NCBI GenBank assembly: GCA_046758445.1 | Contig: JBHIAE010000043.1 | Coordinates: 1-23,695 of the forward strand | Length of the DNA: 23,695 nucleotides | Source of the DNA: Candidatus Thorarchaeota archaeon | GTDB taxonomy: Archaea; Asgardarchaeota; Thorarchaeia; Thorarchaeales; Thorarchaeaceae | Reading direction: 5' to 3' | Shown here: piece by piece, positions 1 to 23,695 of the stretch | Position numbering within the stretch: the first letter of the stretch is position 1 | How the letters are laid out: each line of letters begins with the position of its first letter | Notes under the pieces: generated by a model | The model's input: the letters and a program-made list of their open reading frames with translations, nothing else | What the model was told of the DNA's origin: nothing | The model's database searches: none | Position numbers and translations under genes: made by a program

Positions 1-135
1 AAAGTATAAGAGGTTGGAGAAGCTAGCTGGCAGTACTCTATGCGCTGGATAGTTCTGACGCAGCTGGACCTTCGGTCCTGTGACTGCCTGCGGTTTTTCA
101 TGGAAGCTTAAATCGTCCTTTCTAGACGTAGGTAC

Positions 136-438
136 ATGACAGCACTAGAAGATGTACAGAAGCGCGTTCAGAGGGCTCTTGAGAGGGCTAAGAAACGCGA
201 CGGGACACTTGATTTTGGCGAAATCTCGGTCAAGCAGACTAACGACGCCGCTGACTTCTCTGTGAGGCTCCTTGTGACGAAGGACTCAGGGCTTATTGAT
301 GACGAGCTGAAGAGGGAGTTCGGTTCCGTGGTGGACATAGGCTGTTCTGAAACCAATGGCCTTCCAGAAGATGAGGGTGTATGGCCTAACGAGGACGGAT
401 TCCATGAGTACGTTGCAATCGTTGGCCTCCCGATTTAG
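136..438 (+). CDS. Hypothetical protein, 100 aa, acidic C-terminal half
   Basis: Clean ATG-to-TAG ORF filling the space before the thermosome gene. A TATA-like CTTAAA at 107-112 lies about 24 nt upstream, which suits a leaderless transcript. No family recognised. Confidence 0.7.
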   Translation: MTALEDVQKRVQRALERAKKRDGTLDFGEISVKQTNDAADFSVRLLVTKDSGLIDDELKREFGSVVDIGCSETNGLPEDEGVWPNEDGFHEYVAIVGLPI

Positions 439-449
439 GGAGCTAGAGA

Positions 450-463
450 GCAATCCTTAAATG
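450..463 (+). promoter_or_regulatory. Putative BRE/TATA promoter of the thermosome gene
   Basis: GCAATCCTTAAATG. A near-identical GCAATGCCTTAAATG lies at 2918-2932, and the CTTAAA core recurs at 107-112 and 4349-4354. Confidence 0.55.
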
Positions 464-518
464 TCAAACCCGAAGTCCATGCACAGTTTTAGATATTATC
501 ATGGAAGGTGTGATTATA

Positions 519-2162
519 ATGAGTTCAAACCAGATTCCAGTGCTCGTTCTTCGCGAAGGCACTGATAGAACACGTGGACGTGATGCTCAGAGAAACAACA
601 TCATGGCTGCGATTGTGATTGCTGAGGCAGTCAAGTCTGCGCTGGGTCCAAAGGGTATGGACAAGATGCTCGTGGACTCTTTTGGGGATGTGACAGTATC
701 AAACGATGGTGCCACTATACTGAAGGAGATGGACATTGCGCATCCGGCTGCCAAGATGGTAATTGAAGTCGCAAAGACTGTAGACTCGGAAGTTGGTGAT
801 GGTACAACCACTGCTGCGGTGCTCACGGGGGATCTTCTGAAACACGCAGAGGCCCTGTTGGATCAGAAGATTCATCCAACCACTATCATCAGCGGCTATC
901 GGAAAGCAGCAGAGAAGGCGCTCGAAGTCATCAACGACGTTGCAGAGAAGGTTGACCCAGGGTCGAGTGACTACAGGAGGGTCTTGATAGATGCTGCCAA
1001 GACGGCCATGTCCAGCAAGTTTGTTGCGACTTCACGTGATGGGCTTGCCAAGACCGTTGTGGAGGCAGTCCTATCGATTAGCAAGGATCTTGACCCCGAC
1101 GAGGAGCTCGACATTGATGACATTCCACGCCAAAAGCAGGAGGGGATGGCTGTTGATGCTACTGAGCTTGTGAAAGGACTAGTTCTAGACAAGGAGATTG
1201 TGCATCCTGGAATGCCCAAGAAGGCTGTCAACGCGAAGATCGCTCTGCTTGAGAGCCCGCTCGAGGTTACAAAGACCGAGTTTGACGCCAAGATCTCGAT
1301 AAGCGACCCGACTTCGATGCAGAGCTTCCTCGATGAGGAGGAACGGATGCTGAAGAGCATGGTAGACAAGATTGTCGAGGCAGGTGCAAACGTAATCATT
1401 GCTCAGAAGGGCATCGATGACGTGGCACAGCACCATCTGGCCAAGAATGGAATTCTTGCAGTACGAAGAATCAAGAAGTCAGACGTTGAGCGACTTCACA
1501 AGACCACGGGCGCGACGATAGTTTCCAAGATTCAGAACCTCACAAAGGACGATCTTGGCACCGCGAAGCTAGTGGAGCAAAGGACCGTCGGCGAGGATAA
1601 GATGCTGTTTGTGGAGGGGACTCCAAAATCCTCTGTTGTGACATTAATCGTAAGAGGCGGCACGGACCACATCGTCGATGAGGTTGATAGAGCCCTCAAC
1701 GACTCATTATATGTCGTTCGTGATGTCGTGACCCATCCTTACGTTACATATGGAGGCGGAGCTCTGGCTGCAGAGATTGCCAAAGAGTTACGTAACTATG
1801 CCGATACGCTTGAAGGCAGAGAGCAGTATGCAGTAAACGCATTCGCAGATGCTGTTGAATCACTTCCATCGACACTAGCGGAGAACGCAGGTCTTGACCC
1901 CATTGATGTTATCGTGAGCCTTAGAACTGCCCATACAGAGGGGAATGTTACACACGGAATCGATATAGATAAGGGGAAGGTCGGTGACATGAAGAAGGCA
2001 CGAGTTGTCGAGTCGGCACTTGTGAACAGGCAAATCGTGATGTCAGCTGCTGAGGCTGCTCAGATGGTCCTGAAGATTGATGATGTCATCAGTTCCAAGG
2101 GTGCTGGCCTGGGCGGCCCTGGAGCCGGACCGGGCGAAGACTTAGATGGCGACGAGGACTAG
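519..2162 (+). CDS. ths: Thermosome subunit (group II chaperonin, TCP-1/cpn60 family)
   Basis: Motifs [32 protein letters not shown] and ILKIDD-like VLKIDDVI, plus a Gly/Pro/acidic tail. The likely start is ATG 519 (MSSNQIPV) after the SD-like GGTGTGA; the ORF track starts at 501. Confidence 0.97.
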
Positions 2163-2196
2163 AAACAGTCAAACCGTCATACAGCAGGTGTGCCAC

Positions 2197-2868
2197 ATGT
2201 CAAAGGGCTCTAAGAAAGAGAAGACCAAGAAGAAGAAGGATGGAGAAACCTCCGGTGTGGAATTGGAGATTCTGACAAACATCCCTGGAGTCGGTCCAAA
2301 GACAGCTGAGAAGCTACTTGAAGCAGGGTATGGAGATCTTGCCAAGATTGCGTCGACAGGTTCAGAGGAACTAGCTGCAGCCGTTCCGGGCCTCAGCGTT
2401 GCAAAGGCCAACGAAGTTATCCAAGCAGCGGCGAAGCTCAAGGAGGATGTGGAGTCCGGGAAGATCGACTTGACTGCTAAAGGCAAGAAAGCCAAGCGGA
2501 AGAAGGCTCCAGAACCTGAACCAGACGTTCATGAGCTTCCCCCTGCAGAGGAGATTGCCAAGGCAGAAATCAGGTCAAGTCTCAAGACTGGATTAGACCA
2601 GGACAAGGTCAAGATGGGAATACCAGTTGGGCCAAAATGGTTGACGAAGTTTGAGAAGGCTCGCATCATCGGGGCCCGAGCTCTTCAGATTTCCATGGGT
2701 GCGCCGGTTCTCATACCCACAAAGACCGCTCCTTCTGGGCTCTTCGCACTTGCTGAGGCAGAACTGCGAGCACAAGTACTTCCGTTGACTGTTCGCAGAA
2801 CCTTACCCACAGGAGAGCATTTTGACGTACCGCTATCAAGACTACTTGAGAACACGAGGCTCGACTAG
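2197..2868 (+). CDS. rpoK: DNA-directed RNA polymerase subunit K (Rpo6/RPB6) with an N-terminal helix-hairpin-helix domain
   Basis: The C-terminal [22 protein letters not shown]...[12 protein letters not shown] is the Rpo6/RPB6 signature. The N-terminal [20 protein letters not shown]...[13 protein letters not shown] forms two HhH motifs. Start ATG 2197 follows CAGGTG; the ORF-track start at 2146 overlaps the thermosome gene. Confidence 0.9.
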
Positions 2869-2899
2869 TTCTTGCCTCGTCTTCTTCTGTCTTCTTTTC
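2869..2899 (+). terminator. Pyrimidine/T-rich tract, likely archaeal terminator after rpoK
   Basis: TTCTTGCCTCGTCTTCTTCTGTCTTCTTTTC immediately follows the stop codon. Confidence 0.45.
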
Positions 2900-2981
2900 A
2901 GTTGCATGTGCAATGAGGCAATGCCTTAAATGCAAGCCAAGTCTCCTCGGTAGGTCCTCTTCTAAGACAGGGTGACCGAAC

Positions 2982-4310
2982 ATGCAAGAACTACTCCTTA
3001 GTCCGGACATAGTGATCAGGTTCCTGATTGGATTCGCAGTAGGGGCTTTAATAGGCCTAGAGCGCCAGAAGCGAATGGTGGAGGAGTCAACCGCAGGTGT
3101 GAGGTCTTTTGGACTCTTGAGTCTTTTCGGAACAATCACCGCCTATACTTACACTGTCACAGACAACATCGTGATAATGGTATACGCGATAGCAGTTTCC
3201 ACAATCCTGATCGGAGTTCAAATTACCTACAAGATGTTCAGGACCATGAGGAAGGGGATGACAACCTCCATTGTGTTGGCGATAGCATTCACACTAGGCA
3301 TCCTCGTGGGTTTCGATGCACCGCCCCCTCCTGGACAGCTCGTCGGTCCTCTTCAGGTCCTGGCTATGACGGTTGCATTCTTGGTGTTTCTAGTCCTAGG
3401 CTTCAAGCAGGAGTTTCAAGCACTGGTGGCGGTCATAAGCCGAGATGAGATGATTAGCGCAGCTGAGCTTGGCGTCCTGATTCTCTTCCTTTGGCCTCTC
3501 ATTCCTGATTCAGTACAGATATGGACCATCATTCTTCCTGCACAACAAATCTACCTCTTGGTGATCTTACTTCTGTCTATCAGTTTCGTAAACTACATCC
3601 TCGTCAAGAAGTTTGGAAGCAGAGGGCCCTTCTTCTTCGGGTTCTTTGGAGGGTTCGCCAACAGTGAAGCTACAGTTTCTAGTCTAACGGACTTCCATGT
3701 CAAGACTGGCAGGAAATATCCAGGCAGAATAGCTCTATCTGCAATTCTCGCAAATGTCGCAATGATCCTGAGAAATGGAGTCATAGTGGTGATTCTCGAC
3801 CCGACTCTCCAGATCTTCAAGTACTACGTTATTCCTCTTGCAATCCTTGTACTAGGTGCCACGTACAGAATGATCAGAGAAAGTAGACGAACTGAAACCG
3901 TGGACGAGGGACAAATCGAAGCGGCCTTGGGATCTCCTTTCGAGTTCGGCGCAGCAATCAGATTCGTGATAGTCTTCACCGGCGTTTCACTTCTTTCACT
4001 CTTGTTGCAAGAAGTGTACAGTGATTCCGGTGTCATTGTGGCCGCCCTAATTGGAGGTTTTGCTTCAGCAGGCGCTATTGTGGCAACAGTTGGAATCGGT
4101 TTTGCCGGTGCCACGATTGGTCTAACTACAGCAGTATTTGCAGTGATCATCGCTACGACAACGTCTGTTTTGAACAAGGTGGTGTATGTATACACTTCCG
4201 ACCGTGAAGCCGGTTTACTCAGAAACGTGGCCAAGGACTCACTGATAATGGCGGCTGGGGTCGTTGTCTTCATCATTCTGCTTGCAACGGGATTCATTCC
4301 GATTGTGTGA
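2982..4310 (+). CDS. MgtC/SapB family membrane protein with DUF4010
   Basis: GALIGLERQ, AGVRSFGLLSLFG, GMTTS, SISFVNYILVK, GFFGGFANSEAT and SPFEFGAAIRF motifs; many transmembrane helices. Confidence 0.85.
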   Translation: MQELLLSPDIVIRFLIGFAVGALIGLERQKRMVEESTAGVRSFGLLSLFGTITAYTYTVTDNIVIMVYAIAVSTILIGVQITYKMFRTMRKGMTTSIVLAIAFTLGILVGFDAPPPPGQLVGPLQVLAMTVAFLVFLVLGFKQEFQALVAVISRDEMISAAELGVLILFLWPLIPDSVQIWTIILPAQQIYLLVILLLSISFVNYILVKKFGSRGPFFFGFFGGFANSEATVSSLTDFHVKTGRKYPGRIALSAILANVAMILRNGVIVVILDPTLQIFKYYVIPLAILVLGATYRMIRESRRTETVDEGQIEAALGSPFEFGAAIRFVIVFTGVSLLSLLLQEVYSDSGVIVAALIGGFASAGAIVATVGIGFAGATIGLTTAVFAVIIATTTSVLNKVVYVYTSDREAGLLRNVAKDSLIMAAGVVVFIILLATGFIPIV

Positions 4311-4378
4311 GCCCTGAAGAAGGAGTTGGCTCCCATACAAGCATAAGACTTAAAGTCATTCTCAATGGACTCGGATTC

Positions 4379-4493
4379 GGTGACAACGGTGAATGTTGGT
4401 GGCCTAGTTCATCTGCAACGATGACCCAGTTGGTGCGTTCTCCGCCACCTCATCCCGTGACCGTTGCCCTGACATCTTTTGGAGGACTTCTAA
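4379..4493 (+). promoter_or_regulatory. Structured 5' leader of hisS (candidate cis-regulatory RNA)
   Basis: The TATA-like CTTAAA at 4349-4354 predicts a TSS near 4378-4380. Nested helices CAACGGT/ACCGTTG, GGTGGC/GCCACC and TCATC/GATGA; SD GGAGG at 4481-4485. Confidence 0.55.
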
Positions 4494-5804
4494 ATGCCAG
4501 AGTTGAGGACAGTCCGAGGTATGAGAGACCTGATGGGTCCAGAGATGAGAGTTAAGGAGTACTTGGAGGCAACTGCTGCTGAAGTCTTCCGTCATTTCGG
4601 CTATGAGCCGCTAGACTCACCCGTCATGGAGCTGTGGGAAACTCTGTCAGCCAAAGGCGGAGAAGAGGTGGAGGCTGAAACTTTCAAGTTCAAAGACAAA
4701 GGTAATCGAGAGGTGGGTCTGCGGTTTGATTTGACTGTGCCTCTCGCCAGAATCGCAGCATCAAATCCTCATCTCTCAAAGCCGTTCAAGCGATATGCCC
4801 TTGGCAAGGCCTGGAGGTACGACCGTCCTCAAGCCGGCAGGTATAGAGAGTTTGCCCAAGCAGATGTTGACATCATTGGATCAAGCAGTCCTGCGGCGGA
4901 TGCTGAGGTGGTTCTGGTCGCTATCGAGTATCTAAGACGTGTCCTTGGAAGCGACTACAACATTCGAATCAACAACCGAAAAGTTCTGAGAGGAATGACA
5001 GAGAAGGCAGGAATTGAGGACAATCTGGCCTTTGAGTGTTTCAGAGCAATTGACAAGCTTGACAAGATTGGACAGGCCGGGGTCAAGGAGGAGCTGAAGA
5101 CTCGGGGCATTGACGAGAAAAAGAGTCAGTTCCTCCTCGATGCCATTCAACTGAGAGGTGCCGGCCTTGATGTCCTCAAGAAGTTTGGCGAACTCTTGGA
5201 GGGCTCCAACATCGGGATCGAAGGCGTCGAAGAGCTACGGATGATGGCTGAAATCTTCAAGGAAAGCGCTGCTGAGGACTTGATCGAGTTCGACATGTCG
5301 CTTGCACGAGGGCTCGATTACTACACCGGCCCTGTCTTTGAGGTTGACTATCTCGGCGTGCCAAAGGTGGGGTCGTTGGGAGGTGGAGGCCGGTATGACC
5401 GACTGATAGAACGGTTCGGTGGGCCACCCACACCTGCCACGGGAATCTCATTAGGCATCGATAGGCTCATTGATGTCCTTGTGGCCCGCGGAGTTGGTGA
5501 TCAGCTAGAGAGTGGATTAGACGTGTACGTTGCTCCGATAAAGAAGGCCATGGTGAAGTATGCGATGAAGATTCAGAGCGAGCTTGTTAGAGCTGGAATT
5601 TCTTCGTCTGCGGATGTCATGGATAGACCTCTCAAGAAGCTCTTGGAACAGGCCGACGCAAAGAAGGCGAGGTATGTTATCATTATAGGTCAGCGTGATC
5701 TGGATAAAGGCGAGGTCAGTCTGAGAAACATGTCCACGAAGGAAACCGTGCAGGTGAAGATGGGCGACATTGTTGACGAGGTGAGCCGGCAGCTCAAGCG
5801 CTAG
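4494..5804 (+). CDS. hisS: Histidine--tRNA ligase
   Basis: RGMRD, LRFDLTVPLAR, RYDRPQAGRYREFAQADVDIIG, LARGLDYYTG and GGGGRYD motifs, plus a C-terminal anticodon-binding domain. Confidence 0.97.
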   Translation: MPELRTVRGMRDLMGPEMRVKEYLEATAAEVFRHFGYEPLDSPVMELWETLSAKGGEEVEAETFKFKDKGNREVGLRFDLTVPLARIAASNPHLSKPFKRYALGKAWRYDRPQAGRYREFAQADVDIIGSSSPAADAEVVLVAIEYLRRVLGSDYNIRINNRKVLRGMTEKAGIEDNLAFECFRAIDKLDKIGQAGVKEELKTRGIDEKKSQFLLDAIQLRGAGLDVLKKFGELLEGSNIGIEGVEELRMMAEIFKESAAEDLIEFDMSLARGLDYYTGPVFEVDYLGVPKVGSLGGGGRYDRLIERFGGPPTPATGISLGIDRLIDVLVARGVGDQLESGLDVYVAPIKKAMVKYAMKIQSELVRAGISSSADVMDRPLKKLLEQADAKKARYVIIIGQRDLDKGEVSLRNMSTKETVQVKMGDIVDEVSRQLKR

Positions 5805-5895
5805 TCACGCGGTATAGAGCCTTTCAGAAGGATCTCAGAAACAGTGGTCGAATTGAGGCACTGTGCAAGCAAAAGCTTTTCTCACACCGTGCTGC

Positions 5896-6753
5896 ATGGC
5901 ATCCGGGATAGACATGGTTAGAATGCCCGTAGTAGCTGGAAGATTCTATGAAGGCGAGGTCGAGCTTCTCAGAGAACGAATCAAGAACTGCTTCCTTAAG
6001 GGACTGGGACCGGGCAAGCTTCCCGAGGGTAACATAGGAACAACAAGACTGCTTAGAGCAGTCATATCTCCTCACGCCGGATATGTCTATTCAGGAATGC
6101 CTGCAGCGCACAGTTACCTGAGAATCTTCGAGGATGGCAAGCCAGACCATATAGTAATCCTTGGCCCCAACCACTACGGAACCGGTGCACGGGTTGCTGT
6201 ATGCAATGACAATTGGGAAACACCTATGGGAATCGTCAGCTATGACGTGGAGCTAGGCTCAACAATTGTTGAGGAGAATGAACATGCGACGAATGATTGT
6301 GTCGCCCATAGCAGCGAGCACTCAATAGAGGTTCAGCTCCCATTCCTTCAGTATATCTTCGGAGAGGATCTCAGCTTTGTGCCAATCAGCATCAGTGACC
6401 CCGCCTATCAGATCTGTGAGTCAATCGGCCTGACAATTGCTCGACTTGCCGAAGAAATGGACATACTAGTGATAGCCAGTTCAGACTTCACTCATTTTGA
6501 ACCTGCTGAAAGTGCCAAGAAGAAGGATAACCAAGCAATGGAGTACTTGGAGTTCTTGGACCCAAAGGGGTTCATTGAGTTTGTCAGAGGTCACAGAGTC
6601 AGCATATGTGGTGCCGGGCCAATTGCTGCCGCAATGGTCTATGCAAAAGAAAGAGGAGCAACTCAATTCAGAGTTCTCAAATACACCAACTCTGGCGATG
6701 TCACAGGTAATTACAGAGATGTGGTTGCGTATGTTGCAGCCGAAGTCTTTTGA
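5896..6753 (+). CDS. amrB: MEMO1 family protein (AmmeMemoRadiSam system protein B)
   Basis: RMPVVAGRFY, PHAGYVYSG, LGPNHYG, EHSIEVQLPFLQ, ASSDFTH, CGAGP and NSGD motifs. The start is ATG 5896 or 5914; the ORF track gives GTG 5863. Confidence 0.92.
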   Translation: MASGIDMVRMPVVAGRFYEGEVELLRERIKNCFLKGLGPGKLPEGNIGTTRLLRAVISPHAGYVYSGMPAAHSYLRIFEDGKPDHIVILGPNHYGTGARVAVCNDNWETPMGIVSYDVELGSTIVEENEHATNDCVAHSSEHSIEVQLPFLQYIFGEDLSFVPISISDPAYQICESIGLTIARLAEEMDILVIASSDFTHFEPAESAKKKDNQAMEYLEFLDPKGFIEFVRGHRVSICGAGPIAAAMVYAKERGATQFRVLKYTNSGDVTGNYRDVVAYVAAEVF

Positions 6754-6787
6754 GAACTTTCGAGAGCTTGACAAAAGGCCAGAAACT

Positions 6788-8071
6788 TCACTCCTCTGAA
6801 TCTTGAATGTCGAGTGGTGTGGCAAGCAGACTTGGCGTATAGGCGGGAAGTCCGATTCCTGCCAGAGTGGCTCCCGCAATTGAAACAATGCCTGCGACGG
6901 CCAAGCTAGATATCGAGTCCCCACTTGTGTCGTACAGAACTCCACCAAGCAGCGGTCCGACAACATAGGCTGAGTTGCTAACGGCTCCAAAAGCGCCCAT
7001 TACAACACCATAAGCACTCTGGTCAGTAAGGTCGGCAATCATCGCTTGGATAGTAGGACCTCGCATGGAAATGGCAACACCCAAGACAGCTCCTGCGAGG
7101 TAGAAGCTAAAGACATCTGATGCGAGCATGAACATGAAGAGGGACAAGGCCCCGACAAACGACCCCAAGACAATCAGCCACTTCCTTCCCACCCGGTCGG
7201 ACATCTTACCAAAGGCAATGTTCCCAGCAATGGTGATGACTCCGAGGACTCCAAAGAAGATGCCAATCTCTAGTGGACTAAAAGCAAACCTCTGTACGGC
7301 ATCAAGCATGAATGCCACCTCAAGTATTCCAATCGCAAACATGTTCGCGAACATTGCCAGTCCCAGCACAGAGTAGGCCTTAGAATGACGTGAGAATACT
7401 TCGCGGAGAGGAATCTTGTACTTCTGATAGTCTTCACGGAGAGTCCGGCGAGTGGGCTCTATGACCAAAAGGTGAAGCAGGACCAAAGTTCCAAGAGTCA
7501 CAATAGCCGCTATGATAAACGGCATACGGATGCCCAAGAATTCCGCGAGTACACCACCAAGAGCCGGACCAAATACAAAGCCGACCATGTTCCCAGTGCT
7601 TAGGTAGCCCATTGCAGTTCCCCTGTTCTCTGGCGTTGTCATGTCAGACACGAAAGCATTGGCAGCAGGATAGAACCCCGCAGAGATGGCCCCCTCGAGG
7701 GCACGAGCAAGAATCATCACGTATACCGTAGTCGCAAAGGCGTACATAAGATTCGCAACAGCAAACCCAAGCAGCGCGACCTGCAGCACCGGTTTTCTTC
7801 CTACTCGGTCAGAAACACCGCCTAGCGGTCCTGCCAAGACAATTCGCGTCAAAGCAAACGACGCAGCAAGGACTCCCAGTTCCGTTCCTCCAACACCTAG
7901 CTCTAGGATGTAAAATGGGTATAGCGGGACGATCAAACCGAAGCCAATCTGAAGAATACTCAGAGATGTGGCCAGCATCCATACCTGATACATCCCCGTT
8001 TTTGAATCGATCTGAGGCACTTCATCGATTTGCTCTGTTGCCTCTGGGGAGTATTCAGAAGTATGGTCCAT
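6788..8071 (-). CDS. MFS transporter (DHA1/TetA-like drug:H+ antiporter type)
   Basis: MFS motif A occurs twice (GGVSDRVGRK, GKMSDRVGRK); antiporter motif GFVFGPALGG; 12 hydrophobic segments. Confidence 0.92.
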   Translation of the reverse strand: MDHTSEYSPEATEQIDEVPQIDSKTGMYQVWMLATSLSILQIGFGLIVPLYPFYILELGVGGTELGVLAASFALTRIVLAGPLGGVSDRVGRKPVLQVALLGFAVANLMYAFATTVYVMILARALEGAISAGFYPAANAFVSDMTTPENRGTAMGYLSTGNMVGFVFGPALGGVLAEFLGIRMPFIIAAIVTLGTLVLLHLLVIEPTRRTLREDYQKYKIPLREVFSRHSKAYSVLGLAMFANMFAIGILEVAFMLDAVQRFAFSPLEIGIFFGVLGVITIAGNIAFGKMSDRVGRKWLIVLGSFVGALSLFMFMLASDVFSFYLAGAVLGVAISMRGPTIQAMIADLTDQSAYGVVMGAFGAVSNSAYVVGPLLGGVLYDTSGDSISSLAVAGIVSIAGATLAGIGLPAYTPSLLATPLDIQDSEE

Positions 8072-8137
8072 GTCAGAGCCCCTCAGCGTGTCGGCCGGAG
8101 GGACCTTTTCAGTGTTGCTAATGTGTCATTTCGCTCG

Positions 8138-8647
8138 TCATTTGTCAATGATGACGCGACTCACGCCCTTGATTCCAGCTAATGTTTCGATGACCCTTCC
8201 GGGCAGTGGGTCCTGAGTGATTACCTTGAGACAGGGCTCCGGATAAATCTCGACATCTTCAGCCAGAACCTGTCTTATTGATATCCCATATCCTGCGATA
8301 ATTGAAGTTACCTCGGAAAGGATTCCTGCATTCTCTGGAGATTCTACGAAGATTGTAAGCACGCCGTATCCGAGAACCTCTCGGACTTTCTCAAGAGAAG
8401 GCCCTGCTGGTTGGAGTCTCTCAAAGAACTGGCAAAGCTTCTCGTTCTGACAGATGTCTTCTGTTGTGGCTCGTACAGTACGCCGGTCTATGCCAAGGGC
8501 ATCGCCTATGGCCTTGAGGGGAATTCGAATTGAGCCGCATTTGATGATTCCAGGCTTCTCAATGGCAAACCCGTGGCGCACTATGGCCTGTGCTACCTTC
8601 AACCTCTGAGGAGAATCGTGGAAGTAATCTACTATCTCGCGCCACAT
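8138..8647 (-). CDS. Archaeal regulator of amino acid metabolism, HTH plus ACT domain (COG2150-like)
   Basis: MWREIVDYF...KVAQAIVRHGF, HTH-like IGDALGIDRRTVRAT, and ACT signature ENAGILSEVTSIIAGYGISIRQV. The probable start is 8647; the ORF track gives 8662. Confidence 0.85.
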   Translation of the reverse strand: MWREIVDYFHDSPQRLKVAQAIVRHGFAIEKPGIIKCGSIRIPLKAIGDALGIDRRTVRATTEDICQNEKLCQFFERLQPAGPSLEKVREVLGYGVLTIFVESPENAGILSEVTSIIAGYGISIRQVLAEDVEIYPEPCLKVITQDPLPGRVIETLAGIKGVSRVIIDK

Positions 8648-8863
8648 ACTACAGACCACCATAACTCGATTAGTCTTGTATCTACCTTCTTGCCTATTTG
8701 CATTCCTCCCATATAGAACTTAGGCACAAGAAGATTAGGCTGGACAGTTGGCTTGAGACAACATGTTCAGGGATGAAACAGATGACCTGAGTGTGCTATG
8801 CATTCCGTAGGAGACATACTATCGGCCTCTTCGACAAAGCGAAGTCGTCTGTTGTCCGACTTT

Positions 8864-9394
8864 TCACACAATCAGTTTCTCAAAGAGAATCTCGTCAATG
8901 TAGCCTTTGGGCATTGCGAAATGGCGCTCACGTAGGCCAACCTCTCTGTAACCCATTGAGTGGTACAAAGATATCGCGATTTCATTGTCCTTGAAAGTGC
9001 TGAGAATGATCTTCTCGTATTTGGCATCAATGCATGCTAGTTCAGCAGCCTGCATCAGCGCCCGACCGATACCGATTCCTCGGTGTTTTCTGTCCACAAT
9101 TATGCCGAGCCGAGCAACGTGTTGAGATGCCATCCATTCCTCCGTCTGCAGCGTGAGGTGGCCGACATACGTGTCCTCCAACTCCGCGACGAGCATGATG
9201 TCACGACAATGACCAGTTCTTTGTATCCAGCTGGCCCAATCAGCTACATTGCTATTGGCGTTGAAGGTTGGTAACCAGATGCCCTCTTCGATGATTGCGC
9301 TAAAGCCTTTATGCAAGTTATTTGCATCTGCAGGCACAGCGTGACGCACTAGAATAGTACGGCCATCCTTTGAGTTGAACTCCCAAGTCTTCAA
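8864..9394 (-). CDS. GNAT family N-acetyltransferase
   Basis: Motif A VDRKHRGIGIGRALM and motif B NEIAISLYHSMGYREVG. The probable start is TTG 9394 after GAGG; the ORF track gives 9472. Confidence 0.9.
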   Translation of the reverse strand: MKTWEFNSKDGRTILVRHAVPADANNLHKGFSAIIEEGIWLPTFNANSNVADWASWIQRTGHCRDIMLVAELEDTYVGHLTLQTEEWMASQHVARLGIIVDRKHRGIGIGRALMQAAELACIDAKYEKIILSTFKDNEIAISLYHSMGYREVGLRERHFAMPKGYIDEILFEKLIV

Positions 9395-9516
9395 ACGGCA
9401 ACCTCGGCGAATGTGCAACGAATTACAACGAAAAGGATTGTGGTTCGACCAAGGAGGGCTTCTGCCAGCCATTTCTCGACAAGGCCGCTTGCCACATCAA
9501 ATAGAAGGGTGAAACG

Positions 9517-10485
9517 TCAACCTGCGCTCTTGGCGTCGACATCGGTTGAGGTGCCATCTTCTCGCTTGGTCATGCCGGACCACGTGACTTCTGATACTCC
9601 CTCTTGGCGCGCTACTTCGGCAAGACGTTCCATTGTTTCCACTGAAACAAGTTCAGCGTCTTTCAAGGGATACTCCAATCCGAAGAGCGCATACTTGTCA
9701 ATGCACATCTTGTTGAGCGCAAGTAGGTCAAACCTCTGGGTTTCGGGCATGTTCTCCACAATGAATCGTGCTATCGCACGTATGTTCTCTTCGCTGTCGG
9801 TGTAACCGGGAATTATCGGAGTTCGAATCCATACAGGGAGACCGCTCTTTGCCACAAGACGTGCGTTGGAGAGAACGCAGTCCAGGTGTACTCCTGTATA
9901 CTCCAAGTGCTTCCTAGGATCCATGACTTTGAAATCATAGAGAACCATGCTGGATACAGAGAGTGCACGCTCAAGGACAGACTCACTACAGTAGCCACAT
10001 GTGTCAAGTGCCACGTGAACGCCCTCGTTCCTAAGTCCCTGGGCAACCTCAATCATGAACTGTGCTTGATAGGTAGCCTCTCCACCAGAGAGAGTGACGC
10101 CACCGTTCGATGTTGTGAAGAATACTTTGTCACGCAAAAGTTCTTTCACAAGTTCTTGTGAGTTCCATTCCTTGCCCATCACCCTAATGGCACCAGTAGG
10201 ACATGCCTCTTCGCAATCACCGCAGACCTGGCACTTCTCACGATCGATCTGCATACCCTCTGACGTCAGCTCCAAAGCGCTCTCAGGGCATACTTCAATA
10301 CAGGCTTTGTGACCAATACACTTTGCAGAGTACCACACAGTCTGAGGTCTTGAGTCAATGGTCTCTATGTTGTGGCACCAGACGCAGCTGAGAGGACATC
10401 CTTTGAAGAAGACTGTGGTCCTGATTCCAGGACCGTCCTCAGTCGAGCATCTTTGAATGTTGGTTATCAGTCCGGTCTGCATCAC
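9517..10485 (-). CDS. Glycyl-radical enzyme activating protein (radical SAM with ferredoxin insert)
   Basis: DGPGIRTTVFFKGCPLSCVWCHN (CxxxCxxC), an inserted ferredoxin-like domain, and GGVTLSGGE, ALDTCG and IRTPIIPG motifs. Confidence 0.93.
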   Translation of the reverse strand: MMQTGLITNIQRCSTEDGPGIRTTVFFKGCPLSCVWCHNIETIDSRPQTVWYSAKCIGHKACIEVCPESALELTSEGMQIDREKCQVCGDCEEACPTGAIRVMGKEWNSQELVKELLRDKVFFTTSNGGVTLSGGEATYQAQFMIEVAQGLRNEGVHVALDTCGYCSESVLERALSVSSMVLYDFKVMDPRKHLEYTGVHLDCVLSNARLVAKSGLPVWIRTPIIPGYTDSEENIRAIARFIVENMPETQRFDLLALNKMCIDKYALFGLEYPLKDAELVSVETMERLAEVARQEGVSEVTWSGMTKREDGTSTDVDAKSAG

Positions 10486-10655
10486 AGAAAGCTCTGTAGC
10501 TTCCTCTTAATAATCTCCTCTTGTGGCTCTTTGGCCGCTAGACTCAATCACCAATACACTGGAGTACGAATATGGAACTGGCGCTAGCTTTAAAAACGGG
10601 GTCAGTCCTGTCGCCCCAGCCTGACCTACCGGTCACTAGGTATCAGGAAGGCTCG

Positions 10656-12839
10656 ATGATGAAGTCAACCAATAGACTCCTTACTGTGCTGCTACTGGCA
10701 TTGGTCTTGGCGGGGGCCATGCAGGCTCAGCCGTTAGCAATGAACAGCACCAACGATTACAGAGCCCAACTAGATACATCGCTATCATTAGTGTTGGCGG
10801 GCTTTGACTCACAGAACATTAGTGTCAGTCTTGTCAGCCCCACAAATAGAAGTGGAGTGTCTGGCACCTTCAACATCACACTGGACATAGCTTCTGACTT
10901 CGGAGTCTTGAATACTACACTGTTTATTGACGGGGCTATCTACCCAGCATACAACGAAACACCGCTGAGCACAGGAACTCAGAACCTGACAGTGGACACA
11001 GTTTCATTTCCAGAGGGCAACCTGAACTTCACTGTGTTTCTGGAGTACAAGAACGACACTTGGGACGAGAGAGAGTCCTCCTACTTAGTCTACTTTGTTG
11101 ATAATGATGGACAGAACTTCGAGATCAACCTTTTGAGTCCAGCAAACGAAAGTACACTCGTAGGAACTGAGGGTCTTCAACTCAACATAACATCAGACTT
11201 CGACAACATCAATTTCACACTTCTCATTGATGGTGTTGCCTATCCCACCTACGACTTTGTCTTGATTGCCGCACAACAGCAGACAATCAATGTGGATACA
11301 ACGACACTTAGAGAAGGCTGGTTGAATTTCACATTGGTGTTTGACTATGAAGTTGTCAATGTCCAGGAAACACATCTGCACTTTCTGATGTTCCTCATAG
11401 ATAATGATGGTCAGCCGATAACGTTGAGTCTTTTGTCTCCGACCAACCAAAGCGAAGTTTCGGGTGTCTTCAATCTGACCGTAGAGATCGCTTCAGACTA
11501 TGGTCTGGTCAATCTCACTCTATTCGTCGACAATGTCATTCAGTATTCTCAGTACAATGAGACCCCATTTGTGTACGGGGTCCACGACCTCACACTCAAT
11601 ACCACGGTGCTCAAGGAAGGTCTGAACAACTTCACTGTCCTTCTTGAGTACAACGTAACCGGTGAGAACGCCAAGATAGCATATTACTTTGAGTTCATAG
11701 TCAACAACTTTGGGGCGCCCAATGTTGTCATCCTTTCTCCTGACGTGGACGGTCAGTTCACCGGAGTCGACATGATTGAACTCAACATAACTTCTGCCTA
11801 CAGCTTTGTGAACCTCACCATCAGTGTTGACGGTGTCATAACCCCAGAGTACAACTCCACGACGGTACCTGTGGGAGCGGGAATGTACAGTATAAACGGC
11901 AGTCGATATGAGAACGGGCACCACATCGTAACTGCCACTGTCAAGACTGCAGAGGGATTGGAGAACTCAGCCTCCCGTCAGCTCTTCTTCCTTGACCACA
12001 TTCGATTCTATGTGAGAGGCATCACGAACTTCGATGAGATAGCAGGTAACGAGAGCATCAACCTAAGAATCGAAACGCCATACCAGAATGTGACGGTATC
12101 CGTGTATGTCGACGATGTACTGGTGCCGGGCATCGTGAATGTGACTGTACCGGCTGGTGATGCAATCCTCACCCTTGACACCACGCCTTACAGTGAAGGC
12201 CCACACAATGTCACGTTCAGGGCATTCAGCGTTGGGGGTCACTCTTGGGAGAACTTGCTGATCCTCGTCGTTGACAATCACGGAGCGCCTTCTGTGACTC
12301 TCACATCTCCGCTTACGGAAGTCATTGTTGGGATAACTACATTCACTATCGAGATTGAAAGTACATGGGATACCGTCAATCTCACCGTCTTTGTTGACGA
12401 CGTAGAGGTCTCTACGCTCAGTGGCCTGTCTGTCGATGTGGGCGAAGTGACCTTCGAGATTGACACAAACAACTACAGCAAATGGGAACACACAGTAAGA
12501 GTCTTGGTAACTACGGAGGAAGGACTCACTGGAGAGACTGAGGCAGTCTTCGGATTCGCTAACATGAAGATAGAAGAGATCGTGAGCATTGCGATCGTAT
12601 TAGTGATAGGAATAGGACTACCCGTGCGGCAGTGGCGGAAAGGTGGCTCGATGAGAGCTGTTCTGTTTGCAGATCTTCTGTTCGTGGCTGTAGTAGGCGG
12701 GCTCTACTTAGTGCTCGGAATAAACTCCCTGGCGTTTGCCTTGTGGCATATCAATTTGGCTAGCATATGGGCAATAGGAATTGCCTTCATATTCACAAAT
12801 TGGCTTGTTCCCTTGGCAGTAGAATCACAAGAAGAGTGA
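10656..12839 (+). CDS. Cell-surface glycoprotein with six tandem Ig-like repeats and a C-terminal 3-TM anchor
   Basis: Signal peptide MMKSTNRLLTVLLLALVLAGA; about 95-100 aa beta-rich repeats (LxSPxN...VxGxxNxxxxIxS...LFxDG...DTxxxxEG...VDN); many N-x-S/T sequons; three terminal hydrophobic helices. A TATA at 10589-10596 supports start 10656 over 10572. Confidence 0.8.
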   Translation: MMKSTNRLLTVLLLALVLAGAMQAQPLAMNSTNDYRAQLDTSLSLVLAGFDSQNISVSLVSPTNRSGVSGTFNITLDIASDFGVLNTTLFIDGAIYPAYNETPLSTGTQNLTVDTVSFPEGNLNFTVFLEYKNDTWDERESSYLVYFVDNDGQNFEINLLSPANESTLVGTEGLQLNITSDFDNINFTLLIDGVAYPTYDFVLIAAQQQTINVDTTTLREGWLNFTLVFDYEVVNVQETHLHFLMFLIDNDGQPITLSLLSPTNQSEVSGVFNLTVEIASDYGLVNLTLFVDNVIQYSQYNETPFVYGVHDLTLNTTVLKEGLNNFTVLLEYNVTGENAKIAYYFEFIVNNFGAPNVVILSPDVDGQFTGVDMIELNITSAYSFVNLTISVDGVITPEYNSTTVPVGAGMYSINGSRYENGHHIVTATVKTAEGLENSASRQLFFLDHIRFYVRGITNFDEIAGNESINLRIETPYQNVTVSVYVDDVLVPGIVNVTVPAGDAILTLDTTPYSEGPHNVTFRAFSVGGHSWENLLILVVDNHGAPSVTLTSPLTEVIVGITTFTIEIESTWDTVNLTVFVDDVEVSTLSGLSVDVGEVTFEIDTNNYSKWEHTVRVLVTTEEGLTGETEAVFGFANMKIEEIVSIAIVLVIGIGLPVRQWRKGGSMRAVLFADLLFVAVVGGLYLVLGINSLAFALWHINLASIWAIGIAFIFTNWLVPLAVESQEE

Positions 12840-12841
12840 CA

Positions 12842-13687
12842 CTAGGCGAGCTTGGTGACAGGGAAGTTCCGATTCATTTCCGACTTCCACTTCATGACTG
12901 ACGAGTACCAAGGTAGTCTATCCTGAGGAATCAGGGTATACGTCGTCCGAACCTTGAGTTTCGAGGCCGCCTTTGCAGTCTTCAGAACAACTAGCTCCGC
13001 ATACTCTTCACCATACTTCGTGACGTCAGCCACGAATTGAGCTGTCTTACCCTCAGCAACGACTGCGCCTATGCCAGCCAATCTGTCTTCGGAGAAATAC
13101 TCCATCAATAGACCCTTCTTCTTCCTAGTGACTATTTCACGAACAACTTCAGCCAGCTGTCCAGGATATGCAAGGTTGGAGAATCGCATTGTCTTTGGTA
13201 AGGTTGACGCCGTTGTCAGATTCACAGTCTTCACTTTCTTGGACCGTTTGGCTGGAATCCTGCTGACAGGCGCTTCAATTCTCATCACCCAGTACCGTTT
13301 GTGATAGTCAACTTTCATCCAGTAGTTGTAGGCCTCAGGAGGAGTTGTCGCCACGATTCTACCAGCTCCCTTCTCTCTCAAGACCTTCTCGGCTGCACGC
13401 GTTAGCTTCGTCCCGATACCCCTCTTCTGATATCTAACATCGACACCAAGACTTCGGATAATGCCTAGCTTTCCAGCTACAGGGTTTCGCTCGACGCGAA
13501 ACAGAATCTCTCCCACGACTTTACCTCTGAAAGTAGCAACCAGCCAGCCCCATCTCTCGAAGGCGACACCGCGATGCTCACTCTTCACCTGTTCAACCGT
13601 AGTGAAGCCTTCAGACCATCGCGTACCCATGTATACTTCAAGAAGGTCCTTGCAGTCCTTCATGACGCCTCTTCTGATGGTGACCAT
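12842..13687 (-). CDS. GNAT family N-acetyltransferase (N-terminal GNAT plus basic C-terminal domain)
   Basis: LGVDVRYQKRGIGTKLTRAAE motif A and AYNYWMKVDY motif B. The C-terminal half may be a degenerate second GNAT fold. Confidence 0.8.
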   Translation of the reverse strand: MVTIRRGVMKDCKDLLEVYMGTRWSEGFTTVEQVKSEHRGVAFERWGWLVATFRGKVVGEILFRVERNPVAGKLGIIRSLGVDVRYQKRGIGTKLTRAAEKVLREKGAGRIVATTPPEAYNYWMKVDYHKRYWVMRIEAPVSRIPAKRSKKVKTVNLTTASTLPKTMRFSNLAYPGQLAEVVREIVTRKKKGLLMEYFSEDRLAGIGAVVAEGKTAQFVADVTKYGEEYAELVVLKTAKAASKLKVRTTYTLIPQDRLPWYSSVMKWKSEMNRNFPVTKLA

Positions 13688-13758
13688 ATTTCCCGCCCGG
13701 CACTAGTGGTATGAATGAGTCCCCTGAGCGAAAACATAAGGATGTGTATCACAGGACT

Positions 13759-14685
13759 CTAGAGATTTTCACCAATTGAGATGCAGGTCTTGGTAATGGA
13801 TGTAGCACTGGGCCCGAACAGGTAGAGGATCGGTTCAATTCCAACACCACCCGGTACGTGGATTCCAATTGTCGAGCTTTCCGGATCCAGACTCGTTGCG
13901 GCATCTCTAGCTGCATTTGAGATTTCTTCTGGATTACTCGCAGGTTCGTCCAATCTGATAGTCGCTAGGCCTTTCCCTTCGGCCACTTGAAGAACCTCGT
14001 CCTTTCCGCTTATGCCTAGACAAGACCGTATTTCTGGCCAGATACTCCTTGCCCACAGGAGTAAGGTCGCAGTATGTCGTGATGCTCCGAACTGAGGCAC
14101 GGTGAGAGCCTTTGCCCTGTTTGCCACTACAGTGATGCGGCCAGGAATCGCAGCCACATCGGCTGGTGTAAGCGCACTTTCATCGCATGCAACGAGATTG
14201 GCTCTAACCTGCGGCATGACCTTTGGAAACCCCTTCGCACTTTCAATTAACTTCAGGGCCTCTTGCATATCCTGGAGGATTTGAGCCCTACCAGTGAATG
14301 TCGTTTCAGTTCCTCCCAACAGCTCAGTACATATCTGACAGTTTAGCTCTCCAAGAGAGGGGACCCTTTCTCTGTGCATTGTGCAGATGGTAGATCCGAT
14401 TCTCAGAGACATGCAGGTTGAGCAGATCTCTCGCACTAGTTCGTCGTCTGTACTTGTACCATTGAGGATCCCAGTGCTCAATCGATCCGCCAGAGCGCCG
14501 ATGGGTTCAGACAATTGACCTTGCGTTGACTCTTGGCTCAGATATTTGCTTACTGCGGCCTGTGTGATACTCATTCGACGAGCTATCTCACTCTGCGACA
14601 TGTTTGCCTCAGTCAGTTTTGATGCAAGGGAAGATCTCAAATGTGGAAGAAACTCTCGCTGGACCATTTCACAAGGGGGTCTCAT
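13759..14685 (-). CDS. thiR: ThiR-type transcriptional regulator (XRE-like HTH plus ThiN-like thiamine-phosphate-binding domain)
   Basis: MRPPCE...SQSEIARRMSITQAAVSKYL HTH; a Cys/His cluster (CxxC...CxxH...CxxC); ThiN-like MPQVRANL, DVAAIPGRI, PQFGASRH and GGVGIEPILYLFG. Divergent from a thiamine ABC transporter. Confidence 0.85.
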   Translation of the reverse strand: MRPPCEMVQREFLPHLRSSLASKLTEANMSQSEIARRMSITQAAVSKYLSQESTQGQLSEPIGALADRLSTGILNGTSTDDELVREICSTCMSLRIGSTICTMHRERVPSLGELNCQICTELLGGTETTFTGRAQILQDMQEALKLIESAKGFPKVMPQVRANLVACDESALTPADVAAIPGRITVVANRAKALTVPQFGASRHTATLLLWARSIWPEIRSCLGISGKDEVLQVAEGKGLATIRLDEPASNPEEISNAARDAATSLDPESSTIGIHVPGGVGIEPILYLFGPSATSITKTCISIGENL

Positions 14686-14722
14686 CTCAATCTCTCCAGA
14701 GGAAGCTATTTATCTAGGGGAT

Positions 14723-14753
14723 TTGTATAACAATGTTGTATAACTATGATATA
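14723..14753. promoter_or_regulatory. Candidate ThiR operator (two overlapping imperfect palindromes / 13-bp tandem repeat)
   Basis: TTGTATAACAATG TTGTATAACTATG. Read as palindromes: TATAAC-AAT-GTTGTA and TATAAC-TAT-GATATA, each one mismatch from TATAAC-N3-GTTATA. Confidence 0.7.
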
Positions 14754-14769
14754 AAGCTGGTGTAACCTG

Positions 14770-15900
14770 ATGGCAGAATATCCAGTGAGAAGGAACCCTG
14801 TCTATGCAGTTGTGGCTATTGCAGTACTAGTGACTGCAATTGTTGGAGGAATAATCTTGATCGGATTCACTCCGCCAAGTGAAAGGCCCACTCTTTTCGT
14901 CTATACTTATGACAGCTTCATGGTCTGGGGCAACGAACCCGGAACCATAGATAGCCGCGCTTTTGATGACTTTGAAGATAGGTACAATGTGAATGTGAGT
15001 ATCCAGAGGCTTCCCACAGATGCGAGTGGCATCATAACACGACTGGGGGCTGAGAGTGCCAATCCAGTTGCAGATGTTGTGGTAGGAATAGACAACATTC
15101 TCATCCTCGAACCTGGAGTGACTGACCTCCTGACTCCATTTCAGCCACCCAACCTGAACATGGTGAATGCATCGATTATCAACGCGTTGGATCCTGACCA
15201 CTACCTGACTCCCTTTGACTTCGGCTTGGTGACCCTAATCTACAACAAGACCTCGTTCAGTCCAACAACTTATCCACAACTAAACAATCTCACCTTCCAG
15301 AATCTTACTGACCCCGTATTTGCCAATGCCCTGGTCACTGAGAACCCTCACTTCAGTAGCCCGGGACTCGCCTTCCTTCTAACAGAGATCACAGTTCACG
15401 AGAAGCTGTTGGGTGAGAATTGGACACAGTGGTGGATTGACGTGAACGAATACATCGACGTTGAGTCAGGATGGTCAGAGGCATGGAGTGCTTGGTACAA
15501 CGACCCCACCAAACACATTCTAAACAGCTATGGCACTGATCCAGCATATTCTGTGTATTTCTATGGAGGAGAACCCGATACCGGTATTGCCCCAATCTAC
15601 CATGACGGTGAACACTACGCTTGGATGCAGGTCGAGGGAATGGGTCTCGTTAAGAACGGGCCAAACCCGGAACTAGGCAAGCTCTTCATTGAGTACTGCC
15701 TGAACGAAACTGTGCAATCATTAATAGCTACAAACAATTGGATGTTCCCTGTAAGAAACCAAGTCACTCTTCATCCAGCGTTCAATTACGCGCTACACCC
15801 GAGTGAAGTAAACATACTTAATCAGCTGCTTCCCAGAACAGAAATTGCCACGAATCTGAATTCATGGCTTGACCAGTTCGATGAGATTCGAACACCCTAG
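14770..15900 (+). CDS. thiB: Thiamine ABC transporter substrate-binding protein
   Basis: N-terminal TM anchor; VYTYDSF, ADVVVGIDN, PFDFG, SSPGLAFL, GWSEAW, SYGTDPAY, QVEG and NWMFPV motifs, typical of TbpA/ThiB. Confidence 0.92.
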   Translation: MAEYPVRRNPVYAVVAIAVLVTAIVGGIILIGFTPPSERPTLFVYTYDSFMVWGNEPGTIDSRAFDDFEDRYNVNVSIQRLPTDASGIITRLGAESANPVADVVVGIDNILILEPGVTDLLTPFQPPNLNMVNASIINALDPDHYLTPFDFGLVTLIYNKTSFSPTTYPQLNNLTFQNLTDPVFANALVTENPHFSSPGLAFLLTEITVHEKLLGENWTQWWIDVNEYIDVESGWSEAWSAWYNDPTKHILNSYGTDPAYSVYFYGGEPDTGIAPIYHDGEHYAWMQVEGMGLVKNGPNPELGKLFIEYCLNETVQSLIATNNWMFPVRNQVTLHPAFNYALHPSEVNILNQLLPRTEIATNLNSWLDQFDEIRTP

Positions 15901-15915
15901 ATTGAGGATCAAATC

Positions 15916-17562
15916 TTGGACAGGCGCTCGATACCTAGACTATTGGCCATAGCATCACCCCTTGTGCTATTGGGTATGTTCCTTGTGTACCCCGTAATGG
16001 CGGTGATTGCAGATGGTCTACTGTACGGGCCGGGTTCGTCTTTCGCAGAAACTCTGACATCACCTGTTAGTCGTCGTGTTCTGGAGTTCACCTTGCTTCA
16101 GGCCACACTCAGTACTCTACTGGTCGTGATCGTTGGACTTCCCGGAGCCTTTGTGTTAGCACGAATCAAGATGAGAGGTAAGTCACTTCTAAGGGCGACG
16201 CTGATTGTCCCATTTGTTTTGCCGCCTATTGTAGTCGTTGTGGGATTCCTCAGAGTGTTTGGGCCGTTCGGAATTGTGGATTCAATTGCAATGACAATCC
16301 TTGGGACTACCGATAGCGTCCTGAATCTTGCAAGCGGAATTGTTGGCATTGTCCTAGCGCACACATTCTACAACATCCCATTAGTGATAGTGATGGTTTC
16401 ATCATCACTTGAGCGACTGAATCCAGACATCGAAGAGAGTGCAGAGGCCTTAGGTGCCTCGTCACTTCAGAAGTTCAGGCATATCATTTTTCCCCACATC
16501 CGCGGCGCCCTGTTGGCCGCGTCGATTCTTACATTTCTCTTCTGTTTCATGTCGTTTCCAATTGTCCTTGCCCTAGGCGAGGGAAGGTTCATGACGTTGG
16601 AGGTAAGAATCTGGATGGCGTTCAGGTCATTCGATTTTGGAGAAGCCAGCTCTTTAGCGGCGATTCAAATCCTCACGACGATAGCCTTGGCATATTCCTA
16701 TGTGAAACTAGGGAGAGTCGAAGACCAAGATGTAAGCAGGACAGCCTCCATCAAGACACTCGAGTTTGGAGAAATGAGATTGAGATATCGAGGCATGATC
16801 TTTGCCTACCTCTTGCTGGTTGGAATACTTGTCTTTGGCCCGATAGCCGCCATCATTGAAGCAGCGATCTATGACCCCCTTGGAGGCGCATATACTCTGA
16901 GAGGTTTTGCAAACTTGCTGGAGCCAGGCACCGGAGGAGGCTTGGTGCCACTTGTGAACTCGTTGCTCTATGCGACGCTGGCAACTCTATTGGCAGTTGC
17001 ACTCGGCATTCCTCTGGCATATGCCCATCGCTCTCGAAGAACTGGCGTTCCAGCCTTCGCGTCAGCAATGACACTGTTGCCGCTAGGGGTATCGGCGATA
17101 ACAGTTGCATATGGGCTAATGCGAATGATTGCTGTACCTTTGGGACTAACAACAAACCCGTGGTCATTGATCGTGATTGCTCAGACAATCATCGGACTTC
17201 CCTTTAGTGCCCGTGCGATTGAGATATCCCTGAGGGGAATTGACCCGGAAATCATAGAACAGGCTGACTCACTTGGAGCTTCGCGTTTCCAGAGATTGTT
17301 CTTTGTAGAACTACCTCTTCTCGCACCCGGCATACTAGCAGGAGGAGTGTTCGCTTTCGCCATGGCAATCGGAGAGATGTCTGCGACTCTGTTCATAGCC
17401 CTAGAACAGAACACCACATTGGCGGTTGTCATATACCAATACTTGGGAGTGAGAAGAATGGTCGAGGCGGGGGCAGCTGCTCTCATCCTCGTAGCAATAT
17501 GCTTCACGGCCTTCCTGTTAATCGAAAGACTCTCAGGCGACTCGTCTGGAGGTGCACTATGA
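15916..17562 (+). CDS. thiP: Thiamine ABC transporter permease (duplicated TM domain)
   Basis: FTLLQATLST, PFVLPPIVV and LAHTFYNIPL motifs; two EAA loops (EESAEALGAS, EQADSLGAS); TTG start. Confidence 0.9.
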   Translation: MDRRSIPRLLAIASPLVLLGMFLVYPVMAVIADGLLYGPGSSFAETLTSPVSRRVLEFTLLQATLSTLLVVIVGLPGAFVLARIKMRGKSLLRATLIVPFVLPPIVVVVGFLRVFGPFGIVDSIAMTILGTTDSVLNLASGIVGIVLAHTFYNIPLVIVMVSSSLERLNPDIEESAEALGASSLQKFRHIIFPHIRGALLAASILTFLFCFMSFPIVLALGEGRFMTLEVRIWMAFRSFDFGEASSLAAIQILTTIALAYSYVKLGRVEDQDVSRTASIKTLEFGEMRLRYRGMIFAYLLLVGILVFGPIAAIIEAAIYDPLGGAYTLRGFANLLEPGTGGGLVPLVNSLLYATLATLLAVALGIPLAYAHRSRRTGVPAFASAMTLLPLGVSAITVAYGLMRMIAVPLGLTTNPWSLIVIAQTIIGLPFSARAIEISLRGIDPEIIEQADSLGASRFQRLFFVELPLLAPGILAGGVFAFAMAIGEMSATLFIALEQNTTLAVVIYQYLGVRRMVEAGAAALILVAICFTAFLLIERLSGDSSGGAL

Positions 17563-18629
17563 TGGTTAATGTTGCAGTGCAAGGTATGACCAGGAGGTTT
17601 AGAGACGGCACAAGTATTGGACCTATAGACTTACAGGTCCAAGATGGTGAATTCATGACTCTACTCGGTCCCAGCGGGTCGGGAAAGACAACAACACTTC
17701 GGATGGTGGCTGGCTTCATCTCACCTCAATCTGGTAGAATCTTGTTTGACCAGCGTGAGGTGACTCATGTTTCCCCAAGAGAGAGAAACATTGGCATGGT
17801 CTTCCAATCAGTTGCATTGTTTCCGAACATGAATGTGTATCAGAATATCGCATTTGGATTAGAAATGGCGAACTGGAGCCGAGAGGCCACTGTGGAACGA
17901 GTTGAATACCTCGCTGACCTTCTTGGAATCCGAGGACTTCTTCACAGGAAGATTCGTGAAGTCAGCGGCGGCGAAGGGCAACGGATTGCACTGGCGAGAG
18001 CGCTTGCTAAGGAACCAAGCCTTTTGCTTCTTGACGAGCCATTATCAGCTTTGGATCCGCAACTCAGAGAACGTCTGCAAACGGAAATCAAGAGAACTCA
18101 GAGGGAGCTAGGGGTCACAACTATCTATGTGACTCATAGTCAAGACGAAGCCTTTGCCATCTCAGATCAGGTTGCGATACTCAACGAAGGAAGAGTGTGG
18201 CAGGTTGGCTACCCAGAGGATCTCTATGACAGACCTGCGAGTGAATTCGTGGCGAGGTTCCTCGGGGGTGGAAATATCCTCTATGGCAACGTGGTTGATT
18301 CATCCAAGGACCACATTCTTGTGGAGTCTAACGAGGGTCATTTCTGGATTCAAGGAACTAGGCCAAAAGGGGCAGATGTGAAGTTCACTGTGAAGCCGGA
18401 GGACGTATCTGTGTCTATGACACCCCAGGATGGACAGGGCAGCGCAAAGGTTGTGTCGGTTGTCTCTCAAGTCGGGGCATTCAGGGTCACAATGGACATC
18501 GGGGGAGAGCCCTTGGTGGCAATAGTGACCGATGAGTCACTGGGCCGTGCCTTGAAGTCACAGGTCGGGGCAAGTGTGCACTTCAACATCACACCTTATA
18601 GAGCAATAGCTCTTGATGACGGCCCATAG
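17559..18629 (+). CDS. thiQ: ABC transporter ATP-binding protein (thiamine system, PotA/FbpC-like)
   Basis: Walker A GPSGSGKT, signature VSGGEGQR, Walker B LLLLDEP and H-loop VTHSQ. Start 17559 overlaps the permease stop (ATGA); the ORF track gives 17499. Confidence 0.9.
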   Translation: MMVNVAVQGMTRRFRDGTSIGPIDLQVQDGEFMTLLGPSGSGKTTTLRMVAGFISPQSGRILFDQREVTHVSPRERNIGMVFQSVALFPNMNVYQNIAFGLEMANWSREATVERVEYLADLLGIRGLLHRKIREVSGGEGQRIALARALAKEPSLLLLDEPLSALDPQLRERLQTEIKRTQRELGVTTIYVTHSQDEAFAISDQVAILNEGRVWQVGYPEDLYDRPASEFVARFLGGGNILYGNVVDSSKDHILVESNEGHFWIQGTRPKGADVKFTVKPEDVSVSMTPQDGQGSAKVVSVVSQVGAFRVTMDIGGEPLVAIVTDESLGRALKSQVGASVHFNITPYRAIALDDGP

Positions 18630-18641
18630 TACACGGCCCGT

Positions 18642-19616
18642 CTAGGCTATTACGTCTTCCCCTGAAACATCATCCCTTGTAACTTGTGTGTCTGCGGTTG
18701 TTGCAGACACAAGTCCTCGTTCCACCGTGGTCAGGACTCTGTCCCGGATTGTTTCTCCAGAGCCAAGCATGTCAGGAATCTTATACTCTGCCACAAGCAG
18801 GTCAATCATCTTCGAAGTGGCCCTGTTCTTCACAAACATGAAGATCAAAGTGAAGTTCATGACGATCGAGAATAGAGGACCTAGAGCAACCAGGATTATG
18901 AAGATGGGAAGCCAAGGTGCATCGAGCCCAGTCGCCAGAGTTAGCTCCAGCCAGACAAGGATAATATCCACACCTGCAAAGAACTCAAGAATGTCTTCTA
19001 AATCATCGCCCACGTTGCTCAGGGAGCGGTCTCTAAGGTCGAGATGGAAGAGTCCAGCGTCCTTGATCACCCAGGGACCATAGTATAGAGCCAGTACAGT
19101 GAATGGGAGTATTGCTGTGGACAGTATAACAACCCAGCCACCGAAGTACACTATGTCGGCTGTTTCTGCTACGACCATCAGGTCGAACCCCATTACGGTG
19201 AGAGCCATTCCCACAACGAGAACGGAGCCATAGAGTGATCTTCTGAGCACTGTTCCCATGCTTTGGTCCACAGTATCAGGACTGACAAAGTACTCACCGG
19301 TGCCACGCTTGAAGAATCGATGTATTCTCAAAGGCAATGAAGCCGATCGAGGAAACTTGACGAGGATGAAACACAGTATACCTCCGACCAAAGTAGCTCC
19401 CAAAGACCCTATCAGCATCACCAACGTGTATGGACCAAGATTCGACATAGATAGGCTGATGAGTCCAAAGAAGGAGAGCACGTACAGAAGGCCCCAAGTG
19501 GACCCAACCATAATCAGCGTTGATATGATGAAACCAGCGATTAGCTCCAGAACGCTCAGCTTCTTTGCCTTCCCAATATGCTCATCGTACAACGCTGATA
19601 GTGTCTGTTGCGTCAT
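18642..19616 (-). CDS. Hypothetical multi-pass membrane protein (about 324 aa)
   Basis: About six hydrophobic segments in a long ORF. The probable start is ATG 19616 (MTQQTLS); the ORF track gives 19766. Confidence 0.75.
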   Translation of the reverse strand: MTQQTLSALYDEHIGKAKKLSVLELIAGFIISTLIMVGSTWGLLYVLSFFGLISLSMSNLGPYTLVMLIGSLGATLVGGILCFILVKFPRSASLPLRIHRFFKRGTGEYFVSPDTVDQSMGTVLRRSLYGSVLVVGMALTVMGFDLMVVAETADIVYFGGWVVILSTAILPFTVLALYYGPWVIKDAGLFHLDLRDRSLSNVGDDLEDILEFFAGVDIILVWLELTLATGLDAPWLPIFIILVALGPLFSIVMNFTLIFMFVKNRATSKMIDLLVAEYKIPDMLGSGETIRDRVLTTVERGLVSATTADTQVTRDDVSGEDVIA

Positions 19617-19875
19617 TTCTACCAACGTAACCCATGTTCGTCGGTGGTAGATAAGGATTCTCCAACTTGACTCTGAAATCGACTCAGTTTCATTTCGCAA
19701 GGTGAAACCTGATAATCCAACACAACAAGTCTCATATATCACAAGTAGCGATATGCAGCTGTCCACAGAGATGACCCTATCTTTGGTAGTCTTCGATTGC
19801 TCAAGTTCTGCAGCGGCGCAACAGAAATTGACGTCAAGAAGACGGTGAGGACAAGAAGAACCGTAGTGGTGAGCG

Positions 19876-20784
19876 ATGGTCGTCGGGTATGAGGTTTCGG
19901 AGGATGGAACCCTCCAAGAAGTGGAGATTACAAAGGCGGACCTGGACTCTCAGAAGGTAGTGTGCGTGGTTGATGATGAAACCAAGTCGATCTATCTGTG
20001 GAAGGGGAACCAGGCCGGGATCAGACGGAAGTTCATTGGAGCACGTGTAGCGACCAATCTGAGAACTGAATACGGATTCCATTTCAAAGTGAGAGCAGTC
20101 GACGAGGGTGAAGAGCCACCAACTTTCTTCACAGCCCTCGATGGAACCACAGCCGCCACACGAGTCCTGAAGCCTGGAGAACCAGCGCCACCTCCATCTC
20201 CACCTAAGCCAAAGGCCAAGGCGCCTGCGGCCGAAGCCGCTCCCTCAGCACCGCCACCGAAACCAAAGGCTGCAGCACCAAAGCCTTCAGCGGCTGCGAA
20301 GCCTCCGCCTCCCAGACCGGCAGCGGCCAGAGCAGCCCCCGCAGCTCCACCTCCAGTTGCAGCAACCTCTGGGGAGATAGACTCAATGATTCAGGAGCTG
20401 CAGGACACTGACCCTCCCGAAGGATATCAGAGAGAACTGCTGATTGTATACAATGAGTTGTTCACAGTAGCAGAGCACAAGGTCTCTGTGTTCGGTCAGG
20501 AGAAGGTTGAGAGGAAGTTTGAGAAGGTGAAGGATCCTCCCGAAGGAACCTTCATGGCGGAGGGCTTCATTCCAAGAGTGATTGTCAAAGAAGGAAGAGT
20601 GCTTGGAATCGAGCTACTCAAGGGCACTCCAGAGGCAATCCTCAGCCCCATAAAACAGGAAATGAAAGAAAGACTGGGCGACCTGATAAGCTTCTTCAGG
20701 TCGGAAACCGTTCAAGCACCCAAGAAACGTGCGAAGAAACCTGCCAAGGGTGCCAAAAAGAAGAAGAAACTCGTAGCGAAGTAA
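19876..20784 (+). CDS. Gelsolin-domain protein with Pro/Ala-rich linker, unknown C-terminal domain and Lys-rich tail
   Basis: The N-terminal ~90 aa carry a gelsolin-repeat pattern: DLDSQKVVCVVDD...IYLWKGNQAG...KFIGARVATNL...VDEGEEPPTFF. SD-like GGTGA upstream. Confidence 0.82.
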   Translation: MVVGYEVSEDGTLQEVEITKADLDSQKVVCVVDDETKSIYLWKGNQAGIRRKFIGARVATNLRTEYGFHFKVRAVDEGEEPPTFFTALDGTTAATRVLKPGEPAPPPSPPKPKAKAPAAEAAPSAPPPKPKAAAPKPSAAAKPPPPRPAAARAAPAAPPPVAATSGEIDSMIQELQDTDPPEGYQRELLIVYNELFTVAEHKVSVFGQEKVERKFEKVKDPPEGTFMAEGFIPRVIVKEGRVLGIELLKGTPEAILSPIKQEMKERLGDLISFFRSETVQAPKKRAKKPAKGAKKKKKLVAK

Positions 20785-21209
20785 TGAGTTCAACAGACGC
20801 AGACAAGGAGCGAGAGAACATGTCACAACATCTTGACCCCCAGAAGGAGAAGGAGCTTGTTGAGCTCTTGATGGGTCTAACGAATTACGCAGATTTAGAT
20901 GCTATCGCGGTGGTAAGCAAGCAAGGAGTGAAGCTGGCATATTTCGCCACAGAGGATTCTGATGCAGATCCTGATTTGATGGCAGCTGTCAGTGCTGCAC
21001 TGCTAATGACTGGCGAGATGGCTGCAGGCAAGCTGGAGCTAGGAGGTCTCTTCGAGGTCACGGTCAGGGGACAGCAGGGCTTTGCGGTTCTATCTCAAGC
21101 CGGTGAGTTCCTGTTGATGGGCTCTGCAAAAGACCTGACATCCATGGGCCTGGCAGTTACGCAGATGAGAAAGTATGCCAAGGAAGTAGGAGATCTACTT
21201 TCTAAATAG
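20784..21209 (+). CDS. Roadblock/LC7 (MglB/LAMTOR2-like) domain protein
   Basis: DAIAVVSKQGV...DLMAAVSAALL..GE.A...LELG.L.EV.VRG..G..VL...GE.LL........MGL...QMR pattern. The start overlaps the upstream stop (TAATG); alternative start 20820. Confidence 0.9.
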   Translation: MSSTDADKERENMSQHLDPQKEKELVELLMGLTNYADLDAIAVVSKQGVKLAYFATEDSDADPDLMAAVSAALLMTGEMAAGKLELGGLFEVTVRGQQGFAVLSQAGEFLLMGSAKDLTSMGLAVTQMRKYAKEVGDLLSK

Positions 21210-21444
21210 CAATCCGTGCCGCTGGCCCGCATAAGTAATTCCGGTATCAAGCGGAATCTGAGTTCCACAAACAATATGTAACGGAAACCGAGTACTCCGC
21301 ATAGAAGATTGATTAAAGTGCTCTCTGGGGGTGCTGCCTGACCACATCCATTCTGACCTGAATAACACCAAATGATATGAGTTACTTATCGCGCGCGGCA
21401 AAGCTTATGAACTTCAATCTGAGAGCTCTATTTGGTTGTAAGAC

Positions 21445-22365
21445 GTGCATCGCTGTTTAGCATTTCAATTGGTTCTCGGATTGCTGCTGATTTTGCCTGC
21501 TGGTAGTTCCATTACTCACTTGATGCAGTCACAGAGAGTGGGGTATGAGATCGCAGAGGTTGAGCTCTCAATTGAACTCACATGGTTTACCGATAGTGAA
21601 GTGGAGGGGCTCGCAACCGACGGAGAGCATTTCTACATCAGCACCGCAGAAACTGTGTTCGGCAACGGCGATGCTTGGTTATACAAGCTATTCACTAACG
21701 GAACCTACATTGATGAAGTACTTGTGCGCGACGGCACGCTCAATCATGGTGGCGGGATGGTCTTCTATGATGGACTTCTTTGGATTCCTCTTTCAGAAAG
21801 AGGGCTTGTTCCTAATAACCCCTCCAAGATTGTCCGATATGATACTAACCTTTCGTTCGTTGATGAGTGGATTAACAGCAGCTCCATTGGTAATGCGCAC
21901 TGGGGCGGAATATTCATCCTTCCTCTGCTAGAGAGAGTCTATGTTGCAAACTACGGAACCAGTAGTCTCTACGTGTATGACCTTGACAGGAATCGCTTGA
22001 ATGATATTAGACCTCCACCATCGGAAAACATTCAGGATTTCGTAGAAGTGGATGGAGTAATTTACGGCTCAAAACATGGAGCATCCTTGGATGCAATTCA
22101 TGTGTGGGAAGCAGCTGATTCCTATGGGAACTCTCTACAATCAATTGGTGTTATGGAAACCGATGGAGCTAATAGTGGTCTAACTTGGTTTGATGGAGCA
22201 TTTTGGACATGCGAAGGCTTGGGTTCGGCAACTTTGCATAAGCTCAGTGGTTTGATAACAACATTCCCAAGTGCTAATGGAAACGACCTAGTACTCATGA
22301 CTACTATAGTCTCCATAATTTGCCTAGTATTGGGAATTGCGATCTATCTCAAGATTCGCAAATGA
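21445..22365 (+). CDS. Secreted, membrane-anchored beta-propeller-like protein (DUF6454-like)
   Basis: N-terminal signal peptide; blade-like motifs EGLATDGEHFYIS, HGGGMVFYDGLLWIP and SGLTWFDGAFW; C-terminal TM helix plus basic tail (LKIRK). Confidence 0.65.
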   Translation: MHRCLAFQLVLGLLLILPAGSSITHLMQSQRVGYEIAEVELSIELTWFTDSEVEGLATDGEHFYISTAETVFGNGDAWLYKLFTNGTYIDEVLVRDGTLNHGGGMVFYDGLLWIPLSERGLVPNNPSKIVRYDTNLSFVDEWINSSSIGNAHWGGIFILPLLERVYVANYGTSSLYVYDLDRNRLNDIRPPPSENIQDFVEVDGVIYGSKHGASLDAIHVWEAADSYGNSLQSIGVMETDGANSGLTWFDGAFWTCEGLGSATLHKLSGLITTFPSANGNDLVLMTTIVSIICLVLGIAIYLKIRK

Positions 22366-22502
22366 CTCGTCAGAAAACTCCAATTTGGGCCTCTATATAC
22401 GCAAATGTGCGCGCCCACTGTCACCGTCATTTGCGGTAGACATAGAGTAGAAGGAAAACAATATACGTCGGACACAAGCCTCCGAATACGGGGCGAAATC
22501 TG

Positions 22503-23695
22503 TTGAAGCTTGACATCACATCCAGAGCGTCTAACCTCAGGTATGCCATTAGAGACATTGTGGTTGCGGCCAGAGAGTACGAGAAACAGAAGGGGGAGAG
22601 ACCTCTCTATCTCAACATAGGCGACCCAATCAAGTATGATTGGAAGACTCCCGACTTCATGGTGGAGGCCATGTGCGAAGCTGCAAAGGATGGCGTGAAT
22701 GGCTATGCACCGTCAGAGGGCCTTGATGAGCTAAAACAAGCGGCTGCAGAGAAGGAAAAGCGTGTCAATGGAATTGACGTAGACCCGTCAAGAATCATTG
22801 CGACTGCTGGGGTGTCAGAGGCCATACAGTTCCTAGCGGGCGCGCTCGTGAAAAACGGCTCTGAGTTGCTGGTACCCGGCCCCTCATATCCACCCTACAT
22901 CTCTTACGTTGGTTACTTCGGTGGTGTCCCCGTGGAGTACAAGACCGTAGAGGAAGAAGACTGGTCTCCAGACACCGAAGACCTAAGGAACAAGATTAGT
23001 GAGAAGACAGTCGGGATCCTTGTCATCAATCCGAACAACCCTACAGGCGCTGTCTATGATGCAAGGACACTCAGAGAGATAGCCTCCATTGCGGGAGAGC
23101 ACAATCTGCCTCTGATCACTGATGAGATCTATGATCAATTGACCTTCGACAAGGTGCAGACACCAATGGTTCAAGCGGCGAAGGACATCCCGGTCGTTGG
23201 ATTCAATGGGGTGAGCAAGGTCTACCTCGCACCTGGTTGGAGAGTAGGGTATGTCTATTATCACGATGGAGATGGAGAGCTGGAGCCTCTCCGAGATGCG
23301 ATGGTTCGTCAGGCCCGGATTAGGATATGCAACAATGGTCCTGCCCAATTGGCCGCAGTGGCGGCCTTCCAAAGTGATGGTAGCCACCTAGCAGAAGTCG
23401 TGAGGAAGCTCCGAGAGAGAAGAGATTCGATCTGGAAACGTCTGAACGCCACAGACTCAATTTCGACCACGCTCCCACAGGCGGCCTTCTATATAATGCC
23501 CAAGATTGAGCTGAAGGGGAGATGGAGAAACGATACAGATTTCGTTCTTGATGTACTGCGTGAAACCGGTGTGGTGTTTGTGCCTGGCTCTGGCTTTGGT
23601 CCCAAGTATGGCAGCAGTCACTTCAGAAGCGTCTTCCTCCCGCCACCTGACATGATTTCAGAGGCGATGGATAGACTTCAGGAATTCATGAGCGC
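22503..23695 (+). CDS. PLP-dependent aminotransferase class I/II, probably alanine aminotransferase; runs off the window end and is absent from the ORF track
   Basis: Manual translation from TTG 22503 gives MKLDITSRASNLRYAIRDIVVAA...LNIGDP...GYAPSEG...TAGVSEAI...INPNNPTGAVY...DEIY...NGVSKVYLAPGWRVGY. The frame is open to the last base. Confidence 0.93.
   Translation, partial: MKLDITSRASNLRYAIRDIVVAAREYEKQKGERPLYLNIGDPIKYDWKTPDFMVEAMCEAAKDGVNGYAPSEGLDELKQAAAEKEKRVNGIDVDPSRIIATAGVSEAIQFLAGALVKNGSELLVPGPSYPPYISYVGYFGGVPVEYKTVEEEDWSPDTEDLRNKISEKTVGILVINPNNPTGAVYDARTLREIASIAGEHNLPLITDEIYDQLTFDKVQTPMVQAAKDIPVVGFNGVSKVYLAPGWRVGYVYYHDGDGELEPLRDAMVRQARIRICNNGPAQLAAVAAFQSDGSHLAEVVRKLRERRDSIWKRLNATDSISTTLPQAAFYIMPKIELKGRWRNDTDFVLDVLRETGVVFVPGSGFGPKYGSSHFRSVFLPPPDMISEAMDRLQEFMS

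What the first reader, a model, noticed from the sequence alone, without database searches (positions are those of the whole stretch)
2197..2868. RNA polymerase subunit Rpo6 carries a tethered (HhH)2 domain: a possible alpha-CTD-like arm on an Asgard RNAP
Seen: the Rpo6 core occupies only about 2620-2865. It is preceded in frame by a Lys-rich N-terminus ([10 protein letters not shown]), two HhH motifs (about 2272-2436; [12 protein letters not shown] and [12 protein letters not shown]) and a ~60-aa charged/Pro linker ([15 protein letters not shown]). Established: typical archaeal Rpo6 is a small single-domain protein, and eukaryotic RPB6 has a disordered acidic N-terminal tail that contacts TFIIH. 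Bacterial RNAP alpha-CTD and the NusA AR domains are HhH-type folds on flexible linkers that contact DNA or regulators. Inference: this lineage may have attached a flexible DNA- or protein-binding module to its polymerase through Rpo6, at the position where eukaryotes have the RPB6 tail.
Basis: partly seen in the sequence, partly recalled or inferred. Interest (0 to 1): 0.8.

Follow-up and report, generated by a model that had tools for sequence, protein, structure and literature searches.

The report
RNA polymerase subunit Rpo6 with HhH arm
In one family of Asgard archaea (Thorarchaeota), the only copy of the small RNA polymerase subunit Rpo6 is made as one protein with a DNA-binding-type helix-hairpin-helix domain on a tightly conserved 59-residue connector; the fusion is real and lineage-wide, its existence was noted in one sentence of a 2026 paper, and its function is untested.

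Summary
Window 2197-2868 (+) is one 223-aa gene: a variable N-tail, an (HhH)2 domain (residues 24-86), a 59-residue connector and an Rpo6/RpoK core. It is the only rpoK found in a 92.7%-complete genome.

- **Distribution:** The full fusion occurs in 79 of 85 genomes of the same family (16 genera) and in no other Asgard family among 400 genomes.
- **Start site:** A conserved GGTG Shine-Dalgarno sits upstream of ATG 2197, and the internal Met is not conserved. dN/dS is about 0.1 for the HhH domain and about 0.08 for the connector. These argue against an assembly chimera or an internal start.
- **Connector:** It is not a free linker. Its length is invariant (57-59 aa), and a basic-then-Pro/Glu motif is as conserved as the core.
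- **New context:** In this family the same kind of HhH plus basic/Pro-rich module is also fused to ribosomal protein L32e and, twice, to topoisomerase VI-A. A Heimdall-group lineage independently carries (HhH)2 at the C-terminus of Rpo6.

Best reading (about 0.5): a polymerase-borne, sequence-nonspecific nucleic-acid tether. The main rival is a protein-recruiting arm, because the HhH domain itself is net acidic. A 2026 paper (PMC13257274) already noted the extension in one sentence, so the novelty is moderate.

The parts
501..2162 (+). Thermosome (group II chaperonin) gene immediately upstream; probable first cistron of a thermosome-rpo6 operon
   Evidence: ORF. Thermosome-rpo6 synteny was found in 16 of the 19 orthologous loci; the other three are cut by a contig end or lack it. 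The stop-to-ATG gap is 33-36 nt in all 14 loci where it could be measured, which leaves no room for a promoter. Co-transcription is inferred.
2187..2190 (+). GGTG Shine-Dalgarno-like motif 6 nt upstream of ATG 2197
   Evidence: Conserved in position in the orthologous loci of several genera. Supports translation of the full-length fusion.
2197..2868 (+). rpoK/rpo6 coding sequence, 223 aa plus stop: HhH-connector-Rpo6 fusion
   Evidence: The start and N-terminus are conserved in orthologues. It is the only rpoK match in the genome.
2197..2265 (+). Variable, probably disordered N-terminal tail (residues 1-23)
   Evidence: pLDDT about 38. Least conserved segment, major-residue frequency 0.44. dN/dS about 0.49. 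Charge varies from -13 to +4 among orthologues.
2266..2454 (+). (HhH)2 domain (residues 24-86), RadA-NTD / Topo V-repeat type
   Evidence: PF14520 E 3e-13. Five predicted helices. Foldseek match to RadA NTD at rmsd about 1 A. PDB sequence matches to Topo V residues 615-678 and to RadA NTD. dN/dS about 0.10. Invariant G33, P34, K39, G65, S67, K70 on the two hairpins.
2455..2631 (+). Connector of fixed length (residues 87-145), no predicted regular structure up to residue 131, then a short pre-core helix
   Evidence: Length 57-59 aa in 119 sequences, with no indels in residues 105-145. dN/dS about 0.08 for residues 87-131. Secondary structure.
2485..2547 (+). Highly conserved linear motif inside the connector (residues 97-117): basic patch (net +6) followed by a Pro/Glu stretch and H-x-L-P-P
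   Evidence: Major-residue frequency 0.82 and entropy 0.64 bits, against 0.83 and 0.66 bits for the Rpo6 core. dN/dS about 0.06. R101, E106, P109 and L114 are invariant. The motif is duplicated together with the HhH domain in the 320-325-aa variants P0020 and P0023.
2602..2865 (+). Rpo6/RpoK core (NF002207 match at residues 136-222; folded core 146-223)
   Evidence: NCBIfam 84 bits, above the cut-off of 71. pLDDT about 90. Foldseek matches to RPB6 and RpoK chains, TM about 0.8 and 37-48% identity.

Best explanation
Window 2197-2868 encodes the single Rpo6 (RpoK) subunit of a Thorarchaeota RNA polymerase. It is made as one polypeptide in which a RadA-NTD/Topo V-type (HhH)2 domain is joined to the Rpo6 core by a 59-residue connector of fixed length. 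That connector carries a conserved basic patch followed by a Pro/Glu-rich stretch.

The C-terminal core assembles into the polymerase at the base of the clamp, as in all archaeal and eukaryotic enzymes. This follows from homology.

The most likely function of the N-terminal module is inferred, not shown. The HhH hairpins together with the adjacent basic patch would contact the sugar-phosphate backbone of duplex nucleic acid without sequence specificity. This would give the polymerase a built-in tether to DNA flanking the transcription bubble. Such a tether could stabilise promoter loading and/or retention during elongation, comparable to Sulfolobus Rpo13 or to engineered HhH-polymerase chimeras.

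The module belongs to a family-wide set of HhH plus basic/Pro-rich add-ons. These were also attached to ribosomal protein L32e and topoisomerase VI-A in the same lineage.
For: **Shown**
- Domain identities.
- It is the sole rpoK in a 92.7%-complete genome. In the two single-contig genomes of the family, G004 and G344, the fused gene was the only match.
- The full-length fusion is present in 79 of 85 family genomes across 16 genera and in none of the other 30+ Asgard families. The six 'missing' cases looked at are contig-end truncations or a gene that is absent altogether, not short genes.
- The start is conserved, with a GGTG Shine-Dalgarno and a 33-36-nt gap after the thermosome gene.
- Met139 is replaced by K, L or I in orthologues.
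- Purifying selection acts on the HhH domain (dN/dS 0.10) and the connector (0.08), compared with 0.05 for the core.
- Invariant residues cluster on both hairpins, including K35, K39 and K70.

**Supporting nucleic-acid binding (inference)**
- The closest solved relatives are domains of DNA-handling proteins: the RadA N-terminal domain and a repeat of Topo V, whose HhH array surrounds DNA and contacts only the backbone (PMC9489208).
- The HhH domain is always followed by a +6 basic patch.
- The same kind of HhH plus Lys/Pro-rich module sits on L32e and, twice, on Topo VI-A in this genome. Both fusions are confined to the same family, with variable copy number.
- An independent fusion of one or two (HhH)2 domains to the C-terminus of Rpo6 exists in a Heimdall-group lineage. 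Close relatives of those proteins carry a Lys/Ala/Pro-rich tail instead.
- There are precedents for a polymerase-borne non-specific DNA contact: Rpo13 (PMC3479171) and HhH-Phi29 chimeras (PMC8313265).
Against: - No binding data of any kind exist.
- The Rpo6 HhH domain is net acidic (median -4) and the N-tail is usually acidic (median -6), whereas the L32e and Topo VI-A modules are basic at +4 to +9. This fits a protein-binding HhH domain such as the NusA acidic repeats at least as well.
- The invariant connector length and motif suggest a defined docking path or partner rather than a loose DNA tether.
- The closest Topo V repeat (repeat 7) is among those reported not to touch the DNA backbone directly.
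- A single HhH motif fused to T7 RNA polymerase gave no benefit (PMC12630135).
- The location of the module relative to DNA on the polymerase was not modelled.
- Expression as one polypeptide is inferred from sequence only.
Confidence: 0.5

Rival explanations
1. Protein-recruitment arm. The acidic N-tail plus acidic (HhH)2 domain, held at a fixed distance by the conserved connector, binds a transcription, repair or chromatin factor rather than nucleic acid. This would be analogous to the NusA acidic repeats binding alpha-CTD, or to the acidic RPB6 N-terminal tail binding TFIIH p62.
For: - The HhH domain has median net charge -4 and the N-tail -6.
- Connector length is invariant, and a linear motif is as conserved as the core, which is typical of a partner-binding short linear motif.
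- The module sits at the same position as the RPB6 tail, which is a documented protein-binding element (PMC8754651).
- HHH_5-type domains include protein-binding examples. This rests on established knowledge of NusA AR1/AR2. The L32e module also gives a weak hit to the NusA C-terminal repeat model.
Against: - No candidate partner was identified.
- Lysines are conserved on both hairpins, which form the canonical backbone-binding face.
- The module is always coupled to a strongly basic patch and is duplicated together with it.
- The sister modules on L32e and Topo VI-A are basic and sit on nucleic-acid enzymes.
Confidence: 0.25
2. RNA-directed module. The HhH domain and basic patch bind nascent or structured RNA (or RNA-DNA hybrid) near the RNA exit and stalk side of the polymerase. 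The L32e copy would then presumably bind rRNA.
For: - The same kind of module is fused to a ribosomal protein.
- An HhH-L32e architecture also exists as NCBIfam model NF009401.
- The Rpo6 core lies at the clamp base (PMC8754651). Its proximity to the stalk and RNA exit is from established Pol II structure knowledge, not tested here.
Against: - The closest relatives of the domain are DNA-binding.
- Topo VI-A, a DNA enzyme, carries two copies.
- No RNA-binding test was possible.
Confidence: 0.08
3. Autoinhibitory, DNA-mimicking gate. The acidic tail and acidic HhH domain occupy the DNA channel of free polymerase, or shield the basic patch, and are displaced on DNA loading. This would work like sigma region 1.1.
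For: - Acidic tail and acidic domain lie next to a +6 basic patch on a tether.
- Tethered acidic channel-occupying elements exist in other polymerases. This is established knowledge and was not tested here.
Against: - The tail's charge is not conserved: it ranges from -13 to +4 and is basic in this very species.
- The tail evolves almost freely, with dN/dS 0.49.
- Nothing places the module in the channel.
Confidence: 0.07
4. Not one functional protein. Either an assembly or gene-calling artefact, or two products with the Rpo6 core made from an internal start, or a selectively neutral appendage.
For:
- One 60%-complete bin (G350) holds an extra short rpoK-like frame of 90 aa.
Against: - The in-frame fusion is found in 79 genomes of 16 genera and in hundreds of metagenomic proteins, with no stops.
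- The internal Met is not conserved.
- A conserved Shine-Dalgarno sits at the upstream ATG.
- The HhH domain and connector are under purifying selection, dN/dS about 0.1.
- There is no second rpoK in the own genome or in the two single-contig genomes.
Confidence: 0.05

Closest known systems
Canonical archaeal Rpo6/RpoK and eukaryotic RPB6 (RPABC2)
   Same: The C-terminal 80-90 residues match in sequence and fold: NF002207 above its cut-off, and Foldseek TM about 0.8 with 37-48% identity to RPB6 and Sulfolobus RpoK. As in RPB6, the extra material is N-terminal to the core.
   Different: Typical archaeal RpoK is a protein of roughly 55-120 aa without a tail. RPB6 has a disordered acidic tail that binds TFIIH p62 (PMC8754651). 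Here the extension contains a folded (HhH)2 domain and a conserved basic plus Pro/Glu motif. Eukaryotes have no HhH there.
Thorarchaeota Rpo6 'long N-terminal sequence' noted by Shematorova & Shpakovski 2026 (PMC13257274)
   Same: It is the same protein family. That paper reports that AlphaFold3 detected a structured fragment in the long N-terminus of Thorarchaeota Rpo6, and it cites the HhH-fold paper.
Bacterial RNAP alpha-subunit C-terminal domain (alpha-CTD, PF03118)
   Same: A small helical HhH-type domain tethered to an assembly subunit of a multisubunit RNAP. The resemblance is in architecture.
   Different: It is on a different subunit (alpha, not omega/Rpo6). No PF03118 match was found for this protein at E<=1. 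Alpha-CTD recognises UP elements and activators, whereas this domain is RadA/Topo V-like, and its connector is of fixed length and conserved.
Sulfolobales Rpo13
   Same: A lineage-specific addition to archaeal RNAP. Its C-terminus binds dsDNA non-specifically and stabilises RNAP-DNA contacts (PMC3479171). This is the closest functional precedent within archaea.
   Different: Rpo13 is a separate small subunit with a different fold, docked near Rpo5 and the clamp head. Here the appendage is covalently part of Rpo6, and DNA binding is not shown.
Methanopyrus kandleri topoisomerase V (HhH)2 array, RadA/Rad51 N-terminal domain, and engineered HhH-polymerase chimeras
   Same: These are the closest solved relatives of the domain: Topo V residues 615-678 (38.5 bits at domain level) and RadA NTD (36 bits, rmsd about 1 A). 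Topo V repeats bind only the DNA backbone (PMC9489208). Topo V HhH repeats fused to Phi29 polymerase raise salt tolerance and processivity (PMC8313265).
   Different: There is a single domain instead of an array, it is net acidic, and it is fused to a non-catalytic RNAP subunit in nature. A single HhH motif on T7 RNAP gave no benefit (PMC12630135).
HhH-L32e ribosomal protein architecture (NCBIfam NF009401 / PRK12766)
   Same: An N-terminal HhH domain plus linker on a core-machinery protein. This genome's L32e aligns end to end with that model, and its HhH domain is the closest paralogue of the Rpo6 one at 43-46% identity.
   Different: The carrier protein is different. The score is below the equivalog cut-off (128 against 239 bits), so the two fusions may be independent.

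Membership tests
Rpo6 / RpoK / RPB6 (NF002207, PF01192) | Sequence match to the curated RpoK model above its cut-off | tested here: met
   NF002207 scores 84.3 bits against a cut-off of 71 (residues 136-222), and NF002208 scores 71 against 57. PF01192 scores only 23.2 against 26, a partial match.
Rpo6 / RpoK / RPB6 (NF002207, PF01192) | RPB6-type fold of the core | tested here: met
   The AF2 core has pLDDT about 90. Foldseek matches RPB6 and RpoK chains with TM about 0.8 and rmsd 1.3-1.5 A.
Rpo6 / RpoK / RPB6 (NF002207, PF01192) | It is the organism's polymerase subunit: the only copy, assembled in RNAP | tested here: inconclusive
   It is the only match in the 92.7%-complete genome and in the single-contig relatives. 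Physical presence in RNAP is not testable here.
(HhH)2 domain, Pfam HHH_5 (PF14520) | Match above the gathering threshold, and two helix-hairpin-helix motifs joined by a connector helix | tested here: met
   PF14520 scores 50.4 bits against 27. Five helices are predicted at residues 19-86. Hairpin 1 has the G-h-G pattern and hairpin 2 is G-L-S, as in Rad51/RadA.
(HhH)2 domain, Pfam HHH_5 (PF14520) | Sequence-nonspecific binding of duplex DNA backbone | not testable with these tools
   Support is indirect only: conserved hairpin lysines and homology to DNA-binding domains.
Bacterial RNAP alpha-CTD (PF03118) | Sequence membership in RNA_pol_A_CTD | tested here: not met
   PF03118 gave no hit at E<=1 for the window protein. 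The Heimdall-type C-terminal fusion P0129 does give a 32-bit overlapping hit.
RadA / Rad51 recombinase | N-terminal HhH domain followed by a RecA-type ATPase core | tested here: not met
   Only the N-terminal roughly 65 positions of TIGR02236 and NF003301 match, at 43 and 35 bits against cut-offs of 361 and 259. There is no ATPase domain. The genome's true RadA is at G000:C60:12543-13628.

The most novel reading that the evidence does not exclude
Thorarchaeaceae spread one kind of (HhH)2 plus basic/Pro-rich module onto three unrelated core machines: RNA polymerase via Rpo6, the ribosome via L32e, and topoisomerase VI via its A subunit. On the polymerase, the fixed-length conserved connector would place the domain at a defined site. 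There it would act as a built-in DNA-contacting element that influences promoter loading or elongation. This would be a natural, Rpo6-borne counterpart of bacterial alpha-CTD or Sulfolobus Rpo13. The Heimdall-group C-terminal fusion would be a second, convergent occurrence in Asgard archaea.
Probability: 0.3. Interest if true: 0.75.

Novelty: new variant of a known kind. Interest (0 to 1): 0.55.

Why it matters
Archaeal and eukaryotic RNA polymerases are generally thought to depend on separate factors (TBP, TFB, TFE, Spt4/5) for DNA contacts outside the cleft. Rpo6/RPB6/omega is regarded as an assembly subunit.

A lineage in which the only Rpo6 carries a conserved folded HhH domain at the position of the eukaryotic RPB6 tail shows that this exposed terminus repeatedly acquires functional appendages in Asgard archaea:
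- an N-terminal HhH domain in Thorarchaeaceae;
- a C-terminal HhH domain in a Heimdall lineage;
- Lys-rich tails in other lineages.

If the module binds DNA, it would be a natural example of the 'fuse a non-specific DNA binder to a polymerase' design used in enzyme engineering. It would also be a tractable system for asking how extra DNA contacts change initiation and processivity.

The same kind of module on L32e and Topo VI-A suggests a family-wide adaptation whose selective cause is unknown. Ionic conditions, chromatin or a shared scaffold are possibilities.

The practical limit is that no Thorarchaeota culture or biochemical data exist.

Tried and rejected
- **Complex prediction.** Partner was the connector (residues 87-131), tested against Rpo1'', one Rpo5 paralogue and the Rpo6 core. 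It returned no verdict (0.28, 0.02; mark 0.32). This says nothing for or against docking.
- **The search for related loci with P0129 alone.** It found no relative in genome contigs. A first try with the alignment failed. The second try found only short Heimdall and TACK Rpo6 genes. The C-terminal fusion was then located with the genome search in G085.
- **Rpb8 family search in the own genome.** It found nothing, but the model also misses the archaeal control genomes, so it is uninformative.
- **Alpha-CTD membership.** Rejected.
- **Internal start at Met139.** Rejected, because the Met is not conserved and the Shine-Dalgarno lies at the upstream ATG.
- **Assembly chimera.** Rejected.
- **ATG 2146 as the start.** This in-frame ATG overlaps the thermosome stop. 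It was rejected in favour of 2197, because orthologues begin at the M-S/P-x-G/D start that follows the conserved GGTG.
- **Conservation of the connector motif outside the family.** Not found in other long Rpo6/RPB6 tails.
- **Literature on HhH fusions to L32e or Topo VI in Asgard archaea.** Nothing was found in the indexed papers.
Full report
**1. The observation**

The window holds one open frame from ATG 2197 to the stop at 2866-2868 on the + strand. An in-frame ATG at 2146 overlaps the end of the upstream gene.

The 223-aa product matches Pfam HHH_5 at residues 24-79 (E 3e-13, above the gathering score). It matches the curated RpoK model NF002207 at residues 136-222 (84 bits, cut-off 71).

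An AlphaFold2 model built on 119 orthologues has these parts:
- A disordered tail at residues 1-18.
- Five helices at residues 19-86, which is the (HhH)2 pattern, with pLDDT about 70-77.
- No regular structure at residues 87-131.
- A confident Rpo6 core with pLDDT about 90.

Foldseek against the PDB matches the core to RPB6 and RpoK chains (TM about 0.8, rmsd 1.3-1.5 A, 37-48% identity). It matches the N-terminal domain to the N-terminal domain of RadA (rmsd 1.0-1.2 A over 57-60 residues, 45-47% identity).

By sequence, the nearest solved domains are an (HhH)2 repeat of Methanopyrus topoisomerase V (residues 615-678, 38.5 bits at domain level) and RadA N-terminal domains (36 bits).

**2. Is it one real gene, and the only Rpo6?**

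Family searches of the window's own assembly (113 contigs, 92.7% complete) find no other rpoK.

The full-length fusion is present in every relative of the same family that has the gene. In a survey of 400 genomes of the phylum, 79 of 85 family genomes from 16 genera have it, at 52-95% identity. All other Asgard families have only the core, in open frames of about 90-175 aa.

I examined four of the six family genomes without a match. One has the gene cut by a contig end and three lack any rpoK, which fits their incompleteness. The two single-contig genomes of the family each show only the fused gene.

A sister family of the same order (G025) has a 151-159-aa Rpo6 with a charged, apparently disordered tail and no HhH domain.

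About 280 metagenomic proteins match at E<=0.001. All of the best 120 listed carry an HHH_5 annotation, and the sources name many of them 'RNA polymerase subunit K' of Thorarchaeota. These include the early SMTZ1-45 genome.

The start at 2197 is supported in two ways. The N-terminus (M-S/P-x-G/D...) is conserved. A GGTG Shine-Dalgarno motif (window 2187-2190) is conserved in all genera, inside an intergenic gap of only 33-36 nt after the thermosome gene. The two genes are therefore probably co-transcribed.

The only internal Met before the core (residue 139) is K, L or I in other genera.

Pairwise dN/dS by segment:

| Segment | dN/dS |
|---|---|
| N-tail | about 0.49 |
| HhH domain | 0.10 |
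| Connector | 0.08 |
| Connector motif (97-117) | 0.06 |
| Core | 0.05 |

Assembly chimera, internal start and neutral appendage are all unlikely. No transcript or protein data could be obtained.

**3. The connector is not a passive linker**

Across 119 orthologues the stretch between the HhH domain and the core is 57-59 residues, with no indels at all in residues 105-145.

Residues 97-117 form a basic patch of net charge +6, followed by a Pro/Glu run and an H-x-L-P-P element. They are as conserved as the Rpo6 core (major-residue frequency 0.82 against 0.83) and more conserved than the HhH domain (0.70).

In rare 320-325-aa variants, the HhH domain is duplicated together with a copy of this motif. 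This ties the motif functionally to the HhH domain.

The extreme N-terminus, by contrast, is free to vary. It is Lys-rich only in this species and acidic in most others. The motif was not found in the long tails of other Rpo6/RPB6 proteins.

**4.

(a) In the same genome, the same kind of module is fused to two other proteins:
- The module is an (HhH)2 domain followed by a Lys/Pro/Glu-rich stretch.
- Ribosomal protein L32e carries one copy (G000:C1:66106-66897, 264 aa).
- Topoisomerase VI subunit A carries two copies (G000:C60:2869-4998, 710 aa).

The three fusion modules resemble each other more than they resemble the genome's own RadA N-terminal domain. Rpo6 against L32e is 43-46% identical, and all three share a G-L/V-S second hairpin.

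Both extra fusions are confined to the same family, with variable HhH copy number between genera. The sister family and other Asgard groups have the short forms. An HhH-L32e architecture is known as NCBIfam NF009401. The Thorarchaeota protein aligns with it end to end but scores below its cut-off.

(b) A search of 1.84 billion representative proteins found three clusters with the N-terminal fusion. It also found a separate small group with the reverse order: Rpo6 core, then a charged linker, then one or two (HhH)2 domains.

One member of that group lies in a genome of a Heimdall-group family (G085, L107:655-1227, 190 aa). Its close relatives carry a Lys/Ala/Pro-rich tail at the same place. Other Asgard Rpo6 proteins have Lys-rich N-terminal tails.

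Both termini of Rpo6 thus repeatedly acquire appendages of a DNA-binding type.

**5. How it most likely works**

Shown: the domain identities, the single-gene status, the selection and the distribution.

Inferred from homology: the core assembles at the base of the clamp, as RPB6/RpoK does (PMC8754651).

Inferred function:
- The HhH hairpins, with invariant G33, P34, K39, G65, S67 and K70, plus the adjacent +6 patch form a bipartite, sequence-nonspecific nucleic-acid contact.
- About 45 non-helical residues separate the domain from the pre-core helix.
- On simple length grounds, that is enough for the domain to reach duplex DNA on either side of the polymerase. This was not modelled.

Precedents are Sulfolobus Rpo13, whose C-terminus binds dsDNA non-specifically on the polymerase (PMC3479171), and Topo V HhH repeats. 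Those repeats contact only the DNA backbone (PMC9489208) and improve salt tolerance and processivity when fused to Phi29 polymerase (PMC8313265).

I put this reading at about 0.5.

The main rival, at about 0.25, is a protein-recruiting arm. Three facts support it:
- The Rpo6 HhH domain is net acidic (median -4), unlike the basic L32e and Topo VI-A modules.
- The connector has the hallmarks of a partner-binding linear motif.
- The equivalent RPB6 tail binds TFIIH p62.

RNA binding and an autoinhibitory role are minor alternatives. A complex prediction for connector docking gave no verdict and is not used as evidence.

**6. Comparison with what is known, and novelty**

The protein is a member of the Rpo6/RpoK family, and its N-domain is a member of the HHH_5 (HhH)2 family. 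It is not a member of the bacterial alpha-CTD family (no PF03118 match), and it is not a RadA, because it has no ATPase domain.

The alpha-CTD comparison holds only as an architectural analogy.

Shematorova and Shpakovski (Int J Mol Sci 2026, PMC13257274) already mentioned the long N-terminus of Thorarchaeota Rpo6 containing a structured fragment. [quoted passage not shown] I found no other description in the indexed literature.

The following appear to be new:
- The family-restricted but universal distribution, and the sole-copy status.
- The RadA/Topo V-type identity of the domain.
- The fixed-length conserved connector.
- The operon with the thermosome gene.
- The shared module on L32e and Topo VI-A.
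- The independent C-terminal fusion in a Heimdall-group lineage.

**7. Verdict**

I rate it a new variant of a known kind: a multisubunit RNAP with a tethered accessory domain. Interest is about 0.55. It is a solid and unusual architecture of an essential subunit, with testable hypotheses. However, its existence has been noted before and its function is unproven.

Noticed in passing
G000:C1:66106-66897 (L114:2107-2901, +), outside the window: Ribosomal protein L32e carries an N-terminal (HhH)2 domain and a Lys/Pro-rich linker of about 70 aa (264 aa, directly after the L6 gene). This fusion is confined to the same family as the Rpo6 fusion, and some genera have 2-4 HhH copies. It aligns end to end with the HhH-L32e model NF009401 but scores below its cut-off.
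   Followed up: partly
G000:C60:815-4998 (L113), outside the window: Topoisomerase VI subunit A (710 aa) has a Lys-rich N-tail, two (HhH)2 domains and a long Lys/Pro-rich linker before the TP6A_N/Toprim core. The adjacent subunit B has a Lys-rich N-terminal tail. The HhH extension of subunit A is confined to the same family, in frames of 617-863 aa against about 400-480 aa elsewhere.
   Followed up: partly
L107:655-1227 (G085:C41), and proteins P0129, P0271-P0274, P0205; relatives P0275/P0276: There is an independent, reverse-order fusion in a Heimdall-group family: Rpo6 core, then a charged linker, then one or two (HhH)2 domains at the C-terminus. Close relatives carry a Lys/Ala/Pro-repeat tail instead. 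In other Asgard genomes, Rpo6 has a Lys-rich N-terminal tail (for example P0138, which fits the G161:C82 match).
   Followed up: partly
G000:C31, about 10597-11858, minus strand (L116:797-1411 and L116:1492-2058): Two tandem Rpo5/RpoH genes of 205 and 189 aa. Each has an N-terminal Mrr/restriction-endonuclease-like domain of about 110 aa (PF04471, E 1e-4 to 8e-6) followed by Rpb5_C. This resembles full-length eukaryotic Rpb5, not the short archaeal RpoH, and it is duplicated.
   Followed up: no
window 501-2196: The thermosome gene ends 34 nt before the rpo6 ATG. The 33-36-nt gap and a GGTG motif are conserved across genera, which suggests a chaperonin-rpoK bicistronic operon. That differs from the ribosomal-protein/rpoN/rpoK/enolase context usual in other archaea; the usual context is from my own knowledge.
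   Followed up: partly
P0180 (553 aa) and G088:C157:4677-4937 (open frame 536 aa): An Rpo6 core lies at the C-terminal end of a frame that begins with LarA (lactate racemase) N- and C-domains. This could be a real fusion or a missing stop between neighbouring genes in a Heimdall-group genome.
   Followed up: no
G350:C236:13076-13339: One 60%-complete bin of the family holds a second, short rpoK-like frame (90 aa, 69% identical to the core) in addition to the fused gene. It may come from a mixed bin or be a true paralogue.
   Followed up: no
window 2982-4310 (+): A 442-aa multi-pass membrane protein follows rpo6. It was found next to rpo6 in most of the orthologous loci examined; in one genus hisS is the neighbour instead. 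Its identity was not examined.
   Followed up: no

Follow-up and report, generated by a model that had tools for sequence, protein, structure and literature searches.

Amino-acid sensing by ribosome stalling on a leader peptide is a textbook bacterial mechanism, and with pheST of E. coli the principle is used for an aminoacyl-tRNA synthetase (aaRS) gene. In attenuators of this kind (pheST/pheM and the his, trp, thr and leu leaders) a short open reading frame (ORF) led by a Shine-Dalgarno (SD) sequence carries codons for the relevant amino acid, and the footprint of the stalled ribosome overlaps one strand of alternative helices. T-box riboswitches, which precede aaRS genes, are modular leaders with a single codon to specify the amino acid, the translational attenuation of ermC and cat uses stalling on a tiny leader ORF that remodels the mRNA without a classical terminator, and the thrS operator of E. 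coli is a gene-specific aaRS leader close to the ribosome-binding site. In eukaryotes, short upstream ORFs (uORFs), among them those of GCN4/ATF4 and the fungal arginine attenuator peptide, tune a main ORF by amino-acid supply. Archaea couple transcription and translation, and the Asgard archaea stand closer to eukaryotes than any other known organisms. We know of no ribosome-mediated attenuation established in Archaea, and a search of the literature for leader peptides of archaeal aaRS genes gave none.

Here we analyse the leader of hisS in a Candidatus Thorarchaeota archaeon. The window, by which we mean the whole stretch of DNA that was analysed, comprises 23,695 nucleotides of contig JBHIAE010000043.1, and hisS lies at 4494..5804 on its plus strand. 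The product is a histidine--tRNA ligase of 436 aa with PF13393 and an HGTP anticodon-binding domain, and it scores 386 bits against TIGR00442 (cut-off 287). Its ATG at 4494 is immediately preceded by an in-frame TAA, and the gene 5' of hisS, which encodes an MgtC/DUF4010 membrane protein, ends at 4310. An 82-aa ORF at 4307-4555 was rejected; it has no Pfam family and is broken by single-nucleotide indels in relatives. We think it likely that the hisS leader acts as a ribosome-stalling sensor of His-tRNA supply and so controls hisS. With the bacterial attenuators it shares the SD-led short ORF with a codon for the relevant amino acid and would share, as proposed here, the overlap between stalled ribosome and helix strand; with the T-box leaders it shares the modular layout and the single naming codon, on a scaffold that is reused (his/pro; phe/ile), and with thrS the gene-specific position close to the ribosome-binding site. 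With ermC and cat it would share the remodelling of mRNA by a ribosome stalled on a tiny ORF, and with the eukaryotic cases the tuning of a main ORF from a short one. Its features, all on the plus strand, are as follows.

4345..4355, plus strand: promoter, BRE-like AAGAC and TATA-like TTAAAG (consensus A.C..AAGACTTAAAG in 69 relatives)
4379..4384, plus strand: GGUGAC, predicted mRNA 5' end, candidate SD of the uORF and 5' strand of helix P1 (GGUG invariant in 70 leaders)
4389..4424, plus strand: candidate uORF, GTG AAT GTT GGT GGC CTA GTT CAT CTG CAA CGA TGA (MNVGGLVHLQR*), recognised by its comparative pattern
4396..4403, plus strand: UUGGUGGC, internal SD-like GGUGG (4398-4402) and 5' strand of helix P2 (GGUG invariant; pairs with CCRCC downstream)
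4407..4412, plus strand: GUU CAU, the invariant Val codon and, next to it, the His codon; proposed P-site/A-site pair (GUUCA invariant in 70 leaders)
4438..4443, plus strand: UUCUCC, pyrimidine element (UUCUNY), with a similar UUCUNUG after the uORF in the proS, pheS and IleRS leaders
4442..4449, plus strand: CCGCCACC, 3' strand of P2 (CCRCC kept; flank covaries with the bases 5' of GGUGG)
4457..4468, plus strand: GUGACC and GUUGCC, alternative 3' partners in P1 (GUNRCC kept in 70 leaders)
4481..4486, plus strand: GGAGGA, SD of hisS (GGAGG kept 6-8 nt before the start in relatives)

The hisS upstream regions of 70 species genomes from the same Thorarchaeota family, together with one from the sister family, were used for comparison. 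All 70 family leaders and that of the sister family contain the block GGUGAC - about 5 nt - RUG A.. - GNU GGU GGN NNN GUU CAU, with the exact core in 62 leaders and single-base variants in 9, and the remainder of the leader drifts among relatives. A covariance model of the leaders gives one match per genome, always directly before hisS, and no second match below E = 1 in the organism's own genome; when 151 Asgard genomes were searched, it matched 25 of 26 inside the family and 1 of 124 elsewhere (E = 0.08). The sister-family leader (L021) has, 72 nt upstream of hisS, a reduced form, ATG GAC CAA GGT GAG TTT GTT CAT TAA, in which the stop directly follows the His codon and the upstream GGUGAC is absent. 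A cmscan search of 3800-5000 against Rfam at E up to 10 gave no match in the leader. Both of these comparisons had been proposed in the initial annotation, which had seen in the leader an undescribed archaeal cis-regulatory RNA working by tRNA mimicry or ligand sensing. The first half of that suggestion holds: this is an undescribed, conserved, cis-acting and hisS-specific leader in one Asgard lineage, kept in the 70 family species and reduced in the sister family. The second half does not, as set out below. As a separate observation, the hisS frames of two relatives, G014 (L008) and G053, contain one in-frame TAG each, which might stem from faulty sequencing, from pseudogene formation or from recoding.

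The promoter lies at a fixed distance from this block. TTAAA, embedded in the conserved AAGACTTAAAG, begins exactly 29 nt 5' of GGTGAC in 57 of 69 relatives, a number that rises to 66 of 69 if deviations of 1-2 nt are allowed, and this places the predicted transcription start near 4379. This supports a hisS mRNA 5' end about 115 nt before the ATG, where the initial annotation had put it. Between 4000 and 4800, a stretch that includes the hisS leader, no terminator-like site was found.

Comparison among relatives suggests that the block belongs to a short reading frame with its own ribosome-binding site. A start codon preceded by an SD, as in leader-peptide attenuation of the general kind, is present in 68 of 70 leaders (GTG 33, ATG 24, TTG 11; CTG never), and the two others have ACG at the start position and an in-frame GTG at -30. 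GGUGA is complementary to UCACC in the 16S 3' end of the family, GGAUCACCUCCU in relatives, and stands 4, 5, 6 or 8 nt before the start (5 nt in 53 of 68), so that the length of this gap changes in single-nucleotide steps. Between start and His codon, in contrast, 18, 21 and 24 nt are the sole lengths, and the frame is thus kept by 3-nt indels. Four leaders that have lost the usual start (L016, L050, L066, L075) have instead gained an in-frame ATG or TTG at -18. A stop follows 0-6 codons after the His codon in all leaders, and the residues in between differ by lineage (HLQR*, HPNE*, HLFL*, HLLLE*, HRSGER*, H*). An initiation at the GUG of GGUGAC itself, as on a leaderless mRNA, was rejected as the universal start; that codon is in frame in only 57 of 70.

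The cognate codon is the most constant part of this frame. All 71 leader peptides contain a single His codon; in the 70 family leaders it is CAU in 66 and CAC, a synonymous change and the sole variant, in 4. The internal GGUGR keeps a constant distance of 4 nt to the GUU and 7 nt to the CAU that follow it, and the former spacing is about that between GGUGA and the start codon. By this geometry, a ribosome whose 16S tail sits on GGUGR would hold GUU in its P site and CAU in its A site. Constraint on the peptide is weak (M-x-x-G-G/E/D-x-V-H). GGU and GUU show no variation in their third positions, and in one genus the Gly codon GGU is replaced by CGU for Arg, a change for which P2 compensates; conservation therefore operates largely at the RNA rather than the peptide level. 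The invariant nucleotides of the leader would match a short translated uORF, a reading that fits them better than a tRNA mimic.

We used the tRNA-His of the same genome to examine the mimicry idea directly. ARAGORN found no tRNA in the window and no tRNA-His in the genome, and relaxed settings returned noise; the gene was missed or mistyped because it has an intron in the T-arm region. It was found by its anticodon-loop pattern on contig 6, at about 89373-89473 on the minus strand, with G-1 and CCA encoded, and reads G-1 GCCCGUG ... CUGUGGA ... CACGGGC-C-CCA. Its acceptor stem, GGCCCGUG/CACGGGCC, has only the first two G-C pairs in common with GGUGGC/GCCACC of the leader. The leader helix is moreover internal, so that it cannot present a G-1 5' end, and no CCA-like tail is conserved after it. 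The GGUGR module also occurs in the proS leader, which means that it is not histidine-specific, and the hisS leader has no match to the tRNA family of Rfam. Acceptor mimicry was rejected on these grounds, and the resemblance to E. coli tRNA-His over 6 bp, which the initial annotation had itself suspected might be chance, is judged coincidental now that its comparison with the genome's own tRNA-His has been made. A metabolite riboswitch was rejected as well, the element being present in one copy per genome and before hisS only, not before several pathway genes. In two leaders from another Asgard family (L026 and L027) an intron-bearing tRNA-His gene with the CUGUGGA loop lies directly upstream of hisS, at a distance of about 70-220 nt.

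As a single sequence, the hisS leader is no more stable than its shuffles: the minimum free energy is -32.3 kcal/mol vs -31.2 +/- 3.2 for dinucleotide shuffles (z = -0.33), and a longer stretch with flanks gives z = +1.69. Across the 70 leaders two nested helices recur. In P1, GGUGAC(A) pairs with (U)GUNRCC (in the window 4379-4384 with 4457-4462 or 4463-4468); in P2, which lies inside it, (N4)GGUGG(N) pairs with (N)CCRCC(N4). On re-reading of the sequence, all the motifs from which the initial annotation had drawn its structure are in the window where it had placed them, namely CAACGGT (4384-4390) with ACCGTTG (4460-4466), GGTGGC (4398-4403) with GCCACC (4444-4449), TTCTCC (4438-4443) and the hairpin TCATC-TGCAAC-GATGA (4409-4424). 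Their fate among relatives is divided. The inner helix is kept as GGUGG/CCRCC and the outer one is kept too, but as GGUGAC(A)/(U)GUNRCC; the CAACGGT/ACCGTTG register occurs in the closest relatives only, and the hairpin is genus-specific. Pairing of TTCTCC with the hisS SD, proposed as an anti-SD, fared no better than chance across the family, SD-region pairing being -8.46 kcal/mol vs -8.31 kcal/mol with shuffled leaders.

Support for the two helices comes from the pattern of their changes. Variation in the 3' strand of P1 is mainly U/C or A/G, which preserves G-U or Watson-Crick pairs. For the pairing test the alignment was fitted to the structure with a second covariance model, and 81.6% of its cells were paired vs 11-51% with slid partners. 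After removal of four antisense rows and the sister-family row, among sequences that are mutually related, 10 of 19 pairs change on both sides vs 6.3 +/- 1.1 in shuffles (1 of 1000), and the pair types number 36 vs 29.2 (0 of 1000). Compensatory changes are found at the base of P2 (AGUU/AACU, AGAU/AUCU, GGCU/AGCC; in one genus GGUCGUGG/CCAGACC) and in P1 (GGUGUCUG/CAGAUGAC, GGUGAAGC/GUUUCGCU). Per-sequence complementarity is moderately above shuffles, and self vs cross-species duplex energies give a weak signal. The covariation check suggested by the initial annotation was partly favourable: both-sided changes exceed those in shuffles, but the helix flanks are not significant when the register is fixed by the core alone, without reference to the flanks. 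Covariation thus lends moderate support to nested P1 and P2 helices, within an alignment fitted to that structure.

Other structural readings of the leader were considered and set aside. A local GGUGG/UCAUC hairpin, predicted by RNAalifold from a plain MAFFT alignment, shows no covariation; its two strands coincide with the Gly and His codons, and it would form at the expense of P2. A K-turn around UGA in the internal loop was rejected, the opposite strand being without GA, and a C/D-box sRNA (AUGAUGA...CUGA) was rejected as its boxes are not conserved.

A related design stands before other synthetase genes. A scan of the organism's own genome for a TATA-like box, an SD, a short ORF and a long ORF in succession returned eight loci, and three of these are aaRS genes: hisS, proS and pheS-alpha. 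In 30 family genomes the proS leader consists of a CTTTAAATA promoter, about 25 nt, a GGUGAA SD, 5-6 nt and a uORF reading ATG CTA GGT GAN NNN GTT CCG ... stop, that is, the hisS module with a proline codon. Variants are CCA once, three GTG starts, and CTT for GTT in the own genome, where the uORF encodes MLGEHLPIR (L120:182-211, contig 45; relatives L122-L151). A conserved downstream CCUAGC is complementary to GCUAGG at the start of this uORF. The pheS-alpha leader has a GTTAAAAAGG promoter, a AGGUGAAG SD and an SD-led uORF in which CAA UUU is invariant across the family (own genome MSHQFTSSL, L121:183-212, contig 34; relatives L152-L181).

A fourth uORF, ATG GAT TGC CAA ATT CAC stop, is identical in 17 genomes and precedes an IleRS-like gene of 1126 aa (own genome contig 46, leader upstream of 13132, minus strand; L183-L200). 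Of 61 family genomes, only 18 gave a high-identity copy of this gene; its distribution is thus patchy, and it may be a second or transferred IleRS. In each of the four leaders the conserved codon that sets it apart from the others specifies the amino acid of the downstream synthetase (CAU, His; CCG, Pro; UUU, Phe; AUU, Ile), and the chance of four such matches is of the order of 1 in thousands. The pyrimidine element UUCUNUG is also common to all four, about 8-25 nt after the uORF stop (hisS 4438-4444); before pheS and the IleRS gene, the purine-rich spacer that surrounds the start of the uORF provides a complement to it. Nine other aaRS-type genes of the own genome have no SD-led uORF of such kind. 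Among short ORFs of that genome, the exact GGTGR-N4-GTT goes with an SD and a downstream gene at hisS only, and the proS and pheS leaders have no match in Rfam.

Comparison of sequences brings out a design common to these four synthetase genes, and whether it amounts to a family-wide system appears to us evenly poised. On that proposal, Thorarchaeaceae would regulate at least four aaRS genes (His, Pro, Phe, Ile) by modular uORFs that combine a fixed P-site codon (GUU or CAA) with one cognate A-site codon, the his/pro type having in addition an internal SD-like anchor to keep this codon in the A site, and these would constitute the first archaeal ribosome-stalling leader-peptide sensor.

How such a leader might act on hisS can be modelled from the arrangement of its parts. 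We infer translation of the uORF, a ribosome stall within it and an effect of that stall on hisS expression. The mRNA would begin near 4379, at the SD-like GGUGA of the uORF with the start codon five nt later, and a ribosome could load before the downstream complements have been transcribed. Pairing of the internal GGUGG with the 16S tail would then set GUU and CAU in the P and A sites as described above. With charged tRNA-His plentiful, the ribosome would pass and terminate a few codons later, after which GGUGAC and GUUGGUGG could pair with their complements (P2 near 4442-4449, P1 near 4457-4468) and close the uORF. With charged tRNA-His scarce, it would wait on CAU with its footprint over the 5' strand of P2. 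This would leave the downstream strands free, so that the leader would fold otherwise around the ribosome-binding site of hisS, which follows P1 after 15-20 nt, and the use of that site would change.

Parts of this model are better defined than others. The 5' strand of P2 lies 7-15 nt before CAU, which is inside the normal footprint of a ribosome. One fold (P1/P2) is supported, and no conserved alternative to it was found in the hisS leaders. As to the direction of the response, we favour, by analogy with bacterial systems, that a stall gives more HisRS. Masking of the stalled footprint in a crude model modestly lowers the predicted accessibility of the hisS SD, from 0.555 to 0.423 (69 leaders: 39 down, 9 up); this would mean that a stall gives less HisRS, opposite to the bacterial precedent. 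Against the sensor reading count the one sensing codon, where classical bacterial leaders have runs, the lack of a terminator-like site and of SD-sequestering pairing above shuffles, either of which could have served as output, the ACG at the start position of two leaders, and a conservation that is largely of RNA and not of peptide.

The same single codon would suit a uORF that is translated without sensing histidine, with a constitutive role, such as loading ribosomes, protecting the mRNA or damping hisS translation by a fixed amount, and with the His codon incidental. The lack of a defined output structure is in keeping with this, as is the synonymous-site conservation of GGU and GUU, which reflects RNA-level constraints unrelated to sensing. 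We nonetheless regard it as unlikely, since the cognate codon would then have arisen in four aaRS leaders by a coincidence of the rarity given above. It is also quite unlikely, in our view, that the leader is a T-box-like RNA whose CAU specifier pairs with the tRNA-His anticodon off the ribosome and whose fold switches on tRNA binding. UUCAU is complementary to positions 34-38 (GUGGA) in the anticodon loop CUGUGGA of the own tRNA-His, the codon adjoins conserved helices, and a change from CAU to CAC is compatible with anticodon pairing. A T-box would, however, not need the start codon, spaced SD, frame-preserving indels and nearby stop that are all conserved here, and neither a T-box match in Rfam (RF00230; cmscan of 3800-5000, E up to 10) nor a conserved complement to the tRNA-His 3' end GCCCCA was found. 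In place of the UGGN bulge, no conserved unpaired UGGG is available for the GGGC-C-CCA end of tRNA-His, and UGGUGG lies inside P2 and the uORF.

The model of the initial annotation, in which HisRS binds an operator that mimics tRNA-His in the style of E. coli thrS, or a metabolite is sensed, draws on the nested helices and on a single-copy, gene-specific leader of the type usual in autoregulation; UGGUG...CAU also loosely resembles U8-G12 and C23-U25 in the D arm of the own tRNA-His. We hold this to be very unlikely given an own acceptor stem that differs, the lack of a tRNA or other Rfam match, a fold that is not unusually stable and the recurrence of GGUGR-N4-GUU in the proS leader. Least probable of all, and hardly to be expected, is that the conserved block serves at the DNA level as the binding site of a transcription factor, next to the TATA box on its downstream side, with GUGR repeats about 10 bp apart. 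GGTGAC, GTGA and GGTGG are indeed spaced by about one helical turn at the predicted transcription start, but the downstream complements vary mainly by changes that preserve G-U or Watson-Crick pairs, the genome contains the site only once, and the conservation of frame, start and stop would be left unexplained.

Read as a ribosome-stalling sensor, the hisS leader departs from each of the described systems in specific ways and is a member of neither the bacterial attenuator nor the T-box family. Unlike the bacterial attenuators it is archaeal and has a single cognate codon rather than a run; its helices are nested (1:4, 2:3) rather than serial and come without a terminator hairpin and U-run, and an internal SD-like anchor stands 4 nt before the P-site codon. 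The Thorarchaeota leaders do not match the His_leader or Phe_leader models of Rfam, and the hisS leader has neither the run of His codons, the model match nor the intrinsic terminator of the His operon leader (RF00514). Unlike in a T-box, its codon belongs to a reading frame predicted to be translated, where a ribosome would read it, and the leader is without Stem I, the T-box sequence and an antiterminator. It has no convincing mimic of the cognate tRNA and has a coding signature that thrS lacks. Both ORFs, that of the leader and hisS, have their own SD, so that no scanning of the eukaryotic kind is implied, and the peptide is weakly constrained. SD sequestration, in comparison with ermC and cat, is not above shuffles. 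In mycobacteria, leaderless short ORFs with poly-Cys runs respond to Cys (bioRxiv 10.1101/834739). The remodelling of mRNA by a stalled ribosome would be common to them and to the hisS leader. They use poly-Cys and ermC/cat sense drugs, whereas the sensor in the Thorarchaeota leaders would be a single cognate codon before aaRS genes.

If the proposed mechanism is correct, it would provide a translated counterpart of the bacterial T-box 'specifier' idea and a testable system, in which a swap of the codon should swap specificity. Such leaders can be found through cognate codons in conserved mini-ORFs and not through RNA structure alone. Regulatory uORFs would join the features worth comparing between Asgard archaea and eukaryotes, and modular uORFs in which only the cognate codon is changed would show how an Asgard lineage matches synthetase supply to tRNA charging.

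Follow-up and report, generated by a model that had tools for sequence, protein, structure and literature searches.

Gene layout and domain composition of the locus

The window analysed here, meaning the whole stretch of DNA (23,695 nucleotides, 23.7 kb) of a Candidatus Thorarchaeota archaeon, carries on its forward strand two open reading frames, ORF A and ORF B, that had been placed at 19876-20784 and 20784-21209 in a preliminary description of this DNA. We confirm both frames, together with the TAATG at 20782-20786, in which the stop codon of ORF A overlaps an ATG lying in the frame of ORF B. The features of the locus, with the evidence on which each is based, are the following:

19876-20784, forward strand: ORF A, the 1DGelX gene, 302 aa plus a TAA stop; most likely orthologous to the characterised Thorarchaeota 1DGelX
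19876-20142, forward strand: gelsolin/cofilin-fold domain, residues 1-89 (phmmer against the PDB, AF2, Foldseek)
20143-20367, forward strand: Pro/Ala/Lys-rich linker, residues 90-164 (predicted disorder, AF2 pLDDT 37-63)
20368-20712, forward strand: domain X, residues 165-279 (AF2 core pLDDT ~90, profile searches)
20713-20781, forward strand: polybasic tail ending in KKLVAK, residues 280-302 (AF2 pLDDT <50)
20784-21209, forward strand: ORF B as first read, 141 aa from the ATG at 20784, frame open
20785-20819, forward strand: 35-nt spacer, in which GGAG at 20807-20810 resembles a Shine-Dalgarno motif (reading of the sequence; GAGG/GGAG at the same distance in thorarchaeal relatives)
20820-21209, forward strand: Roadblock/LC7 (Robl) gene, 129 aa from the conserved and probable start ATG (Pfam, PDB match, orthologue clade, start-codon conservation)

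Upstream of the 1DGelX gene, on the opposite strand, lie a gene for a multi-pass membrane protein without annotation and then a thiamine-type ABC transporter. Downstream of the Robl gene are the genes for a DUF6454-like protein that carries a C-terminal anchor and for a class I/II aminotransferase. These flanking genes are conserved only within the thorarchaeal order.

Residues 1-88 of ORF A match the Thorarchaeota ProGel chain 7c2f_B (PDB 7C2F) with an E-value of 2e-13 in a phmmer search against the PDB, and the same region matches, more weakly, other Asgard and eukaryotic gelsolin domains. In an AF2 model built on a 26-row family alignment, the domain reaches a pLDDT of 87-96 over residues 1-80 and superimposes on 7c2f_B over 88 residues with a target-normalised TM-score of 0.94 and an rmsd of 1.0 A (Foldseek E 1.5e-8), which bears out the N-terminal gelsolin fold claimed in the preliminary description. 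Both this fold and the sequence homology are shared with the Thorarchaeota ProGel and 2DGel proteins and with eukaryotic gelsolin domains (PDB 7C2F, 7C2G, 7C2H, 7WHF). ORF A differs from that set in having a single gelsolin domain together with domain X. The linker varies in length and sequence across the family, and the LVAK end of the tail is kept in the thorarchaeal loci.

The architecture of ORF A agrees with that of the protein described as 1DGelX (PMC7444086). In this regard, ORF A shows 88% identity over its full length to AM324_006760 of Thorarchaeota SMTZ1-83, the assembly from which the 1DGelX of Akil et al. (2020, PNAS) came (PMC7444086), and the two proteins have gelsolin domain, linker, domain X and tail in common. 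The SMTZ1 contig holds the orthologous gene with the same neighbours, including a 129-aa Robl gene downstream. Since the domain X profile finds a single match in each thorarchaeal genome, the window protein is most likely the orthologue of the characterised SMTZ1-83 1DGelX. The latter binds rabbit actin with a Kd of 7.7 uM and, as a recombinant protein with no partner, nucleates, severs and bundles rabbit actin filaments in vitro in a calcium-independent manner (PMC7444086). Given its 88% identity to the SMTZ1-83 protein, the window protein would be expected to bind and sever actin independently of calcium as well. Calcium control, put forward for assay in the preliminary description, has already been shown to be absent for 1DGelX (PMC7444086).

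In the AF2 model based on the family alignment, domain X consists of a helix, five long antiparallel strands forming a sheet, and a second, C-terminal helix of 28 residues, with a core pLDDT of ~90, whereas the 2020 model presented it as a coiled coil (PMC7444086). Two conserved PPEG-type motifs are present in it. Profile searches detected domain X in 361 of 400 Asgard-phylum genomes and in 245 clusters among 1.84 billion proteins, and a gelsolin domain is found as well in 81 of the 86 hits of at least 240 aa. Domain X can therefore be described as small, confined to Asgard archaea and almost invariably joined to a gelsolin domain. Comparison of its fold with the PDB returned no convincing match by Foldseek (best E 0.15, TM ≤0.19) and no convincing solved relative in an exhaustive VIA-align search, where Cache/PAS-like sensor domains gave the best score (Z 3.9) and chains containing roadblock or longin domains reached Z 2.3-2.6 only. 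The idea that domain X might be a cryptic roadblock domain was unsupported, with an hhalign probability of 1.2% between domain X and Robl. Searching the ESM Atlas by shape retrieved mainly other Asgard X-domain clusters, one of them with SAP/HeH N-termini, and a feature search of the same atlas yielded no usable match.

The roadblock gene, its start codon and its transcription

ORF B scores 38.2 bits against the Robl_LC7 family (PF03259; cut-off 23, E 1.2e-9), and among solved chains it comes closest to the roadblock/LC7 proteins 7f8m_A (E 3e-9) and 9jue_D (E 8.8e-9), so that the earlier assignment of this frame to the roadblock family holds. PDB 7F8M is presumably Thor-RB or MKD1-RB of Tran et al. 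(2024). Like Thor-RB and MKD1-RB, the window protein is a full-length RB-type protein, of the ~120-130 aa typical of these Asgard proteins (PMC10933270). Unlike them, it falls in a separate orthologue clade (100/99 support), and the two have not been described as linked to a gelsolin gene (PMC10933270).

The TAATG overlap had been taken as a sign that the two genes are translationally coupled, in which case the Robl protein would start at 20784 and comprise 141 aa. The ATG at 20784 is in frame, the frame is open, and the same ATG occurs in a locus with 97% identity (L001) and, as an ATGA overlap, in one further locus (L011). Beyond these two loci and the window, however, no ATG overlaps the gelsolin stop. 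All 37 related thorarchaeal loci have in common the Robl start 'ATG TCN' (M-S-S/Q-H-L-D-P, with TTG in one of them), which corresponds in the window to the ATG at 20820, 35 nt past the 1DGelX stop. In 27 of these 37 loci a stop codon lies in frame between the gelsolin stop and the conserved ATG, making an overlapping start impossible. A GAGG or GGAG stands about 9 nt before the conserved ATG in the thorarchaeal relatives, as does the GGAG of the window before 20820, and none precedes 20784. In addition, none of the 12 residues that a start at 20784 would add is conserved, and the gene call on the SMTZ1 contig gives a Robl protein of 129 aa that begins 36 nt past the gelsolin stop.

The true start of Robl is probably the ATG at 20820 and not the overlapping ATG at 20784. 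Because of this conserved ATG, the in-frame stops in 27 of 37 loci and the 129-aa call in SMTZ1, the TAATG overlap, real as it is, most likely represents a lineage-specific accident and no coupling device, and coupled initiation at 20784 appears highly improbable. What the evidence supports of the earlier claim is the close, co-oriented linkage of the gelsolin and roadblock genes; coupling through the overlap of stop and start is unsupported.

With regard to transcription, the two genes lie on the same strand, are separated by a short spacer and keep their order across distant lineages, as expected of an operon, on a background of microsynteny that is high. A TATA-like box is missing from the 35-nt spacer of the window, as would be expected if transcription reads through from the 1DGelX promoter, and in the lineage of the window the pair is probably co-transcribed. 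A scan for promoters and terminators of bacterial type returned nothing above shuffled sequences. In nine thorarchaeal lineages whose spacers measure 64 nt or more, a AAAGGTATTTAA-like box is found at a fixed position, 41-51 nt before the Robl ATG. This box resembles an archaeal BRE/TATA promoter that would yield a short leader, and it suggests a putative promoter of Robl's own in those lineages. Co-transcription is plausible at the present locus and is no constant of the family.

Conservation of the gene pair

Robl is adjacent to 1DGelX and on the same strand in all 37 thorarchaeal loci with DNA downstream of 1DGelX, with a spacer of 11-146 nt that measures 11-40 nt in most of them. In two phylum-wide searches, every thorarchaeal genome with positions listed for both genes has them adjacent. 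Outside this group, the pair is found in the same order and with a 2-nt spacer in Ca. Odinarchaeum yellowstonii LCB_4, and it is also linked in a sister family, f28, in all four genomes of family f6, and in the Loki-type families f21 and f22, where Loki spacers measure ~100-180 nt. In Hermod-type genomes Robl is linked to one of two 1DGelX paralogues, and in families f18 and f19 a 62-aa gene stands between 1DGelX and a long-tailed Robl protein of 300 aa. Wherever the genes are linked, their orientation does not vary.

The pair is split in at least 12 families, among them Heimdallarchaeaceae, Hodarchaeales, another Heimdall family and members of the Wukong-, Frey-, Atabey- and Sifarchaeia. The split families keep both genes, and their unlinked Robl orthologues adjoin housekeeping genes such as those for ProRS and S26e. 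The survey of synteny across Asgard genomes proposed in the preliminary description, therefore, upholds the two-gene unit in part: the domain calls hold and the linkage extends beyond Thorarchaeota to the Odin, Hermod and Loki lineages and to f6 and f28, but it is not universal, the genes being apart in at least 12 families that include Heimdallarchaeia, the class nearest to eukaryotes.

A maximum-likelihood tree unites the linked and the unlinked Robl proteins in a single clade (100/99), from which the 12 further Robl paralogues encoded in the window's genome are excluded. Linkage follows this tree, with a thorarchaeal clade and an Odin/Hermod/Loki clade that are linked and a Heimdall/Hod/Wukong clade that is unlinked. 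By this phylogeny, the window Robl is a member of one pan-Asgard orthologue group that spans nearly all Asgard archaea. The orthologue was detected in 367 of 400 genomes, a distribution near-identical to that of domain X (361 of 400), and both were undetected in families f24-f27. An apparent absence of the two in CP070658 (L037) proved to be a scaffold gap of 100 N inside the linker and no real loss.

Within the window's genome, only this orthologue among 13 Robl matches adjoins a gelsolin gene, and no Robl gene neighbours the remaining gelsolin genes (two ProGel-like, one 2DGel). X-domain paralogues in five other genomes likewise lack such a neighbour. No natural fusion of a gelsolin domain or domain X with Robl was found among 150 X-domain representatives.

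Other genes accompany the pair in some lineages. Nnr, the NAD(P)HX repair enzyme, lies upstream of 1DGelX in Odinarchaeum, f28, f18, f19, f21 and f22, and Loki-type genomes, alone, have a gene for a vWA protein of 720-770 aa after Robl. The vWA protein was considered as a third member and rejected, being confined to Loki-type loci; its homologue in the window's genome is on contig C11. Both the Nnr and the vWA homologues of this genome lie on contigs other than that of the pair. As thorarchaeal, Hermod-type and f6 genomes retain only 1DGelX and Robl, and in the remaining lineages Nnr joins them on the upstream side or vWA on the downstream side, the two-gene core is the most persistent unit. 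No actin gene occurs within ~4 kb of the pair in ~80 loci. The actin gene of the window's genome is located on contig C1.

The background against which this persistence has to be read was estimated by comparing the whole 1.42-Mb Odinarchaeum genome with the genome of the window, calling ORFs in both and comparing neighbours by reciprocal best hits (RBH):

Co-oriented thorarchaeal neighbour pairs: 1761 in total; 248 with an RBH for both members; 135 still neighbours in Odinarchaeum (54% of RBH pairs, 7.7% of all)
Opposite-strand thorarchaeal neighbour pairs: 1226 in total; 95 with an RBH for both members; 25 still neighbours in Odinarchaeum (26% of RBH pairs, 2.0% of all)

The 1DGelX-Robl pair is absent from the 135, as 1DGelX fails the reciprocal test, the best thorarchaeal match of the Odinarchaeum protein being a ProGel. 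Since chance alone would retain only ~0.1% of neighbours, the adjacency of the pair is certainly inherited. Co-oriented pairs are retained at twice the frequency of opposite-strand pairs, and the latter figure indicates that inherited adjacency without co-transcription is common at the distance between these two lineages. A conserved gene order raises the odds that two genes are functionally linked about twofold and is no proof of such a link. Given this high background, with 54% of co-oriented and 26% of opposite-strand pairs retained, the adjacency of 1DGelX and Robl is supportive, not decisive.

Possible partnership of 1DGelX and Robl and the question of a GTPase

The explanation that we favour, although its chances are no better than even, is that 1DGelX and Robl form a linked pair whose products act in one process, with Robl serving as a dimeric scaffold or regulatory partner of 1DGelX. 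The pair has persisted while all other flanks changed between thorarchaeal loci and those of Hermod, f6 and Odinarchaeum, its orientation is constant and its spacer often short (2 nt in Odinarchaeum, 11-40 nt at most thorarchaeal loci), and a single one of the genome's 13 Robl matches stands beside a gelsolin gene. These same points weigh against a rival account, namely that the arrangement reflects inherited microsynteny with no functional coupling, 1DGelX acting alone on actin and Robl acting elsewhere, for instance as a scaffold or regulator of a GTPase encoded at a distant locus. That account is nevertheless a real possibility, if short of an even chance, and several of our observations speak for it and against a partnership: 25 of 95 opposite-strand pairs are still neighbours in Odinarchaeum, the pair is split in many families that keep both genes, and some thorarchaeal spacers contain a BRE/TATA-like box that would give Robl a promoter of its own. 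In line with this, the gene for Nnr, an unrelated enzyme of metabolite repair, is conserved to the same degree as a neighbour in Odinarchaeum, Loki-type genomes, f18, f19, f21 and f28, which illustrates that unrelated genes can ride along. The long spacers of Loki-type genomes and the lack of any natural fusion among the 150 X-domain representatives also count against a partnership, as does the activity of recombinant 1DGelX on actin with no partner (PMC7444086).

If the two products do act together, the Robl protein would most likely be a dimer, like other RB proteins, and this dimer may dock on domain X, on the long C-terminal helix of that domain or on the basic tail. Through such contact, 1DGelX could be dimerised, brought to a given site or held back in its severing. 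Both the physical contact and the direction of regulation are what we infer, and direct binding of Robl to 1DGelX in particular is rather unlikely in our estimation. A complex prediction of domain X (residues 1-120 of the family alignment) with Robl, run without controls, gave ipSAE values of 0.00 and 0.00 and counts neither way. Solved RB proteins are dimers that act either as platforms for GTPases, as do MglB and LAMTOR, or as clamps on helices of a partner, as does LC7 on the dynein intermediate chain (PMC10933270). A Robl dimer seated on the C-terminal helix of 1DGelX would resemble, by analogy only, the dynein LC7/roadblock dimer on a helical segment of a cytoskeletal protein. Unlike LC7-type proteins, however, which are devoid of it, the window Robl retains its C-terminal helix (PMC10933270).

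The preliminary description had gone further and proposed that Robl is a GTPase regulator of the MglB or Ragulator type with 1DGelX as its effector, so that GTPase or polarity signalling would be wired to actin remodelling. No small-GTPase domain (Ras-, Arf-, Rag- or MglA-type) was found in any ORF of 100 aa or longer across the 23.7-kb window, in agreement with the earlier remark that no small GTPase gene is adjacent. Asgard genomes hold many small GTPases, and in Odinarchaeum and f28, only, a Ras-family gene lies two genes upstream of the pair on the same strand; this gene, however, is fused to an M20 peptidase, and Nnr stands between it and the pair. No GTPase gene was found beside the pair in thorarchaeal, Loki-type or Hermod-type loci, or beside the unlinked Robl orthologues. 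The roadblock fold and the idea of an RB dimer as regulator or platform are common to Robl and to the MglA-MglB and Ragulator/LAMTOR-Rag systems, in which MglB and LAMTOR are known to regulate or carry GTPases (PMC10933270), but no gene for a partner GTPase accompanies the present pair. Moreover, GTPase and RB genes of Asgard archaea do not, as a rule, share operons, so that gene order cannot tell which proteins are partners (PMC10933270). In all, a regulatory chain from GTPase through Robl to 1DGelX is improbable as proposed, and the suggested link to GTPase or polarity signalling is unsupported. GTPase input to the pair is possible, finds no support here, and any such wiring amounts to speculation.

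A more elaborate version would have Robl as a dedicated subunit of 1DGelX, bound to domain X or to the C-terminal helix and tail, with severing controlled by a small GTPase encoded elsewhere in the genome. Linkage would then date back to the ancestor of Thor-, Loki-, Odin- and Hermodarchaeia, and the two genes would have come apart afterwards in Heimdallarchaeia. We consider this decidedly improbable; were it true, it would amount to a regulatory link from GTPase to actin that predates eukaryotes.

Both protein families at the locus were already known, and gene A most likely has a characterised protein as its orthologue. Their neighbourhood is another matter: no description of a gelsolin-roadblock neighbourhood was found in the literature consulted, including Akil et al. 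(2020), Tran et al. (2024) and the preprint of Liu et al. (2020), and the words 'roadblock' and 'operon' have no occurrence in Akil et al. (2020; PMC7444086). The Liu preprint counts three roadblock/longin families as part of the Asgard gene core and reports a different operon, roadblock-Rab-DENN.

Taken together, our findings indicate that the pair is real and deeply, but not universally, conserved, and they make its partnership a reasonable hypothesis. 1DGelX belongs to the small number of Asgard actin regulators whose activity has been measured, and the conserved presence of a roadblock-fold neighbour turns the control of this protein into a specific and cheaply testable hypothesis. A construct of the SMTZ1-83 1DGelX is already available. 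Should the two proteins fail to interact, microsynteny at the level of Asgard classes would be high enough to mislead guilt-by-association. Should they interact, Robl would become the first accessory factor assigned to an Asgard gelsolin, and a function would be assigned to one of the few roadblock families of the Asgard core.

Genes upstream of 1DGelX

The gelsolin-domain gene 1DGelX, whose product carries a Pro/Ala linker and a C-terminal domain X, has different upstream neighbours inside and outside the Thorarchaeota. In the window, a membrane protein gene lies divergently at its 5' side:

18642-19766, minus strand: multi-pass membrane protein gene, divergent from 1DGelX

This gene adjoins 1DGelX across the whole thorarchaeal order and not outside it, and its product matched no Pfam family. 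Translation probably starts some 35-50 codons into the listed open reading frame, and the gene call in the SMTZ1 assembly gives a protein of 357 aa.

In Odinarchaeum, Loki-type genomes and four further families, the conserved 5' neighbour is instead the gene for a bifunctional NAD(P)HX epimerase/dehydratase (YjeF_N and Carb_kinase domains; loci L073, L075, L084-L086, L088-L090), an adjacency that is conserved without an obvious functional link. At L075 and L073, this repair enzyme gene (Nnr) stands between 1DGelX and a gene encoding an odd fusion of a Ras-family GTPase domain with an M20-type peptidase:

L075:190-1872 (Odinarchaeum LCB_4), same strand as 1DGelX: Ras-M20 fusion gene, two genes 5' of 1DGelX
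L073:297-1784, same strand as 1DGelX: Ras-M20 fusion gene, two genes 5' of 1DGelX

Between and beyond 1DGelX and the Roadblock gene

In thorarchaeal lineages with long spacers between 1DGelX and the Roadblock/LC7 gene (Robl), a AAAGGTATTTAA-like A/T box is found at a constant 41-51 nt 5' of the Robl ATG (L021, L022, L023, L026, L030, L032, L033, L035, L038). This box is probably a BRE/TATA promoter that would serve the Robl gene only.

A conserved helical protein of 62-65 aa separates 1DGelX from a 300-aa Robl in families f18 and f19; this Robl bears a long Pro/Thr/Ser tail with a conserved ...DKEAVLEALKVLGWEE motif at its end:

L090:4341-4529 and L089:3620-3817: helical protein, 62-65 aa
L090:4961-5890 and L089:2137-3039: 300-aa Robl

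At the Loki-type loci L084-L086 and L088, the gene after Robl encodes a vWA-domain protein that is 720-770 aa long and shows a weak CDC48_N/copine-like signal; in the window's genome, the thorarchaeal homologue is away from the pair, on contig C11.

Linker and domain X

In Thorarchaeota bin8 (CP070658.1, a 'chromosome'), domain X and Robl are seemingly absent because a 100-N scaffold gap (L037:4289-4388) interrupts the Pro/Ala linker of 1DGelX. The repetitive linker seems to cause assembly breaks.

Domain X also occurs with different N-termini, in a SAP/HeH/Rho_N cluster of ~387 aa (ESM Atlas), and some Loki-type and f19 genomes carry it in tandem (G161:C24:21895-22482, G128:C11:157350-157880); no Robl neighbour was found beside the genes of either architecture. 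In the window, domain X contains two DPPEG motifs:

20407-20421: DPPEG, residues 178-182
20533-20547: DPPEG, residues 220-224

Each motif follows a helix or turn and precedes a strand run, and its second proline and its glycine are invariant or nearly so among Asgard classes. The paired motifs may represent a binding motif or an internal pseudo-repeat.
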